Source: Escherichia phage EdH4
Direction: 5' to 3' (one strand)
Sequence record: MK327930.1
DNA: 64,000 nucleotides
The translations under genes were made by a program, and so were the position numbers. The notes beneath the pieces were generated by a model. It was not told where the DNA came from. It saw only the letters and a list, made by a program, of their open reading frames with translations, and did no database searches. The stretch's first letter is position 1, and each line of letters starts with the position of its first letter. This document shows positions 1 through 64,000 of this stretch, piece after piece.

Positions 1-479
1 GGCGGACGGAATGGGAATACTTCTCATTCTTATAACAATTCTCAAATATCGAGGCAGTGAGGCAAATTAATAGGTGAGGCCGTTCACATAGTGGCACAAC
101 ATTTGCAATCTATTTTGTGTGGGGGAATGAGAATACCTATCATTGTGAGAACTGTTATCATTACGGGCAATTTAACATAATACCCATTATGCGCACCACT
201 GGCGATACATACAGGGATTGATAACATGGGTTACTGTTTACGCACATAACAATTATATTTCTTACTATTTGTGTGGGATATAGTTAGCAGCCGATAGATT
301 AGATATTAACCTGCAGACTTCTGACCGTCCAGACGTCTAAACGCCCACACACCAAGGATTATACATACACTCCTGAATGTAAACAGGGCCGCAAAAATGC
401 TACCATACAAGCTTGTAAATTTTTCATGCAGCACTTGACAAAGAGGAGAAAAACTTGTCTGACATAATGTGACCTAACT

Positions 480-590
480 GACACAACATGACACTTTTAC
501 ACACCTATTAGTTTACACACTGGATTGTTTACATTTCTGATTGTTCACATGCTAACCATTTATATGATTGACTGTTTACACACCGATAAT
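480..590. repeat. Five spaced copies of a (T)GTTTACACA-like motif
   Basis: ttttacacacc, gtttacacac, gtttacattt, gttcacatgc, gtttacacacc at 15-25 bp spacing; resembles DnaA-box or iteron arrays. Confidence 0.5.
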
Positions 591-592
591 CA

Positions 593-843
593 GCCATGCC
601 ATTCGTTTGCATGACAATAATTATACATGACAATAATCGCACTGATTATAATTAGCATGACATAATATAAAAGCAGGGCAACTATTAGCAGATCTATAGT
701 TGCCTTGCTTGTTATGTCATGATTAACTAAATACAAGGCAACTATGATCTGATTAATAGTTTGCAGACAAACTATCACGGGGGTGATGGTTACTGCTTTT
801 ATATTATGTCGCGACTCCGTCGCGCCATGCCATTCGTTTGCAT
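593..843. repeat. 20-bp direct repeat GCCATGCCATTCGTTTGCAT (593-612, 824-843) flanking CATGACA(A)TAAT repeats and GGCAACTAT/ATAGTTGCC palindromes
   Basis: Exact 20-mer twice; 9-bp inverted repeat ggcaactat-N10-atagttgcc at about 677-704 plus further copies; operator-like or origin-like. Confidence 0.55.
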
Positions 844-1460
844 AGTTGCCTTATTGTTACGAATAAAACAATTGCATTGTTAATGATTTCTTATCTTTCT
901 CTTAGTCATCTAATGATTCCAGTCAGTATAGTAATGTACAGTAAACATTAGACGACTAAAGATTTCTCTGTTTATTATAACTCACCGTTATAATTTCGAG
1001 CTGTTTACGAAAAATGTTGACATCCTAGCCGATTTATGTTATGCAGTTTACACGAATAATTATTTTATGCAGGTATTGACTATTCCGTTATTCTATGGTT
1101 GGAATAAATACTTAGCAGGCTATAGACTGGTGAGCGTACGTAAATTCTGAGATCTGGCGGCTATAGTTATACTCGATTTTTCACGTAGAACACGCTTTTG
1201 TGGTTATGTAAGTGCATGACTTATAAAGATTTTTAGTTGTTGACAAGATATTGGAGATGTGCATCAGGTTAAAATTTGTGCAATAGCGGCATTACGTGCA
1301 ATTTTGGAAGGTAAAACGGGTAAAAATGGCCTTGCTACCACACAATGAAAAATTATGCAATAGTTATTTTCCATGTATATTTGTACAGTGTGTGGGATTG
1401 ATGGCTCGTCAATTATTCCACTTGCCAGGTAGGGCCGTTTATGGTAGGAAAAGAGAAGAC

Positions 1461-1485
1461 AAAAAGAAAGGGGCTTTAAGCCCCT
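1461..1485 (-). terminator. Rho-independent terminator ending the minus-strand early gene cluster
   Basis: Hairpin aggggctttaagcccct preceded on plus by an A-run (T-run on minus), just downstream of the stop of CDS 1505..1768. Confidence 0.6.
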
Positions 1486-1504
1486 GACCGTTCATCTTGT
1501 TGTA

Positions 1505-1768
1505 TTATTTGTTGCTCATCCAGTTTTCCCAAGCTGCCTGATAATCTGCCTCACTACGGCGGATCTCTTCTTGTTCTTCAAGTCGGATCTCTTCTTCCAG
1601 GTACCCCAAGATGTCAGCCTTTTTGGTCTGGCGTAGCATCCAGTCATCTTTTTTGCGGGTAAAGATCTTATAAGCTTTCTCGCAAACCTCTTTTTTGCTA
1701 CCTTTCTGGACTTCCAGAACACGATAAGCCATATATTGAACTAGTTTGAGCTGGTCAAGACGTTTCAT
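1505..1768 (-). CDS. Hypothetical small early protein
   Basis: 87-aa ORF co-oriented with neighbours; followed by terminator. Confidence 0.6.
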   Translation of the reverse strand: MKRLDQLKLVQYMAYRVLEVQKGSKKEVCEKAYKIFTRKKDDWMLRQTKKADILGYLEEEIRLEEQEEIRRSEADYQAAWENWMSNK

Positions 1769-1830
1769 GATGTTTTTCCTCTTTATGTGGTTTTTGTTTA
1801 GTGGGCCTTTTGGCCCGTGTCATTATCTTA

Positions 1831-2103
1831 TTACTTACGGCGGCAGAATTCAAGAGTTTTTAATTGATAATCTTCCTCAGCCTGGAGTACAACCGCCTCG
1901 ATCATTTCGTTGGCATTGTTGAAGCCATACCCTTTAGCGAACTCATCCGCACCACCTTCGTGATCATGTTCTGCGTTCATCGCTTCCACGAAATGGAATT
2001 CAAGATTATTGAGATAAGGGCTTGATGTTCCGTCCTCTTTTTCGATGAGATCCCAAATAGCATTAAAACGTGATTCGACTTCTTGATTAATCCAGCTTGA
2101 CAT
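1831..2103 (-). CDS. Hypothetical small acidic protein
   Basis: 90-aa ORF; promoter and 5' hairpin upstream. Confidence 0.6.
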   Translation of the reverse strand: MSSWINQEVESRFNAIWDLIEKEDGTSSPYLNNLEFHFVEAMNAEHDHEGGADEFAKGYGFNNANEMIEAVVLQAEEDYQLKTLEFCRRK

Positions 2104-2157
2104 AATGTTTTCCTCTCTTCTGGTTGTTGTGTGGGCACTTTTGCCCCTTCAAGATAA

Positions 2158-2186
2158 ATGTTACCCCACCACCTGGCAGATGTCAA
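2158..2186 (-). promoter_or_regulatory. Sigma70-like promoter (TTGACA-N17-TAACAT) followed by 5' hairpin
   Basis: Minus-strand TTGACA at 2181-2186, -10 at 2158-2163; hairpin gggcacttttgcccc at about 2133-2147 precedes the RBS. Confidence 0.5.
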
Positions 2187-2211
2187 CGGTTTTTATAGTT
2201 CTTATATGACA

Positions 2212-2256
2212 GGCAGGCCCGGTGATTGTCTCCCCCCGTCGCCAGGTGCCTGCCGT
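2212..2256 (-). repeat. GC-rich repeated element, copy C (inverted relative to copies at 11401 and 11555)
   Basis: 2212-2234 is the exact reverse complement of 11555-11577 (23 nt); 2234-2256 is a near reverse complement of 11401-11422. Confidence 0.7.
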
Positions 2257-2270
2257 GTAATAAGTATAAC

Positions 2271-2300
2271 AAAAAACAGGACCATTGCAAGCCCTGTTTT
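2271..2300 (-). terminator. Putative hairpin terminator (bidirectional-looking)
   Basis: aacagg-N12-cctgtt flanked by an A-run and a T-run, downstream of CDS 2315..2506. Confidence 0.4.
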
Positions 2301-2314
2301 CTAGTTAATAAGGA

Positions 2315-2506
2315 TTATATTTTTTCGCCTATGTAGTCCGGTCGGTTTTTCTCTGTCATGCGCTTTAGCAATTCTTGCATGTTACTTATGGCTTGTAGTG
2401 TATCCTCTTCCAGACTTGAATCAACATAATCAGGATCGTCTATGACCTTTCTATGATTATGATAACGCAGTACCGCCAATACCTTTCTAACTTGTTCAAC
2501 ATTCAT
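2315..2506 (-). CDS. Hypothetical protein
   Basis: 63-aa ORF co-oriented with neighbours. Confidence 0.45.
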   Translation of the reverse strand: MNVEQVRKVLAVLRYHNHRKVIDDPDYVDSSLEEDTLQAISNMQELLKRMTEKNRPDYIGEKI

Positions 2507-2655
2507 TTTTATCGCTCTTTAAAACAAGGTGCCAACCGTTTCTAGTAGATCACTGACCACCAGGACAATACTGATCAGCACATATCTAACCATAAGGGGA
2601 AAGAGCGCCAGCGATCCCGCCACAATCCCCAAGGTAATGATTATCTTTTTCACGG

Positions 2656-2940
2656 TTAACGGTTAACGTAAGCTTTACCGTTCACGGTTATGGGTAGATC
2701 CTCCAGGTCTGGATCTTCCTTAAGGTCGCGAGCAAGCTCACCGCACCGGATACCCTCGAATCCGTAGTACTCTGTTGTACCGTCATTAAAAGTTTTAGCG
2801 GCAAGGCATAAGCGATAAGTAACCCCGATTTGATTGACGGCATGGATATCCGTTAGATCAACCTCTTTTGCCAGCTCTTTAGCCATTACAGGCGCATTAA
2901 GTCCAACAACCAGGGCAACTACTGCGATCATCTTTTTCAT
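2656..2940 (-). CDS. Small secreted protein with N-terminal signal peptide
   Basis: MKKMIAVVALVVGLNAPVMA then a polar mature region with 2 Cys; RBS gaaagagga upstream. Confidence 0.6.
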   Translation of the reverse strand: MKKMIAVVALVVGLNAPVMAKELAKEVDLTDIHAVNQIGVTYRLCLAAKTFNDGTTEYYGFEGIRCGELARDLKEDPDLEDLPITVNGKAYVNR

Positions 2941-3031
2941 TGTGTCTATCCTCTTTCTGCTACGTTTAAGGCGGCAGTAACCGCCTGTTTATGATTTATT
3001 GGTTAATTTTCAGGTATCGCTATAAATTAAA

Positions 3032-3256
3032 CTATGCTGTACGCTCAACTATAACAACGGTTTGAGGGATCTCACCTTCCACCACTATCAAGGCCTTTTT
3101 CTGCGTGATGGATATCTTTACCCGTTGCAGCGTGGCGGTGAAGTCTTTCATTTCGTCACGTGGTGTTTTAGTGCAATGCCAGATCTCAGGCTTACCTATT
3201 TGCAAGCCGCGTAAAAATTCTGTTTTACCTGTCTTATTCGTGATCATTTGATTCAC
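3032..3256 (-). CDS. Hypothetical protein
   Basis: 74-aa ORF; AAGGTGA RBS-like upstream. Confidence 0.45.
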   Translation of the reverse strand: MNQMITNKTGKTEFLRGLQIGKPEIWHCTKTPRDEMKDFTATLQRVKISITQKKALIVVEGEIPQTVVIVERTA

Positions 3257-3257
3257 C

Positions 3258-3461
3258 TTAACCGATACCGTGGGAAGATAGGATCATGTTAGCCATAGTT
3301 GCAACCACTCCAACCGATAATGCCAGGCCAACTACTACAACCGTGAAAATTTTCTCTAACATGATTCTACCCTCATTAATGGGCGTTGCCTTATTGCCCC
3401 GCCCTACGAAATACAGTCTATCAAGTAATAAACTATTGTCAAGATTTATTTTACTTCCCAA
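3258..3461 (-). CDS. Hypothetical small membrane protein (start uncertain)
   Basis: 67-aa ORF with hydrophobic C-terminal segment VVVVGLALSVGVVATMANMIL. Confidence 0.35.
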   Translation of the reverse strand: MGSKINLDNSLLLDRLYFVGRGNKATPINEGRIMLEKIFTVVVVGLALSVGVVATMANMILSSHGIG

Positions 3462-3582
3462 ACGGAAAATTCACTACCTGGCGGAATCATCTTTTTAATC
3501 TTGTTTGCTGCTGCTACCAGATCCACGGCTTGTACTGTAATAATATAACCAATTGTCGAGGCTGTTGCGTTGAAAGTTTTCA
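3446..3582 (-). CDS. Hypothetical 45-aa protein (below ORF-track cutoff)
   Basis: ATG preceded by a GAGG RBS and the ggcgggaa..ttcccgc hairpin; MKTFNATASTIGYIITVQ... Confidence 0.35.
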
Positions 3583-3663
3583 TTAAATTACCCTCATTAA
3601 TGGCGGGAAGTATTCCCGCGCTATGTAGTACACTTTACCAGATTGTTGACTGTTGTCAAACTA

Positions 3664-3846
3664 TTTTAACGATAATCATCATATGCTTTATTGACCTGGC
3701 GAATATAACATTCAAAAGCTAGATCAATAGATTTATATTCACGGATATATTCACCATAGGAAACCACATACATTTCTATAGCTTCCTCATATGCGAGGAG
3801 AATAGAATCTAAGCCTACGATCTCAGTCTTTGCAATAATAGCCATG
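3664..3846 (-). CDS. Hypothetical 59-aa protein (below ORF-track cutoff)
   Basis: ATG at about 3846 with an agagga RBS; MAIIAKTEIVGLDSILLAYEEAIEMYVVSYGEYIREYK... Confidence 0.45.
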
Positions 3847-3920
3847 ATTTTTATCCTCTTTGTGGTTGGTGGGGCTTGTTGCCCCCTTTGATTTATATTC
3901 TACAGTCTTATAAGGTCATG

Positions 3921-4154
3921 TCAACTGTTTTCAAAAAATTTTTCTGCTGTAATATTTTTCCCGGTAGGGTTCGCTACTTTCAAAATTTTATCATGCACCG
4001 GACGCCCGAAAGAATAAGATCCGTATACAGTAAACCAATAATTGCCGTCAGGCTGTACTATTACCGCCGCATATGGTACGCCTTTTTCGTTTTTGCTGAC
4101 AAAATAGATCACATTGCCATTAATAGCCTCGGCGCGTTTAATTTGTTCCATCAT
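3921..4154 (-). CDS. Hypothetical protein
   Basis: 77-aa ORF. Confidence 0.55.
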   Translation of the reverse strand: MMEQIKRAEAINGNVIYFVSKNEKGVPYAAVIVQPDGNYWFTVYGSYSFGRPVHDKILKVANPTGKNITAEKFFENS

Positions 4155-4217
4155 GATGATTCACCTATCTTTATTTTTTCATAGTTTCAGGAGGGGGCCT
4201 TTTCGGCCCCGCCAGGT

Positions 4218-4502
4218 TTATTTATTGATAGCGTGCAGCGGGAAAGGTACGCCAGGTTGATAGATAACCTTTACAACCTCATCAGGACAAAAGAAATTGC
4301 AGAACTCACCGCAATAGGCCTCATCCTCTTTCAACTCTTCATCAACATACTCAAAAAAGTAGTCGATGCTTGGATAATCTTGCCCTGGGTTATAGTCAAC
4401 CATTGTCAGGACTAGTTCAAGATCGTTGCGTAGGATATGCATACCCGCTTTTAAGTATTTTGCTTCCATTTCCACTACATCGCCAACGGTAACAATAGCC
4501 AT
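4218..4502 (-). CDS. Hypothetical acidic protein
   Basis: 94-aa ORF; promoter-like TTGCAT-N16-GATAAT upstream at about 4560-4590. Confidence 0.55.
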   Translation of the reverse strand: MAIVTVGDVVEMEAKYLKAGMHILRNDLELVLTMVDYNPGQDYPSIDYFFEYVDEELKEDEAYCGEFCNFFCPDEVVKVIYQPGVPFPLHAINK

Positions 4503-4708
4503 GGTTTTAACTCCTATCTATCCGGTTAATGATTGGAGGCCTCACCGCCCCCCGACACCCTTTATTATCCATATTGTAGGACTTGATGCAAGTACTTCTT
4601 TAAAAATTTTTTAAGCGCCTTGGGGGCCGCTGTAACGCCAAAATAATAAAGGCTATGCAACCGCATAGCCTTTATGTGATTATATCGCTGCAGGCCCTGC
4701 CAGGGGCC

Positions 4709-5059
4709 TTATTTTGCATTCTTTCCTATATTGCCGCTACGGTACCAGCGTTTACGGTGAAAATGGTAATAATCACCATCGGCATTAAACATCAGATGAT
4801 TTTCAATAACCAGCTTACGAAGGTGGGCCGGATCTTGTTCCATTCTTGCCAGATTCTGGCGGCTGTTACGTAAGCGGATAAATTCTATATTCAGGCCGTT
4901 GATTGCAGCATGGATGTCAAAGTAACCACCTTTGAGACGTTCACGCATGGCGTTAAGCTCAACACAATATACAGATTTCTCACAAATCAAGGTATTAGCC
5001 AGGGCGCGGACCTGGGCAAGGGGGTTAAGCTCATTAAGGTAATATAGTTTTACTTTCAT
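4709..5059 (-). CDS. Hypothetical protein
   Basis: 116-aa ORF. Confidence 0.6.
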   Translation of the reverse strand: MKVKLYYLNELNPLAQVRALANTLICEKSVYCVELNAMRERLKGGYFDIHAAINGLNIEFIRLRNSRQNLARMEQDPAHLRKLVIENHLMFNADGDYYHFHRKRWYRSGNIGKNAK

Positions 5060-5076
5060 AAAATCACCTGCTGAAA

Positions 5077-5376
5077 TTAGTTTGAGAAAACATCGTTCAC
5101 AATAGCGATCACAATGCCGCCCACCTTGTCACGGTCAACAATGCACAAATCACCATAGATCATGTGGTAGTCTGGATGATCTTTGACGGAATAGTCGATA
5201 AGTGTTTTCTTGTCATCCAGCTTACTAACTTCCATTCTCATAACGATATGAGAATCATCAAAGGCATTATTCCGAAAAGTCATAACCTGACCGCCAGGGC
5301 ACCCGGTGATTTCCACCTCCACGCCGTCTACGATCTGACCATCAAAGAAATAAAGATTATTAGCCTGGATAAACAT
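5077..5376 (-). CDS. Hypothetical protein (start trimmed to ATG with AAAGGAG RBS)
   Basis: Track start at 5397 is a GTG; the ATG at 5376 has a canonical RBS. Confidence 0.55.
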   Translation of the reverse strand: MFIQANNLYFFDGQIVDGVEVEITGCPGGQVMTFRNNAFDDSHIVMRMEVSKLDDKKTLIDYSVKDHPDYHMIYGDLCIVDRDKVGGIVIAIVNDVFSN

Positions 5377-5418
5377 GATCATTACTCCTTTTTGCACTGA
5401 TTATTTTAACAGGGTTTA

Positions 5419-5464
5419 AATTTACTTTATTGATGGCCCTAGAGTCAAGGCCATCTAAAAATAA
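5419..5464 (-). promoter_or_regulatory. Conserved 45-bp intergenic element, copy 1 (promoter TTGACT-N18-TAAATT with palindrome over the -35)
   Basis: tttactttattgatggccctagagtcaaggccatctaaaaataa; palindrome GATGGCC-N10-GGCCATC; near-identical to copies at 9135 and 9756. Confidence 0.5.
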
Positions 5465-5467
5465 ATT

Positions 5468-5668
5468 TTACAGGCCTACAATCTCTTTAATTCGTTTTAC
5501 TGCTGCCTCAGCGCCTTGAGGGTAAAAATTATGGTAACCAATCACGCGAGTGATACTAATCGCCGTTTGATGATCTTCATAATCACCTTTAAAGATTTCT
5601 TGACCGTCAATCAGCACGGCAATTTTTTCTTCTTTTTTGAAGTTAATAACGCGGATATTGTTGCTCAT
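5468..5668 (-). CDS. Hypothetical protein
   Basis: 66-aa ORF. Confidence 0.5.
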   Translation of the reverse strand: MSNNIRVINFKKEEKIAVLIDGQEIFKGDYEDHQTAISITRVIGYHNFYPQGAEAAVKRIKEIVGL

Positions 5669-5727
5669 TTTGTTTCTCCTTTTGGAACTTTGTCTATGCG
5701 GTGGGGAGTGTCTCCCCGTTGATTGTT

Positions 5728-5755
5728 ATTATCCATATTCTGGATCGGATTGCAA
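5728..5755 (-). promoter_or_regulatory. Sigma70-like promoter TTGCAA-N16-GATAAT followed by 5' hairpin
   Basis: Hairpin ggggagtgtctcccc at about 5703-5717 lies between the -10 and the RBS of CDS 5468..5668. Confidence 0.45.
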
Positions 5756-5912
5756 CACTCAGGGAGAAAAAAATTTGAAAAGTTAGGCCCCCATGATCGG
5801 GGGCCGTTCTTAGTTACTTACAGCGATAAAGTACATCCCTACGCCTAGCAATATTTCAAGGGCGATAATCTCAAGCCATACCATAACGCGGCGCACCTTA
5901 TCGGTGCATGGC

Positions 5913-6095
5913 TTATCCTTGGTTGTCATCGTCTCCCCCTTTCCTTCTGGTAGTAGTGACGCGATCTACAATGGCCCCCAGGAGTCCTATCACGACACAC
6001 ACCACAAGAAAAATTATCTCCGCTGTTGTTCGATCCATTGTTATAAAATTCCTCAAGATCAGGCCTGAAAATAAAGCGTTCGTTATTGAATCCAT
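5913..6095 (-). CDS. Hypothetical small membrane protein (frame choice uncertain)
   Basis: Hydrophobic stretch IIFLVVCVVIGLLGAIV; the overlapping 87-aa ORF in another frame is low-complexity and less plausible. Confidence 0.35.
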   Translation of the reverse strand: MDSITNALFSGLILRNFITMDRTTAEIIFLVVCVVIGLLGAIVDRVTTTRRKGGDDDNQG

Positions 6096-6148
6096 CCCGC
6101 CAGGCGGCTGGCTTCAAATCTTCACTAAAGGGGTTAATTAACGTGGCA

Positions 6149-6520
6149 TTATTTAAACGGCTGGTCCACATATTTTCTATTCCTCTCAAATAGGCGATCC
6201 GCCTCAGTTAAACAAATCTCATGGGCGTGATCTCTGGTTTTAGCTTCATCGAAAACCTGTTGTGCAAGGCTGCAACGTAGGGAGACTGGAAGATCACTAT
6301 AATAGGCGTTGACAAACGTTTGAGCGTCGTACAGGTCTGAAAATACTTTACCCTTTCTATTATTCCCCTTGTCAACAATTGCAAGGATAACCAATACAAT
6401 AGTTGCAACCACCCCCAGGAAAATAGATATAATAAACCATAAAAAGGCGGATCTTCCCATCTTGCCAGCGATCCAGGCGTTAAACAAGGCAACCAATACA
6501 GCCAAAATAATAAATTCCAT
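6149..6520 (-). CDS. Membrane protein (two predicted TM helices)
   Basis: Start trimmed to the ATG with an AAGAGG RBS; MEFIILAVLVALFNAWIAG...FLWFIISIFLGVVATIVLVILAIV. Confidence 0.6.
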   Translation of the reverse strand: MEFIILAVLVALFNAWIAGKMGRSAFLWFIISIFLGVVATIVLVILAIVDKGNNRKGKVFSDLYDAQTFVNAYYSDLPVSLRCSLAQQVFDEAKTRDHAHEICLTEADRLFERNRKYVDQPFK

Positions 6521-6584
6521 TCTATGTACCTCTTTTACAGTTCTGATTAACAATAAGGCGGCAAATATGCCGCCTGCTACCTGA

Positions 6585-6965
6585 TTAAAAATTATCGCCG
6601 TAAATCTTTCCGCTTTCTACCCATACCACCACGCGAGGCATACTATCCCACACGTCTTGTTTTAGATTGAGCGCGTGCAATTCTTCGGTGGTGCTCATAC
6701 CGGGCACGGGCTGATTGTATACTGCAAAACGACCGCCTGCATAATCATAGGCCAGGGTTAAATCACACTGGATCATCTTTTTGATCATGGCATTAAGCAT
6801 GGCGTTAGCCGCATATTGATCACGTTTTAAAGGCAACTCTTTGATTAGTTTGCGATAGTTTTCGATATGGTCGCACACTGTTTCACGAGGAAGATCTTTC
6901 ATATCTTCACGGAATGTAACCAGGTTAAACATAACGGTGTCAATAGCCTTGGTAGTGTTTTTCAT
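6585..6965 (-). CDS. Hypothetical protein
   Basis: 126-aa ORF; promoter and hairpin upstream. Confidence 0.6.
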   Translation of the reverse strand: MKNTTKAIDTVMFNLVTFREDMKDLPRETVCDHIENYRKLIKELPLKRDQYAANAMLNAMIKKMIQCDLTLAYDYAGGRFAVYNQPVPGMSTTEELHALNLKQDVWDSMPRVVVWVESGKIYGDNF

Positions 6966-7019
6966 GATGTTATCCTCTTTGTTTTGTGTTGGGGCAAACG
7001 TCTTGCCCCCTTGAGTTTT

Positions 7020-7047
7020 AATATAGCAGGTTTTTAGGTTATTGCAA
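7020..7047 (-). promoter_or_regulatory. Sigma70-like promoter TTGCAA-N16-TATATT followed by 5' hairpin
   Basis: Hairpin ggggcaaacgtcttgcccc at about 6991-7010 downstream of the -10. Confidence 0.45.
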
Positions 7048-7055
7048 CACTTTAT

Positions 7056-7679
7056 TTATGAAAAAGTCATCTCACCATATTCATCGACATCAAACCGCCA
7101 ATCATTGGCCTCGATAAGGCCGATCAGGTTTTCTGCGGTTAACTGTTCTAGATAGGCCTCCTCCAGGTCTACGTAAACCTTGCGGGATAGCTCCCGTACC
7201 GTCTCGGTGATCAGTTCTTCCAGGTCTTCCACTTTGTTTTCTTGTTTGGCGGTCAGATCTAGCCAAGTGGTATCAATGTACCCGCTTACAGTGTTTTCAT
7301 GGCTGTAATGGCTGTACTTGTCGCGTTCAACACTGGCTGATAACTCGCCATCGTGCATTGTGCCGAACAAGTGACGAATTGATCGGAACTTGGTCAGGGC
7401 CTTTACTTTACGCAAAAATTTTTCTAAATCCACGTTTTCAGCACTGATTGACGCGCCGTCACCCTGGCACCAAAAGCCTGACCAATGTACTTCGGTATCT
7501 TCAAGGCCATACTCTGGAAAAACATATTCTTTATAGTATTCAATTACACTTTCTGCAAAAAAGTTATCCCCGCTGTGTTCTTCTCTTTCGCGGACCATTT
7601 CAACGGCTTTTTCTTTTTGTTCGTCGGTCAGCACGTCGAAAGATAAATTGTAACCTGCGGTAATGTTAACGGTGGTCAT
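7056..7679 (-). CDS. Hypothetical acidic protein
   Basis: 207-aa ORF with AGGAG RBS; motif HWSGFWCQGDGASI; no family confidently recognised. Confidence 0.65.
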   Translation of the reverse strand: MTTVNITAGYNLSFDVLTDEQKEKAVEMVREREEHSGDNFFAESVIEYYKEYVFPEYGLEDTEVHWSGFWCQGDGASISAENVDLEKFLRKVKALTKFRSIRHLFGTMHDGELSASVERDKYSHYSHENTVSGYIDTTWLDLTAKQENKVEDLEELITETVRELSRKVYVDLEEAYLEQLTAENLIGLIEANDWRFDVDEYGEMTFS

Positions 7680-7736
7680 GATATTTTCTCCTATTTTCTT
7701 TGTTAGTGGCGGGAAGTTTTCCCGCCTGTGTGTTTA

Positions 7737-7764
7737 AGTATACTTATTGAGGCTTACTTGTCAA
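7737..7764 (-). promoter_or_regulatory. Sigma70-like promoter TTGACA-N16-TATACT followed by 5' hairpin
   Basis: Hairpin ggcgggaagttttcccgcc at 7708-7726 sits 10 nt after the -10. Confidence 0.55.
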
Positions 7765-8014
7765 CACTATTTTTTAAATTATTGTGGCGCAAAATGTTTA
7801 AAATCTCCTCAACGTCATCAACACGGCGGCAATTTTTAAACGCTACCAATTGCCCCATGATTTTAATCACTGGGCGGCCTTGCCAGTGCCCCTGAAGAAA
7901 GCGCGCCCTGACTTTATCGGTGGAACTATCACGCCACCAAATAGCCTTGTTGTTGCAGTAGTAAAAATTATTCAGGATAACATCAACTTTATCAAAATTT
8001 TTTAATTTACGCAT
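7754..8014 (-). CDS. Hypothetical protein
   Basis: 86-aa ORF. Confidence 0.6.
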   Translation of the reverse strand: MRKLKNFDKVDVILNNFYYCNNKAIWWRDSSTDKVRARFLQGHWQGRPVIKIMGQLVAFKNCRRVDDVEEILNILRHNNLKNSVDK

Positions 8015-8046
8015 GGCGTTTACTCCTTTCTCTCTTTGATGTGGTT

Positions 8047-8074
8047 AGTATAGCTAACCTGTTGACGATGTCAA
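8047..8074 (-). promoter_or_regulatory. Sigma70-like promoter TTGACA-N16-TATACT
   Basis: Upstream of CDS 7754..8014, followed by an aaggag RBS. Confidence 0.5.
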
Positions 8075-8231
8075 TGATATTTTTAACGCCATGAAACGGC
8101 CCTGGGCGATGTTTTCAGGTTAAAGGGGCGATTGCATAGGTGGGGGCCTTTTTGGCGCTTACAGGGCCAACCAGGGGCGCTATTCGTAGGATAGAAATAA
8201 AAAGCCCCGCACAATGGCGGGGCGCTGGTTG

Positions 8232-8429
8232 TTATTTGTCTTTATGGCGGTATCGTTCTGCCTGTCGTTCACGTTCCAAAAGTAGGCCGGGCAATTTACG
8301 ATCATAATGATTACGCCAGATCTTCCCAAACCTTTTTGGCTTATTCAGTTTATTGTTACGCTGGCGGCGTTCTGGCAGCTCTTCGGAATCATGAGGGCGC
8401 TTTACAATTTTCTCGAAATTAATTTTCAT
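8232..8429 (-). CDS. Small basic protein (possible nucleic-acid binding)
   Basis: Start trimmed to MKINFEK; rich in R/K (PERRQRNNKLNKPKRFGKIWRNHYDRK). Confidence 0.5.
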   Translation of the reverse strand: MKINFEKIVKRPHDSEELPERRQRNNKLNKPKRFGKIWRNHYDRKLPGLLLERERQAERYRHKDK

Positions 8430-8772
8430 ATATTCCCCCCTTGCTAACTTCAATATTGGCCTGAATAGCCCGGATACGGCGCTTTATAACTTCCTGATCT
8501 GTGTGGTCGTATCCCCAAAAGTCTACAATTTTTGCGCCACCCGCCTCCAGGCGGTATAGTGTTTCCTGCATTTTGTAAGCCGGGATCGGTCGCGGTGTTA
8601 CTTGGTCACCTTCTTTATTTTTATACTTTATAATATAATCTTCGTTATCGTTGAATGCCCAAAATGGATATTCTGCAAGGGCGGTACTTCCTCTTTCCTT
8701 TTTATCCTGGATCTTATTTACAATTAAAGCCGTAGCAATAGCGCCAATAATAAAACTTGCCCCGCTGATCAT
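8419..8772 (-). CDS. Membrane-anchored protein (N-terminal TM helix)
   Basis: MISGASFIIGAIATALIVNKIQ then a soluble domain. Confidence 0.6.
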   Translation of the reverse strand: MISGASFIIGAIATALIVNKIQDKKERGSTALAEYPFWAFNDNEDYIIKYKNKEGDQVTPRPIPAYKMQETLYRLEAGGAKIVDFWGYDHTDQEVIKRRIRAIQANIEVSKGGIYEN

Positions 8773-8846
8773 GTACTTTCTCCTTTCATGGTGTTAATAA
8801 ATTATCTTTATAGATGGCCCTGCAACCAGGACCACCGAAAAAATAA

Positions 8847-9092
8847 CTATTTCACAATGCCTACAAAACAGATCCCGCCTTCACCTATATAAGCAATATC
8901 GGTCACTTTATAACTTGTCAAGATCTGCTTATTTAGTTCATTAATAAAATCGGTCATTGCGTTGGTGTAGTTGTCTTCCGTGTCTAAGGCATAATCCCAG
9001 GTGTACACCTTTTTACGTCCGAAGCCTTTTACCATGATACGGGCGCTTTTGGTGTTGGTAGGGGCATAATATTTGGTGATTAGTGCTGCCAT
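8847..9092 (-). CDS. Hypothetical protein
   Basis: 81-aa ORF. Confidence 0.6.
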   Translation of the reverse strand: MAALITKYYAPTNTKSARIMVKGFGRKKVYTWDYALDTEDNYTNAMTDFINELNKQILTSYKVTDIAYIGEGGICFVGIVK

Positions 9093-9134
9093 GGTTTTAA
9101 CTCCTATGCATTAGTTCAGTGTTAACAGTATAAA

Positions 9135-9179
9135 GTTTACTTTATTGATGGCCCTGGTGTCAAGGCCATCTAAAAATAA
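9135..9179 (-). promoter_or_regulatory. Conserved 45-bp intergenic element, copy 2 (promoter TTGACA-N18-TAAACT with palindrome over the -35)
   Basis: gtttactttattgatggccctggtgtcaaggccatctaaaaataa; identical to the copy at 9756. Confidence 0.5.
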
Positions 9180-9181
9180 GC

Positions 9182-9523
9182 TTACTCGTTTTCTTCCAGC
9201 TCCGCAAGCTCTTCTTTTGCTTCTTCTAACTCTGTCTGTAATTCCTGGTATTCTTCATCGTCCTCAATATCCAGGCTGTCGATGTAGTCGCTAAATCCGC
9301 AGCGGTAAGCGATAGGATCTAGCTCCTTGAGGATACGCGACGGAAGAAAAGAAATGTTTCCGATCATAATTTCGCCGTAGATCTCGTCTAACCATTCATC
9401 ATAGTTTTCGTCGTACTTGTCCTCGTCGATTTCAAAGTTATCGATCTTATTCTCAAGGTCTGCGATCTGTTTTTTCAGTTCAGCGATCTGCATAGCTTTT
9501 TCTGAGGCGGTCATAGTAGTCAT
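9182..9523 (-). CDS. Acidic coiled-coil protein
   Basis: 113-aa ORF; heptad-like QIAELKKQIADLENKIDNFEID and an acidic C-terminus. Confidence 0.6.
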   Translation of the reverse strand: MTTMTASEKAMQIAELKKQIADLENKIDNFEIDEDKYDENYDEWLDEIYGEIMIGNISFLPSRILKELDPIAYRCGFSDYIDSLDIEDDEEYQELQTELEEAKEELAELEENE

Positions 9524-9574
9524 GGTGTTTTTCTCCTTTTGTGTGTTCTGGGAAGTTTTCCCGTTTATGTGCTT

Positions 9575-9602
9575 ATTATATCGATTTAAGTTAGCTTGTC
9601 AA
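9575..9602 (-). promoter_or_regulatory. Sigma70 consensus promoter TTGACA-N16-TATAAT followed by 5' hairpin
   Basis: Hairpin gggaagttttccc at about 9550-9563. Confidence 0.55.
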
Positions 9603-9722
9603 TTAAAAGTTTAAGAAAAATTTTGCGACACCGTTGGCGCTACCCATCAACATTTGCGCCAGGATGTACCCAATGATGCAAACGATGATGGTTACCTTTG
9701 TGTGCTGGCGTGTAGTGCTCAT
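9603..9722 (-). CDS. Small hydrophobic protein, 39 aa (below ORF-track cutoff)
   Basis: Strong RBS aaaggagg then ATG; MSTTRQHTKVTIIVCIIGYILAQMLMGSANGVAKFFLNF. Confidence 0.45.
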   Translation of the reverse strand: MSTTRQHTKVTIIVCIIGYILAQMLMGSANGVAKFFLNF

Positions 9723-9755
9723 CTTTAAGCCTCCTTTTCCGCTCAACTGTGGTTA

Positions 9756-9800
9756 GTTTACTTTATTGATGGCCCTGGTGTCAAGGCCATCTAAAAATAA
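9756..9800 (-). promoter_or_regulatory. Conserved 45-bp intergenic element, copy 3
   Basis: Identical to copy 2; upstream of the small CDS 9603..9722. Confidence 0.5.
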
Positions 9801-9802
9801 AC

Positions 9803-10198
9803 TCAATAAGTTTTTAGTACTTTCCCGTCCAATCTGTCAAGCTGGATCTCGATAGCTGCAGAAAACCTATTGTAAACCACATCGCCCAGGGAGTCCAGCC
9901 AATCTATGACGTTATATACCTGCTCTTTATTCTTGCAAGTCCGGATCCGTTTCATTACGTAAGACGGATCAATATTAGCGCTCTCGTTGTTGTGGTCCTG
10001 CGCCTGGCCTGCTGCGCTAGTTATAGATTTTACAACCACCTGAAAGGGCTTTAAGGTGCCTTTTGCGTTCATCTCACGCGCTTTTGCGGCGCGGTTGTTA
10101 TATGTTACACAACGGCGGCAAATGTTGACCAAATGCATATCAATAATTTTTTCATCGTTTGCCAGTTCGTTCATGATGCGGCGTACGTTCTTATTCAT
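9803..10198 (-). CDS. Hypothetical protein
   Basis: 131-aa ORF. Confidence 0.6.
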   Translation of the reverse strand: MNKNVRRIMNELANDEKIIDMHLVNICRRCVTYNNRAAKAREMNAKGTLKPFQVVVKSITSAAGQAQDHNNESANIDPSYVMKRIRTCKNKEQVYNVIDWLDSLGDVVYNRFSAAIEIQLDRLDGKVLKTY

Positions 10199-10246
10199 GA
10201 TCTTTTTCCTTTGTGCTGGCGGGAAACATTCCCGCCTTTTGTGTCT

Positions 10247-10274
10247 AGTTTACTTAAATTTTGCAGCGTGTCAA
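10247..10274 (-). promoter_or_regulatory. Sigma70-like promoter TTGACA-N16-TAAACT followed by 5' hairpin
   Basis: Hairpin ggcgggaaacattcccgcc at about 10219-10237. Confidence 0.55.
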
Positions 10275-10280
10275 TGATTT

Positions 10281-10679
10281 TTATTCGTGGGCGCATGTTA
10301 CAATGTGTTTTTTATAGCCCAGGTGGTCAGCAAGTGCCGACAAAAACTCTTCTTCGTAGATCCAGCCGTCGGCAGTGATCCCCATAGCATTTAATGCGCT
10401 CTCAAGTGCTGCGTTAGCTTTATCGTAACCGTGACCGCTCGCCTTGCCGCCAGTATAACCGTACTTATTGTTCTTGTTGTCGTGAATCCAAAACACGCAG
10501 TAGTGAGTGTTCCCGCTGGCGGCGGCATAATACCGGATCTCAGCTACTTCGTGCAAATTATTGTCATCGTCCAGGCCCACCAGATTATAAGCCTTGTAAA
10601 ATCCACGATCACGGCGGCAGTTCTTGACATCAGAAAAAGAAAAGTCTGCATTATCAAAATTAAAGGTAGTGGTTTTCAT
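10281..10679 (-). CDS. Hypothetical protein
   Basis: 132-aa ORF. Confidence 0.6.
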   Translation of the reverse strand: MKTTTFNFDNADFSFSDVKNCRRDRGFYKAYNLVGLDDDNNLHEVAEIRYYAAASGNTHYCVFWIHDNKNNKYGYTGGKASGHGYDKANAALESALNAMGITADGWIYEEEFLSALADHLGYKKHIVTCAHE

Positions 10680-10711
10680 GATTTTATCCTCTTAGTGTCT
10701 TTTGTGCTTTT

Positions 10712-10740
10712 AGTGTATTTGGTGTCGGACTGTATGTCAA
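10712..10740 (-). promoter_or_regulatory. Sigma70-like promoter TTGACA-N17-TACACT
   Basis: Upstream of CDS 10281..10679. Confidence 0.45.
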
Positions 10741-10743
10741 TAC

Positions 10744-11019
10744 TTATTTTTTATTAAACCAGTGGTTGATCTGACCTTTTGTCAGGGCGCAACGATTAAG
10801 CTGTTGCAGGGTATAGCTATGACCGCGACGAAATTTATAAAGGCCTTGCCCGTTGTTGATGGTTACATCCACCCGGCAAATCACTTGATTGGTGACCACC
10901 TGGCGAGTGTTGCGACGTACTTTGATCCCGTATGCGTTCATAAATTTATCCTCTTTACTGGTTAGTGCGGTGTTGTTCACCTTGTAGGGTAATAATACCA
11001 TGATTAACCTTGTTGTCAA
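10744..11019 (-). CDS. Hypothetical protein
   Basis: 91-aa ORF. Confidence 0.55.
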   Translation of the reverse strand: MTTRLIMVLLPYKVNNTALTSKEDKFMNAYGIKVRRNTRQVVTNQVICRVDVTINNGQGLYKFRRGHSYTLQQLNRCALTKGQINHWFNKK

Positions 11020-11022
11020 CGA

Positions 11023-11196
11023 CTATTTTAAATTATTTTTATGATAGAATCCACCTGCCGCCCCCCGCCAGGTTAACCACCATTTTTCGTACTCTTCTTT
11101 ATGTTCCAACGCTCCCGCCATAGCCTTTTCAACCAGGGCGATAGCCTCAGAGTCATTAATAGCTACATTTTCCAGGGGGATCATATTACCTTTCAT
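11023..11196 (-). CDS. Hypothetical 57-aa protein (below ORF-track cutoff)
   Basis: RBS gaggagg then ATG; MKGNMIPLENVAINDSEAIALVEKAMAGALEHKEEYEKWW... Confidence 0.45.
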   Translation of the reverse strand: MKGNMIPLENVAINDSEAIALVEKAMAGALEHKEEYEKWWLTWRGAAGGFYHKNNLK

Positions 11197-11354
11197 TTTT
11201 GTACCTCCTCTTCAATTGTTACCTATCCTGTAGCATAGGCCCACCAGGTTTACAAGCCTTCATTCTCCCCTACCTGGTCAGTTAGGTCCTGCCAGGCTGG
11301 CCCCGCCAGGTTGCAGCGGTTAGCGCATCAGGTTAGAAAAATTTTTTGAAAAGT

Positions 11355-11383
11355 GTTGACAGCGGCCCCGCCAGGTGGCACAA
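11355..11383 (+). promoter_or_regulatory. Plus-strand sigma70-like promoter TTGACA-N17-CACAAT pointing into a non-coding region
   Basis: No plus-strand ORF downstream; the GC-rich element begins about 18 nt after the -10. Confidence 0.45.
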
Positions 11384-11400
11384 TATACCTATCGAAAGGA

Positions 11401-11437
11401 CGGCAGGCACCGGTGACGGGGGAGACAACCACCGGGG
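11401..11437 (+). repeat. GC-rich repeated element, copy A
   Basis: cggcaggcaccggtgacgggggagacaaccaccgggg; related to copies at 11555 and 2212. Confidence 0.6.
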
Positions 11438-11500
11438 ATGGGCGCTGCATAAAATGAGAACGGTTATCATTATCATTTAAAAATTTATGCAAAAAAATCC

Positions 11501-11531
11501 TTGCTTTCTTTGTCCTGTGTGATACTATAAT
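11501..11531 (+). promoter_or_regulatory. Plus-strand promoter TTGCTT-N16-TACTATAAT
   Basis: Transcribes toward the AT-rich iteron region; no ORF downstream. Confidence 0.45.
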
Positions 11532-11554
11532 AACAAGCCGGGGCAACAGGGGCC

Positions 11555-11577
11555 GGGAGACAATCACCGGGCCTGCC
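11555..11577 (+). repeat. GC-rich repeated element, copy B
   Basis: gggagacaatcaccgggcctgcc; exact reverse complement of 2212-2234. Confidence 0.7.
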
Positions 11578-11699
11578 CGTTATTCTGCAAACGAGAATGA
11601 TTATCATTCAAAATTCTAAATGAGAACTCCTAGCATTTAATAAATTTAATTAGCACGCTAATTACCCTCCGTAACAATTTACTATAAAATAGTATCCAC

Positions 11700-12190
11700 T
11701 AAAATATTCCCATATAGAAATTTTAAAAATCCATTTCTGAAAACGAAAAATCGATTTCGTCCCCAAAAATTTCAGGTTGAGAGCCGGAACGATTTCCAGA
11801 AAATCCGATTCAGAAAACGAAAAACAGATCGAGTACTGAGAAATTTATCGAGAAAAATTTTCAGAAAATCCAAGCCCTGAAATGAAAAGTAGATCGAGTA
11901 CCTGGAAAGCTGCACCGCAACTTCAAGATAGCGGTTAGATTGTTACCATAGAAGGTCAAGGGTAAGTGGAGGAAGTTCTAGTAGAGAGAGGTTAGCATGT
12001 GTGGGAAATCTATAATGGTGGCCTGGAATATGGTGCAAACGATAGGATGAGTTATTCAGCTTGTCGCGCCTACTCTGAAAAATCCATTTTAGTTTTCGAT
12101 CCATTTTCTGATTTTCTAAGAATTTTAAAATATCCAGCCCGGTGAAATATCAAAAGGAGGAAATCCATTTTAGAAATCCCCCTTATACTT
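11700..12190. repeat. AT-rich non-coding region with iteron-like direct repeats (candidate replication origin)
   Basis: Three copies of a unit agaaaatcc-N-cagaaaacgaaaa-N-agatcgagtac at about 11720-11905, plus aaaatccatttt copies at about 12075-12180; no ORF on either strand. Confidence 0.5.
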
Positions 12191-12213
12191 GATATGCCAG
12201 GAATTTTCAAGTA

Positions 12214-12543
12214 TCAGTTGTCTTTGTTTTTAGGTTTGTACATGCGCAGAGGTATGGTCTTTGTAACATTCCATTTCCTCAACCCTTCCCAGCTCCAGTT
12301 GTGGGCGTGGTATCCGGTTATGCATGCACTACTGGAGTGATCGTAAGCATAAGAGAACGCTAAGCGCACCAGGTGGGGCCAGTCCTTCCATGGTTGTGGA
12401 CCGTAAGCTTTTCTCCAACACCGACACAAACTAAATGTCTCAAGGATAGGAAGGATAACAAACCCATACACTGTCACCAAAATAGCCAGTGCAATGATTG
12501 TCAGGAATACATACCCTGCAGTTGAAATGATGATCTCTGTCAT
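12214..12543 (-). CDS. Membrane protein
   Basis: 109-aa ORF with N-terminal TM helix IISTAGYVFLTIIALAILVTVYGFVILPIL. Confidence 0.55.
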   Translation of the reverse strand: MTEIIISTAGYVFLTIIALAILVTVYGFVILPILETFSLCRCWRKAYGPQPWKDWPHLVRLAFSYAYDHSSSACITGYHAHNWSWEGLRKWNVTKTIPLRMYKPKNKDN

Positions 12544-12737
12544 TTGTCCTCCCCTTTCTTACGAATATAGATGTGAGATCCTGCCTGTATATAAATTTCT
12601 CGACCATCTTCTGCAAAGATATGAAATACACGATCACCTTCGTACTCGATACGAGATATTTTCATAATGGTCTTTCCACCTGGGATACGGATCTCGTCCC
12701 CCACAGCGATGTTCCATGCAGATTTAAGCTTAAACAT
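12540..12737 (-). CDS. Hypothetical protein (start trimmed to an internal Met)
   Basis: The track ORF overlaps the upstream gene by 74 nt; the internal ATG removes the overlap. Confidence 0.45.
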   Translation of the reverse strand: MFKLKSAWNIAVGDEIRIPGGKTIMKISRIEYEGDRVFHIFAEDGREIYIQAGSHIYIRKKGEDK

Positions 12738-12975
12738 CTGCACCTTCCTTTGGGAGCTCGAACTCTGGCATAGCCATATACGCCACAACAGGGTTGTAAT
12801 CAAAGTAGAAATGACCGTTAATTATCCCAGTTTTGTGAGCATAGTCACCAGATCCTGCAAGAACAACCTCGCAAACTCCGAAATCAACCTTGCCATTCTC
12901 ATCTGCCATGGCTACAATATACTTTCCTAGAGGCATGTTTTTAACGCCGTCTACAAATGTCCACCCTTTGTTCAT
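12730..12975 (-). CDS. Hypothetical protein
   Basis: 81-aa ORF. Confidence 0.5.
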   Translation of the reverse strand: MNKGWTFVDGVKNMPLGKYIVAMADENGKVDFGVCEVVLAGSGDYAHKTGIINGHFYFDYNPVVAYMAMPEFELPKEGADV

Positions 12976-12996
12976 AACTTTATCTCCTGGACTTTC

Positions 12997-13329
12997 TTAA
13001 GGTAACCAGTAAACAATTTCGCCTTTCAGTTCCATGTCGTTACCGACATAGATTTTCCAGCCATCCATTTTAGCCACTGCAGGAGTGAAGTCCGAAGAAC
13101 CACTAACCTCTTTCCAAGTCCCGTAGTCAGGTTGCCAGATATAGAATCCACCTTCCTTGTCCCATGCTCCATATACCACATCGAGCAGGTTGCCCATTGC
13201 AACAATAGTAGGCCGTGGGAATAATACATCTACAGATGCACCACAATTTCTGGTAGATTTTAAATTACAATCCCAAAAGATGTCTGCCAGTGTGGCGGCA
13301 ATAGCTTTACGTCTTTCCAATGTTACCAT
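12997..13329 (-). CDS. Hypothetical protein
   Basis: 110-aa ORF. Confidence 0.55.
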   Translation of the reverse strand: MVTLERRKAIAATLADIFWDCNLKSTRNCGASVDVLFPRPTIVAMGNLLDVVYGAWDKEGGFYIWQPDYGTWKEVSGSSDFTPAVAKMDGWKIYVGNDMELKGEIVYWLP

Positions 13330-13339
13330 GGCACGATAC

Positions 13340-13531
13340 TCACTTGTTGTTAAGAAGTTCTAAAACTTTCTGTTTTACTTTGTCAAGGTCTGTGGATTCA
13401 AAAACTGTACGATATCCCCAACTTTGCCCATAGGAGTGACTGCAATCCCCGTAGCACCATTGCTCAATTTGATAGTATTCAAGGAACGGGTGCTGTCTAA
13501 CTATGATACCATCCCGGTTAAAAATTACCAT
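13340..13531 (-). CDS. Hypothetical protein
   Basis: 63-aa ORF. Confidence 0.5.
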   Translation of the reverse strand: MVIFNRDGIIVRQHPFLEYYQIEQWCYGDCSHSYGQSWGYRTVFESTDLDKVKQKVLELLNNK

Positions 13532-13594
13532 AATACATCACCCTCTGTTAGTTTATGCGTATATTATACACTGCAGTTTTCAGATGTCAACCTC

Positions 13595-13789
13595 TTACAG
13601 ATTGCTCCAATACAATCGGCATTTACATTTTGGGCAATGAGGTTCTTTTATGTAGTAACCGTCAGTCTTTGGAACACTTTTTGGTGCAGTTTTAAGATTG
13701 TACCTGGTAAAACATCGGAAGCAGGTTACCTCTCCCACCTGTTGATCGTTGATCCACTCACCGGAGTAAAGTTCTTTCTTGTTTCTCAT
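13595..13789 (-). CDS. Small zinc-ribbon protein (CxxC...CxxC)
   Basis: Start trimmed to ATG with a GGGAGAG RBS; CFRCF...CPKCKC. Confidence 0.45.
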   Translation of the reverse strand: MRNKKELYSGEWINDQQVGEVTCFRCFTRYNLKTAPKSVPKTDGYYIKEPHCPKCKCRLYWSNL

Positions 13790-14015
13790 AATTCTCTCCC
13801 AAATCCTCTGCAATCTTATACCAAAATCTCCAGCCAGAAAGCACATGGGAACACTTTGAGGATTGAATCTTTACTTGGCTCGGAAGTTCTTTTTCCGTAT
13901 GGTAGGTAGAAATACCCTCCTGCAGATTCGAATATAGCTCCTTCGGTTGTATCTACCACAGCAAGAATTAAGATTTTAGTCTCCACAGTGCTCTCCTCTC
14001 TTAGTTGTCGTGGAA

Positions 14016-14044
14016 ACTATATCACCTCAGAAGATGGTCGTCAA
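14016..14044 (-). promoter_or_regulatory. Sigma70-like promoter TTGACG-N17-TATAGT
   Basis: Immediately downstream of the macrodomain gene stop. Confidence 0.4.
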
Positions 14045-14499
14045 CACTTTTTGTACTCCACCACGACAATATCTATGTCGAAAGTGGCAAGGTTAATAAC
14101 GTCCTCTACGTGTTCCCACTTCAAACCGCCTATGCCGCACCCGATCTTAGGGATGTAGAATGGTAAAGTCGATCCGCTGAATACTTCATTGACTAGCTCA
14201 AAGCCTTTCAGGATTGAGAAATACTCAGCATTAGGTCCTGGGTAGAACTGGGTATATAGATTGATTCCGTAGACAATACCTATCGGAGATAAGTGCTCCC
14301 ATCGGGAGAACGCACCCAGTTTACTTAGGCAACCGTATCTAGTCTCTTTGTCGGCTGACAGTGCTTGAGGAAACTCACGGGCAATCTGTTTTGCTATACC
14401 CTTGCCCATTGTGTGGAAGCAGTTACAACCGTGGATCAGGTGACCAGCACCGCTCTTAAAAAGGGAGATTAAATCTCCCTCTACAGTATCAATAATCAC
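14041..14499 (-). CDS. Macrodomain protein, TARG1/OARD1-like (putative ADP-ribose hydrolase)
   Basis: GAGHLIHGCNCFHTMGKGIAKQIAREF and PKIGCGIGGLKWEHVEDVI match recalled TARG1 blocks (LAHCISEDCRMGAGIA; MPRIGCGLDRLQWENV); start trimmed to a GTG overlapping the upstream stop. Confidence 0.6.
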   Translation of the reverse strand: MIIDTVEGDLISLFKSGAGHLIHGCNCFHTMGKGIAKQIAREFPQALSADKETRYGCLSKLGAFSRWEHLSPIGIVYGINLYTQFYPGPNAEYFSILKGFELVNEVFSGSTLPFYIPKIGCGIGGLKWEHVEDVINLATFDIDIVVVEYKKC

Positions 14500-14914
14500 G
14501 GTAAGCCAGCTCCTCTTCCGCAATTTCAAAAAACTCAGTCCAGCACTGTGGCATATTGGAGTTACCGAAGTGGCTTTCATAGTAAAGGTTCTTACCGCTA
14601 GGAAGGTAGAAATCTGTTACCTCATAAAATCCACAATCGTCGCACTCACCTTCTTCAAACTTGGCCTTAACCTTAATACCGAGGAAGGTGAAAAGTTTAT
14701 GGACATCTTCAGTTTCGAACTCCCAGGGAATGTTGTTTTCCGCATCGGTGTAGAACTGGATCAGCAGACCATTGTCCAGTTTACCAAAATACTCTGTGAA
14801 GTAACTTCCTTCCCAGAAATCTTTATGACAAATAATATCCATGCGTTTGCCCATAATAATGGTGTGAGCGTTTTGGGCATCGTCACGAATCAGTTTTGGC
14901 ATTTCATAGATCAT
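14489..14914 (-). CDS. Hypothetical protein
   Basis: 141-aa ORF, translationally coupled to the macrodomain gene. Confidence 0.55.
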   Translation of the reverse strand: MIYEMPKLIRDDAQNAHTIIMGKRMDIICHKDFWEGSYFTEYFGKLDNGLLIQFYTDAENNIPWEFETEDVHKLFTFLGIKVKAKFEEGECDDCGFYEVTDFYLPSGKNLYYESHFGNSNMPQCWTEFFEIAEEELAYRDY

Positions 14915-14982
14915 CTTAGTTCTCCGGGTTCAACAGGTGGTGGTGCTACAGGAAGATCATAAAACATGGCTATCACAGTCTC

Positions 14983-15180
14983 TTACACAGGAATTGCTTC
15001 AAATAGACCGTTATCTATACCGTCCTTCAGATAGAGATTATATTCTATATCGGTATCTGTATAAAGGGCAGCATCCAGCATTCTATCTGTGAGTCCATCC
15101 ATCGGGTGGAGAAACCACCACCCACGCCAGTCAAAGTAACAGCCTGGTGCATCTTCTCTTACACGGATTCGATAAATCAT
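14983..15180 (-). CDS. Hypothetical protein
   Basis: 65-aa ORF. Confidence 0.45.
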   Translation of the reverse strand: MIYRIRVREDAPGCYFDWRGWWFLHPMDGLTDRMLDAALYTDTDIEYNLYLKDGIDNGLFEAIPV

Positions 15181-15276
15181 GGGCAGTGGCCTCCTGTTAG
15201 TTATACATCCCAGTTTTCTTCGTTCATCACGTCCTCCCGTTCTATGAAGTTATAATTGCACACCTTTCAATCCGTG

Positions 15277-15693
15277 TCAACAGAAAACTTCAACAAATTC
15301 TTCCACAGTTTTAATGTCGTGGGAAAAAGGTTTACGGCTATAACGGGCAATAGCACTATCAACCACCGCCCGGTACTCCAAATCTTCAGAATATTTCATG
15401 AAGCATTGTAGCGTCTCTGGGCAGATAGCTAAATAGCTCCACCACCCCTCTTCAGATTGGTAGTCGAATCCCATACTCTCCAACCATGAAGCATATACGT
15501 CTGCACCCTCAAGCCAGTGAGTGTTTTCATCCAGGAACTTGTTAACAGACATGTGGGCTTCCAAGCATTTATCCAACTCTTTTCCGTTAACCAGCCACGC
15601 ACTGACCGTGGCGCATCCAAGGTCTACAGATTGAGTTGACAGGTTGTATTGGTCATAGTTCTCAGGCTTAACAATGATATCTTCTAATGTCAT
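15277..15693 (-). CDS. Hypothetical protein
   Basis: 138-aa ORF with a GGAG RBS. Confidence 0.55.
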   Translation of the reverse strand: MTLEDIIVKPENYDQYNLSTQSVDLGCATVSAWLVNGKELDKCLEAHMSVNKFLDENTHWLEGADVYASWLESMGFDYQSEEGWWSYLAICPETLQCFMKYSEDLEYRAVVDSAIARYSRKPFSHDIKTVEEFVEVFC

Positions 15694-15712
15694 TTTTCAG
15701 ATCTCCTTATAC

Positions 15713-15740
15713 AAAAATGCCCCACCCTTTCGGGCAGGGC
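15713..15740 (-). terminator. Rho-independent terminator after the SSB-like gene
   Basis: Hairpin gccccaccctttcgggcagggc plus T-run on minus; the same 22-nt hairpin recurs at 25850-25871. Confidence 0.65.
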
Positions 15741-15755
15741 TATGTTAACTAAATG

Positions 15756-16982
15756 TTAAAATGGGATGTCATCATCAAAGACGTACTGTGCTGGATTCTG
15801 ATCCATCGGGTCATCTTCCTCATCATTTACAGGAGGGGCGTCTACAGTGTTTTGCTGTGGAGCGGCTTCCTGTTTGGCAGCTTGAGGTTCTTGATGGTCA
15901 GTGGACTCAGCACCGTTCTTGATCCAATCGTACAACGGCTCAGCCAGATTAGTCAAGACATCTTTTGCTTCTGCAGTAATTGCCACTGCAAAATCATCAA
16001 CTTTCGTTTTCTTGTCAATACGGCGACAAGCGTTCAACACCGCATTACCGACACTGGCACCTACTTCATCTTCAGTTCGGTTGGTGGCTTGAGCATACTC
16101 TTTCTTAAGCTCAATGGTGACTACGTGCAGTGTTTTAGCCACGCCCAGTGGGTCGTCTACCTTAAACCCGCGATCCAGGATGATCTGCAACGCATTGATG
16201 CTATGCCCCGTTTCCACACCGATAGGGTCGTAAGAGGATTTACGCTTGCCACCAGAGCCTTGAGTGCCGTTCTCTGCCTTAGGAGGATAGGCCTTGAAAC
16301 CACTGATAATGTTTCCGGTGTCTTTGTCAACAATGGCTGCAACACGACCACCTACCACCAGGTCTTTAAGCTGCTCATCAGTTACAACCATAGCACCTTC
16401 GCCAATCTTGTGGTCATTAACAGTAACCACGTTGCCAACAATCTGAGTCACATCACCATAGATGCGTAAAACGTCCTGATTGGCATTCTGCTGAGGTTTC
16501 TGCTTCTGGCCTTGTGATTGTGCACCTTGTTGCTGTTTTTGCTGCTGAGTCGCTGCTGGAGCCTCTCCTGCACCCAGCTTAACCATCTTAGCCAGTGAGC
16601 CCTTGTAATAGGTCTTACCGTTATGCTCGTTTGCCTTCAAAGGTATATTTACGATCCATCCTGGCGTTACGGTTTCCCACTTGTCATCAATCTTAACAGA
16701 GACAGAGTCTTGATGACCTGGTTTAAGCAGCTTATCACCCATGCTGATCCAGACTTCTTCACCACCTTGAAGCAGGTTATCAGAGGAATCCAGTTCAGAA
16801 ATCAGTAAAGAGATGGTGTGGCTGGATTCAATTTTCTTACCTTGCCACACAGTGGTTTTAATACCTGTTGTAGGATCAGCACCTTTGATAGGCTTGATGC
16901 TAACACGTTTAATCATGCCGTGAGCCAGTAAAACAGTTTCACGCGGATTCATTGGGTTAGCGAATTGTTGAATAACGCTCAT
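15756..16982 (-). CDS. Single-stranded DNA-binding-like protein with SSB-type acidic C-terminal tail
   Basis: C-terminus ...DDDIPF is identical to the E. coli SSB tip; Q-rich linker QQQKQQQGAQSQGQKQKPQQ; 408 aa. Confidence 0.6.
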   Translation of the reverse strand: MSVIQQFANPMNPRETVLLAHGMIKRVSIKPIKGADPTTGIKTTVWQGKKIESSHTISLLISELDSSDNLLQGGEEVWISMGDKLLKPGHQDSVSVKIDDKWETVTPGWIVNIPLKANEHNGKTYYKGSLAKMVKLGAGEAPAATQQQKQQQGAQSQGQKQKPQQNANQDVLRIYGDVTQIVGNVVTVNDHKIGEGAMVVTDEQLKDLVVGGRVAAIVDKDTGNIISGFKAYPPKAENGTQGSGGKRKSSYDPIGVETGHSINALQIILDRGFKVDDPLGVAKTLHVVTIELKKEYAQATNRTEDEVGASVGNAVLNACRRIDKKTKVDDFAVAITAEAKDVLTNLAEPLYDWIKNGAESTDHQEPQAAKQEAAPQQNTVDAPPVNDEEDDPMDQNPAQYVFDDDIPF

Positions 16983-17347
16983 TATTTGTCTCCTTGTTCT
17001 TCGTTAGTGCTTGCCGTGTGTGCGAACCCTGCTTGAATTAATTTGTCCTGAACTTGAGCCAACAGGCCCATTGCAAAACTTGTAGTCCCAGAGAGGGCCA
17101 TCAGCATATCTCGTTGTTGAGCTACCCAACCTAAGGCATAGTCCAAACGACGATATTTTTCTTCTTCACGCAAAGCTTGGAATAATTGTTCAGCCTCTGG
17201 CTGTTGTGTAAGCTCCTGAAGTCTTCCCATGAAAGAAGAAAGCACTAGCAGAAGAGACACTTGATCTTTACTTAACCCTAAGAAAAATTCTTGAGGTTGT
17301 TCTTGCTCGTTCATCGCAACCGACGTTTGATCGTTCATTTGTTCCAT
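16982..17347 (-). CDS. Hypothetical protein
   Basis: 121-aa ORF, start overlaps the upstream stop. Confidence 0.55.
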   Translation of the reverse strand: MEQMNDQTSVAMNEQEQPQEFFLGLSKDQVSLLLVLSSFMGRLQELTQQPEAEQLFQALREEEKYRRLDYALGWVAQQRDMLMALSGTTSFAMGLLAQVQDKLIQAGFAHTASTNEEQGDK

Positions 17348-17430
17348 TATGGAATCTCCGATTTTATTTGAACAACATAGAAGGAGACACTATTTTAGCA
17401 TCCCCTTCTGTAAATTACAATAGGTATTTG

Positions 17431-17676
17431 TTAGCCAATCACTTCGAAAGTTCCCCAATTCCCGTCCAGCAGGCAGGTGATCGGATCCCCATCGTCGTCA
17501 AAGATTTCAAAGTTTTCAGCATCCAGGATGTGGCCCTCGAACACAATACTTTCGTCGCCACCACCAGAAATAACAGCGTATTCCTTACCTTGAGTCAAGT
17601 TTTGACACCCTTTGCCACCAAAACCTACTTCAACACAACGTACTTTCTGTCCTGCGCGAGCAACTACTTCAGTCAT
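17431..17676 (-). CDS. Hypothetical protein
   Basis: 81-aa ORF. Confidence 0.5.
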   Translation of the reverse strand: MTEVVARAGQKVRCVEVGFGGKGCQNLTQGKEYAVISGGGDESIVFEGHILDAENFEIFDDDGDPITCLLDGNWGTFEVIG

Positions 17677-17693
17677 CTTAAGGTCTCCTGATA

Positions 17694-18014
17694 TTAATCG
17701 TCAAGTTCAAAATAGATTTTAACAGCTTCATCAAAGATTGGAATCCCGATGTTGTTGATAAGCTGCCAAACTACCATATCTTTACCTGGGTCTGGGAGAA
17801 TGTCAACCTTTCTCCATGCGCTGTATATCCAGTTTGGACCACCTTCTGCACTAACTGGCAGATTTTCACCAGCCTCCTGCAGATACTTATACAGCAAAAG
17901 ATATTCTGGATACTCTAGAACACTGTCCTCTGTAGTATATAGCAGTTCACGGTATACTTTTAAGAACCCTGCTGGGGTGATGTTTTCAGTCTTCATTTGC
18001 TGCTTCTCCTGCAT
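17694..18014 (-). CDS. Hypothetical protein
   Basis: 106-aa ORF. Confidence 0.5.
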   Translation of the reverse strand: MQEKQQMKTENITPAGFLKVYRELLYTTEDSVLEYPEYLLLYKYLQEAGENLPVSAEGGPNWIYSAWRKVDILPDPGKDMVVWQLINNIGIPIFDEAVKIYFELDD

Positions 18015-18375
18015 TCATCAGATCTGCCATAGCGTCACCCACGAAGAGAACAACCACATCGTTGACCGCGTCAGCATCATCTTTGTTGACGTTGCTGAAT
18101 TTAGGACACACAGCAATAATCATATAGACACCGTTACCAACCTGAACTGTCCGTGTGGTGCACATCATGGCGGTATTTGTGCCATCTTTGAAGGCGAAGC
18201 CTTGAAGACGCTCCTCTAAAGTGTTACCGGTAGATTTCAGAAGCGCCAGCTCGTCCAAGGCATAGATGATATCTCCGGAAGTTAGTGTTGCCTTGCCATC
18301 AGACACCATAATCACTCCATCAGCACCGTCAAGCTTAGAGGCTTCAAAGATATCGATATCCCAAATATTTTTCAT
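17986..18375 (-). CDS. Hypothetical protein
   Basis: 129-aa ORF. Confidence 0.55.
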   Translation of the reverse strand: MKNIWDIDIFEASKLDGADGVIMVSDGKATLTSGDIIYALDELALLKSTGNTLEERLQGFAFKDGTNTAMMCTTRTVQVGNGVYMIIAVCPKFSNVNKDDADAVNDVVVLFVGDAMADLMNAGEAANED

Positions 18376-18692
18376 TACTCTTCCTCGTCTAAGGAGTTGA
18401 AGATTTCACCGAAGTATTCTAAGACTTCTAGCTCCCGTGTGGTGCAGAAAACACAGTCACCGTTGTCATCCTCGATAACGGCCTCTTTACCCAGTACATC
18501 TACTTCAAGTTTATCGTTCAACAGGACGGCCCCTGTGTAAACTTTGTCAGCTGTGCAGTCCCGAAAAGCAGAGTCCTTCTCTAGATAGTCTGGCTTAACC
18601 TTGGCTTTAATTCGTTGATATTGTTTGGTCATTGCTGTGGTCCCCTTTCGTTTTGATAGGACCATTGTATTAGGTCCTATCGCTGTTGTCAA
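18375..18692 (-). CDS. Small Cys-containing protein, paralogue family 1 (member a)
   Basis: Shares AF(R/K)DCT...D(N/E)GD(C/S)V(F/W)CT with the adjacent gene. Confidence 0.55.
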   Translation of the reverse strand: MTTAIGPNTMVLSKRKGTTAMTKQYQRIKAKVKPDYLEKDSAFRDCTADKVYTGAVLLNDKLEVDVLGKEAVIEDDNGDCVFCTTRELEVLEYFGEIFNSLDEEE

Positions 18693-18695
18693 GTA

Positions 18696-18950
18696 TTAAT
18701 GTTCAGTTTTTACAAAAACTACTTCGTTAACAGTGCACCAGACAGAGTCTCCTTCATCATCTTTAAAGGTAAGGCACTGTGCTGAGTTTTCCAGCTCATC
18801 AAGCTCTTCTTGTGATAGAGGGGCCCCTTCTTCCAAAAGGGCTTTTACCAAAGGGTTCTCACAAAACTCTGCTTCATAAGTAGCGCCAAGTGTGCAATCT
18901 TTAAAAGCTCGGTCGTTTGCAACGCATTCTGGTTTCAACATGATTTTCAT
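18696..18950 (-). CDS. Small Cys-containing protein, paralogue family 1 (member b)
   Basis: Paralogue of CDS 18375..18692. Confidence 0.55.
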   Translation of the reverse strand: MKIMLKPECVANDRAFKDCTLGATYEAEFCENPLVKALLEEGAPLSQEELDELENSAQCLTFKDDEGDSVWCTVNEVVFVKTEH

Positions 18951-19026
18951 CTTAGAGGTCTCCTTAATTATTTAACAATCAATACTCTGTTTGTGAGGAG
19001 TATCTTACATCTAACCTTACTTCTTG

Positions 19027-19425
19027 TCAACGACTATTTTCAATCATCCACCAAGGATCAAGGTAGGTTTGTTGACTTTTTGCCCACTGGCAAACATCTT
19101 CGTACATCTGAACTTCGTTTTCAGTCAGTTCACGAATAGGCTCATCTATACCCTCATTTTTGTGGTAATCCCAGTCGGCATCGATTTCCCACAACCATGA
19201 CTTGTTGTCACCACGCTTACGCACACAGAAGTCACCGGGACGGCCTGCCAATGCATTTAAGAACTCATTCTCCGCTCGCTCCTGAAGAATACTAAGGAGC
19301 AAAACGTTGGAGCATGACCGTAAAATATGCTTCAGCTCACAATCATCAATCTCAACTTCAATACGTTGTTTGACTGTGTGGGTACCTTTTACTAACATCC
19401 TACCTCCTCTAAACGAACTCTGCAA
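19027..19425 (-). CDS. Hypothetical protein
   Basis: 132-aa ORF. Confidence 0.5.
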   Translation of the reverse strand: MQSSFRGGRMLVKGTHTVKQRIEVEIDDCELKHILRSCSNVLLLSILQERAENEFLNALAGRPGDFCVRKRGDNKSWLWEIDADWDYHKNEGIDEPIRELTENEVQMYEDVCQWAKSQQTYLDPWWMIENSR

Positions 19426-19603
19426 GAGTTGTGTTGTTCACTGCACCGCAGTAAATGGAGTATCCCAGCCCATTAGAGTGCAGAAACCACGGCGTGCCGA
19501 AATTATCTTTCACGTAGACATCACCGTTGCTTGTAAAGGGCCAATATTCTTCACCAAGGGTGAAATACCTACTCATACCCTCAGCCAGATACTTTACTTT
19601 CAT
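19409..19603 (-). CDS. Small protein, paralogue family 2 (member a)
   Basis: Motif G-x-(P/I)-W-F-(L/I)-(S)-H shared with the next two genes. Confidence 0.5.
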   Translation of the reverse strand: MKVKYLAEGMSRYFTLGEEYWPFTSNGDVYVKDNFGTPWFLHSNGLGYSIYCGAVNNTTLAEFV

Positions 19604-19827
19604 AGGTCCTCTTCAACAGCTACAAACTTGGCAAGCAGGGTGGTTCCGTAGATATGATACTCACCGTTTGCCAGATGGGAGATAAACCAGGCAATCCCCT
19701 CCTCGTCTTTAATCATCTTGTTTGCACGATCTTTATCGTAATAAACCTCGTAGGTCTTTCCTTCTTTAAAGAAGGACAGGTCTGTCATCTTTTCTTCTAC
19801 AAAAGTAGCTTTAACCAAAGTTGTCAT
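19600..19827 (-). CDS. Small protein, paralogue family 2 (member b)
   Basis: EEGIAWFISHLANGEYHIYG; overlapping stop/start with its neighbours. Confidence 0.5.
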   Translation of the reverse strand: MTTLVKATFVEEKMTDLSFFKEGKTYEVYYDKDRANKMIKDEEGIAWFISHLANGEYHIYGTTLLAKFVAVEEDL

Positions 19828-20198
19828 TGATCGGTCTCCTTCTTGTTAAGTCTGAATACTGCAATAATAGCATTCCCAAGGTGCAGTGTCAAATCATTTC
19901 CAAGATACCACAACATTCCACGGTCATCTTTAATGAAAGGGTAACAATCCGGTGCCTTCCAGACATTGTACACCTTGCCAACCTGAAAGAAATCAGGCCC
20001 TGTTGGGATTTTGGTGCCAGGCCACACTTGAGATACCTGAACACACTCCACCTGCATAATAACAGGGATAGTCATGGATGTAAATGTTTTTGTTGGTTCT
20101 ACTACCATAAAAGTCTCCTCTTTACTCAACAACACTTCCATGTGTTGATAGTTTACATTAGTGACAATCACCCCAATTACGACCACACAAGTATTCAC
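19824..20198 (-). CDS. Small protein, paralogue family 2 (member c, longer)
   Basis: C-terminal DDRGMLWYLGNDLTLHLGN resembles the two preceding genes. Confidence 0.5.
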   Translation of the reverse strand: MNTCVVVIGVIVTNVNYQHMEVLLSKEETFMVVEPTKTFTSMTIPVIMQVECVQVSQVWPGTKIPTGPDFFQVGKVYNVWKAPDCYPFIKDDRGMLWYLGNDLTLHLGNAIIAVFRLNKKETDQ

Positions 20199-22935
20199 CT
20201 GTGATCTGGAACGGGACTCCCATCATTTTAGAAGCTTGCCAGAAGCAATGCACCACCATTTCACCCACAGGGCTCCAGATAAGTTCAAGCTTTCCGTCAT
20301 CGTTCAGGATAGGATCGTACACCGTGTTTCCGTCTCTGTCAACCACTTCGTTTCCGTCCTCATCCTTGCGTGCCTTTTTGTACTTATGACCGTCGAACAC
20401 ATGAAGTTTGGCTTCCTGCTCTGCCTTAAATGCTTCCAGTTCTTCAATTGTGTCGAAGGTGTACACAGTCTTATACTTCGGTGTGTCAGGCACTTGAAGC
20501 TGATATTCGTCATGGTAATAGATAATACGGCGAACACCTTCATCGTACCACCCACGCTTCACCATTTGGTGGTGCATGAGTATCCCAACTAAGTCACACA
20601 ACGATGCACCACCATTTTGTTGGTATGCATTAAGTAAAGAGTGTTTAGATCGGGTCCAGATGGCATGACCATCAAAAGAGTAGATAAACTTCTTACCCGT
20701 TGCTTCCCAGAATTTCTCCAGATCTTCTTTACGCCCCTTAAGACCGGGGTTGGCATCCCAAAGTGCATCGATTACCCTTTGTCCCAACTCTGGAGAGATA
20801 TCCAGCATGTCTGCAACTTTATCTTTTTGTGCCCCGTACATAACCCCATACGTGATAGGTTTACCGTCGTTACGAGACACCTCTCTACCTGCTACTTTTG
20901 TATATGCCTCAGCATTGTTTTGGTGTGCGTCCCCGTTACTTACAACATCGTAATACAGGCCGTTGTCGAACTCAAAGGCACCCCAAGCCCCGATAAGCTG
21001 CTCTAAGTTGGACCCGTCAATACCGATCTCAAAGTATCCTGGAGGAACACCCCACAGACTACGCATCTCTTTACCCATAACCACTTTAGGAGATGGTTTA
21101 GGCATGTTTGCACAAATACTGTGTTTCTGTCGGGAAGTGTTTGTTAATCCAGAACTTTTAGCAGGAAGCTTATGGTCAATCTTCAAACGTGGGTGATTAA
21201 GAAGACCAGTATCAACCTTATCCTCCTTGATTGGATCAAGGACCGATCTGCGGTTTCGCAATGATAACCACAAGACGATATCTTTAGCCATCTCTCCGTT
21301 CAATTTTTCAAGATTTGGGCATAGGTGTCCAAACGTATCTTTCAGTTGCGGAGAAGTAATAAGTGCCCTGGCTTTTCTACGTATTTTCCCGAACACTTCC
21401 TTTTTAATCCTTTCGGAGTTAGGAAAGCTTCGGAACTTGTGCACGGTTGTCTGAAACTTAGCATCAGTTTTGTTCCAGAAGTTGATAATCAGGTCACAAT
21501 ACTCTGACTCTAAAAGCTCGTCCATGTATGCATATACTCGTGCATCAACATCTGCATCAGGTAGAGCTTTCTTCTTGCTGTCTTTAGTTACATCCTTAGT
21601 TCTCCACATTGTCGGAAGCCAACCAGCACTGATCAGGTATCGCTTAATGTCGTCCTGATTGCTGATTTTCATAGGTATCTTGCAGTCAGGCATTCGCTTC
21701 TGCTGTAGATCACTTATTGCCTGATCCATCAGCTCTTTAGGTAAAGGTTGTGGTGTGGAAGTGCCCTTAATATAGCCTCTCAAGAAAGCAGCCATCTTAT
21801 CAGGGTCTTTGCAGCCCATCTCTTCACACCATTTTATCCCCATCTTACTGACATCTCCTGTGGAGGTAAATGCTCGCTTAGGTGGGGCTTTGAAATCTAA
21901 AGCGCTCATGTCCACAGGATAGCCAAGCTTATCTTTTAACCATTTCCAACCATTATTGGAGATTGTCCCATCTTGGTTAAACGGCTTTTCAGGGAACTTG
22001 GGCCGCTGAGATATTGACAACTCTTTTAAAGGGAGTTGAGGTTCAACACGATCAGCGATCTCTTTCATCCACGCATCGCAACGGTCACGTAAAGCAATAG
22101 CCCCATCTATGTCGAAATACACACCCTGACGGGCCTGCAGCTCCATCAGGAAGTGCTGCAGCATGCCTCGGCGTAATGCGTTCTTCCAGGTGATCTTCTT
22201 GAACCCTTTCGGCTTCTCTTTGGCAGGATCGTACATAAAGTTCTGCATGTCAGATTTGCCGTAGAATACACCTTTTGATTCCGCTACCAGCTCTTTCCAG
22301 AGCAGCTCCTGGATGATAACGTCCTCGAATACACGATCCACATACTTCCACAACGGAAGATCGCGCCAGTCATCAATTTGAACTTTCTGGTTACCAAGTG
22401 CGTAGCCCCATGCCATAAGGCCGTGAGGACCAACAGGCTGCATTTTCTTAGTAACCGGGTTGAATACGGAGTCAGGACAACCTTTTGGTAAAGGGCGATC
22501 AGGCCATAAGATTCGGCTCATCGCCAACGTATCAAACAGGTTAACCTGGTGGTCGTTGATAGTCCCCATGCATTTAGGATCACGGAACATATCAAAATGA
22601 ATACCGGATAATCTTTCCATCAGCATAAAGTCATAACTGTAGCAGTTATGGCAGTTCAAAGCTGTTGGTGACCAGTCGGAATTGCCTGTGAGCCAACCTT
22701 CCAACTCCGAAAAATCTGCTATGCGAACTTCAAAATCTTTATAAAGAGTTTTCTTTGCCAGAATGAAGTTCTTAGCCTTTTCTATATCCTCCTCGGAGTA
22801 GTGTGTGCGGTCATTTAGAGGAAGGAACAGCATAAAACGGTTCTTATTCAGCTCTTTAAACAGACCGCAGTGATAATAAAGATCTGGGTCTTCCAGCAAA
22901 CCGGATGACTCAAAATCGAAAGACCACATGCTCAT
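20158..22935 (-). CDS. DNA polymerase, family A, with 3'-5' exonuclease domain
   Basis: Exo I FDFESSG; motif A DGSNLEQLI; motif B RNDGKPITYGVMYGAQ; motif C YYHDEYQL; 925 aa. Confidence 0.9.
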   Translation of the reverse strand: MSMWSFDFESSGLLEDPDLYYHCGLFKELNKNRFMLFLPLNDRTHYSEEDIEKAKNFILAKKTLYKDFEVRIADFSELEGWLTGNSDWSPTALNCHNCYSYDFMLMERLSGIHFDMFRDPKCMGTINDHQVNLFDTLAMSRILWPDRPLPKGCPDSVFNPVTKKMQPVGPHGLMAWGYALGNQKVQIDDWRDLPLWKYVDRVFEDVIIQELLWKELVAESKGVFYGKSDMQNFMYDPAKEKPKGFKKITWKNALRRGMLQHFLMELQARQGVYFDIDGAIALRDRCDAWMKEIADRVEPQLPLKELSISQRPKFPEKPFNQDGTISNNGWKWLKDKLGYPVDMSALDFKAPPKRAFTSTGDVSKMGIKWCEEMGCKDPDKMAAFLRGYIKGTSTPQPLPKELMDQAISDLQQKRMPDCKIPMKISNQDDIKRYLISAGWLPTMWRTKDVTKDSKKKALPDADVDARVYAYMDELLESEYCDLIINFWNKTDAKFQTTVHKFRSFPNSERIKKEVFGKIRRKARALITSPQLKDTFGHLCPNLEKLNGEMAKDIVLWLSLRNRRSVLDPIKEDKVDTGLLNHPRLKIDHKLPAKSSGLTNTSRQKHSICANMPKPSPKVVMGKEMRSLWGVPPGYFEIGIDGSNLEQLIGAWGAFEFDNGLYYDVVSNGDAHQNNAEAYTKVAGREVSRNDGKPITYGVMYGAQKDKVADMLDISPELGQRVIDALWDANPGLKGRKEDLEKFWEATGKKFIYSFDGHAIWTRSKHSLLNAYQQNGGASLCDLVGILMHHQMVKRGWYDEGVRRIIYYHDEYQLQVPDTPKYKTVYTFDTIEELEAFKAEQEAKLHVFDGHKYKKARKDEDGNEVVDRDGNTVYDPILNDDGKLELIWSPVGEMVVHCFWQASKMMGVPFQITGEYLCGRNWGDCH

Positions 22936-22993
22936 ATACAGTTCTCCTTAAAGGGGAGGCGGTTGTACTACCCCTCCCACTCTTGGTTAAACA

Positions 22994-25072
22994 TTAAAAA
23001 GGCGTTTCATCGTCCTCAAAACCAGGGACAGGGTCAGAGGATGGATCATCGTACTGTAGGTCTTCTTGTGTGTCAACAGGCTTAACAGTAGGAGTTACAA
23101 CCTTATCAGCCACAACCTTGCCCATAGGTGTTTCTACAACTGCATGCTCCTGATCCTCAAACATAGCCTGGGGTCTCCAAACAACCTCCCCACCTTCTCC
23201 GTCTGTAAACATCTGCATTTCTTTGTCCCAGTACCAATTACTGGCATCATGGAACTTACCTGTATGCGGATCCATAACTAAAGTGTCAGCAATACCTAAA
23301 GTTTTTGCTGGACGGTTTTTAAGACCTACCAGACGGACACGTCCACGAGAACGATCCACCATTTCTTCGGCCTCGACACCTATGACTACCCAACTCAACT
23401 GTTCAAGCCCAGCCGATCCTCGCAAATTCTCTTTTCGCACAGGATACCAGAAAGGTAATGGGTTACCATCCTTGTCCTTAGGGGGCACAATCTCTGTACG
23501 TTTGAGGTGAGCGATCACCAAGATAAACACGTTAAACTGCTTACAAAACGCAGCCAGTTGGGTCATAGCCATGTCCAGTTCTTTTCGCTCATCCTTAACA
23601 TTAAGCCCTGAAATTACCATGGACAGGTGATCCAGCACAATATAACGACAATGGTACAGGCAAACCATTTGCTTAAGCTTGGTAATCAACTCGTCCACTG
23701 GAATAGACCCGAAATGTTTGAACACTTTGATTTTTCCAGCTTTTGCCCATGATTGGTGAATCTCTGCGTGTTCTTGATCAGTTAAAAACTGGCTAGGATC
23801 TTCAACAAACTCTTTAACATCAAACCCTAACTGGTTTGCATACAAGGAGTTAATTGCTTCCTCTGGGTCCTCCTCAAGATGAATCATGCATAGACGATCA
23901 TCCTCTTCGTAATCATCAGCCTTTGGACATGTCGGGTCCATTAGGTATCTTGCAATACAGTGTTCCAGTTTTTTAGCTACAGTTGTTTTACCGCCCCCTG
24001 ATGGACCTGTAAGCATTACGAGTGTCCCTTTGTGCAAGCCTTTTAGCATTTTTTGCAGTTTTGGGAACTCTGCGCTGATATCTACCCCGTTGGAAGTCTT
24101 TTTCCGCAAAGATTCGATAGAGAAGTCTTCTAAATCCGATACAGCATCCGGTACATACTTAACAGGATGCCGGAACATGTTTACAATATCTTCCAGCTTT
24201 TTAGCCTTCAGCATGTCACGGATATCTTTTACACCGTCAGGATCGTTTACTTCACCAGGGTACTCTACGTGGTAAACGTTATCAGCCATCAAAAATGCTG
24301 CGATATTGTGCGTAGCCTCAACACCTTTAATGACGTGTTTTTGCTTCTCTACCTCGTTAGCTGCATCGTTATCCATTGCCAGCACAACTGTTCCATAGCT
24401 ACGGATAAACTTCTCATTGTTTGCAAAAGTATCTACTGCGTTTGCACATCCACAGTTAATTCCAACAAAAGGTAGGCAGGGTTTTCCTGCCAGATCACCA
24501 CCGTTGATAACTGCATCGATCCCGTCCTGTACCTCTTTAGCCCACTGCTTCACCTTTGCCGGGGCTTTAGCGTTGGTGAGAATCCCTTTTACTTGTATCT
24601 GATATGCAGCCTGCCATGCTGCAATAACATCACCTTCTCCCTCGCAAACGTTAATCTGCTTACGGTTGTTGGAAGATGCACACAGCTTTTGCCCAAACAT
24701 CTGGGAGTTAGCCTTTACTATGCCAACAACGGAGAAATGGCCCCTTTGCTCTTTAGGAATCGTCCAGTCACGCTTTTTGAAACCTGACAGATTTCCGTAG
24801 CGGTCGTAATATGGGAAATATGTTGCAGTGACTGTCACACCGTCTTCTTGGGACAATGCTGATCGCACACCAAAATATTGTGCAGCCATCAGACCGATAT
24901 TTTGTTGTGGGACAGGGACAATTTTAGTATTTTCTAAAACAGTCTCTACAGTTTCAACTTCTTTTTCATCACGATAGTCTCGTTTCACACTCCCCCCACT
25001 TTTATACTTAGTTGCTTTCGGGTTTGGCTCACCGAAACGGTTGTATGCAGATGCCATAAATTTACTTCCCAT
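22994..25072 (-). CDS. Bifunctional primase-helicase (TOPRIM plus DnaB-like helicase)
   Basis: TOPRIM CEGEGD and VLAMDNDAAN; Walker A GPSGGGKT; acidic C-terminal tail ...FEDDETPF. Confidence 0.85.
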   Translation of the reverse strand: MGSKFMASAYNRFGEPNPKATKYKSGGSVKRDYRDEKEVETVETVLENTKIVPVPQQNIGLMAAQYFGVRSALSQEDGVTVTATYFPYYDRYGNLSGFKKRDWTIPKEQRGHFSVVGIVKANSQMFGQKLCASSNNRKQINVCEGEGDVIAAWQAAYQIQVKGILTNAKAPAKVKQWAKEVQDGIDAVINGGDLAGKPCLPFVGINCGCANAVDTFANNEKFIRSYGTVVLAMDNDAANEVEKQKHVIKGVEATHNIAAFLMADNVYHVEYPGEVNDPDGVKDIRDMLKAKKLEDIVNMFRHPVKYVPDAVSDLEDFSIESLRKKTSNGVDISAEFPKLQKMLKGLHKGTLVMLTGPSGGGKTTVAKKLEHCIARYLMDPTCPKADDYEEDDRLCMIHLEEDPEEAINSLYANQLGFDVKEFVEDPSQFLTDQEHAEIHQSWAKAGKIKVFKHFGSIPVDELITKLKQMVCLYHCRYIVLDHLSMVISGLNVKDERKELDMAMTQLAAFCKQFNVFILVIAHLKRTEIVPPKDKDGNPLPFWYPVRKENLRGSAGLEQLSWVVIGVEAEEMVDRSRGRVRLVGLKNRPAKTLGIADTLVMDPHTGKFHDASNWYWDKEMQMFTDGEGGEVVWRPQAMFEDQEHAVVETPMGKVVADKVVTPTVKPVDTQEDLQYDDPSSDPVPGFEDDETPF

Positions 25073-25826
25073 TAATTCTGCTCCTTACTACAGGCTCGTT
25101 TGCTAAGAATACGGCTTTTGCCCAGCCACGTGGTGTGAGACTTCGAATCATCTTCGTTCTTGCACTCTTTCCACCCAGCTTGGCGTGTTGCATAGAATAC
25201 CCGCTAACCGCGTCAACTATTTGCGGGACAGGTTTTGTGGGCGGGATTATAAATCCATTACCTATCCAGCCGCAAGTTATTTTTGGATAGGCATCACGTG
25301 GAGCTATAAATTCAGGAAACCAAGGGTTTACATCATCCTCCGGTAAATACCCACCATAGTCAGAAGGATGAAAACGGTAATCAGGTTTGCGCCACAGTGT
25401 GGACATAACACCCACAGGATTCTCTACATGCCACGGGCAATCGTAAATCTCTCCCAGCTCTTCCGCAACCCGAGCATCCTTTACGGCATTAATTTGGATC
25501 AGAGGGTCCTTAGCCAGCTTTTTCTTAAAATGTGCAGCACCTGATACCGCTAAATGCGTGCACGGAGGAAATGCAAGAATAAAGTCTGGAGCTGGGTACA
25601 TGCAAAAAGTTTCCTGAGGGAACCATGGGTCAATCCAATAATCCACATAGTGAATGTTGGGATGATCGGTTATAACCTCTGCATAACTGCCGTGATCAGC
25701 GCCTTCTGCATTAAAGCACAGGCACAGGTACCCAGCTTTTGCCCAGTCAATGACTGCACCACCAGACCCGTCAAATAGACTCCACACAACACCTTTGTGG
25801 TAGTGTTCTTTGTAGATAAATTTCAA
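25062..25826 (-). CDS. Putative DNA (cytosine-5)-methyltransferase-like protein
   Basis: Motif I SLFDGSGG; motif IV FPPCTHLAVSG; motif VI HVENPVG; start trimmed to a TTG with an AGGAG RBS because the track start lies inside the terminator hairpin. Confidence 0.5.
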   Translation of the reverse strand: MKFIYKEHYHKGVVWSLFDGSGGAVIDWAKAGYLCLCFNAEGADHGSYAEVITDHPNIHYVDYWIDPWFPQETFCMYPAPDFILAFPPCTHLAVSGAAHFKKKLAKDPLIQINAVKDARVAEELGEIYDCPWHVENPVGVMSTLWRKPDYRFHPSDYGGYLPEDDVNPWFPEFIAPRDAYPKITCGWIGNGFIIPPTKPVPQIVDAVSGYSMQHAKLGGKSARTKMIRSLTPRGWAKAVFLANEPVVRSRINGK

Positions 25827-25844
25827 TTTGCTGTCTCCTAATGC

Positions 25845-25871
25845 AAAAAGCCCCACCCTTTCGGGCAGGGC
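25845..25871 (-). terminator. Rho-independent terminator (same hairpin as 15719-15740)
   Basis: gccccaccctttcgggcagggc plus T-run on minus. Confidence 0.65.
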
Positions 25872-25877
25872 CTAGTG

Positions 25878-26360
25878 TTAAACCCGGATACCTATTGTAT
25901 ACTCGGTGGATACCAATGTCAAATCTAAATTTAAAATTTCTTGCATCTCATAATATGCGTCCAGGGTGAGATACATTTCCCCATCCTTTTCTACATACTT
26001 GTCAAGGTGTTTGAGGCACTTTGGATAACTATTAAGGGCAGCCTTTAGGCACTCAAACTCTGTGCTGTTGATGAATCCTTCCATCTTGGCTACCCGTTCT
26101 GGGGTAACGATAGCACTGTAGTGAGATTTAGCTTCCTGAATGCAATGGGTCCAAGCATCAACTTTCTCTTCGAAAAGTCCGAAGAACTTCTTTTTGGTGA
26201 GCTTCAGATTCTTTAAGTGCTTAAGCACTCGGTTGCCGATCACAGATACATCACGAAACTTAAAGATCACTTTGTCAATATCCTCGCGGCCTATTTTTAC
26301 AAAGCAAGCCTCGCACATTTCAGGAGAGGCATATCCTACTTTCCACATAAAATCTGACAT
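25878..26360 (-). CDS. Hypothetical protein
   Basis: 160-aa ORF. Confidence 0.55.
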   Translation of the reverse strand: MSDFMWKVGYASPEMCEACFVKIGREDIDKVIFKFRDVSVIGNRVLKHLKNLKLTKKKFFGLFEEKVDAWTHCIQEAKSHYSAIVTPERVAKMEGFINSTEFECLKAALNSYPKCLKHLDKYVEKDGEMYLTLDAYYEMQEILNLDLTLVSTEYTIGIRV

Positions 26361-26372
26361 AACACTCTCTCC

Positions 26373-26768
26373 TTATTCCTGAAAAGCAACGATATCATAT
26401 GCACTTACCAATGATTCCGGTGAAGAATGACTCCAGTCCAGGTTATCAGAGTATCCAGCGTGCTGTGCACCGCTACGTAGTTTGTATTTTACCCACTTAC
26501 CTGGTGCAGGGTTTTCACCACCTTCCCATGCTTCCCAGTCTTCTGACAGGCCGTCCTGAGAGCAGTCATCCACTTCACTGATAATCTTAGGGTTTGGCAC
26601 CAAGATCCCTGCAGGCTCCTCCTTCCGGATAAGTGTCCACACAGCGTAGGTGTCTGAGCAGGCGCATGATAGCAAAGTATATCCACTATTTAGAACTTCT
26701 GCAAGCTCTTTTTCAGCATCTTCCAATTTGGTTAAGTGGTATTGGATAATCTTCACACCTGTAATCAT
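26373..26768 (-). CDS. Hypothetical protein
   Basis: 131-aa ORF. Confidence 0.55.
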   Translation of the reverse strand: MITGVKIIQYHLTKLEDAEKELAEVLNSGYTLLSCACSDTYAVWTLIRKEEPAGILVPNPKIISEVDDCSQDGLSEDWEAWEGGENPAPGKWVKYKLRSGAQHAGYSDNLDWSHSSPESLVSAYDIVAFQE

Positions 26769-27112
26769 CAGAAACCTCCCACTTCTTCAGCAAATGCAGC
26801 TGCTGTCGTCGCTGCATCCAGATAGGACTCTAGTTCACGGACTGCACGTTTGTAAATTGAGTGGCGCATATCGTTTGGCAATTGGTGGAAGTCCACCTCT
26901 TCACCGTTGTGGTAAACATGCACATCGGTAATTTGTCTAAATCCGTAATAGTCAACATCAGAATCACGGCACTCTGGGTCTGGCAACTGGACAACTGCCT
27001 GAGCTTCCACAGTGAACATATCGTCAAGTTCGAAATCGATTTCAAAAGTGTATGGTTTATAACGTTTCATCATTTGATTGTACTCTTTATTGGTCAGACT
27101 TATCTTTCGCAA
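26768..27112 (-). CDS. Hypothetical protein
   Basis: 114-aa ORF. Confidence 0.55.
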   Translation of the reverse strand: MRKISLTNKEYNQMMKRYKPYTFEIDFELDDMFTVEAQAVVQLPDPECRDSDVDYYGFRQITDVHVYHNGEEVDFHQLPNDMRHSIYKRAVRELESYLDAATTAAAFAEEVGGF

Positions 27113-28412
27113 TTAAGGTCGGGGTAAGTTTGTAATAGCGGAAGCCACCACCACCTTCCCAGTTTACAGACTTAGAAATACCACCTTGATCTTCACCATC
27201 GATCACTTTTTCCAAGCGCGGAATAATATGGGTATGACAATGATCACCTATCTCGATTGAGATCCAACGTCTTTTCATCTTGTGAGCTACAGCAGCAGTA
27301 GTTCCCGAACCACCGAATGAATCCAATACCAAATCGCCTTCTCGCGTACACATTTCGAAAATTCGCTTCAAAAGCGCTTCTGGTTTTTTCCCATTTTTGA
27401 AACTAACGCCACCTTCATTTGCTATTCCATTCCAACTAATGTCTGTCCAAACATCAGTTATTAGTTCCGCAGGTTGCATATCACCGTCAATTTCCAAAAG
27501 CCTGTTGGAGTAAAAGACCATTTGCCTACCATTTACGATATAAAATCCTTCAACATCTTCATTTGGATGTACATAAACCTTATCCCTATCTTTCTTTGAC
27601 TTCTCGATAGTTTCTTTTCTCTTTACTTTAGCACCACCGCCGATTGCAACAGATTGAAATACACGTTCTGCATTATCAATTGCGAATTGTGCTAATTCAT
27701 CATCGAATGTATCAGGCAGTTTTTTCTTGGCCTCTTTTGCATCTTTATAGCCATTGGCCTTTGCAAACGCATCGGCAATACCGCACCACGTCCAATTTTT
27801 ATAATGGTCATCCGGGTTTAATAGGTATTTGTTATATCCTGTATCATACCCTTTAGGTATATAGATTTTGTTAAGCGGTTTCTGGGTGCGATCTTTTGCA
27901 TATACAAGCAAAAAGTTTGCTGTGGAGAAAACTGTGGCTCCTGTTGCCTTAAATCCCGAAGGGGAATTTGTGGTCATCGATATGGTATTTAACTGATTTG
28001 CACGACCAAAAATCTCGTCCATCAAAACTTTTAAATACGCCATTTCGCAATCATCTAAGTGAACGAATATTACCCCATCATCACTTAGAAGATTACGAAT
28101 TATTTCTAACCTATCCCTCATTAAGCCCAGCCAAATGGAATGCTCAAGGCTATCATCGTAGTGCTCAAAAGCCCTTCCAGTATTGAATGGTGGGTCTATG
28201 TAAACACACTTCACTTTGCCTGCATACTCTTGCTCTAGCGCCTTCAATGCTAATAAGTTATCTCCAAAAATCAGTTTATTATCAAAAATATCGTTTTCGG
28301 TCACTTTCTGGCTGTGGTAAGACTTGCTAGAATCTTCTAACAAAATGTGCGGCTCTAACTTTTTGCGCTCGTTTTTACCTATCCAGGTTAGTTCTAATTT
28401 GGTTTTACTCAT
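27087..28412 (-). CDS. DNA methyltransferase, beta-class (N6-adenine or N4-cytosine), Mod-like, apparently orphan
   Basis: Motif IV VYIDPPFNTG precedes motif I DSFGGSGTTAAVA (beta-class order); no restriction subunit nearby. Confidence 0.8.
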   Translation of the reverse strand: MSKTKLELTWIGKNERKKLEPHILLEDSSKSYHSQKVTENDIFDNKLIFGDNLLALKALEQEYAGKVKCVYIDPPFNTGRAFEHYDDSLEHSIWLGLMRDRLEIIRNLLSDDGVIFVHLDDCEMAYLKVLMDEIFGRANQLNTISMTTNSPSGFKATGATVFSTANFLLVYAKDRTQKPLNKIYIPKGYDTGYNKYLLNPDDHYKNWTWCGIADAFAKANGYKDAKEAKKKLPDTFDDELAQFAIDNAERVFQSVAIGGGAKVKRKETIEKSKKDRDKVYVHPNEDVEGFYIVNGRQMVFYSNRLLEIDGDMQPAELITDVWTDISWNGIANEGGVSFKNGKKPEALLKRIFEMCTREGDLVLDSFGGSGTTAAVAHKMKRRWISIEIGDHCHTHIIPRLEKVIDGEDQGGISKSVNWEGGGGFRYYKLTPTLIAKDKSDQ

Positions 28413-28473
28413 CGTTTGGTGCTCTCCTTAGTTTTTGTGGGGAGGAGTGCCTCCCCTTTATACTCACATCTTA

Positions 28474-28815
28474 CTACTCAAGGTCTTCAGAGTCAAGCTC
28501 AAAAAGAATCAAACTGTGCATACCTGCAGAGAGATTAACACACCCTGCAACAATAAGGGTTTGATAGTAAGGTTCAGCACCCTCAATGTCTTCGTTAAAA
28601 TCCACAACAAGGTAGTCACCTTTGTTAAAGGTGTATTTGTCCGATGTAAACGCAAAACCTGCCCAGTCCCCTACTGCAGGATCTTTATCAGTCACCTTTG
28701 TCAGCAGTAGATCTTTTTCACGAGATCTTTTAGTAAAATCGTGAATCACAACATCCTTCTCTTCAGGAGTTGGATTGCCACACACGTAGTTAACTATATT
28801 TCTCCACAAACTCAT
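28474..28815 (-). CDS. Hypothetical protein
   Basis: 113-aa ORF. Confidence 0.55.
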   Translation of the reverse strand: MSLWRNIVNYVCGNPTPEEKDVVIHDFTKRSREKDLLLTKVTDKDPAVGDWAGFAFTSDKYTFNKGDYLVVDFNEDIEGAEPYYQTLIVAGCVNLSAGMHSLILFELDSEDLE

Positions 28816-30182
28816 ACGTCCCCCTCTTCTGCTCTGGTTTCAAAATCTTTCCTGACAATTTTGTCTAAGTCAGGAAAGGTTGTATTGTAAAACTCTACTA
28901 CTCGCGGGTCAACAATAATGTCAACTTCTCTTAGTGGACGCAACAAGTTTATTCCTTGTATTGTCTTAACTCGACTCAAAGCAACATACGTCATCCCAGG
29001 AGAGAAAGCTCCGTTCTTTCCAAGGTCCAGGTTGTAACAATCTAGCGTAAGTCCTTGACTTTTATGAGATGTTACGGCGTACCCAGATTTCAGAGGGAGT
29101 TGCTTGTATGATCCAATCACTACCCTCTCTATAAACTTCTCCATCTTCCTTTCTGCAATGTTGTATCTTTGAGATGGCTTATACTCGTTATTCTCCCACA
29201 ACCTTTGTTCTATGTCAACCTGTGTTCCATCTTCAAGCTCCACCACCACCGCCTTGTTCTTAAATTTAACAATTGTGGCACGTGTTCCGTTAACATAATA
29301 AGGTACTTTGTGCGTCGGGTCAACATCGTTGGCGGTTATCATAACTTTCATGCCAATTTTCAACTTCATCTCCTGCTCAACTGGCAAGGTGGAGGGAAAC
29401 TTACCCTTCATTTCACCAGTGTATACCTTCTCTGGGGCGTTGATGGCATCATAGAACCTTCTGTTCACTTCCTCTGCTTGTTTGTTGGTGGCGCAAATTG
29501 TGATAGCGTCTGTTGGTACACCTCCTTTGTAACAGCGAGCATTAAGTTCTGCTACAACCTCTTTTATACGACGACCCTCACGAACACAGTTGAGCATTGT
29601 AGCAAATCGAATAGACTCCTGTCGGAACTGATCTATTAGGGCTATGTTGTGGAGGTCAAGCTCTTTCCAAGATTCGGTATAGCAACACAAGTCCGTATGG
29701 TAGAAGTTGAAGTAGGCTTCCTTCTCCATAGAAGAGACAACAGGAGGTGCCTGGTAAAAATCGCCAAACAATATGACCTGTATGCCTCCGAAAGGTTTGT
29801 CATTTTTTCGAAGGAAGCGGAGTTTCCTATCCATCTCTATAAACTTATCAGCACGGATCATAGAGATTTCATCGATAATTAGGATGGTAAATGCCTTGCT
29901 CTTCAAAGGCTTTGCTGTTTTTGCCCTTATTGCGGTCCAGTCTGACTCCATGCTCACACCTGCTGCAAGATCGAAGGTTCGGTGTGCTGTTGCTCCATTA
30001 ACGTTTAAAGCGGCTACCCCTGTCGGGGCAACCGTTATGCAAGAGTCTCCATACATTGACTGGATCATGTTGATGAGGTACGTCTTCCCACAACCTGCGG
30101 GTCCTGAAACGAAGACATTCTCACCGCTCATGATTGCAACGAGGGCAGCATCTGTGCCTACATCATACTGCCCTTTTTCCAT
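28812..30182 (-). CDS. Dda/RecD/Pif1-like superfamily 1 DNA helicase
   Basis: Walker A VSGPAGCGKT; IIDEISMI; AVTSHKSQGLTLD. Confidence 0.8.
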   Translation of the reverse strand: MEKGQYDVGTDAALVAIMSGENVFVSGPAGCGKTYLINMIQSMYGDSCITVAPTGVAALNVNGATAHRTFDLAAGVSMESDWTAIRAKTAKPLKSKAFTILIIDEISMIRADKFIEMDRKLRFLRKNDKPFGGIQVILFGDFYQAPPVVSSMEKEAYFNFYHTDLCCYTESWKELDLHNIALIDQFRQESIRFATMLNCVREGRRIKEVVAELNARCYKGGVPTDAITICATNKQAEEVNRRFYDAINAPEKVYTGEMKGKFPSTLPVEQEMKLKIGMKVMITANDVDPTHKVPYYVNGTRATIVKFKNKAVVVELEDGTQVDIEQRLWENNEYKPSQRYNIAERKMEKFIERVVIGSYKQLPLKSGYAVTSHKSQGLTLDCYNLDLGKNGAFSPGMTYVALSRVKTIQGINLLRPLREVDIIVDPRVVEFYNTTFPDLDKIVRKDFETRAEEGDV

Positions 30183-31387
30183 TACGCCTCCTCGTAAAGA
30201 ATGTCGATAGTGTTACCATCACGGTCAACCACGTATTCAATCGGATCGCCATCTTTGCGTGATTCCGGTGCTGCTACGATTTCGTAGCGGCATGCACGGC
30301 ACTTAGCACTGTTGTGTTGGTATGGCACACTAACCACATCCGCAGGGTCAACCATAACCATCATTACGGTGCCATAGCCCGCTGCATACTCTTTGCTGGC
30401 GCAGTGCAGGCCATAAGAACACGCAGCTTCCGGATCATCTTCTACAAAGTTACGAGGCATGGATACAAAAGCACCCTGGTATTGTGGAACTTTACCGCTG
30501 TGCCAATCCACCCACTTGCTTCCGTTAAACTGAACCCCCTTATAGCAAATGATTCGACCATCTTCTGCAACCTGGATGTCATTAGCCTGCATGAAATCGT
30601 AGAGCATGTTCACAGATTTTGCAGACGGGTTGCGTAGCAGACGGACAAGGAATTTAACATATCGGTCGTCCAGTGTTCCATCTATATAATCTTCCTCAAT
30701 TTTCTTTGCAATGGTAGATTGCATCTCTACACCGTAGTAATAGAGCTTACCATCTTTCATAATCAGGTTGTCTGCAAGTGTAGTGAACTCATTCTTGCGT
30801 TCCAACCAGACAAGGATTTCACCAATTGCCTCGTCATATTCCTGAACAGAGATATGGTCGAAGACTTTCTGGTAAACTTCCTCACTTTCGCTGCGGCGAA
30901 TTTCAAAAATGCCTTCGTTGCAGGTGATCTGGAGGAGTTCCCCACAAATAACCACCAAAGGCTCGATGTTTCGAGTCTGTTGCTGAGACACACTGCTCAC
31001 CACCTCCAGCACCGGATCTTTGACTTCTACTAAAGGTTCTTCTGACTTGATTGCCACCCCAGTGAACCCCACACCGTGAACAACACACAGTGGGTATACC
31101 ACGCCCCAACGTTTAACGGAACCTTCACCTAAATCTAAGATCATAGCGTACTTACCGTTATCTTCCAGACCGTATCGAAATAAACGGGCCTCTTCGCGGG
31201 TTTCAAAATCCTCACGGGTGTAGCAGACGCTGTCACGGTCAGGATCGAACAACTCTGGGGCACCAACTGCCAGTGTCCAGGTTGTGTCGCCTTTCTCAAT
31301 GGCACATGTGAAACCCTTCTTCTCAAGTTCTGCACGGCGGTCTCGTGCTTCTTTACGGGTTTTGAAATGTTCGTAGATGAAAATCAT
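30182..31387 (-). CDS. rIIB: rIIB-like protein
   Basis: C-terminal half matches recalled T4 rIIB blocks (NPSAKSVNMLYDFMQANDIQVAEDG; SYGLHCASKEY; VDPADVVSVPYQHNSAKCRACRYE); about 100-aa N-terminal extension. Confidence 0.7.
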   Translation of the reverse strand: MIFIYEHFKTRKEARDRRAELEKKGFTCAIEKGDTTWTLAVGAPELFDPDRDSVCYTREDFETREEARLFRYGLEDNGKYAMILDLGEGSVKRWGVVYPLCVVHGVGFTGVAIKSEEPLVEVKDPVLEVVSSVSQQQTRNIEPLVVICGELLQITCNEGIFEIRRSESEEVYQKVFDHISVQEYDEAIGEILVWLERKNEFTTLADNLIMKDGKLYYYGVEMQSTIAKKIEEDYIDGTLDDRYVKFLVRLLRNPSAKSVNMLYDFMQANDIQVAEDGRIICYKGVQFNGSKWVDWHSGKVPQYQGAFVSMPRNFVEDDPEAACSYGLHCASKEYAAGYGTVMMVMVDPADVVSVPYQHNSAKCRACRYEIVAAPESRKDGDPIEYVVDRDGNTIDILYEEA

Positions 31388-31397
31388 CTTGGTCTCC

Positions 31398-33380
31398 TTA
31401 TTTGATGTTATTCTTTGTATCGATCAGCTCACGGTATTCAATCATAGCAGGGGTGTCCCAATATTTCAAGCCCACATGCTTCAAAAGTGGATATTTCTTT
31501 TCCAATCTTGCAATATAGGCCTTCCCGCACTTAACCCGGTTGGCGATTAAGATTTTGGCACGATGATTTAGCTCACTGTGCTTCCACGCGGTGTTACCTT
31601 CCCACTTGTGGAAATGTGGCCGATAATTTCCAAAATCCTGCATGGGGATAATTTTCCCTAATTGTCTATACAAGCTGTCATATGAAGTTTCATTTGCTGC
31701 GCGAGTCAGTAAGAATTTCCAAGCATCCTCTTTCAACAAATGTTCCACATTCTTCTCTGTAACATACTGGCAATCAGGATCAGTCCAAAGCAGACGAGAT
31801 TCTGATACCAAGTACAGATCTTCACCTTCAGGAATCTGGAGTGCAGCACGCACACGGTCATAATTTTGCTGGTAGATGTTACTCAGCTGTCCCAGCCAAC
31901 AACTTCCACGTTGGATATCACCCTCATAAGGAATGCAGTGCTTAATCTTCTTGAACTCTGCCTTAGTAATACGTTCACGACGGAAGTAACCATCCTTCTC
32001 AAGCTTTTTAACCCAATAACCTGGCTCGTAATGAGTTTTTGTTTCACCTTTCTTCGCAGGTCGGCGAGGGAGCTCTGATAACAATTTGACAGTATCTGCA
32101 AAGAACGGATGGTGTGCCGCCTCTTTAAACTCTTTCACCAGATCCGTGTTCCGGCAATAGAAAACGTTGCGTCCGGTGATTTCGCTTAAGTAGTTACACT
32201 TATTTCGGTTATATTTACCATCTCCGTCGTTAAATACAAGGTATACACCTCGTAAGAACTCCGACTTTCCGTAACGAGCATAGCCTATGCGGCCTTTATT
32301 TAAGCCGCCAGCGAAAATTTCACAATCGCCTAAGTCGCCAAGCCCTGTTTCTTCCCAACGGTTCCACATAAAGTTTTTGCCGAAGATGTGTCCGAACACT
32401 CCACTATTCTTCATCATTTCACGTGCTTCTGCGGAGGTTTTTGCCGTCTCCAGTTCTGCAATAACTTCTGCCCCGCGAAGACGTATACCTTCTTTGACAA
32501 AGGCCTCCAGGCGATCCTGGAATCCACCGTCGTCATGGCCCTCTATGGTCCATTCACGCCCAGGGTTAATATTGCAATCCCCAATAGGAATTTCCACGCA
32601 GATTGCAGGGTAATCGGTCAATGTCTCCAGGAACTTGGAGCGGTAAGGTTGGTGACCCATCACAACACGGCTCTCATCAGAACTGGTATAACCTTTCAGG
32701 ATGGTCATTTTCCAGCCATCCTTCTCGTAATGATACTGTGCCTCAACCTTGTCACCTTCTAACATCTTACTGGTCATAGGATCGGTGACGATGAACGGAA
32801 ACTTCGCATAGCGTAAGCACGATGCAATAGCAGTGCGATATTTCAGGACATGCTCTTTCTTAACATGGAACTGAACTTTTACCCCGTTGTGCTCTTCAGT
32901 CTTCCGCTCACGGATCTTGGTAACGTTTGGGATACCCTGATCCAAGAACAATAGATATGTGCTTTCAACACCATTGTGCACACTGATAACATCGAAAGTG
33001 TCCACCATACTGAACGGAGCCTTTGAACCAACACCTTTATTACCTACCAGAGCGTTGCTGTTGCGCTTGGTTGACTCCCCGAGATTCATGAAAGTGTTGC
33101 GGACCATCTCTTCTGACATGCCCAATCCAACGTCCTGCACAAAGAAGTATGGTTCAAGGTCTGTAGGAGAGTGAATGATGATCGGTACATCACCCCGTCC
33201 AGACTCAACATGGGAGTCCACAGCATTGAAGATTGGTTCACGGCAGCTTGCCAGCACCTTATCTTCGTAAATCCCTTTAATGATTAGCCCAAAAGTCTCT
33301 TTGTTCAGAGAAATTGAGCCCCTGGTGACCTCCATATTTCCGGTCAGCACTGCTTTAGTTTCATTACTGTTTACAATCAT
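31398..33380 (-). CDS. rIIA: rIIA-like protein (GHKL-type ATPase fold)
   Basis: Bergerat motifs REPIFNAVDSH, VQDVGLGMS, GNKGVGSKAPFSMVDTF parallel the T4 rIIA N-terminus. Confidence 0.75.
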   Translation of the reverse strand: MIVNSNETKAVLTGNMEVTRGSISLNKETFGLIIKGIYEDKVLASCREPIFNAVDSHVESGRGDVPIIIHSPTDLEPYFFVQDVGLGMSEEMVRNTFMNLGESTKRNSNALVGNKGVGSKAPFSMVDTFDVISVHNGVESTYLLFLDQGIPNVTKIRERKTEEHNGVKVQFHVKKEHVLKYRTAIASCLRYAKFPFIVTDPMTSKMLEGDKVEAQYHYEKDGWKMTILKGYTSSDESRVVMGHQPYRSKFLETLTDYPAICVEIPIGDCNINPGREWTIEGHDDGGFQDRLEAFVKEGIRLRGAEVIAELETAKTSAEAREMMKNSGVFGHIFGKNFMWNRWEETGLGDLGDCEIFAGGLNKGRIGYARYGKSEFLRGVYLVFNDGDGKYNRNKCNYLSEITGRNVFYCRNTDLVKEFKEAAHHPFFADTVKLLSELPRRPAKKGETKTHYEPGYWVKKLEKDGYFRRERITKAEFKKIKHCIPYEGDIQRGSCWLGQLSNIYQQNYDRVRAALQIPEGEDLYLVSESRLLWTDPDCQYVTEKNVEHLLKEDAWKFLLTRAANETSYDSLYRQLGKIIPMQDFGNYRPHFHKWEGNTAWKHSELNHRAKILIANRVKCGKAYIARLEKKYPLLKHVGLKYWDTPAMIEYRELIDTKNNIK

Positions 33381-33877
33381 TTATTGCGCTCCTTGTAGTA
33401 GATATGGCTCCCGAATTGAGCTGTCCTCTGCATCTTTTTTGCCCATTTCGGTCGTACTTTGGTTGTATGGTAGTGTGTTGCTCCACCTGTTATGTCCATA
33501 GCCATGTATGCAACATGGTTGTTATTATAGACCTTTAGAAGCATCTTTGCAAGACTTTTAGCGTGATCCCATGAATCTTTTTCTGTCACCTTAAAAGTTT
33601 TGCCGTGGTTTGTCCACGAAAACTGGTTAGGTTGGTAGACAATCTTTCTTATAGTGTCTGGGTATTTAGGGTGGGATTTCCTGTTTAGTGTGGCAAACCC
33701 AGATGCCAGCATACCCATCGTGCCATCTCCTCTAGCTTCCCTGTAGATATTGCATGCCAGAATGTTTTCCTTAGTATCTGATGGCTTGCAAGTATGATAT
33801 ACTTTTTGTTTTGGTGCTGCAACAACAGGCAGCGATAAAAGTGCGCTCAAAATAATAGCAAAGATCTTAATTTTCAC
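33377..33877 (-). CDS. Cell-wall hydrolase, SleB-like, with N-terminal signal peptide
   Basis: MKIKIFAIILSALLSLPVVAAPKQ then the YREARGDG hydrolase motif. Confidence 0.7.
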   Translation of the reverse strand: MKIKIFAIILSALLSLPVVAAPKQKVYHTCKPSDTKENILACNIYREARGDGTMGMLASGFATLNRKSHPKYPDTIRKIVYQPNQFSWTNHGKTFKVTEKDSWDHAKSLAKMLLKVYNNNHVAYMAMDITGGATHYHTTKVRPKWAKKMQRTAQFGSHIYYKERNK

Positions 33878-33891
33878 AATGACTCCAAATA

Positions 33892-33914
33892 GAAAATCCC
33901 CGCCGAAGCGGGGG
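33892..33914 (-). terminator. Rho-independent terminator
   Basis: Hairpin ccccgccgaagcggggg plus T-run on minus; the same hairpin type recurs at 60333. Confidence 0.6.
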
Positions 33915-33926
33915 AGGTCTTAGAAA

Positions 33927-34307
33927 TTAATCGTAGTGTGCCAAAATCTCTCCATCGTTGCAAGTTCCCTCTACAAAGTTATGAAGATTCATGCACTCAT
34001 CTTGATAGAAGAATTTACCGCTTTTCAGCCGTAGGCCAAACAACTCCGCATCTCCACGATGGCAAGCCTCTACAAGTTCATAGATTTCATACGGCAACTC
34101 TCCGTCGTCATGGAAGAATCCAGCCTTATCGTTGACATAAATGAAGAAATAATCACTGCTATCGCAAGCGTCCAATATTTTAAACCAGACTTCATCTACA
34201 TCTTTTTCTCGGATATCGATCACGCAAGTGGAGCTGCATTCGTACTCCTTCTCCGGCTCCTCGGTCAATACCACCAGGTAGTTTCCCCGCTTACCTACTT
34301 TAGCCAT
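33927..34307 (-). CDS. Hypothetical acidic protein
   Basis: 126-aa ORF. Confidence 0.55.
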   Translation of the reverse strand: MAKVGKRGNYLVVLTEEPEKEYECSSTCVIDIREKDVDEVWFKILDACDSSDYFFIYVNDKAGFFHDDGELPYEIYELVEACHRGDAELFGLRLKSGKFFYQDECMNLHNFVEGTCNDGEILAHYD

Positions 34308-34318
34308 ACAACCCCCCC

Positions 34319-35503
34319 TTAAGCTTTAGCCAAAATGGCGCTAAACTCTTCACCAAACTCTTTTACAATCTTCATCAGGTTTGGGTATGCTTTGATCAGC
34401 TGAGCAACAATCTTGTCACGCCCTTTACCGATAAGCAAGGCATTTCCTAAGGCATTAGGTTTCATCATCGCCATAAAGACTGAGAATACAAAATCTCGGT
34501 TCTCGTCCTTGAAGTTTTCCCAAAGGAAATCGAGGAAGTTTGCCACGCAGCTGACAAGATCTTCGTCTGAGATACTTGCATTTTCCATCATATTGCGAAT
34601 AGCGATACAACCTTCAGATCCAAGAATCCACAAAATGTCTGGCTGCTTAGGACCTACGTATTCTTTGCAGCCACCTGCCATAATCCGACCGATTTCCGGT
34701 AAATTACGTTTCTTGGTGTGGTAAGTCCAGATCTCTACCGCTGCAGTGTGACCAATAGCACCTTGTAGAAGAACACGGGCCATAGCGTCAGAAATAATAC
34801 CGCTGTCAAAATCGTGCAAGATGTCAGATGCAGCAACCCAAGATCGTGGTGTGGCAAAAGATGGACAATTAATCTCAGCCATAGCCTCATAATTATCAAT
34901 AGCTGATGGAACTCTTTTCAGATACCCAATTACAGAGGAGTGAACCCCGTTGAGGAATGCGTAGTCCTCAATAAACACCTCTGCATTGCTTGTAACCTCT
35001 ACAATGATAAAACGGTTAGCCAGAGGGGCTTCGAGCGCCGAAAGAACCGCACCATCTGTAGAACGGTTACCCGCAGCCACAAAAACAGAACCCTTAGGGA
35101 ATGCATAGGTGCCGCACTTGTGGTCAAGCATAATTTGCATTGCAACCTTTTGCAGGTAGTTATCTGCATGAGTGAGCTCATCCAGAAAGATAATTCCGCT
35201 CCAGTCAGGATCCGCAGGCCAAAATTCTGGAATTGCAAACACTGTACGTGTAGTTCCATCCGCTTCTACAGGGATAGGTAGCCCAGATAAGTCGGCAGGA
35301 TCTTTATCTGACAGTCGCACGTCAACAAGGTTGTCATCTCGCTCACCGAACATATTATCAGCGATCTGCTTCATCACCTGGCTTTTACCCACACCCATTG
35401 GTCCCAAAATTAGGACAGATCGGCTATGACGTTGGGCAAACTGAATAATAGCTGGCAACTCACGGACAGTGATTTGACCACTTTCGAATACGTTTCTTGA
35501 CAT
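34319..35503 (-). CDS. MoxR-like AAA+ ATPase
   Basis: Walker A GPMGVGKS; Walker B IIFLDELTHA. Confidence 0.75.
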   Translation of the reverse strand: MSRNVFESGQITVRELPAIIQFAQRHSRSVLILGPMGVGKSQVMKQIADNMFGERDDNLVDVRLSDKDPADLSGLPIPVEADGTTRTVFAIPEFWPADPDWSGIIFLDELTHADNYLQKVAMQIMLDHKCGTYAFPKGSVFVAAGNRSTDGAVLSALEAPLANRFIIVEVTSNAEVFIEDYAFLNGVHSSVIGYLKRVPSAIDNYEAMAEINCPSFATPRSWVAASDILHDFDSGIISDAMARVLLQGAIGHTAAVEIWTYHTKKRNLPEIGRIMAGGCKEYVGPKQPDILWILGSEGCIAIRNMMENASISDEDLVSCVANFLDFLWENFKDENRDFVFSVFMAMMKPNALGNALLIGKGRDKIVAQLIKAYPNLMKIVKEFGEEFSAILAKA

Positions 35504-35772
35504 TAGTAAAAGTCCTCTACTTGTGTGTAAGTGTTTTCAAAGTTTTCCAAAACAGATATCACATCGAATCTGTCAATATCATACGTGACTCTCCAGTTGT
35601 ACGCAACCCTTTCTGCTGTTGCCTCTTCTGGCGCTAGTCGTCTGCTGGCATAAAAGAGTGTTGGAGTACACTTTCTTGCTTGCCCTCTAACTTTCCCATA
35701 ATAATATCTGTGAATATCTTTGTCAAAATTTAACTCTTTTTCTGCACGAAGTTCATATTGCTGGTATAACAT
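35503..35772 (-). CDS. Hypothetical protein
   Basis: 89-aa ORF. Confidence 0.5.
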   Translation of the reverse strand: MLYQQYELRAEKELNFDKDIHRYYYGKVRGQARKCTPTLFYASRRLAPEEATAERVAYNWRVTYDIDRFDVISVLENFENTYTQVEDFY

Positions 35773-35816
35773 CTCTACTACTCCTTAAGCGGCATCCTTG
35801 CCGCCATTCCTGCCCA

Positions 35817-36197
35817 CTAAAATGCAGTCCGAATCCAGACAAGGTTCTTATCTGCCCAATCATAGAGGCAAGTCATTGCACTATTGAATTGCTCACACGG
35901 AGGATAATCTTCTTCCATCTGGCGCATAGCAGAGCCTTGTGGGTAAAGCTCCCGTGCTGCAAACCACGCATCGTAGTCATCCACGGTATCGAAGTAGTAT
36001 ACAACATCCTCCAACTCAGGATCGAACTTTGAACTATCAGGATCCAGTTGTTCAGGGAACTTGGAGCGTAACTTGCCAGCCACAATACTTGCCAACTCGC
36101 TAACATGCTTATTGTCCCACTCCACTAGCTTCCCGTCTTCAGTGATGCGTCCTAACCACTGATCATGAAGGTCAACTGTTGTCTTCCACTGAGCCAT
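35817..36197 (-). CDS. Hypothetical protein
   Basis: 126-aa ORF. Confidence 0.55.
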   Translation of the reverse strand: MAQWKTTVDLHDQWLGRITEDGKLVEWDNKHVSELASIVAGKLRSKFPEQLDPDSSKFDPELEDVVYYFDTVDDYDAWFAARELYPQGSAMRQMEEDYPPCEQFNSAMTCLYDWADKNLVWIRTAF

Positions 36198-36199
36198 TA

Positions 36200-36457
36200 T
36201 CAGTCCACCTCTTCTTCTCGTTGTAGTTCAAGATACCCGTAGGTCTGGACATCTTGAAGGGTGTGGAACTCCCCCTCTGCCGCTAAGGCACGAACAACTT
36301 GGCACAAAACCTTATGAGGAACTTCATCCAAACCTAGATTCAGTGCAGGAAACACCTTATCTAAGTCAACAAAATAAACGAACTGTAGCTCACCAGCTTC
36401 AAAAGGTGTATCTTCAATAAACATCTTCTCGGCATTAGTCAAGATCTGCACTTTCAT
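36200..36457 (-). CDS. Hypothetical protein
   Basis: 85-aa ORF. Confidence 0.5.
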   Translation of the reverse strand: MKVQILTNAEKMFIEDTPFEAGELQFVYFVDLDKVFPALNLGLDEVPHKVLCQVVRALAAEGEFHTLQDVQTYGYLELQREEEVD

Positions 36458-36813
36458 TATTCTACCTCCTCTTCTTTTTCTTCGGCATTAGTTTCATGGC
36501 TACTCCACTCGGGAGTTTCCACCTCGATAGTAAACTCACGCACTACACGGTAATTGCCCATGAAGCGCTCTACTTCGTCAAGGCTTATGGAGAGGCCATT
36601 GGCAACCAGGTCTGCAGCACCCTCTTCTACCAGGTAGTCCAGATTGGCTTCCAGAGCCTCAGGTTCAAACCCTGTCAATGCAATAAGATAACCTTCCCCT
36701 TCATCAGGGAGGACAATACAGCCCAATTGATTTTCTTTAAAAAGGCAGTGACCATCATTATTGATTGGGTGTTCATTGCAGTAAATAGCTGCACGATAAG
36801 TAACTTTAGACAT
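36457..36813 (-). CDS. Hypothetical acidic protein (start trimmed to MSKVTYRA...)
   Basis: RBS TAAGGAGA 8 nt before the ATG; the track's first 7 codons translate the RBS. Confidence 0.55.
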   Translation of the reverse strand: MSKVTYRAAIYCNEHPINNDGHCLFKENQLGCIVLPDEGEGYLIALTGFEPEALEANLDYLVEEGAADLVANGLSISLDEVERFMGNYRVVREFTIEVETPEWSSHETNAEEKEEEVE

Positions 36814-36819
36814 CGGTAA
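36790..36819 (-). repeat. 29-bp inverted repeat, copy 1 (covers start codon and first 7 codons)
   Basis: taccgatgtctaaagttacttatcgtgca; exact copy on the plus strand at 38651-38680. Confidence 0.8.
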
Positions 36820-36826
36820 GGTCTCC

Positions 36827-37105
36827 TTAGGCAATTGTCATTTTACATTCTTGAAATTTTAACACAAGACGGTGATTGTGTCTAGTGTCTAAAAATATTT
36901 TTTCAACCATCAGGCACACGGTATAACCGTCCATCTTGTTGACAACAAAATCTCCAGGATGAGGGAGGATGTCTCCCGGATTGGGGAAACATAGTCCACT
37001 CAGAAAGGCATCGTCAGTGGTGGACTTAATAGATTTCCACACACTGTCTGCCTGAACATGTTCACCGACGTAATATACATTACCACACGCCTTCATCATA
37101 GTCAA
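36827..37105 (-). CDS. Hypothetical protein
   Basis: 92-aa ORF. Confidence 0.5.
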   Translation of the reverse strand: MTMMKACGNVYYVGEHVQADSVWKSIKSTTDDAFLSGLCFPNPGDILPHPGDFVVNKMDGYTVCLMVEKIFLDTRHNHRLVLKFQECKMTIA

Positions 37106-38001
37106 ACCCTCGCATAAATTAAACTTGTATCAGTATACTTCTTTAATGGGTAAATATCCTGTCCATAGATGCAATCATTAAACACCTCATCTACCCAAAG
37201 GCTACACTTATATCCCATCATTTCTAAAACACCCATCTCTTCTTCGGTAAACTTATCACCGCTCTTGCAAGATGTCAATACCTCATTCTGAACTCTTGCT
37301 ACCTCGAAGCGGTTATTGGCAATATCGCTATTGGCGATCAAATACTCACCTAGAGGGTGTGCGGCATTAAAGATGCACAGTGGACGGCTGACGTAATAGT
37401 CTCCAGGTGTATAAAAATTGTTGAGGTCTTTCACTAGAACATTCTTATCAGTCACTTCATTTATAACATCATGCATATCGCACATCTTTATATGTTTGAG
37501 GATTCCATCCCCCATCACAAAATAAAAACTTGCTGAGACACTTTCGGCATAGATCCTACTAGATCCGTTGTAGTTGTATTTTACTCGGATGCTAACGGGG
37601 GTTTTTCCTGTCGCGTTAGCCATCATCCAAAGAAATGGCAGCTCATACTTCTCCTCTGAGGAAACAAAAGGTGAGGTAGCCAGAGATCGAAAACCTCCAG
37701 AGAAGTTGAAAGTTACAGAACCGCTCCGGCGGTATGATACCGCGTATTCTACTTTTATATCGACATACCCATTGGAATAGGTGTGTCCTTCATTATCTAA
37801 ATATGTCCACTTATCAGACCCAGATACCAATCTACGCTCAATAACCTTCATCACTATAGGAATTAATGGGTTGGTACAAACCGCTTTTGAAGTAGCTTTA
37901 TCATCTAAAGCCTCGTAAATTGCAGAAAGGATGTCCCCAGCTGAAAGATTGGTTGTTATGTCCTGTTTCCACCGCGTACTAAAACTGTTAAGATTTGCCA
38001 T
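37102..38001 (-). CDS. Hypothetical protein
   Basis: 299-aa ORF, first gene of the minus-strand operon. Confidence 0.6.
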   Translation of the reverse strand: MANLNSFSTRWKQDITTNLSAGDILSAIYEALDDKATSKAVCTNPLIPIVMKVIERRLVSGSDKWTYLDNEGHTYSNGYVDIKVEYAVSYRRSGSVTFNFSGGFRSLATSPFVSSEEKYELPFLWMMANATGKTPVSIRVKYNYNGSSRIYAESVSASFYFVMGDGILKHIKMCDMHDVINEVTDKNVLVKDLNNFYTPGDYYVSRPLCIFNAAHPLGEYLIANSDIANNRFEVARVQNEVLTSCKSGDKFTEEEMGVLEMMGYKCSLWVDEVFNDCIYGQDIYPLKKYTDTSLIYARV

Positions 38002-38083
38002 AAGTAAGTGCTCCTATGTTAGTTTTCTTTCGAATGGGTGCACTATATTGTGGAGTTAGAGTAAAGTCAACACGTTTTTGATG

Positions 38084-38112
38084 TTGACATCTGTTGAGAC
38101 AATTGATACGAT
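38084..38112 (+). promoter_or_regulatory. Sigma70-like promoter TTGACA-N17-TACGAT for the plus-strand cluster
   Basis: The track's TTG/ATG start at 38078 lies inside this promoter. Confidence 0.5.
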
Positions 38113-38143
38113 TTCTTCACTTACAGAGCACGAGAGACGACTC

Positions 38144-39121
38144 ATGAATCTTGAAAAATATTATACACCAGAAGAGTTAGAGCGCTTGCTCAAAAAATAT
38201 AGACGCAAACAGAATAACGCACGGAAACGAGATATAGAGTTCGACCTGTCATGGGAAGAATACCTCCTATTTGGTAAAAAACTTTTAGGAGATGGAGTAT
38301 GCGACTATACCCTTATACCTTTTGACATGCACACAGATGAAAACGGGCTGGGGAATCCTTTCTACCCATCTCTGGAGCGGATAGATGATGAAGGTCCTTA
38401 TGCGGTTGATAACTGTTGTGTGGTGGGATTGAGATGCAACTCTCTAAAGGACTGTCTGGTAGATAAAAAGACTGCAGTCTTGATTAAAGACGAAACTGAT
38501 CGAAAAATTGTCCAGCAGATGATGCTCCACCTGAGCGAAGAGCGTATGGAGAAATTGAAAGGTGATTATACTTTTGAAGATTTCATCTTGCAATATGGAA
38601 CGGAAGAGGATAAACTAGCACTCTTTGACGAAGAAGAGGAGGAAGATATGCTACCGATGTCTAAAGTTACTTATCGTGCACCCAAGAAGCACATTTCCGA
38701 CATTGTAAACGAGCCTATCACAGAAGAGATTGAAGAAATGACGCAACAGGTGCATGAAGAGGAAAAAGAGACTCAGGAGGTCGAAGAGGAGCTTACAGAA
38801 GAGGTTCCTCCACTACCTGATGATGTTGAGATTGCCAAAGCTTACACTTTCTATTGTCAAACGTTCTACGATGTAGGTATGAAAGTTGATCTGTCGTTCA
38901 GCCAATTTAAGAGTTCGTATATTCGCAAATGCTGTGCTTTAACTGGTGAACGTCTTGGAGCTGGACTTAAACCCCTGTTGGTGACCGACTGGAATAAAGG
39001 TTTCACTAAAGGAAACTTTATGGTAGTATCTCCAATTATGGAGAAAGCTATGACAGATCTTATGAAGACCACCCGCATGACAATGACCGAGTTGGCAGGT
39101 ATTTTCAAACACGTTAAATAA
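38144..39121 (+). CDS. Hypothetical protein with Cys-rich N-terminal half and acidic C-terminal half
   Basis: Start trimmed to the ATG downstream of the promoter; contains in-frame copy 2 of the 29-bp repeat. Confidence 0.55.
   Translation: MNLEKYYTPEELERLLKKYRRKQNNARKRDIEFDLSWEEYLLFGKKLLGDGVCDYTLIPFDMHTDENGLGNPFYPSLERIDDEGPYAVDNCCVVGLRCNSLKDCLVDKKTAVLIKDETDRKIVQQMMLHLSEERMEKLKGDYTFEDFILQYGTEEDKLALFDEEEEEDMLPMSKVTYRAPKKHISDIVNEPITEEIEEMTQQVHEEEKETQEVEEELTEEVPPLPDDVEIAKAYTFYCQTFYDVGMKVDLSFSQFKSSYIRKCCALTGERLGAGLKPLLVTDWNKGFTKGNFMVVSPIMEKAMTDLMKTTRMTMTELAGIFKHVK
38651..38680 (+). repeat. 29-bp inverted repeat, copy 2 (in-frame LPMSKVTYRA inside CDS 38144..39121)
   Basis: Exact match to the reverse complement of 36790-36819. 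Confidence 0.8.
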
Positions 39122-39154
39122 TGACAGGGGCCAATGGCCCATTCTGGAGTTTTA

Positions 39155-40615
39155 ATGGATAGCAGAAGTTCAGAAATCATTGCCTCACAGAAAGATGATG
39201 CCCTGAGAATGTTGCAGGCTGCACGTATGTATCTCCTTGAAAAGCTGCCGTTTTATGGCACACTACTGTCAGGGTTGCAGTTCGTAGAAAACCACACATG
39301 GTGCTCCACCATGGCAACCGACCATAAACGCATCTACTACAGCCCTGAGTTCATTATGGGGTTGGCGGATGAGCGTAAAACCATTCTTAAAGCATCTCTG
39401 ACTGACAAGCAGTTTGAGATGGCTGAGGTTTTCTATTCCCCAAAATCTGTGAAAGAGGTGGCCTTTCTTCTGTCACATGAGGTGGGGCATATTATCTGTG
39501 ATCATCTGGTCCGTGGTAAAAGCTTTGAGCCGGAACTGTTCAATATTGCTTGTGATCACGTTATCAACACAGGTCTTGTGGTTGACTTTAGCAAGCCTCC
39601 TTGTGTTTTCTTCCCAAAGGGGAAAAGCACTGAGTTCGTAAAAGGTAAGCCTTTTGGCTTCTTAGCTAGTTGCTACTGCGACATGAAGTTTCATGGATGG
39701 ATTGCTGAGAACGTCTATGCAGTTCTTGATAAGCAAAGAGATCAGAATAACGGTAAAAGTAAGAGCGGCAAAGGTGAGAATTCTCAAGGAGATAAGCGAC
39801 AAACCGATGATCACATGAGCGGCAACGGTGGCACCAGCGATGATCTTGGAAAGGCTATGGGGTATGATCAGCCACAACCTGTAATCAGCCAATCTGATAA
39901 AGATCAGGCCATGCAGGACTCTGGTGATATGCTGGAGGCAGCAATGCAAGCGTCCGGAGGCCGTTGCCCTGAGGCGGTGCGTGAGTTTGTCAAGAACAGA
40001 GGTAAGCCTGTAATCAACTATATAGACATCATTAAGCAACGTATGTTGTCTAAAAGAAAGGCCGAACTGACCTACAGAAAACCTGGTCGCCGATCTGGGT
40101 CTTTGACCAGCACAATGCGAAAAGTTGGGGCTATAAACAAGAACCAGCACGTTATTGTTCCTGGTCGTAATCCGGAAAACACTATAGATATTGTGGTGGC
40201 TTTAGACGTTTCTGGCTCGATCTCTCAAAGAACTTTAAAGAAAATGTTCAATGAAATCACCGGATTGTGCAATCTGTATAAAGAGTTTAAGGTTACAATG
40301 TTCTGTTGGTCAACTGAGGTTGGAGAGGTTAAAGTATACACTCGCGGCAACATAGACGAGATGGTCAACTATGAGGTCCACTCAACATGGGGCACAACAG
40401 CTGCTTGCGTGTTCGAGTATCTGGATGCCAACATACCTAATGCAAAAGATGTCATCGTCCTGACCGACCTATACTTTGAGCATAACTTTGAACAAAAGGT
40501 TGTTGACAACAAGTGGAAAAAGTACGATACTCTATGGGTCCTCACTGAGGGGTATAATAAAAATTATATCCCGAGCTTTGGGAAAACTGTGGAATTAATC
40601 GAGTACGCTAAGTAA
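39155..40615 (+). CDS. Zinc metallopeptidase-like plus von Willebrand factor A domain protein
   Basis: HExxH in LLSHEVGHIICDH; VWA MIDAS motif VVALDVSGS; start trimmed to the ATG with a GGAG RBS. Confidence 0.7.
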   Translation: MDSRSSEIIASQKDDALRMLQAARMYLLEKLPFYGTLLSGLQFVENHTWCSTMATDHKRIYYSPEFIMGLADERKTILKASLTDKQFEMAEVFYSPKSVKEVAFLLSHEVGHIICDHLVRGKSFEPELFNIACDHVINTGLVVDFSKPPCVFFPKGKSTEFVKGKPFGFLASCYCDMKFHGWIAENVYAVLDKQRDQNNGKSKSGKGENSQGDKRQTDDHMSGNGGTSDDLGKAMGYDQPQPVISQSDKDQAMQDSGDMLEAAMQASGGRCPEAVREFVKNRGKPVINYIDIIKQRMLSKRKAELTYRKPGRRSGSLTSTMRKVGAINKNQHVIVPGRNPENTIDIVVALDVSGSISQRTLKKMFNEITGLCNLYKEFKVTMFCWSTEVGEVKVYTRGNIDEMVNYEVHSTWGTTAACVFEYLDANIPNAKDVIVLTDLYFEHNFEQKVVDNKWKKYDTLWVLTEGYNKNYIPSFGKTVELIEYAK

Positions 40616-40630
40616 GAGAGGAGGTTATTT

Positions 40631-40894
40631 ATGGCAACAGAGTTAAAATTTGCATCAAACCGTAAAACTAAGAAGTATCTGTCCTCAGTAGCTCCAGGCA
40701 CTGTGGTGATGTTTGTTGATGAACTTGGGGATGTGAATACAGCACTTGTTGTAAAATCACATCCTGCAAACATATATGTTGGGGTATTTGACCTGTTCAG
40801 AAAGGTGTTTGTAGAACTGCCTCACAGTTTGGTTGTTACAGAAATGGATGCCTGCATAGAAATTCTTGGCGAAGTTATGGTGGAGGAACAATAA
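40631..40894 (+). CDS. Small protein, tandem paralogue family 3 (member 1 of 4)
   Basis: 87 aa; shares the pattern K..F..G.VV...D...V.K.....VF.L..........VTE.D..I.ILGE with the next three genes. Confidence 0.6.
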   Translation: MATELKFASNRKTKKYLSSVAPGTVVMFVDELGDVNTALVVKSHPANIYVGVFDLFRKVFVELPHSLVVTEMDACIEILGEVMVEEQ

Positions 40895-41157
40895 TGGCTA
40901 CCAGCATTGTATTCAATTCTAAGGTGAAGAACAAAAAGCGTGCAGACAGTTTTCCGTGTGGGACCGTGGTAAGTTGCGACGGAGACGGCATTCAAAACAT
41001 AGTTATGATTGTCAAAACAGGAGAACATTGTGTGTGGGGGTTCGATTTAGAAAATAATGAGTTGTACGATCTGCCGCCAAACATGAAAGTTACAGAGCTT
41101 GACACCAAAATTACCATCCTTGGAGAGACAAGCTATTCAAAAGAAGGAGGAGAATAA
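40894..41157 (+). CDS. Small protein, tandem paralogue family 3 (member 2)
   Basis: 87 aa; TAATG overlap with the previous gene. Confidence 0.6.
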   Translation: MATSIVFNSKVKNKKRADSFPCGTVVSCDGDGIQNIVMIVKTGEHCVWGFDLENNELYDLPPNMKVTELDTKITILGETSYSKEGGE

Positions 41158-41420
41158 TGACCACAAAAATCACTATCGCAGAACCGAAAGCTAACACTCA
41201 GCCTATCGAAAAGTTTAAGTGCGGTGAGGTGGTAACATTCACACCAGATAATGAAGATGCTAAGATTTTCGCAATGGTCACAGCTGAGTGGATGTGTGAC
41301 AACACCACACAGGTTCTGCGTTTTGACACCTACCTTACAGATGAAATCAGGAACGATAAGATCGTGACTGGTGTAGATACTGAAATTATTTTCTACAAGA
41401 GCTTTTTAGAGGGTTTCTAA
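41157..41420 (+). CDS. Small protein, tandem paralogue family 3 (member 3)
   Basis: 87 aa; TAATG overlap with the previous gene. Confidence 0.6.
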   Translation: MTTKITIAEPKANTQPIEKFKCGEVVTFTPDNEDAKIFAMVTAEWMCDNTTQVLRFDTYLTDEIRNDKIVTGVDTEIIFYKSFLEGF

Positions 41421-41421
41421 T

Positions 41422-41658
41422 ATGGCGAAAATTCGTAAATTATCCAACAATCAGGTTGTTAAAGATTTTGAACCCGGGGAGATTCTGTATGTTCGTGATG
41501 CAGATGACGAAGGAGAAGATCTTGTTATGCTGCTAGGACACGCTGCTGAGGACGGATGCATCCAGGCTGTTTTTCTTGAAACAGCTATGGTGCACTGGAT
41601 AGAGCTGGACATGAAAGCACGAAAACCTAAAGCAGAAATCCTGATTTACGAAGATTAA
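41422..41658 (+). CDS. Small protein, tandem paralogue family 3 (member 4, divergent)
   Basis: 78 aa; conserved FEPGEILYV...VFLETAMVHWIELD. Confidence 0.55.
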   Translation: MAKIRKLSNNQVVKDFEPGEILYVRDADDEGEDLVMLLGHAAEDGCIQAVFLETAMVHWIELDMKARKPKAEILIYED

Positions 41659-41674
41659 CAAAAAGGAGAGAGCC

Positions 41675-42124
41675 GTGTTGAGCAAACGTGAATGCGACAG
41701 CATTAGCCTGAATTCTTATAAGAAACAATGGTTTGGGGTAGAAGTTTGCCGACTGCGGCTAGGCTCCTACCTGAACTTCGTTTATTACGAGAGCGACAGT
41801 CGTATCGTTTCTTATGAAGTGTTCTACACTAAGAACACATTCGAACTGCGCCGTAAAGTAGAGGGAGGGAGAACTACCACCCAGAATAATTGGGAAACTA
41901 TTCTGCCTCCAGATGTTATAGGAAGTCCCCTGAATGTATCTGAAGATGAAAATCTTATGGTTCATGCTATGATGGGACTTGACAGCTTAGAGCTGGCGAT
42001 CTATGATATGTCCATCGAAGCAGTTAAGCTGGACTACATCGAAAACACTTTAGAGGAAGGTATCAAGAAGTTTCTCAGTGAGAAATTAAAAGATCACTTT
42101 CATAAGGAGCTATACCTGTTATGA
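41675..42124 (+). CDS. Hypothetical protein
   Basis: GTG start with an AGGAGAG RBS; 149 aa. Confidence 0.55.
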   Translation: MLSKRECDSISLNSYKKQWFGVEVCRLRLGSYLNFVYYESDSRIVSYEVFYTKNTFELRRKVEGGRTTTQNNWETILPPDVIGSPLNVSEDENLMVHAMMGLDSLELAIYDMSIEAVKLDYIENTLEEGIKKFLSEKLKDHFHKELYLL

Positions 42125-42366
42125 AGACCCGTAAAGAACGTAACAAAATTTTACCTGGAGCTCTCGAACACCTGATGAAGTGCAGATCTATTTGGCACTC
42201 TGCCAAGGAAGGGCAGAAGGTGGTTGTGGTTAGTGACAATACCAACCCGTTTGGAGATTATACCACCATGATGGCCCCATATGTCCGTGATGGCGTTGTA
42301 GAAGTGGTCCCTTACAACGGTTTGCATGAACGGCACTTTGAAAGCACTTTGCTAGTGGAGCTATAG
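42121..42366 (+). CDS. Hypothetical protein
   Basis: 81-aa ORF, overlapping stop/start. Confidence 0.5.
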   Translation: MKTRKERNKILPGALEHLMKCRSIWHSAKEGQKVVVVSDNTNPFGDYTTMMAPYVRDGVVEVVPYNGLHERHFESTLLVEL

Positions 42367-42368
42367 TC

Positions 42369-42935
42369 ATGGCGGTCAATGTGGCTTACAACACAGGAAA
42401 GCTTGACAGAGACATTGGGTGTCTTGTCCTTTCAGATACAGAAGAGTATTGGGGTTATGGGTTGCTGTCAGACCCACACCCGAGCAACCTTGTATCAACA
42501 GTGCTATACCGCTACGACCCTGTGCCAACGGTACACGACAAAGACATTCACGACCTTCGGATCAAGTGTCTGGAAGATCTGCTGAACAATGGTTGCAACG
42601 ATCTGCGGGTAGCCAAGGAGAAGCTTACAAACATTCACAAAGAGGAAGTGATGAGTACCCTCAGTAAAAGATCAGTGCACAAAAAGATGATGCTGATCTT
42701 TGCAATGGGTATCTACATGGATGGGTATAAGGGAGGGGATCCGATCCTCAAGCTTCGCTGCCCGACACTGTGGGAAAGAGTGGTTGACAGTAAGGACGGG
42801 ACTGCCCTGCTCGAACTCCACACTGCAGGTTGGATTTGGCGGTATGTAGACGGATACCCTCTGTGGGCATGTGGACCTGGGGAATTTGTTGACAGACCTA
42901 GCGCGGTGGTGGACTTACTATTGCAGTTTGAATAA
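42369..42935 (+). CDS. Hypothetical protein
   Basis: 188-aa ORF. Confidence 0.55.
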   Translation: MAVNVAYNTGKLDRDIGCLVLSDTEEYWGYGLLSDPHPSNLVSTVLYRYDPVPTVHDKDIHDLRIKCLEDLLNNGCNDLRVAKEKLTNIHKEEVMSTLSKRSVHKKMMLIFAMGIYMDGYKGGDPILKLRCPTLWERVVDSKDGTALLELHTAGWIWRYVDGYPLWACGPGEFVDRPSAVVDLLLQFE

Positions 42936-42992
42936 AAAGGTGAGTTATAAGGTATTCATACACCTACCAACAATACAACAGGAGAGACTAAG

Positions 42993-43268
42993 ATGACGAA
43001 AGAAGAGGCCGACGTATTAGATTTTGCACTAGAGGCTACGCAGGAGGCTTTGGTGTTAGCTTGGAAAATGAACCAGCGTGCTGCAGAATGCAACCGCCGC
43101 ATCAATGAGATCTTGGGCATGTCTATGTATGATTTCACCATGCATGCAGGAGAGATTCCTGAATTAACTGCCGAGATGAATGATCTTGACGATAAAATTA
43201 ATATCATTCTGAAGACAGCAGAAACAACTCACCAAACCGCCCGTAAATTTATCAACGAGAAGGTGTGA
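42993..43268 (+). CDS. Hypothetical protein
   Basis: 91-aa ORF. Confidence 0.5.
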   Translation: MTKEEADVLDFALEATQEALVLAWKMNQRAAECNRRINEILGMSMYDFTMHAGEIPELTAEMNDLDDKINIILKTAETTHQTARKFINEKV

Positions 43269-43735
43269 ATATGGACTACAGCTACTGCGGGGAAGAAGTC
43301 CCTTTTAATTACAGCAATCTTACCACGAGCAATCCATATGAGACTCGCCACGGCACGCACATCATTGCCATCGACTTTGATGGAACGTTTAATGCGAGCC
43401 CTTTCATCTTCTCCAGCCTGATCAGGGATCTGAAGAAGGAGGGGTGGACAGTCTACCTTGTGACTTTCCGATTCATTACTCAAGACAATGTAGACATTGA
43501 GTATTGGCGCAAGGAGCTCGATGTTGGTGTGTTCTACACAGGTGGTGTTCAGAAGGCAGCCTACCTGGCGCAGTTTGATATCTACCCAGATATCTGGGTT
43601 GATGATTCTCCGGCATGTATTCCGGCTAAGAATCAGTTAGAGTTTGCAATGAAGGAGATTGAGTATAAGTCTGAGGCTAAGCGGAACGGATGGCCCTTTA
43701 TTATTGAAGATTACCCAGATCCTGAACCGGAGTAA
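43265..43735 (+). CDS. HAD-superfamily phosphatase (5'-nucleotidase-like)
   Basis: HAD motif I IIAIDFDGTF; motif IV-like VDDSP. Confidence 0.6.
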   Translation: MNMDYSYCGEEVPFNYSNLTTSNPYETRHGTHIIAIDFDGTFNASPFIFSSLIRDLKKEGWTVYLVTFRFITQDNVDIEYWRKELDVGVFYTGGVQKAAYLAQFDIYPDIWVDDSPACIPAKNQLEFAMKEIEYKSEAKRNGWPFIIEDYPDPEPE

Positions 43736-43740
43736 GAGCC

Positions 43741-43911
43741 ATGAGGCGAAGATATCATTACCTGATGTGGAAGTTATATCAAAATGCTGCCAAAGCCTAT
43801 CATATCATGTTTGGCAATGACGATCACTACATCATGTTACATCTCACCGCTATTGAGCATCACAATGAGTGGATTCATGCAATCGTGGCAGGTGATAAAG
43901 ACTTTAAGTAA
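43741..43911 (+). CDS. Hypothetical 56-aa protein (below ORF-track cutoff)
   Basis: GGAG RBS then ATG; MRRRYHYLMWKLYQNAAKAYHIMFG... Confidence 0.35.
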   Translation: MRRRYHYLMWKLYQNAAKAYHIMFGNDDHYIMLHLTAIEHHNEWIHAIVAGDKDFK

Positions 43912-43961
43912 AGTATACCTCAAAAACGTATAGTGCGGCTTTCTAGACGGAGACTGATTAA

Positions 43962-44342
43962 ATGTGCAAGTGTAAATCCTATAATTGGAAAGTGAAAGGT
44001 GCCAAGCATCCAAATGTTATCGTTGATGTGCCTAAAAATCTTCGTGACGGCAAAAAACGTGTGTGCCTTGATAAGTGTATGGCTAAGCCTATCATGAGTT
44101 TGTGGGCAGCAGGTTTGAAAACGCTAAACTGCTGCTGTGGTCATAACAAAGATATTCCAAGCATCATTATCCCAGAAGATGCAGATCCTAAAGCTTATGC
44201 CAAAATACTGACCCGCTATCCCAGCACCTTCCTGATCGGAAAATGGTGTCACGATGAACTCCAATGGTGGATAGCCTATGGTAGTATAGGCACTACTTTT
44301 GGCTTCCCAGCTTTGTCAGAGCGCTATGTCAAAGTGTCATAA
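43962..44342 (+). CDS. Cys-rich protein
   Basis: 126 aa; CKCK...CLDKC...CCCGH; followed by hairpin aggcctcaaacgaggcct. Confidence 0.55.
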   Translation: MCKCKSYNWKVKGAKHPNVIVDVPKNLRDGKKRVCLDKCMAKPIMSLWAAGLKTLNCCCGHNKDIPSIIIPEDADPKAYAKILTRYPSTFLIGKWCHDELQWWIAYGSIGTTFGFPALSERYVKVS

Positions 44343-44446
44343 TAGAATTTAAGGCCTCAAACGAGGCCTGTGCCTTCATAAATTTCTCCACCCTGTGCGA
44401 TTGCCTTCCTGAATAAAATACCCTCTCAGATCTCTTAAAATTAAGC

Positions 44447-44475
44447 TTGACACCACCACCAGATCTATATATAAT
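44447..44475 (+). promoter_or_regulatory. Sigma70 consensus promoter TTGACA-N17-TATAAT
   Basis: Perfect -35 and -10; the track's TTG start at 44447 is the -35 hexamer. Confidence 0.6.
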
Positions 44476-44503
44476 TCTCACCAACCAAACAGAGGAGATC
44501 GTC

Positions 44504-44911
44504 ATGGATAATCTTGCAGATGTAAATGTCGAAATTGTTAAACTAAAGTTCTTGGGCTTTCGAGACCCTTATTCTTTAACAGCCATACTAATGGATACTC
44601 ACTTCACACCAGGTAAAGAGTACACTGCCTTCCGTTATATTTGCGGAGATCACGAATCAGCTTACAGTGTGAATACAAACCTCGGCGAGGGATATTTCAT
44701 CAGAGATATCACAGATCACTTGTGGGGTATGTGGGAGTTGGTGGAGGAAGAGAATAAATCCCTTCCTAAAGAGATTTGGGTGCACACCTTCCACACAGGT
44801 AAGTTTGGAGGTACGGAACATAAGTCTATCCACTATGATGAAGAAAGTGCCATCAAACAACAAGCTGTGCTTGGTGGATCTATAGAAAAATTTGTTAAAT
44901 GCGAGGACTGA
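44504..44911 (+). CDS. Hypothetical protein (start moved to the ATG with an AGAGGAG RBS)
   Basis: MDNLADVNVEIVKLKF...; 135 aa. Confidence 0.55.
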   Translation: MDNLADVNVEIVKLKFLGFRDPYSLTAILMDTHFTPGKEYTAFRYICGDHESAYSVNTNLGEGYFIRDITDHLWGMWELVEEENKSLPKEIWVHTFHTGKFGGTEHKSIHYDEESAIKQQAVLGGSIEKFVKCED

Positions 44912-44914
44912 GAA

Positions 44915-45115
44915 ATGGCTGATTTTTGTAAAGATTGCTCTGAAGAGTTGTTTGGCTTTGACTGCAAAGATTTGGAAGGTCTGATCACTGAGGATCAGTG
45001 GAAGGAAGGCTATGCAGCACCTGTTATTTGTGAAGGTTGTGGCTATACCTATGTTGACCATAAAGGTAAGCGCGTCAAGCCGTCTGAAGATGGGGCATGT
45101 TGGGAGTATTACTAA
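44915..45115 (+). CDS. Small zinc-ribbon protein
   Basis: CKDC...CEGCG...C; 66 aa. Confidence 0.5.
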   Translation: MADFCKDCSEELFGFDCKDLEGLITEDQWKEGYAAPVICEGCGYTYVDHKGKRVKPSEDGACWEYY

Positions 45116-45117
45116 CT

Positions 45118-45150
45118 ATAAAAAGAAAGGGGCCGTTTGGCCCCTTTTTA
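45118..45150. terminator. Bidirectional rho-independent terminator between convergent gene blocks
   Basis: aaaagaaaggggccgtttggcccctttttattt: hairpin flanked by an A-run and a T-run. Confidence 0.75.
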
Positions 45151-45162
45151 TTTACCCCCTTG

Positions 45163-48100
45163 TTAACGAGAAAAGGTTGCGTAGGCTTCTAGACGATACT
45201 GCTGGTCACCAGGGAACATAACACCTATAGAGGCTGTCCCTAGAATCCTGCCTTCCTTTCCAGACTCCATTCTGAACCCTACCCATCCTGAACTCCTTGC
45301 AGCCTCGATGTTGTCGCTATACCCGAAAGTGGCAAGATCGTCAACACCAGCCCCAAACAGCAACTGAAGCTGACTTCTCGGAAGCCCTATAATTTCAGGA
45401 ATATACGCACCAAAGTACACCATCTGCCCTACCTTAGGACCGCTGCCGTACTCCATCGGTTTGCTTGTAGAGAAAGTCTTCATACCAGAAGTACCTGCCG
45501 GATTAGGGTATGCCCCGTTTGTTGCTGTACCTATCCACATTCTCCACTGTGGTGCCATCTGTTTGACAGTAAAAGATGTTGAAGACGTTTTGCGCCCTGC
45601 ATCATCAGTAACTACAAACTTTATGGTGACATTCCCAGTAGCTTTAAATGTTACCAGCCCTGTGGCAGCATCCACTGTTGCAATGTTGGTATTACTACTT
45701 TCCCAAGTCTTTCTAATACCGGATACGTTGGAAGGGGTAATAGAAGGTTCCTGCATCTGCAGTTTACCACCCACAATCCCTATGCCGTTACCTGGATTAT
45801 ACAGCACACCAACCTCGTCTACAATGTTCCCTGCTTTGAGACTATACTTCCTTGAGAAGTTGTAGGTTCCGTTATAAGTGTGTGTCCCTGAGAAGGTGAC
45901 ATCTGCCTTCCCGTAAGAGATGCAAACCAAAGCATACTTCCTGTCAGGCAACGTTTCTCCAGTCTCTGGGTGAGTTTTACCTACCTGGAACACACTCGGG
46001 TCAGTAGAGTCGTGACTATCACTAACGGCGCTTGGACCGCCCATCAACTGTGACAAACAATTCCTTACCCATGTCCAGTTATTATCGCTGGAGAAGTCCA
46101 CAGTCAAATCAAACACAACCCACTCATTTGGCTTCCACACAGGTGTTGTAATGGACTTGCCTACACCACCTCCTTGGAGTGTTGCCGACTGTTCAGTGAT
46201 CAGGGCCGCATAGGCCAGAGTTCCTAAACTCAGAGTCTGGCTTGCTGTCCTCACTACCTTAGAATCAGCATCTGTGAAGTTGTTGATGATTTGGAATGTG
46301 CCATAAGTGTTTTTACAGGTAATTCTGGCGTTCAGTGTGTCAATCTTCCTCACATCTGCCATAGCAGTGTTAGACACAGAGAAGTCAGAAGCTTTAGCTG
46401 AGTTTGCCGCAACAGCAGGATCAACGTTAAGAGTTGCGTTGAACTGACAGGCAGGGGTAACCAGCAGCTTGTTATCACCTATTTGCTTCCATGAAATACT
46501 TTGGACAGGTAGATTCCATTTAATACCTGAGAAAACTTTAGCAACCCTTGGCCCCAAAGCTCCAGTCCTGTTGTCTTTACAGCACATAGACATAGTGATC
46601 GTTGACGGAGTTGCCTGACCGAACAATTCCTGTGCTTTTGCAGAGGACATAGTGTAGAAATTGTCCTTAACAAACTCATCAGCGGCTAAAGATCCGTCAG
46701 CCCTCCACCACTGCACCTGGTACCCGGTCTTATCCCAGCCACCGACCTGCTTCAGGTCTTCCCAGGAGATTTCCAGATCCCCAGTGGTAGGGTTGATTGC
46801 AGCAGCTCCTGGTGTTCCAGAGGACCATAATGGGATATCGAACCACGCTGGTTTAGCAGACTGCACTGCACTAGGCCCTATTGCAGCAGCAAGTTGCTGG
46901 CCCATCAATACACGAGCATCTTTCACCAGACCCCACTCGATCATGGACCCGGAGTAACCTTCTTTCTTGTAGGCTGAGGATCCGTTCAAATGGATGAGTC
47001 GGCTTGTGCCAAAGTTATATGCTCCACCACCGTTGTCGTCTGCAAAATTGTATATAACCCTATCTCTGATATCTTTCCATGCTCTACCGCCAATCTCGTA
47101 GTCATGGTCATAACATCTTTGCAATGTTGTCCAGCAAATGATCGCCATCCTTCTGCCGTCACTAAAGCCAAAGGCCTGATCGTTAAGCTCTCTCCACAAG
47201 TAGCAGTTAGTGGTCCACATAGCTCTGTGAATGTTGAACCAATTTATAGACCTGGCTGCATTGTTGTAGGCGGTGCCTTCTAGCGTAGGCCACACTGCAT
47301 TAACCAGCATATCCTCTGTCCCTGCGTCTATCAGGAATCCTCTCACTTTCTTACCCATTCCTATCCTATCCTTGGCAATCCATGAGCCGAACAATTTCAG
47401 TTTAGGACCGATTACGGCATCCTCTGGATGCTCAAGAGAGACATACTTCAAGTATACTGTAGGATCACCGTAGGTGCCATCACAAACAGCTTTGTGCATG
47501 TTTTCACCAAGGTCCAGACGGATACCTGTGAGAGTTTTGGTATCATCTGTGAACTTATCTGTCAAATCAAACTCGTACCACCACCACCCGGCTCCAAGTA
47601 AAACTTTCTTACAGCGCTTGGAGTCTGTGTCGGAGATTCTTTTATCCCCTGCATATGGTGAGTCTGCAAACTGGTAGTGCAGAGCAACTTCAAAAGGATG
47701 TGTGGATGTTCCGTTTTCTGCAAGAACTTGCTTCCCGATCAGATCGCATTTAATAATCATCACGACACGTCTGTATCCATTGGCAACTGGAACGTCGAAC
47801 GGATACCTCGCACCATCCATATTCGCATGCAAAGCTGCGAAATTTATGTATGGGTCAACAGCGTTACCTAAAGTTTCAGGCCCTGGGATCATCTTGTACT
47901 TCTTGACCTGTCCCATAATATAGTCGCTGCCGTAGGTTGCAGCCTCGAAGCAAGAGCCGCTGTCAGGCAGTTCAGCAGGCCCCCAAAAGTATGCTCCGTA
48001 ACAATTATAGAACCATTTGTTAGGGTCGTAGTTATTCTTGAAGGTCTGAACCTCGTTGGCCTGTTTTGTCAAGAAAACCTGCGTATCTGTAAAGATTGCA

Positions 48101-50799
48101 GGATTTACCCTTGCCTGACGCGGAGGGTAACCTGTAGTTTGGTTAAACCACAAATTACAAGAGTAATCCCTCATATAGTCATAATCAGAGTATTTGTTTG
48201 CATCCTCGTTCCAACACATGTTCAGGTTGGTACCGCCCATGCATACAATATATTCTGCGACATACTTATCACTTCTGGTAGGAATACCTATGAACCATCT
48301 GTTAACAGGTTCATCCCAAGCTGTGCGCTCATCTTTAACGCAGATAGCAATCCAGTCATGTGTTCCTGTTTTCTTGCACACATCCCGCTTCATACCATAG
48401 TAGAACTCTTTAGTATTCGGCTCAGGTGCATTTATCAGGTAACTCCATGCCTGATTTGCATAAGTTCCATTGGTGCGTGGATCATGATCAAAGGCATACA
48501 TGATGATCCTTTCCCCACCAAGATGTTCGCCAAGAGTAACTTTGACATTCACATCGCCGTAACCATTGCGAACAACATCCATATTGTCAATAGATATACC
48601 TCTGGGAGTGTAGGCAATCTTCAGTGAGTTATCCTCACTAGTGCCACCAAGTGTAATCCCTATGTTGTTTGTTGTCCCATCGGCATATCTTACTGTAGCT
48701 TCCCAGCGTATTCCGAAATATCCTACATCATGGCTGACAATTTTCAGTGTACGAGCGCCAGGGTGAGGTTTTCCAGGATCAGGCCAAGGGTCTGGGTGTT
48801 CGTGGACAGTCAACGACGTTCCGTTTTGCTCGTTAACCTGCAACATTTTACCACCTCTGCCGTTAGGGTTGAACTCCCATACGGCCTGTGTCTGCACCAA
48901 GTTGTTGTAGGTATTTCGTCTCTGATCATAAATCTCTTGGGTAACATCATAAGTGACTGATCCAGCATCCATTCTGTGGAGTCGGACCATATACGATGTA
49001 TCCCCTTCTACTGCAGGCTGAGTCCCATTCAGTCCGAAGTATACAGTATCGTTAACATGGAACTGCTTGTTTCTACCAACGGTATGCCACTTGCCGTTGG
49101 ACGGATACGCAGGAACTATGGTGTTCCAGTTCAAAGTCCTTGTTGTGTGAGTTCTGCCTGTGCCATGCTTGTCATGATAGGTTATTTTTACAGAGTACAG
49201 GCCACGTCTGTTAACATTTCTGTTATACTGGGTAACAACAACTTCATTGGCCCCGCCGTGGTTCCAGTTGGTGGAGAATTGGTAATTTGCATCTGTAACA
49301 ACCGTACCTGCAGCATTCACCAGTTCAATCTTGTCAATGATGAACGTAGCTCCCTCTGGCTGAGGCTTCAATTTCATCTTGACCGTGTCACCAATGTAGA
49401 TATTGCTAACACTGCTAACACCATTAACGTCGAAAATATCATCAACGCCCCAACTGTCTACTGGGACATTTTTATACCAATTCTCAGGAACCTCTGTGAA
49501 CCCCTGACTATTAAGTCTGCCGCCAAACAGGTTATTAGAGCCTGTAAAACTTCCCCTTGGGATACCTGACCACCAAAGTTTACCATTAACAACAGTAAAG
49601 GTCCCTAAGAAACCTTCTCTGTGGATGCCTTGGAAATAAACACTCTCTGTCCAGCTGACTGGCAGGCGTTGCTCAACATATTTAGCTGTAGCAAGAGCTT
49701 GATAGTGGATAAAATCGGCCCTAGGACTATTGTTTGCAGATTGTGCACCAATATCATTACATAAGTTGCGAGAGAACCCACGATACTGCTTAGTGCCATT
49801 ATTGAAGAAAATGCCACTTGTGCCGTACCCACGAGCCATCATTACCTCATGGGTGTAGGTGATATTCAGTTCCCGCCATGTATCATCTCCCCAAATGTTT
49901 TGACCATAAAATACGTTAACAAGCTGCTGGTCATCGGGTCTATGCATCCTCTGTGTAGCAATTACTGCCCCGTTAGGACCACACATAAACCCTTTCCACT
50001 CCTCATCTGCAGGAATGCCCCTCAAATCGTTACGAGTAATCTGCACAGGAGGCCAAACAAGGTCGTTTCTACTGTTATTTCTCAGAAAGTCGTATCCAGC
50101 AATCCAGAAACCCCTAGGACCACCGAAAATAACAGAGTTGTCATGCACCTCACAGTTGATGCTTGGGTTTTTCCAAGGGCCTGTTTCAGGATCTTCCGAT
50201 GTCTCACCAATCTTTACAGGGGTTGCATGCTGATTTTTATCTACATGCAAAGATCCGTAGGTGTTGTTACCAGATCCATACAGGTTAAGTATGCCAGCAC
50301 CTTCTGCCTCTGCAATAACCCAGACAGTGTTGTTAATACCGCCCATCACCTCAATAAGGCGTTCTGGGTGGGTGTCAAGGTGCAATCCTTTAACAATCTG
50401 CTCTGGGAGTGGTGTCCACTCGTTTACGCAAACATCATTACCGCCTGCCGCAGTGGATCCGATAAGACCTGCAGTGCAGCCGATGTAGAAAAACTGGTTA
50501 TCAAAAGTCCGGATCACAAACGCGCGGTCTGCTCTCCACACATGATCAACATTCCAGGCTGTTTCGCTCGGATAGTTTATAGGGCTACGATCCCCAGTGC
50601 GGCACTCTCCGAACTTGTTATAGCCAGTAATATTAAGCTGACCATCATCAAAAAGTATAGCTAAGCTATTTACATAGGATACTGTGTTGCTTGTACCATC
50701 ACTGTTGTCTATTGGGTATGACAGAACAGCAAGTTCCTTAATTCCACCCCTCTTATCGAGGAAATGACGACCAAGTTTTAGCAAAGGGATTGGAAGCAT
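45163..50799 (-). CDS. Very large tail fibre or host-range protein with C-terminal Ig-like (BIG2-type) domain
   Basis: 1878 aa; C-terminal NVSGIRKTWESSNTNIATVDAATGLVTFKATGNVTIKFVVTDDAGRKTSSTSFTV resembles a bacterial Ig-like fold; last gene of the tail module. Confidence 0.6.
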   Translation of the reverse strand: MLPIPLLKLGRHFLDKRGGIKELAVLSYPIDNSDGTSNTVSYVNSLAILFDDGQLNITGYNKFGECRTGDRSPINYPSETAWNVDHVWRADRAFVIRTFDNQFFYIGCTAGLIGSTAAGGNDVCVNEWTPLPEQIVKGLHLDTHPERLIEVMGGINNTVWVIAEAEGAGILNLYGSGNNTYGSLHVDKNQHATPVKIGETSEDPETGPWKNPSINCEVHDNSVIFGGPRGFWIAGYDFLRNNSRNDLVWPPVQITRNDLRGIPADEEWKGFMCGPNGAVIATQRMHRPDDQQLVNVFYGQNIWGDDTWRELNITYTHEVMMARGYGTSGIFFNNGTKQYRGFSRNLCNDIGAQSANNSPRADFIHYQALATAKYVEQRLPVSWTESVYFQGIHREGFLGTFTVVNGKLWWSGIPRGSFTGSNNLFGGRLNSQGFTEVPENWYKNVPVDSWGVDDIFDVNGVSSVSNIYIGDTVKMKLKPQPEGATFIIDKIELVNAAGTVVTDANYQFSTNWNHGGANEVVVTQYNRNVNRRGLYSVKITYHDKHGTGRTHTTRTLNWNTIVPAYPSNGKWHTVGRNKQFHVNDTVYFGLNGTQPAVEGDTSYMVRLHRMDAGSVTYDVTQEIYDQRRNTYNNLVQTQAVWEFNPNGRGGKMLQVNEQNGTSLTVHEHPDPWPDPGKPHPGARTLKIVSHDVGYFGIRWEATVRYADGTTNNIGITLGGTSEDNSLKIAYTPRGISIDNMDVVRNGYGDVNVKVTLGEHLGGERIIMYAFDHDPRTNGTYANQAWSYLINAPEPNTKEFYYGMKRDVCKKTGTHDWIAICVKDERTAWDEPVNRWFIGIPTRSDKYVAEYIVCMGGTNLNMCWNEDANKYSDYDYMRDYSCNLWFNQTTGYPPRQARVNPAIFTDTQVFLTKQANEVQTFKNNYDPNKWFYNCYGAYFWGPAELPDSGSCFEAATYGSDYIMGQVKKYKMIPGPETLGNAVDPYINFAALHANMDGARYPFDVPVANGYRRVVMIIKCDLIGKQVLAENGTSTHPFEVALHYQFADSPYAGDKRISDTDSKRCKKVLLGAGWWWYEFDLTDKFTDDTKTLTGIRLDLGENMHKAVCDGTYGDPTVYLKYVSLEHPEDAVIGPKLKLFGSWIAKDRIGMGKKVRGFLIDAGTEDMLVNAVWPTLEGTAYNNAARSINWFNIHRAMWTTNCYLWRELNDQAFGFSDGRRMAIICWTTLQRCYDHDYEIGGRAWKDIRDRVIYNFADDNGGGAYNFGTSRLIHLNGSSAYKKEGYSGSMIEWGLVKDARVLMGQQLAAAIGPSAVQSAKPAWFDIPLWSSGTPGAAAINPTTGDLEISWEDLKQVGGWDKTGYQVQWWRADGSLAADEFVKDNFYTMSSAKAQELFGQATPSTITMSMCCKDNRTGALGPRVAKVFSGIKWNLPVQSISWKQIGDNKLLVTPACQFNATLNVDPAVAANSAKASDFSVSNTAMADVRKIDTLNARITCKNTYGTFQIINNFTDADSKVVRTASQTLSLGTLAYAALITEQSATLQGGGVGKSITTPVWKPNEWVVFDLTVDFSSDNNWTWVRNCLSQLMGGPSAVSDSHDSTDPSVFQVGKTHPETGETLPDRKYALVCISYGKADVTFSGTHTYNGTYNFSRKYSLKAGNIVDEVGVLYNPGNGIGIVGGKLQMQEPSITPSNVSGIRKTWESSNTNIATVDAATGLVTFKATGNVTIKFVVTDDAGRKTSSTSFTVKQMAPQWRMWIGTATNGAYPNPAGTSGMKTFSTSKPMEYGSGPKVGQMVYFGAYIPEIIGLPRSQLQLLFGAGVDDLATFGYSDNIEAARSSGWVGFRMESGKEGRILGTASIGVMFPGDQQYRLEAYATFSR

Positions 50800-50810
50800 T
50801 GTGTTCTCCA

Positions 50811-50840
50811 GATAAGAAAACCGCCCCGTCAGGAGCGGTT
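50811..50840 (-). terminator. Putative terminator between the 581-aa fibre gene and the 1878-aa gene
   Basis: aaccgc-N10-gcggtt hairpin followed by T-rich sequence on minus. Confidence 0.45.
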
Positions 50841-50847
50841 AGATATA

Positions 50848-52593
50848 TTAACGTTGTGCAATTACTACGTCTACGATATCACCAACACCACAATACGTTA
50901 ATTGCAGCAAGGTAACACTGTTAGCCTTGTTGTTAATAACAGGTGTTGCCGACAGGATAGCATACTTATCGTGCAAAGTCACGTTGTGACCTACAGCATC
51001 CTGAATTACATAGATAACCGCAGTGAATGGATAAGGTTTATCTTCCGCTGATGTCCCAGGCCACTGCCCTATTGTAAAATCCCCTTTAGCGTGGACAACA
51101 TACATACTGGCCTGCCCGTTAGGTGTCCATGTCCCACTGGACGCGTCAACCTCCTCTAAATCGAAATCTACCTTCCCTGCGTGGAAAGTAGGGGCAGTGA
51201 TGGTTTTACCAGCCTCAATTTCTTGAGAGGTGGTTATCTTACCACTGGAGTTAATGCCATTACAAACAAAGTTGACATTAGAGAAGTCTGGCAGCCACCC
51301 GGTCACTGTGCCGGATATTTCAAGATTGTGAAGGTGGGTGGTGCCAGTCCCTGCGGCGTTTAAACTAACATCTCCATTTACCTGCAAGTTTCTGGTAATG
51401 TTGCAGTTTTCAGAGTTTGCAGTTGTTGCAGTTAAAGTGGTGGTGGTCAGCTCGGTAATTGTACCTCTATTGGCTGTAAGCCCTTCTCCTTCAAAAGTTG
51501 CACGCTCATTGACTCTTAGAGTATTCAGAGCTATATTTTGGATAGAGGCTGTACCTCGAATAACTACAGACCCGCCAACCTCCAAATCGCCATTTATCAA
51601 TGCATCACCCGTGCTTTCAATATAGCTAGGGTAGATCATGGTGCCATCGACAGAGTATGTTATCCCTGTAACGGTACCTGTCACCTCAAGGTTCTTAACC
51701 CTGGTGGTCCCATCGACCTGCAATGTCGGTTCGGTTGCTGCCTTCATGGCATTACCACGAATGTACACGTAGTCAAAAAAGTTATTACCTAGACCATCAA
51801 AATGCACATCGTTATTATTAGCCACTGGTTTCCCAGAAGTTATAGTGTCAGCTATAATCCTGTGGGTGGACACTTCATGAGGTTGCAGCTCTGTGCTTCT
51901 CCAGTCTGCATGCTTAGGATCGCTCCACGCAAAAGTAAGTGTAGAAGTATTTGCCGTGAGGATTAGATTCCTGAAGCGTGCAGTAGAATCTGCTCCATTA
52001 ACAGGCCCATGTAAGGTGAGGGTGCCACCGACTATGGTGTTAGCGAGTTCTGTAAGACCTTTTACCACCAAAGACCCTACAGTAACTTTCATCCCCTCCA
52101 TGGCTTTAAATATACTATCAACATAGTCAACAACAAACTCTGTGTTTGCTATGGACTCTGACTTATCGTCCATTGGAGGTGTAGGTACTCGCGGGTCACC
52201 TTCGAACCTCGGGCTGTTAAGTTTTGCGTAGTATTTTGCCATTACTGCAGAGTCGGTATATAATCTCCAGTTTGGAGATTGTGAAGGATCTGCTGGCATT
52301 CTAACCGGGTTAGATTTTGATGCTGCGGGAGCGTACCACCACTGAGGACCTGTATCCCCCTTAAACTCATACAGCTGGTTAAAAACTGTTGTGGATGCAC
52401 CATACGCCCAAGGGATCGGTGGCGTTTTAAAATAAAGGGTGTCAAGCATGGCTTTTCGTACCGTAGGGATGGTGGTCCCATCCTCTACGACAACTTCATC
52501 CACAGCGTTACCGTTGACAATCAGGTGCAAACGTTCAGAATCAACAATTACTTGATCTACCGCCTGCTCAAAGCTTGTCATGTCTTGCGCCAT
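50848..52593 (-). CDS. Tail fibre protein with beta-helix-like repeats
   Basis: 581 aa; Thr/Gly/Asn-rich repeats (TLQVDGTTRVKNLEVTGTVTGITYSVDG...). Confidence 0.6.
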   Translation of the reverse strand: MAQDMTSFEQAVDQVIVDSERLHLIVNGNAVDEVVVEDGTTIPTVRKAMLDTLYFKTPPIPWAYGASTTVFNQLYEFKGDTGPQWWYAPAASKSNPVRMPADPSQSPNWRLYTDSAVMAKYYAKLNSPRFEGDPRVPTPPMDDKSESIANTEFVVDYVDSIFKAMEGMKVTVGSLVVKGLTELANTIVGGTLTLHGPVNGADSTARFRNLILTANTSTLTFAWSDPKHADWRSTELQPHEVSTHRIIADTITSGKPVANNNDVHFDGLGNNFFDYVYIRGNAMKAATEPTLQVDGTTRVKNLEVTGTVTGITYSVDGTMIYPSYIESTGDALINGDLEVGGSVVIRGTASIQNIALNTLRVNERATFEGEGLTANRGTITELTTTTLTATTANSENCNITRNLQVNGDVSLNAAGTGTTHLHNLEISGTVTGWLPDFSNVNFVCNGINSSGKITTSQEIEAGKTITAPTFHAGKVDFDLEEVDASSGTWTPNGQASMYVVHAKGDFTIGQWPGTSAEDKPYPFTAVIYVIQDAVGHNVTLHDKYAILSATPVINNKANSVTLLQLTYCGVGDIVDVVIAQR

Positions 52594-52602
52594 GATTTCT
52601 CC

Positions 52603-52869
52603 TTAAGCTTTTTGCTCTTCGTTTTTAACGTGGTCAGGGTGCTGGCAACCCCACCGGAGCGAGATGAATTTGCTAATAAGCTGGGGGCAAGCTACTGAAG
52701 GCGCGTATATCCACGCATACCATTCAGGAAGCGTATCATTATACCCCATATGAATAAACACCCCAGTCATCACCGCCATGCCTATGTTCGACCATAGCTT
52801 AGATTGGGACACTTTCGTAGGGTCATCAGATGCCGCAACCAGTCCCCATAAAAACTGAGTTAGTTTCAT
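52603..52869 (-). CDS. Small membrane protein embedded in the tail-fibre module
   Basis: 88 aa; hydrophobic segments LWGLVAA and IGMAVMTGVFIHM. Confidence 0.5.
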   Translation of the reverse strand: MKLTQFLWGLVAASDDPTKVSQSKLWSNIGMAVMTGVFIHMGYNDTLPEWYAWIYAPSVACPQLISKFISLRWGCQHPDHVKNEEQKA

Positions 52870-52880
52870 TTACCCTCTTT

Positions 52881-53927
52881 TTAAGCATAAGATATAGTGA
52901 TCCATTGACCATTTACAAGTTTTTGGATAGCACCTGTCCAGTAATCACCTTGATAAGGGTGTTTATAAGCGTAGTTGCCAGAGCACATCACATGTCCAGG
53001 GTAGACTCTTGACTCTCTGTAGGTGGTTTTGAAACGGTTTGCTATCCTTACATCGTCAACCCCTCTGCTGGGCATAGGGATAGTAAGGTTACCACTACTG
53101 TCTGCGCTGTTACCGTTTACCCTGCGGACCACGTTTCTTCCACCAACGGTTGCATATTGGCCTCTAACGGTTTCATCGTTACAATCAACTCTTCCACCTA
53201 TTTGAGCGCTTCCGCAGGATTGTTGTCCGTTAACAGTGGCTCTTGGTATCGTGACCGCATTGGCATTTGCAGAGGAACTTTTTGCATCGTTGCATTCAAG
53301 ATTTCCTTGGATAGCTAGTCTTGCACGGTTGGCAGTTATAGCATTGAGCTTCATAGCCGAAAACACAGGCTGCCCACCAGAAGGTTGAAATCTCCAACGG
53401 AACCCGTCTATTTGGTGAGAAGGATCATCAAGGTCTGTGCCGTCAGCACCACCGATGTTGTCCATAATCCAGAAATCCATCGTCGTCTTGTCTGGCGTTA
53501 TGGTGGTATATATTGCCGCACTGTCTGTTGACGCAGATGCAAACTCGATTCTTTGAAGACCTAAAGTTTGAGTCTGAGTCATTATGTCTCCGGACTTGTC
53601 AATATATAGATCGTCCATTTCTTCAGGCGAGTATACATTGAGAACTTGACGTGCAGCAGCTTTGTCTGGAACGTCTGCTAGATTATTAGTGACCCTTAAG
53701 AATCTATTATCCCATCCTGGGACAACATCTTCTGTTAAATGCTTTAACCACGCAGAAAGCATGTGAAGTTCAAAGTTAACAACTTCACATGCCACTCTTT
53801 GTGTCATATCCCAACCTTTCAATCTCTCTTCTTTTTTTGGTTGAGACTTATTCAACTCTCCCGTATTTTCAAGCACAACATCCTGATTGGCCCAAATATC
53901 AAGAGGGATAACTGGTTTAGTCATCAC
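52881..53927 (-). CDS. Receptor-binding tail fibre protein, paralogue B
   Basis: 348 aa; conserved N-terminus (KPVIPLDIWANQD) and C-terminus (QKLVNGQWITISYA) shared with CDS 54939..55979; centre divergent. Confidence 0.65.
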   Translation of the reverse strand: MMTKPVIPLDIWANQDVVLENTGELNKSQPKKEERLKGWDMTQRVACEVVNFELHMLSAWLKHLTEDVVPGWDNRFLRVTNNLADVPDKAAARQVLNVYSPEEMDDLYIDKSGDIMTQTQTLGLQRIEFASASTDSAAIYTTITPDKTTMDFWIMDNIGGADGTDLDDPSHQIDGFRWRFQPSGGQPVFSAMKLNAITANRARLAIQGNLECNDAKSSSANANAVTIPRATVNGQQSCGSAQIGGRVDCNDETVRGQYATVGGRNVVRRVNGNSADSSGNLTIPMPSRGVDDVRIANRFKTTYRESRVYPGHVMCSGNYAYKHPYQGDYWTGAIQKLVNGQWITISYA

Positions 53928-54013
53928 GTTCTCCTGAGAAAATTCCTTAGGACTATTTTAACACTTTAGGGAACAAAATGCAAGAACGGAGTCCTTTCCG
54001 TTCTGACCTTTGT

Positions 54014-54328
54014 TTACCTTTTACTATGCTCTACGAGCATGTGCAAAATCTTTTGTACATCGGCTCTGATGCCGGAGACATCTGTCCTGACATCCTGCTT
54101 AAGGTCGTTAATATCGGCCTCTAGCTTGCTTAACCGGGTCTCTATAACGGAATCAAGTTTATCTTTTGTAACCATACTGTTTTTCACTAAGATGAGGTCT
54201 TTCTCCAGCTCATCCAACCTCTTGGAAATGCCTTTCCATTTGGTGTGCCACTGGTTGAAAGCCCATACACAGATCGGGACAACGGTACCCATGCAGATAC
54301 CGTACAATGCCGCCAAATCCAACTCCAC
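54014..54328 (-). CDS. Small membrane-anchored coiled-coil protein
   Basis: 104 aa; TM helix LAALYGICMGTVVPICVWAF then coiled coil. Confidence 0.5.
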   Translation of the reverse strand: MELDLAALYGICMGTVVPICVWAFNQWHTKWKGISKRLDELEKDLILVKNSMVTKDKLDSVIETRLSKLEADINDLKQDVRTDVSGIRADVQKILHMLVEHSKR

Positions 54329-54339
54329 AACACCTCCTC

Positions 54340-54924
54340 TTAGAGGGTAGGTCGCTCCGGGAAGAAAATGTCAGGGGCTTTAGATGTATCTATTTCAAGA
54401 AGTTTTACCCTGTACATTTTCAAATCTCTGATGTTACGTTTCTGGTCATCAGTAAGATCATATTCAAGGTCAATCATGTCTTGATAGGCACCAATTCTAG
54501 CAGTAGCCCAAGCAAGTTCTGTCTCTATGACACCCTCTGCCTGTTGAACAAAGAATTCATTGTCTGTGACAAATTCATCACCAACTAAACGCAAAGCGTC
54601 GTGGTGAAGCATAATGTTTTCTGGTACCTCTTCTTTTTTGGCGATAACCACACGAAGACCTGGAGCAGGCCATAAGGCATCAGGTTCTTCTGTAGATGTC
54701 TTAAGAATTCCCTTCTCGTCAACAAGTAGGAAGATACACCCTGGATTTTCTTGTCGTAATGTTCGTGACTGCACATACCAATCACCATCATCATTACGTA
54801 AAAAATACCCAGTGTATGCGGTGTAATCCTCGACCTCTTGAGGGGTCAGCTCCTTGGTTTCCTTATTGGAGTGGTATTCGCCAGATCCCGGTTGGTAAAG
54901 TTTAAACTCTTGAAGTATTTTCAT
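54340..54924 (-). CDS. Tail fibre assembly chaperone (Tfa-like)
   Basis: 194 aa; C-terminus YRVKLLEIDTSKAPDIFFPERP matches the lambda Tfa / P2 gpG C-terminal signature. Confidence 0.7.
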   Translation of the reverse strand: MKILQEFKLYQPGSGEYHSNKETKELTPQEVEDYTAYTGYFLRNDDGDWYVQSRTLRQENPGCIFLLVDEKGILKTSTEEPDALWPAPGLRVVIAKKEEVPENIMLHHDALRLVGDEFVTDNEFFVQQAEGVIETELAWATARIGAYQDMIDLEYDLTDDQKRNIRDLKMYRVKLLEIDTSKAPDIFFPERPTL

Positions 54925-54938
54925 GCTAGTCCTCCGAT

Positions 54939-55979
54939 CTATGCATAATTAACAGTGATCCATTGACCATTTACAAGTTTTTGTAAAGGTCCTGCCCAGT
55001 AGGTTGAACCACGCATCTCTTTTTTGTCACCGAAATGCCAGCCTGTGACAACGTATCCGTTGCGGATTGGGGATTCAGAAACGCCGTCCACAAGTCTTGC
55101 ACCGATTCTGATGTCTTGCACACCTGTCTGCGGGATAGTGATCGTTACATCACCGTTACCGTTAGCCGTCACTCCATTCACGGAGCGCACCACATTTCTG
55201 TTACCGACAACACAGTGCTGGCTTCTTACAACCATACTGTCACAACTTGCACCACCATTAACATATACTGACCCAGCCGTCAACTGACTGGCCACATTAC
55301 AGTTGGTGAATGTTGCTGTATTGCTGATAGTAAGGTTATTGCACCTCATGTTATCGACAACTTCAACATTGCCTACCACTTTCAACAGCGCACGATTAGC
55401 CGTGATCGCGTTAAGGTACATCAAAGTGAACTCTGGATTAATATCCGGCTGAGTTGGCTGGAATCTCCAACGAAACGCATCTACTGTAGATGTACCACCA
55501 TCATCAAACGACCCGGTATTATCACTTAGCCCAAAGTCGAGGGTTGTCTTATCTGGGCCAATAGTTGTCTCTATCCAAGCCTTATCTGTCTCGGCAGCTT
55601 TAAAGTTGATACGTTGCAACCCCAAGGGGCCTGTCATTGTATCACCTGTAACTTTTACATACCTGGCGTCTGCCTCTTCCTTAGTGATAATCCCAAGGTT
55701 TCTACGGGCAACAGGAATGTTCAAAAGATCGCTCAAGTTATTATCACGTACCAGATAACGGCCTTCTTGAGCTGGGATCTGCTCGTCAGCAATGTATTTT
55801 GCCCAAGTCCCGAGCATATTGAAAATATAGTTAAGTTCTTCACATGAGGGCTTTTGACCAAGATCCCAACCTTTTCTCCACAAATCATCAATCGGGCGTA
55901 GCCTGTTCTGTCTGTGGGTGTTAGGCAGAACCTGATCCTCCTCTGCCCAAATCTCTAATGGAAAACTAGGTTTTGACAT
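54939..55979 (-). CDS. Receptor-binding tail fibre protein, paralogue A
   Basis: 346 aa; C-terminus PLQKLVNGQWITVNYA resembles the P2 gpH tip; followed by Tfa. Confidence 0.65.
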   Translation of the reverse strand: MSKPSFPLEIWAEEDQVLPNTHRQNRLRPIDDLWRKGWDLGQKPSCEELNYIFNMLGTWAKYIADEQIPAQEGRYLVRDNNLSDLLNIPVARRNLGIITKEEADARYVKVTGDTMTGPLGLQRINFKAAETDKAWIETTIGPDKTTLDFGLSDNTGSFDDGGTSTVDAFRWRFQPTQPDINPEFTLMYLNAITANRALLKVVGNVEVVDNMRCNNLTISNTATFTNCNVASQLTAGSVYVNGGASCDSMVVRSQHCVVGNRNVVRSVNGVTANGNGDVTITIPQTGVQDIRIGARLVDGVSESPIRNGYVVTGWHFGDKKEMRGSTYWAGPLQKLVNGQWITVNYA

Positions 55980-55991
55980 TTTATCTCCTGA

Positions 55992-58064
55992 TTATGAGAA
56001 GTCTGGCGGGACAACATCTTCTACATACCCTTTCAGAGCAACCTGCCCCATATGAAGCACGGTAGAATCTCTAGCGGTAACAGTGATGCTGTCAGACATT
56101 ACTTGCGGGTATGCCCACACATACTGTTTTACCTCAGGATATCTATACTCTATAGTTGCCATGTTTCCGCAAATACATCTCCATAAAAATTCTTGGTAAT
56201 TCCTGGTTGGGTCGTAACCATATACCGGAGCAAGCTCTTTACTAGGAACGAACCCTGCAAGGTATTGTATTTCAGACGGTTGCCAACCTAACTTAACGAT
56301 AGGTATGTTTACAGACTCTTTTGCCTTTTCAATACCTCCCTGCATCACCCAATCGTAGCACTCGGTGCAGAAGAAATCAAGAGCACCTGCTTCCTTTTTA
56401 TATTGGTCAGCAAGGTTAAGCTTTTGCGTAAGCTCGGTTTCCATAATGGTTGGGAAAAACAGCAGAGCTGTCATCTGAGCTGATGCAGCGTGTGCCTTTA
56501 TTGCCTTTGAAATAGCCGCAATACGAGCGCCAAGCTTACCACGACAAAATGCTACATACTTATCGTAAACACCGCCAGTTTTAGGATCGTCAATAGTCCC
56601 AATATCTAATGCATACTCGCCTGTCTCATCATAAAACGCCTGTTTTGTAGGGTAATCATAAATACAAGGTCTACGAGTATCGGTATTGTACCACCACCAC
56701 GGTTCACCAACCTGCATAATCACTGGCAGGTTGTTTCTCATAGCGGCTGATGCAAAATTCTTAAATACTGCAGTAAGGAAATTCATACCCTCTTCAATGG
56801 TTGGAGACAGGAGGTAGCTACAAGGTGTATACCCTGTTTTAGCGTAGTTATCGTTCCAGTCTCTTTGGGTCCATTCCAACGGGCAGGCATCGCTGAAAAG
56901 CTCAAAACTTACAGATTGCATAACGTCGAAGTTATGTCGTTTGGCATTGTACATAAAATCATCATGCCATTTATAAGCTGCAGCGTTTAGCGCTCCTGTT
57001 CTGTTTATAGACCATTGGGTTCCTGACCATGTGTAGTCATAATAATGACTCATACCAACATAATGGTTTATGGTTCCGGTATAGCCCAGACGCTTGATAT
57101 TGTTCAACACCCTTAAAGGAGACACGTTCCACATATCGTCATATGCGGTGCAGATCCCAACATCGTGCTCTCTCACCTGGATATTGTTAAGTTGCATCAT
57201 TTTCCAGCCTGTGTCTGGCTGAAGCAGATCTAGGCGCAACTCACACTCTACATTTTCCGTTCTCGGGTCTGTGCTATTACTTACCCAGTCTTTAGGCATA
57301 AGCGGTATTAAAATCCTTCTCACCTGCCGAGGATCAACACCCATCATGTTGTTGTTCTGATCCATCCCGACGCAGTCCTCAAAATCAATATGAATTTCTG
57401 CAACATTCTTATCCTCTGAGATGCTGACAGCATATTGAGCTAAAGGAACATAGATGATTGTGCCATCAACAAGGTCTACAGTCATAATCATCTTTTCAGG
57501 AGTGGAGAAGTTGCTGGCGTTGGTTATTGACATTCTGAACCAAAGCTTGGTGTTTCTCATCTCATAGTGATCATCAAACCCAATACCGAAATGGTCATAC
57601 TTGTCAACTGTTTCCCAAATGCACCCAGCCATACCTCCATATGTTCTTGACACTAAACGGTTAATACAACAGTTGTTATCTGCAACAATACAGGTACTTT
57701 CAGTCTGCTGAGTGGTTGTAACCCAATATCTTGGGTGAAACATTCTCTCCTCAACAGTATCCCAAGATATCCTGTCAAGATTCTCATCTGAAACTATTGT
57801 ACATTTCGCCCTTTGTGTTCCAATCATCACCCCTTGAGATTTTGATGAAAACTCCATAAAGAAGCTTCTTGGCAACCTGTTGGGTAATTTGTCAACAATT
57901 TCCACGGGGATCTCAATACTGGTTGCCCCAACTGGGATAGTTACATCGCCCTCAACATGATCATAATCCCTACCAGGAACGGCAGTATCCTGAACTGTTC
58001 GGTAATGAAACCGTGCAGCCATTGTAGAGTAATCACGGTAAGGTTTAAAAACAGCTGTTGCCAT
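55992..58064 (-). CDS. Tail-associated structural protein (possible carbohydrate-active domain)
   Basis: 690 aa; N-terminal beta-sandwich-like segment then a large Trp/Tyr-rich domain; no confident family. Confidence 0.55.
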   Translation of the reverse strand: MATAVFKPYRDYSTMAARFHYRTVQDTAVPGRDYDHVEGDVTIPVGATSIEIPVEIVDKLPNRLPRSFFMEFSSKSQGVMIGTQRAKCTIVSDENLDRISWDTVEERMFHPRYWVTTTQQTESTCIVADNNCCINRLVSRTYGGMAGCIWETVDKYDHFGIGFDDHYEMRNTKLWFRMSITNASNFSTPEKMIMTVDLVDGTIIYVPLAQYAVSISEDKNVAEIHIDFEDCVGMDQNNNMMGVDPRQVRRILIPLMPKDWVSNSTDPRTENVECELRLDLLQPDTGWKMMQLNNIQVREHDVGICTAYDDMWNVSPLRVLNNIKRLGYTGTINHYVGMSHYYDYTWSGTQWSINRTGALNAAAYKWHDDFMYNAKRHNFDVMQSVSFELFSDACPLEWTQRDWNDNYAKTGYTPCSYLLSPTIEEGMNFLTAVFKNFASAAMRNNLPVIMQVGEPWWWYNTDTRRPCIYDYPTKQAFYDETGEYALDIGTIDDPKTGGVYDKYVAFCRGKLGARIAAISKAIKAHAASAQMTALLFFPTIMETELTQKLNLADQYKKEAGALDFFCTECYDWVMQGGIEKAKESVNIPIVKLGWQPSEIQYLAGFVPSKELAPVYGYDPTRNYQEFLWRCICGNMATIEYRYPEVKQYVWAYPQVMSDSITVTARDSTVLHMGQVALKGYVEDVVPPDFS

Positions 58065-58750
58065 TAACCCTCCTGTCTAGTTGCGTTTACTGTAATACTT
58101 TCACAATAAATGGTTGTGGTGTCCCAATCAGGTCTTACGTCAGGAACATACAGCAAAGTAGCCAGCCCACCAACTCCAAACTGGTTTTCTTCCCATACTG
58201 ATCCGAAGCCAAGAGCTGTAGAGTCCCCTTCAAAACCAAAAGCTTGCCCTTGCGATTCTGTAAGACGCAAATGACAAGGCAATGGTAGCATATCTAAGAT
58301 CTGATCGATAGACTGCAATATGTCAAAGCAAGTTTTTCTAATATTTATGTCAAACCTGAAGTTGTCTCCTTTCCACGTATCGAAATTGTCTCTTCCGAAC
58401 AATTGTCGCAAGGTGGAGATGACATCTTCGCGAGTCCCGCCCCTTGATGCTGCGGCCTGCTGAATAATTAGTGTGGCACGAAAATCAGCATCTGAAAGTC
58501 CATTCCTAAGAATACCAAGTTGATTACCAACTTCGTCAAGGTATCTTCCGCTGGCATTGTTAAGCAATCTTCCTTCAGCCAAACCTACCAGCATCTTATC
58601 AACATCCTCCAACCTTTTAAGGTATACGGTTAAGAATGTGACTAAATTAACCTTCTCAGCCAGAAAATCTCCAGGCAGGTAGTCAAGACCTCCCTGAACA
58701 AAATCTGGCAGAGTGTGGATGTGGTTAACATCCGACTTAATCTCTGCCAT
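58064..58750 (-). CDS. Putative baseplate or tail-fibre-associated protein
   Basis: 228 aa; position equivalent to P2 gpI after a baseplate-J-like gene; sequence similarity not confirmed. Confidence 0.5.
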   Translation of the reverse strand: MAEIKSDVNHIHTLPDFVQGGLDYLPGDFLAEKVNLVTFLTVYLKRLEDVDKMLVGLAEGRLLNNASGRYLDEVGNQLGILRNGLSDADFRATLIIQQAAASRGGTREDVISTLRQLFGRDNFDTWKGDNFRFDINIRKTCFDILQSIDQILDMLPLPCHLRLTESQGQAFGFEGDSTALGFGSVWEENQFGVGGLATLLYVPDVRPDWDTTTIYCESITVNATRQEG

Positions 58751-58761
58751 ATCTCGCCGCC

Positions 58762-60252
58762 TTAAATAGTTTGTTGGAAAGTTATATTACTTTCGTCGAG
58801 GTCAAACACCTCAGTCATGTTCGCAACAATATCGTTTGTAGTGTAAGCTTCATCAGAAGCTCCTACGGATTTAACTTGAATTACCAGTCTATTAAATCTG
58901 CCTATTGACACAGCAGCAGATGCAGCACCTACCAATTGGATATTATACAACGTATCTGCAACATCCAGTCCGTTAACAACCTGCAAAAGAGCCTCTATAA
59001 TGGCATCTTTTTCGGTTGTGGAAAGCGCAGCACCGGAGTAGGTAATTCTCATATCCAGGCGGTAGGTATTTGCCTTGGAGTAATAAATTCTTTCAGTCTG
59101 ACCGTCAGATGTAGTGACATCGTAGAAAATATTACCATAAGTCCTGTTCGTACAGGCTATAGTTTGGTAAAGTGCCTGGCAGATATCCTCTGTTGCACCA
59201 CCAAACACCACCACTTGAAACTTATAAGGTGGTATACCTTTCGCATCCGTTTTATCGGTGTTGTTAGAGAACACTCTTACTTTCTCAACACCTTTCACCT
59301 CGCTTACAGCGCTAAGAATTGCAGGACGGGTAGCCTTAGATGTTAACTGTTTTGTGCTGGAAGCTCTTAAGCGATACTCTGAGTCTTTCTCAACATCCCT
59401 GCCCTCATTGAATCTTTCTCTGTTGGTAAGCTTGATAAATCCACTGGGAGTAGGTGACATTGTTGTCACGGTTTCTGCCTCTCTTGACAGCTCACCAGCC
59501 TCGTTAGCGATAACATCCAAGGTGATAGTTCTTTCCCCTACAATCGGGGATACTCTGAAATCTACCCTGCTATTAAGTCCAACTTGATCAAGATTTGAAT
59601 TGTACCCTATCCACAACGTTCCTGTCAACATATCGATCTGAATCAAATCGTCGTTCAACAGAGTTGTATTATCGACAATGAATTGCTTAATCTCTCCGTA
59701 AAAGCTTGGCAGATCAGAAGAGTCCAGAGCCTTATCTGTTAAAACCAGACTTTTTGTTTTGATACTTCCATCTGTCTGGTTGGTAATTTGAAAGTTGTAT
59801 TTACCAATCCTTAGGTCTGGAGCATTTATTCTGTGAGCAATAAGATTCCCTGCTACTTGCACATCATTGCTAAGAACAAAGTTGCCACTATCCAACGTAT
59901 AAGTTTTGGAATCGTAAATCATATTGTACGGCACAGTTGTGTTGATCGTCAACTGGCAGGTACCTGATGATTTAGAACGGCCTCTTCGGTAAATACCTCG
60001 TCTTCCAAGAAGTTCGTCTAGGTAAATACCTTCTGCCCCATACAGCGTTTGTGATGCGTACACAGATGCTGCCATAAGAATAAGTTGATACTCTCGCTCG
60101 TTGAAAATAGTGGTCAGCTTATCTGCAACGGAGTTACTTTGTACGTTGAAGTTTTCGCCAAAAGCACGGATCAGGCTTTGCTTAGTTTCAACGATTAGGT
60201 CATTTAGGGTTGGTATAACGAAACCAGCCTCTGTCAATCCATACTTAGCCAC
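58762..60252 (-). CDS. Baseplate J-like protein
   Basis: 496 aa; block VEKDSEYRLRASSTKQLTSKATRPAILSAVSEVKGVEKVRV parallels recalled P2 gpJ ESDTDYRLRIQQAF...GRVADISV. Confidence 0.55.
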   Translation of the reverse strand: MAKYGLTEAGFVIPTLNDLIVETKQSLIRAFGENFNVQSNSVADKLTTIFNEREYQLILMAASVYASQTLYGAEGIYLDELLGRRGIYRRGRSKSSGTCQLTINTTVPYNMIYDSKTYTLDSGNFVLSNDVQVAGNLIAHRINAPDLRIGKYNFQITNQTDGSIKTKSLVLTDKALDSSDLPSFYGEIKQFIVDNTTLLNDDLIQIDMLTGTLWIGYNSNLDQVGLNSRVDFRVSPIVGERTITLDVIANEAGELSREAETVTTMSPTPSGFIKLTNRERFNEGRDVEKDSEYRLRASSTKQLTSKATRPAILSAVSEVKGVEKVRVFSNNTDKTDAKGIPPYKFQVVVFGGATEDICQALYQTIACTNRTYGNIFYDVTTSDGQTERIYYSKANTYRLDMRITYSGAALSTTEKDAIIEALLQVVNGLDVADTLYNIQLVGAASAAVSIGRFNRLVIQVKSVGASDEAYTTNDIVANMTEVFDLDESNITFQQTI

Positions 60253-60322
60253 GTCACTCCTCCGGTATGAAAATCTCTACAAGGTATTTTACCAAATTTT
60301 GTAACAATAGTCAATCTGAGCA

Positions 60323-60348
60323 TAAAAATAAACCCCGCCGAAGCGGGG
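60323..60348 (-). terminator. Rho-independent terminator after the J-like gene
   Basis: Hairpin ccccgccgaagcgggg with T-run on minus. Confidence 0.6.
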
Positions 60349-60357
60349 CTTTAAAGA

Positions 60358-63300
60358 TTAGTCGTGAGACTCGTTCCAAGGTCCCTGGAAGCTTGAGTTA
60401 GAACGACTAACGATCACAGTGGGACAGGAGATTGTGACACCTGTCACGCTCGACGTTGACCACGGTGTGTAAATCTCGATAACAATGTCTATAGTTTGTT
60501 CACCCAGACCTGTTATCCCTACCGCACACATGCCGTTGTTGTCGTTAAAATACTTCTTGCCAGCAAGGATCTGATGACCAGCTATCCATGCATTCAGTTG
60601 GGAGCTGGCAAGAGTACCATTCAGTTTAAAGAAGAATGTTACGTTCTTACCCTGACCTGAAACGTTATCTACGTATCTCCACCTCCAACGGCAAACCCTT
60701 TGCTGGGAGTTATATACTGGAGCACAATCTCCGTAAGTCCTGTGTGCAACAATCGCACCTTCGAACTGGTTAGCACGGATAACAGAAGCTTCTACACGAC
60801 CACGGAAGGTACCTCCGGTTGCATCTATGGTGCCTCTAAAGCTACCATTATTGGCATAAACATCACCACGGAAGGTACCACTGGTGGCGTTAACTGCCCC
60901 TGTGAAGTTACCAGAACTGGCGTTGATGTTGCCTTTCACCCACACATCCATAAATTGGGCGTGCCCGTTCTTGTTAATATACCAACCGTATTTATGGTAC
61001 CCGTTGCCATCGTAGTTGTTTGACGAAATTTCTTGTGCGATCTTGGCAGAGGAGATCGTGCCATTCTCTATAAAAGCGTCTTTCAAGAACGCTTGGTTGT
61101 TCTTGATTGCGAAAGCAAGGGTTGCTGTTCCATTTCCAGGGTTGTATACCGCAAAATTGTTTGCACTAACCATGAAGTAGGATTGAACTTGTCCTCCAGA
61201 CCCCTCCATGCCCAGCTGGATACCTGCAACATACTTATTCCCTGCAGAGTCTACCTGAATCTTAGCTCCCCACTGAGCATCTATTTTACCCTCAAGTGTT
61301 GTTACAGCTTTAGAGGTATTAGATACTGTAGCCCTGAGCTCATCAATATTACCCATTTCGTCAACAATTTCTTGTTTTGCAGAGGTAAGTTCTTGACGGA
61401 TCGCTGCGGCTGTATTATTAACAAGATCAACTGTTGTACTATTAGTTTCTTGAATAGATGCTTGCAGATTGGCAACCTCTTTCTGCACATCATCTTCCAG
61501 CTTGGTGATCTTCCCTGTAGCTGCCACCAGATCCTGCTTAATAGCTTCCGTTGTCTTATTTAGCAGATCGGTTGTTGCCTTGTTGGTTTCTTGAATAGAG
61601 GAGTTAAGTTTGCTCTCAGTATTCTTCAACTCTTCCCGCAGAGTACCTTGAGTTGCAGTTATTTGCTCACTCAATGCTTGAGTTTTACGATTAACAAGAT
61701 CAACGGTTGATCTATTTGTTGTCTCGATTAGTGACCCAAGCCTACCAGACTCTGCTGCAAGTTTATCGTCAAAGGATTGCTGAGCTGCTACCAGCTTACT
61801 GTTAAGGGCAGAAATTTCTCCATTAACCCCTGTAAATTTTTCTGTCGTCTCTCTGACAACACCCTCTATTGTATCCCCAAGCTCTTCAAAAATGCTAGTA
61901 ACACGGTCATTGACTGCACCAACATTTTTATCCATTTCCTTGACTGCATTATCAAGATTGGCGGTAAGCTCTTTATAAGTCTCTGTCTTTTTGAACTCAG
62001 CATCAATCTGTGGCATAAGATCTTCTATGGATGTGTAACAGCGGGCTGCACACTCCACAAAAGCAGATGAACCAAAAGCATTTGTTGTCCTGATATACCA
62101 GTAATAAATCTTATCGTTCTGCAGACCTTCAGATGTCCAAGTTGAACCAACACCCATACGAGTGGCTTTTGAAGTAACGGTTGCATCACTGGTATCTGGC
62201 AATCTTGTCATCCCAGATGTCCAAAAGTCGTACTGGGTGCTTACACTTGCTAAATCCCTACTATGCGGAATCAAGGTGATAGCAAAGTATCCTTGCTTAA
62301 CCTCTACAGAAACCGGAGCTTCAGGTGCCTGAATGTTAAACTCACAGTACGCTTCTGGAGATACACCACCTTTATAAGATGTTGCAACCACGGTTGCTGT
62401 GTATGACCCTTTGGTCAAACCTTCTACTCTGACAAACTGCTCAACTGTCTGTGCTGTCCAAACAATCTCTCCGTTCTTTCTTACCTGCACAATATTTTGA
62501 GCGTAAGTCCCAACGTTGTCCCAAGCCAAAACACCGTGAGTTACTTCCCCAGCTTGGAGAACGGAGTATCTGAAGTTTTGCGGCTGAGCTACACCGGACG
62601 GGGATATCGGAATATCTACATCACCGGAATCCGGAAGTTGCCCTGTGGCATCATTCCACTCTTTAGCATCTTGACGAAGTTTTACCTTGACACCGCCCTT
62701 TTTGGTGAACTCCCATTCAAGAACCCTCATTTCTTGGCCCACTATACCAATACTTGGGAGGTCCATTGTAACGTAACGACCAGGTTTAAATTTGAAACCT
62801 CGCATATTGCAGGTGACTTCAATAATCCTGCCAGCTCTGGCACGTCTTAGGAAGATTGCAGAAACACGCTGAGCTTGATAAGGACTGGTAACAAAGCGAT
62901 AGTCTATATCGATTATCTTTCTTTCTCCATCCTTCTCTATCCACTCTGGGACAAACACTGATGGGAAATCTGTTTCAGAATACCCTTTGGTAGGACTGGT
63001 GAATCTGCCAGTTATTGTGTTGGATCTTTTGTCAAATGAGGCTTCCGGATAGATCTTGACCTCACCACAGACACAATCCTCACTCAGTGTCATTGTTGCC
63101 GGGCCATAGTATGCACCAACCAGCAAACCATACTTACCAGCTACATAGCTGAGATCTGCACCACAAGCTTTCAGCATTTCTGCCATAATGCTTGCTGGGG
63201 CCTCATCCATGTCAAACTCACCGTTAATGGTGTAACGTCGCTCACTGGTTCCGTCAGCGTTTTTTACCGCCTCGTCGCATATGTTGGCAGCCTCCTTGAA

Positions 63301-63957
63301 GGACTCCCAGTTAATGGTTTCGTCAGGACATTTAAGGTACGTTCTTAAATAGTCTAGGATCACCAAGGCCGCGTTATTGGTATACACCTCTTTACTGATA
63401 CGAGGATCATAGCATTTTTTACCAACCTTGACAAGTGTAACGTTTGGCAACCCAAAAGGAAACTTGTTAGGGTCAAACCTGAAGCTGGCACGTAGCCAAC
63501 TGATCCCTCTACCTATCATGTCGGGTGACCATGATGGGCAGTGTGCACCCATGAAAGGATCAGATGTTTTTCTGTCGTTATGTAGCTCCCACGATACCAG
63601 ATCTCCATACGAGGAAATAGGATTACCGTCGATAAGTATATCTTCTATACCTTCCAGAGGGTGATTGGCAAGAACAATAGCACAATGGAGGGTTCTGTCG
63701 CTATCCTGCTCCAAAAACGCAAGCAATCCGGATGTGCGTGTCTTCCCATACACTACAGAGCAGGGTGCAGCAGAAGATCTGAGAAGCTTTTGTCTATCTT
63801 GCTGACTTCTGTAAGATTTGTTGCCCTCAAAAATCTTATCCAGAGTTCTGGTGGTAACAGTGTTCAGGCTGTCAGCCAGAGCTGCCTTGGATGCGTTCCA
63901 GTCATAACTTGAAGATCTTGCAGAAGCAACGATGTTATCAATCATTGCAATTGGCAT
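60358..63957 (-). CDS. Central tail fibre / host-specificity protein, lambda gpJ-like
   Basis: 1199 aa; VEVKQGYFAITLIPH, IYYWYIRTTNAFGSSAFVE, NKYVAGIQLGMEGS and C-terminal fibre repeats align to recalled lambda J blocks. Confidence 0.85.
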   Translation of the reverse strand: MPIAMIDNIVASARSSSYDWNASKAALADSLNTVTTRTLDKIFEGNKSYRSQQDRQKLLRSSAAPCSVVYGKTRTSGLLAFLEQDSDRTLHCAIVLANHPLEGIEDILIDGNPISSYGDLVSWELHNDRKTSDPFMGAHCPSWSPDMIGRGISWLRASFRFDPNKFPFGLPNVTLVKVGKKCYDPRISKEVYTNNAALVILDYLRTYLKCPDETINWESFKEAANICDEAVKNADGTSERRYTINGEFDMDEAPASIMAEMLKACGADLSYVAGKYGLLVGAYYGPATMTLSEDCVCGEVKIYPEASFDKRSNTITGRFTSPTKGYSETDFPSVFVPEWIEKDGERKIIDIDYRFVTSPYQAQRVSAIFLRRARAGRIIEVTCNMRGFKFKPGRYVTMDLPSIGIVGQEMRVLEWEFTKKGGVKVKLRQDAKEWNDATGQLPDSGDVDIPISPSGVAQPQNFRYSVLQAGEVTHGVLAWDNVGTYAQNIVQVRKNGEIVWTAQTVEQFVRVEGLTKGSYTATVVATSYKGGVSPEAYCEFNIQAPEAPVSVEVKQGYFAITLIPHSRDLASVSTQYDFWTSGMTRLPDTSDATVTSKATRMGVGSTWTSEGLQNDKIYYWYIRTTNAFGSSAFVECAARCYTSIEDLMPQIDAEFKKTETYKELTANLDNAVKEMDKNVGAVNDRVTSIFEELGDTIEGVVRETTEKFTGVNGEISALNSKLVAAQQSFDDKLAAESGRLGSLIETTNRSTVDLVNRKTQALSEQITATQGTLREELKNTESKLNSSIQETNKATTDLLNKTTEAIKQDLVAATGKITKLEDDVQKEVANLQASIQETNSTTVDLVNNTAAAIRQELTSAKQEIVDEMGNIDELRATVSNTSKAVTTLEGKIDAQWGAKIQVDSAGNKYVAGIQLGMEGSGGQVQSYFMVSANNFAVYNPGNGTATLAFAIKNNQAFLKDAFIENGTISSAKIAQEISSNNYDGNGYHKYGWYINKNGHAQFMDVWVKGNINASSGNFTGAVNATSGTFRGDVYANNGSFRGTIDATGGTFRGRVEASVIRANQFEGAIVAHRTYGDCAPVYNSQQRVCRWRWRYVDNVSGQGKNVTFFFKLNGTLASSQLNAWIAGHQILAGKKYFNDNNGMCAVGITGLGEQTIDIVIEIYTPWSTSSVTGVTISCPTVIVSRSNSSFQGPWNESHD
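61320..62010 (-). repeat. Internal tandem repeats encoding a coiled-coil stalk inside the J-like gene
   Basis: Repeated peptide IQETN(K/S)(A/T)TTDL(L/V)N(K/N)T(T/A)(E/A)AI(K/R)Q(D/E)L and repeated nucleotide blocks (ttggtttcttgaatag...). Confidence 0.55.
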
Positions 63958-64000
63958 TAATACCTCCAGACATCAACAACTATAGAATCTTTCATGTCGA
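63957..64000 (-). CDS. 3' end of the upstream tail gene (partial, truncated by the window edge)
   Basis: Open frame ending ...DMKDSIVVDVWRY with TAATG overlap onto the J start. Confidence 0.4.
   Translation of the reverse strand, partial: DMKDSIVVDVWRY

What the first reader, a model, noticed from the sequence alone, without database searches (positions are those of the whole stretch)
61320..62010. Expanded internal-repeat coiled-coil stalk inside the J-like protein
Where lambda gpJ has a short linker between its fibronectin-like region and the C-terminal fibre, this protein has about 230 residues of repetitive coiled-coil sequence (repeats of ...IQETN-x-TTDLVN-x-TAEAI-x-QEL...) that is also repetitive at the nucleotide level. 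Repeat-driven length variation would change the reach of the central fibre and is a likely recombination hotspot.
Basis: seen in the sequence. Interest (0 to 1): 0.4.

Follow-up and report, generated by a model that had tools for sequence, protein, structure and literature searches.

The report
Repeat-built coiled-coil shaft in J-like fibre
The region encodes a roughly 240-residue helical shaft inside a lambda-J-like tail fibre protein of an rV5-type E. coli phage; part of it is built from three old, diverged repeats, related phages carry versions with 3, 4 or 6 repeats, and shafts of this kind are already known and common in this protein family.

Summary
The window comes from a Vequintavirus, an rV5-like contractile-tailed coliphage. 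Its protein is 100% identical to that of phage EdH4. The finding lies in a 1199-aa J-like protein (60358-63957, minus strand; orthologue of rV5 gp37).

Between the second Ig/FN3 domain (aa 547-652) and the Phage_Tail_Tip domain (aa 878-1017) sits a proline-free insert of about 238 aa. Lambda J has about 20 aa at this junction. AlphaFold2 predicts one continuous helix, and the hydrophobic residues recur every 11 residues.

- **Repeats:** only the C-terminal ~140 aa are significantly repeated, as three units of 44-48 aa (z 9-12, 32-38% aa identity). At the DNA level the repeats are weak: about 50% identity, exact matches of 15 nt or less, and nothing from TRF.
- **Length variation:** it is real but discrete and old. 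In 114 Vequintavirus genomes the shaft has 3, 4 or 6 units (43, 58 and 13 genomes). Flanks are mostly 88-100% identical, whereas synonymous sites in the shaft are saturated and dN/dS is 0.09-0.17. The alleles reassort freely against the backbone, so this is cassette exchange, not slippage.
- **Family context:** in 48 diverse relatives this junction holds 16-2473 aa, and 34 of the 46 inserts tested have internal repeats.
- **Precedent:** coiled-coil shafts at this position are solved in F-type pyocins.

The feature is an ordinary member of a known kind. Whether this fibre is central in a myovirus is unresolved.

The parts
60358..63957 (-). J-like tail fibre gene (1199 aa; orthologue of rV5 gp37; 100% identical to the phage EdH4 protein)
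   Evidence: ORF list. phrog_31 'central tail fiber J', E 3.6e-165. Pfam Ig_J, Ig_J_second and Phage_Tail_Tip. tblastn and protein hits.
62002..62481 (-). Two Ig/FN3-like domains: Ig_J (aa 493-545) and Ig_J_second (aa 547-652). They form the conserved N-terminal flank of the shaft.
   Evidence: Pfam E 3.3e-5 and 1.7e-30. Aligns to lambda J 666-832. 96-100% aa identity between shaft alleles.
61288..62001 (-). Helical shaft, aa 653-890. It is proline-free and predicted as one continuous alpha-helix with hendecad (11-residue) hydrophobic periodicity.
   Evidence: AF2 helix over residues 20-259 of the aa 640-900 segment, pLDDT 88. LIV periodicity at 11 and 3.67 residues, z 6-7, and none at 7 or 3.5.
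61744..62001 (-). Non-repeated N-terminal part of the shaft (aa 653-738)
   Evidence: Pairwise scores against the repeat units mostly fall within the shuffle range.
61612..61743 (-). Repeat unit A (aa 739-782, 44 aa = 4 hendecads), core TTNRSTVDLVN
   Evidence: A-B z 10.3, A-C z 9.0. The repeat finder D2 copy at 61690-61720.
61471..61611 (-). Repeat unit B (aa 783-829, 47 aa), core ETNKATTDLLN
   Evidence: B-C z 12.2. D2 copy at 61558-61588.
61327..61470 (-). Repeat unit C (aa 830-877, 48 aa), core ETNSTTVDLVN. This is the unit best conserved between alleles (64-67% aa identity).
   Evidence: D2 copy at 61417-61447.
61233..61968 (-). Divergent allelic cassette. Nucleotide identity to the 4-unit and 6-unit alleles is mostly 33-72% here, against mostly 88-100% in the flanks. 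The edges are approximate: aa 664 on one side and aa 900-909 on the other.
   Evidence: Sliding nucleotide identity. Runs identical in all three alleles end at 61969 and resume at 61233. pS 0.64-0.77 inside against 0.07-0.25 in the flanks.
60907..61326 (-). Phage_Tail_Tip domain (aa 878-1017), the beta-prism 'central straight fibre' homologous to lambda J 843-991. It forms the conserved C-terminal flank.
   Evidence: Pfam E 3.3e-38. PDB 8iyk, 8xcj and 25vf alignments. No amino-acid difference between alleles over aa 899-1104.
60361..60645 (-). C-terminal 95 aa, a second and milder variable patch that assorts independently of the shaft allele
   Evidence: 81-90% nucleotide identity to 366V but 96-100% to YN3. 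dS 0.755 against 0.081.

Best explanation
The region encodes the alpha-helical shaft of a lambda-J / central-fibre-type protein carried by an rV5-like myovirus.

**What it is**
- About 238 proline-free residues with an 11-residue hydrophobic repeat form one long helix per chain.
- By analogy with the solved F-pyocin central fibre, three chains would pack into a trimeric coiled coil. It would be about 35 nm long if fully extended at roughly 0.15 nm per residue (inferred).
- The shaft separates the FN3/Ig domains from the distal beta-prism tip.

**How it grew**
- The C-terminal 140 residues arose by ancient internal duplication of a 44-aa unit (four hendecads).
- The shaft behaves as a replaceable cassette within the genus. 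Three discrete alleles with 3, 4 and 6 units (238, 318 and 420 aa; roughly 35, 47 and 62 nm) sit between near-identical flanks and are shuffled among backbones by homologous recombination in those flanks.
- Each allele is under purifying selection.

**Most likely role**
- It is a rigid spacer that sets how far the distal tip is held from the baseplate. The end segments, which adjoin FN3 and the beta-prism, are conserved, while the middle varies in unit number.

**Shown:** the helix prediction, the periodicity, the repeats, the alleles, the mosaic boundaries and the selection regime.

**Inferred:** the trimeric coiled coil, the lengths in nm and the spacer function.
For: - **Domain layout and the lambda comparison:**
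- **Repeats:**
- **Helix:** single helix with pLDDT 88. LIV periodicity at 11 and 3.67 residues has z 6-7, with none at 7. The hendecad layout keeps a constant phase over about 16 turns.
- **Structural precedent:** the PDB F2-pyocin fibre 25vf aligns to aa 726-998, E 3e-18. Its shaft is a solved trimeric coiled coil lying between FNIII-2 and the beta-prism (PMC12874032 sections 5-6; 10.64898/2026.02.24.707460 section 8).
- **Alleles:** 3, 4 and 6 TN-x-x-T-x-DL-x-N units in EdH4, 366V/rV5 and YN3, counted as about 43, 58 and 13 of 114 genomes. The three IMG/VR Vequintavirus contigs carry the same classes.
- **Mosaic structure:** flanks are mostly 88-100% nucleotide-identical, the shaft mostly 33-72%.
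- **Selection:** pS is 0.64-0.77 in the shaft against 0.07-0.25 in the flanks, and dN/dS is 0.09-0.17.
- **Reassortment:** the shaft allele is uncorrelated with the backbone, the J N-terminus, the J C-terminus and other fibre genes (Mantel rho about 0). One ICTV species (FFH2) contains both 3-unit and 4-unit genomes.
- **Siphovirus comparison:** the closest siphovirus homologue, Seuratvirus Skure (56% identity), has only about 68 aa at this junction.
- **Published model:** RBPseg describes a Vequintavirinae fibre with a central-fibre-like N-terminus, a large coiled coil and a C-terminal beta-helix (PMC12143355).
Against: - Trimer formation and the coiled-coil geometry were not modelled; only a monomer could be folded.
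- The periodicity is hendecad rather than the heptad reported for the F2 shaft. Packing may therefore differ, or the helices could fold back into a bundle.
- No experiment links shaft length to adsorption.
- The position of this protein in the virion is unknown. Cryo-EM of two BASEL Vequintavirinae resolved density for only three of nine annotated fibres, and this fibre class (TC5) was not among those the paper reports as observed (PMC12143355).
- The phi92 baseplate structure has a P2-type spike at the centre (PMC13450770).
Confidence: 0.7

Rival explanations
1. The shaft is a metastable fold-switching element. As in the F7 pyocin central fibre, the coiled coil would convert to a beta-prism nucleated by the downstream Phage_Tail_Tip domain when the tip binds its receptor, releasing energy or remodelling the tip.
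For: - It occupies the same position, between FNIII-2 and the beta-prism seed, as the 163-residue switching segment of F7 (PMC12874032).
- phmmer aligns aa 726-998 to the F2-pyocin fibre.
- The hydrophobic period is 11 residues, the same period as the published SxSxxMxxLxS strand pattern.
- One forward and one reverse match to that pattern lie directly before the tip (aa 841-859) and are conserved in all three alleles.
- The preprint predicts such switches in 21 of 24 siphophage central fibres.
Against: - The diagnostic pattern is not enriched in the shaft: 2, 3 and 5 matches against 2.5, 3.3 and 3.5 expected from shuffles.
- Hydrophobic spacing here is 4 and 7 within the hendecad, not the 3 and 8 of the M/L positions.
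- The phage has a contractile sheath and its own spike, so it needs no such energy source.
- The segment that would switch varies almost two-fold in length.
- No multimer or alternative-conformation prediction could be run.
Confidence: 0.12
2. The shaft is mainly a docking platform for other fibres, as in F-type pyocins where side-fibre trimers bind the coiled coil. On this reading the alleles differ because they pair with different partner fibres.
For: - Side fibres bind the F2 and F7 shafts (PMC12874032 section 5; 10.64898/2026.02.24.707460 section 8).
- Vequintaviruses carry many fibre proteins whose attachment order is unknown (PMC8594841).
- The only other locus segment associated with the shaft allele is the 3' end of the upstream gp41-type fibre gene (ANOSIM R 0.34-0.46, Mantel rho 0.52, p 0.001).
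Against: - The association is not obligate. gp41 allele 5 occurs with all three shaft alleles, and it lies only about 3.6 kb away, so linkage could explain the association.
- No other fibre segment covaries with the shaft.
- No acidic docking patch like that of F7 was identified.
Confidence: 0.12
3. The repeats are an active contingency locus. Unit number would change frequently by slippage or unequal crossing-over between the DNA repeats, producing length heterogeneity within populations.
For: Unit number differs among genomes (3, 4 or 6). The two extra units of the 6-unit allele are tandem 44-aa copies.
Against: - TRF finds no tandem repeat.
- Paralogous units share at most 69% nucleotide identity, and the longest exact repeat is 12-15 nt in every allele.
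- All 120 closest proteins are 1199 aa.
- Spans are invariant in every listed genome of each class.
- Within-class divergence is 1.6-4.8%.
- Even the orthologous units of the 4-unit and 6-unit alleles are only 74-85% nucleotide-identical.
Confidence: 0.03
4. The helices are apolipoprotein-like amphipathic 11-mer repeats that bind lipid or membrane rather than forming a coiled coil.
For: Sub-threshold Pfam hits to ApoLp-III (34.1 bits, cut-off 36.3) and to Apolipoprotein A1/A4/E. The periodicity is 11 residues.
Against: - Both hits are below the curated cut-offs.
- Only 2-3 hydrophobic positions occur per 11 residues, a narrow stripe typical of bundle cores.
- The homologous position is a solved trimeric coiled coil.
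Confidence: 0.03

Closest known systems
Central fibre protein of F-type pyocins (F7 CFP; F2 PA0641, PDB 25vf/25vj/26ci)
   Same: [quoted passage not shown]
   Different: - The pyocin shaft is about 163-178 aa, is described as heptad-based, binds side fibres and fold-switches.
- The shaft here is 238 aa, hendecad-periodic and built partly of TN-x-x-T-x-DL-x-N repeats, and it lacks enrichment of the SxSxxMxxLxS pattern.
- The host particle here is a contractile phage, not a non-contractile tailocin.
Lambda gpJ (PDB 8iyk, 8xcg, 8xcj)
   Same: It shares the Ig_J_second and Phage_Tail_Tip domains (31% and 30% identity) and belongs to the same PHROG.
   Different: Lambda joins the two domains with about 20 residues and has no coiled coil. 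Its N-terminal hub region is about 180 aa longer. Its C-terminal LamB-binding domain is unrelated.
Seuratvirus (Queuovirinae) J-like tail tip protein, e.g. phage Skure
   Same: It is the closest non-Vequintavirus relative, at 56-59% identity on both sides of the shaft. The three upstream genes (Dit-like, phrog_2048, DUF6950) are collinear and 34-44% identical.
   Different: It is a siphovirus. Its shaft is only about 68 aa and has no TN-motif repeats.
T1 gp33 central fibre (PDB 9l9p) and BASEL 'tail needle' fibre classes TC3/TC4/TC9/TC5 (RBPseg)
   Same: These are J-like fibres with coiled-coil segments of varying length before a beta-helical end. T1's shaft also contains a tandem duplication (alignment). 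TC5 includes a Vequintavirinae fibre with a large coiled coil (PMC12143355).
   Different: The repeat families differ. The T1 repeats are near-perfect copies, whereas those here have diverged to 32-38% identity.

Membership tests
Lambda-J / central fibre protein (tip attachment protein J) family | Tandem Ig/FN3-like domains (Pfam Ig_J, Ig_J_second) | tested here: met
   Ig_J_second E 1.7e-30, above the cut-off. Ig_J scores 24.4 bits, below its 29-bit cut-off. Aligns to lambda J 666-832.
Lambda-J / central fibre protein (tip attachment protein J) family | Phage_Tail_Tip (beta-prism central straight fibre) domain | tested here: met
   PF09327 E 3.3e-38, 131 bits against a cut-off of 22. Aligns to lambda J 843-991.
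Lambda-J / central fibre protein (tip attachment protein J) family | N-terminal hub-forming region homologous to siphovirus J proteins | tested here: met
   phrog_31 covers aa 143-1057. 56% identity to Seuratvirus J over aa 48-717. No Pfam hub domain reached E 0.1.
Lambda-J / central fibre protein (tip attachment protein J) family | Gene follows a distal-tail-protein / hub / K-like gene set | tested here: met
   In the near-identical genome CarlMeissner, a Dit-like gene (phrog_1302), phrog_2048 and DUF6950 precede J. They are collinear with Skure. These genes lie beyond the end of the window.
Lambda-J / central fibre protein (tip attachment protein J) family | Forms the tip of a non-contractile tail, closing the tube | tested here: not met
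   The genome is a Vequintavirus myovirus encoding a sheath, tube initiator, hub and central spike. The place of this protein in the virion cannot be determined with these tools. The rV5 orthologue gp37 is a virion protein by mass spectrometry (PMC3606486).
Trimeric coiled-coil shaft of central fibre proteins (F-pyocin type) | Long uninterrupted helix between the last FN3 domain and the beta-prism | tested here: met
   AF2 helix over aa 659-898, pLDDT 88. No proline between 650 and 890. Position shown.
Trimeric coiled-coil shaft of central fibre proteins (F-pyocin type) | Coiled-coil hydrophobic periodicity | tested here: met
   Periods of 11 and 3.67 residues, z 6-7. The heptad period of 3.5 is not significant, so this is a hendecad variant.
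Trimeric coiled-coil shaft of central fibre proteins (F-pyocin type) | Trimeric knobs-into-holes packing | not testable with these tools
   Only monomer prediction was available.
Fold-switching coiled coil (F7 pyocin type) | SxSxxMxxLxS pattern repeated through the segment | tested here: not met
   2 matches against 2.5 +/- 1.6 expected; the other two alleles give the same result. There is only one forward/reverse pair, next to the tip.
Fold-switching coiled coil (F7 pyocin type) | Alternative beta-prism conformation | not testable with these tools
   Needs multimer prediction with varied alignment depth, or cryo-EM.
Slippage-prone tandem-repeat (contingency) locus | Near-identical tandem DNA repeats | tested here: not met
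   TRF finds none. 50-52% nucleotide identity between units and at most 15 nt of exact match.
Slippage-prone tandem-repeat (contingency) locus | Length heterogeneity among very close relatives | tested here: not met
   120 of 120 closest proteins are 1199 aa. Spans are the same in every listed genome of each allele class.
Diversity-generating retroelement target | A template-repeat copy of the variable region nearby | tested here: not met
   No second copy of the shaft in the 64-kb window at DNA or protein level. The differences between alleles run the whole length of the cassette and include insertions of whole repeat units. A base-by-base adenine bias was not tallied.

The most novel reading that the evidence does not exclude
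A contractile-tailed phage carries a complete siphovirus-type tip module (Dit, hub-like protein, DUF6950, J) whose location in the virion is unknown. Its J shaft exists as three discrete exchangeable length cassettes of roughly 35, 47 and 62 nm. The most novel reading not excluded is that this module forms a separate fibre assembly whose reach, or a retained F-pyocin-like coiled-coil-to-beta-prism switch, is tuned by cassette swapping to match host surface layers of different thickness.
Probability: 0.12. Interest if true: 0.6.

Novelty: new member of a known kind. Interest (0 to 1): 0.3.

Why it matters
Coiled-coil shafts of variable length in J-like central fibres are already documented. Examples are the F-pyocin structures, the T1 model and the RBPseg atlas, which includes a Vequintavirinae fibre. 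The BASEL paper also shows strong allelic variation at roughly this gene's position in its fibre-locus alignment, as far as I can map it. The feature itself is therefore ordinary.

This analysis adds three modest points:
- The variation in Vequintaviruses is confined to a sharply bounded shaft cassette with three ancient alleles (3, 4 or 6 hendecad-based units). The alleles are under purifying selection and reassort freely.
- The FN3-to-tip junction is a family-wide site of expansion by internal duplication (16 to 2473 aa; 34 of 46 inserts tested are repeated).
- The cassette boundaries define natural splice points for engineering fibre length in rV5-like therapeutic phages.

The role and position of a siphovirus-type tip module in a myovirus remains an open question, and it is now easy to test.

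Tried and rejected
- **Tandem Repeats Finder** at minimum score 30 found nothing in the region.
- **PDB search with the shaft alone** gave only non-significant coiled-coil hits, namely influenza HA2 and HIV gp41 constructs at E 0.26-0.9. I treated these as composition and periodicity matches.
- **Fold-switch signature:** the SxSxxMxxLxS regex was not enriched over shuffles.
- **Search for a covarying partner** across 14 fibre loci of about 41 kb each. Only the 3' end of the neighbouring gp41-type gene is associated, and not obligately. I rejected it as evidence for a specific docking partner.
- **BLAST self-comparison** to detect repeats in relatives failed, because enveloped HSPs are culled. 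I replaced it with windowed diagonal scores.
- **IMG/VR scan** for more alleles returned only three Vequintavirus loci, all of the known classes.
- **DGR-like template copy:** none in the window.
- **Chi sites:** none in window 58000-64000, so none at the cassette edges.
- **Apolipoprotein-like reading:** the Pfam hits are below their cut-offs.
- **Bil ubiquitin-like defence,** which targets central tail fibres, was considered as a selective agent. The paper gives no site information, so this was left untested.
- **Trimer or alternative-conformation structure prediction** was not possible with the tools. The second structure job was not used, because a monomer would not be decisive.
Full report
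**Identity and context**

The finding lies in a 1199-aa ORF on the minus strand, 60358..63957. The 6-kb end of the window is 97-98.6% identical to many Vequintavirus genomes, which are rV5-like myoviruses of about 137 kb. The protein is 100% identical to a protein of Escherichia phage EdH4.

PHROGs assigns it to phrog_31, 'central tail fiber J', at E 3.6e-165. Pfam finds Ig_J (aa 493-545), Ig_J_second (aa 547-652) and Phage_Tail_Tip (aa 878-1017). Between the last two there are only sub-threshold hits to helical families: ApoLp-III at 34.1 bits against a cut-off of 36.3, plus Apolipoprotein and others.

In the near-identical genome CarlMeissner the gene is preceded by three genes: a distal-tail-protein homologue, a phrog_2048 tail protein and a DUF6950 protein. 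It is followed by a Baseplate_J wedge gene. The same genome also encodes its own tape measure, tube initiator, hub and central spike further upstream.

The four-gene module is collinear with the tail-tip module of the siphovirus Seuratvirus Skure, at 34-59% aa identity. The rV5 orthologue, gp37 (1279 aa), was detected in virions by mass spectrometry (PMC3606486).

**Checking the observation**

The stated coordinates correspond to aa 650-880. Lambda J aligns to aa 498-669 and aa 891-1046, with only lambda residues 836-858 in between. The 'short linker in lambda versus about 230 residues here' comparison is therefore correct.

The best off-diagonal self-alignment of aa 650-895 scores 221, against 54 +/- 10 for shuffles (z = 16). 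Dissection shows three units: aa 739-782, 783-829 and 830-877.
- Pairwise z is 9-12, and 0 of 500 shuffles reach the observed score.
- Amino-acid identity between units is 32-38%.
- The preceding 90 residues are at most marginally related to these units.

At the DNA level the repetition is weak.
- TRF finds nothing.
- One 31-nt family has copies at 87% and 65% identity.
- Codon-aligned identity is 50-52%, and the longest exact match is 14-15 nt.
- blastn self-hits are 42 nt at 83% and 59 nt at 73%.

The helical insert and the internal repeats are real, but the repeats cover about 60% of the insert and are old.

**Structure of the segment**

The segment has no proline between aa 650 and 890. 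AlphaFold2 on aa 640-900 without an alignment gives one continuous helix over aa 659-898, with mean pLDDT 88.

Hydrophobicity and Leu/Ile/Val occupancy show strong power at periods of 3.6-3.67 and 11 residues (z 5-7). There is none at 3.5 or 7. Written in rows of 11, the hydrophobic columns keep a constant phase for about 16 rows, and 44 aa equals four hendecads. This is the signature of a hendecad-based helical bundle.

Trimer formation is inferred from homologues, not shown here. phmmer aligns aa 726-998 to the F2-pyocin tail fibre (PDB 25vf, E 3e-18) and to T1 gp33 (PDB 9l9p). In F2 and F7 pyocins the segment between FNIII-2 and the C-terminal beta-prism is a solved trimeric coiled coil that binds side fibres. 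In F7 it also converts to a beta-prism on receptor binding (PMC12874032; 10.64898/2026.02.24.707460).

The published sequence hallmark of that switch, SxSxxMxxLxS, is not enriched here. There are 2 matches against 2.5 expected, and only one forward/reverse pair at aa 841-859 next to the tip.

**Variation among relatives**

All 120 closest database proteins are exactly 1199 aa. A second Vequintavirus allele (rV5, 366V; 1279 aa) is 96-100% identical in 50-aa blocks on both sides of the shaft. Across aa 651-900 it is only 44-66% identical, and it is 80 aa longer. A third allele (YN3; 1381 aa) equals the rV5 type plus two extra tandem 44-aa units and a 14-aa insertion.

The core motif x-T-N-x-x-T-x-D-L-x-N occurs 3, 4 and 6 times respectively. 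Among 114 Vequintavirus records the three classes number about 43, 58 and 13. Every genome listed in the spread samples of a class shows the same span. Three IMG/VR contigs fall into the same classes.

Nucleotide identity is mostly 88-100% in the flanks and mostly 33-72% in the cassette. The edges lie near aa 664 and aa 900-909.

Synonymous differences are saturated inside the cassette (pS 0.64-0.77) and low outside (0.07-0.25). dN/dS inside is 0.09-0.17. Orthologous units of the 4-unit and 6-unit alleles are 74-85% nucleotide-identical. Paralogous units never exceed 69%, and the longest exact repeat is 12-15 nt.

In an alignment of 14 fibre loci, within-class shaft divergence is 1.6-4.8% while between-class divergence is 34-73%. 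The shaft allele is uncorrelated with the backbone, the J N-terminus, the J C-terminal patch and the other variable fibre genes. It is only loosely associated with the neighbouring gp41-type fibre gene: Mantel rho 0.52, and one gp41 allele pairs with all three shaft types. Records assigned to the same species (FFH2) carry different shaft alleles.

These data indicate ancient, functionally constrained cassettes exchanged by recombination in the conserved flanks. They do not indicate current repeat slippage.

**Family-wide view**

Among 48 diverse relatives (representatives of 50%-identity clusters) that have both flanking domains, the insert at this junction ranges from 16 to 2473 aa, with a median of 436. 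Of the 46 inserts of at least 70 aa, 34 contain clear internal repeats, including every insert longer than 500 aa. The TN-motif repeat itself is confined to Vequintaviruses.

The nearest siphovirus homologue has about 68 aa at this junction. So the shaft is expanded relative to lambda and Seuratvirus, but it is unremarkable for the family.

**Prior knowledge**

- RBPseg modelled BASEL fibres. It describes J-type 'tail needle' fibres with coiled coils of varying length, and a Vequintavirinae fibre with a central-fibre-like N-terminus, a large coiled coil and a C-terminal beta-helix (PMC12143355).
- The BASEL paper reports very strong allelic variation in a large fibre gene 16-19 kb downstream of the tape measure gene. 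By my mapping that matches this gene's position (PMC8594841; coordinates).
- The phi92 structure shows a P2-like central spike and leaves one fibre unassigned (PMC13450770).
- Whether the J-like protein is central or lateral in rV5-like virions is not settled by anything I could find.

**Verdict**

The feature is a real helical shaft that is very probably a trimeric coiled coil, partly built from three ancient 44-48-aa repeats. It most likely acts as a spacer that sets the reach of the distal tip. In the genus it exists as three discrete exchangeable length alleles.

The proposed mechanism (a repeat-driven recombination hotspot with length heterogeneity) and the 'central fibre' context do not hold as stated.

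The feature is a new member of a known kind, and interest is low to moderate.

Noticed in passing
window 60358-63957, plus genes beyond the window end (seen in L005 15126-16694): The J gene is the last gene of a complete siphovirus-type tail-tip module (Dit-like, phrog_2048, DUF6950, J). The module is collinear with that of Seuratvirus (34-59% aa identity), yet it sits in a myovirus that has its own hub and central spike. Database annotations conflict between 'central tail fiber J' and 'lateral tail fiber'. Its place in the virion appears to be unknown.
   Followed up: partly
window 60361-60645 (aa 1105-1199 of the J-like protein): This is a second, milder variable patch at the extreme C-terminus: dS 0.755 and 81-90% nucleotide identity to the rV5-type allele. 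It assorts independently of the shaft allele (EdH4 = YN3, 366V differs), which shows recombination inside the gene. It may be the receptor-contacting end.
   Followed up: partly
window 60794-60921 (aa ~1013-1055): A direct DNA repeat of 62 nt at 71% identity encodes short 'SGxFxG' beta-helix repeats just after the Phage_Tail_Tip domain. This is a second internal-repeat region in the same protein.
   Followed up: no
window 55992-58064 (minus strand, 690 aa): This protein hits Pfam 'non-contractile tail sheath protein' TIM barrel (E 4e-80) and N-terminal domain, plus Calx-beta. BASEL annotates the orthologue as a lateral tail fibre with glycosidase and deacetylase domains.
   Followed up: no
L005 10256-15027 and alignment columns 15450-17700 of the 14-locus alignment (off-window, upstream of J): The 3' end of the gp41-type lateral fibre gene has at least 7 alleles among 14 genomes. 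A long allele that carries an extra 110-aa ORF occurred only with the 3-unit shaft (4 of 5 such genomes). Another allele pairs with all three shaft types.
   Followed up: partly
phage collection records MG0656xx (e.g. L017-L020): Eighteen GenBank records labelled 'Campylobacter phage' (UNVERIFIED) are Vequintaviruses about 99% identical to coliphages in this gene. The host labels look doubtful. One of them (D1, L007) has a truncated J ORF of 958 aa.
   Followed up: no
PDB 9l9p chain S (T1 gp33), alignment: The T1 central fibre shaft contains a near-perfect tandem duplication of about 33 aa (EVIATETEALSREIDQLKAQIGDDIQASLTDIR, twice). A recent repeat-driven length change may therefore be real in Drexlerviridae, even though it is not here.
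   Followed up: no
window 61288-62001 (shaft protein): There is weak, non-significant similarity (E 0.26-0.5) to the influenza HA2 coiled coil, another spring-loaded trimer. It is probably a composition and periodicity match.
   Followed up: no
window 61033-61563 and 61777-62070 (plus strand): Long antisense ORFs of 176 and 97 aa overlap the shaft-coding region. Because this region is highly divergent between alleles, they are very unlikely to be genes.
   Followed up: no
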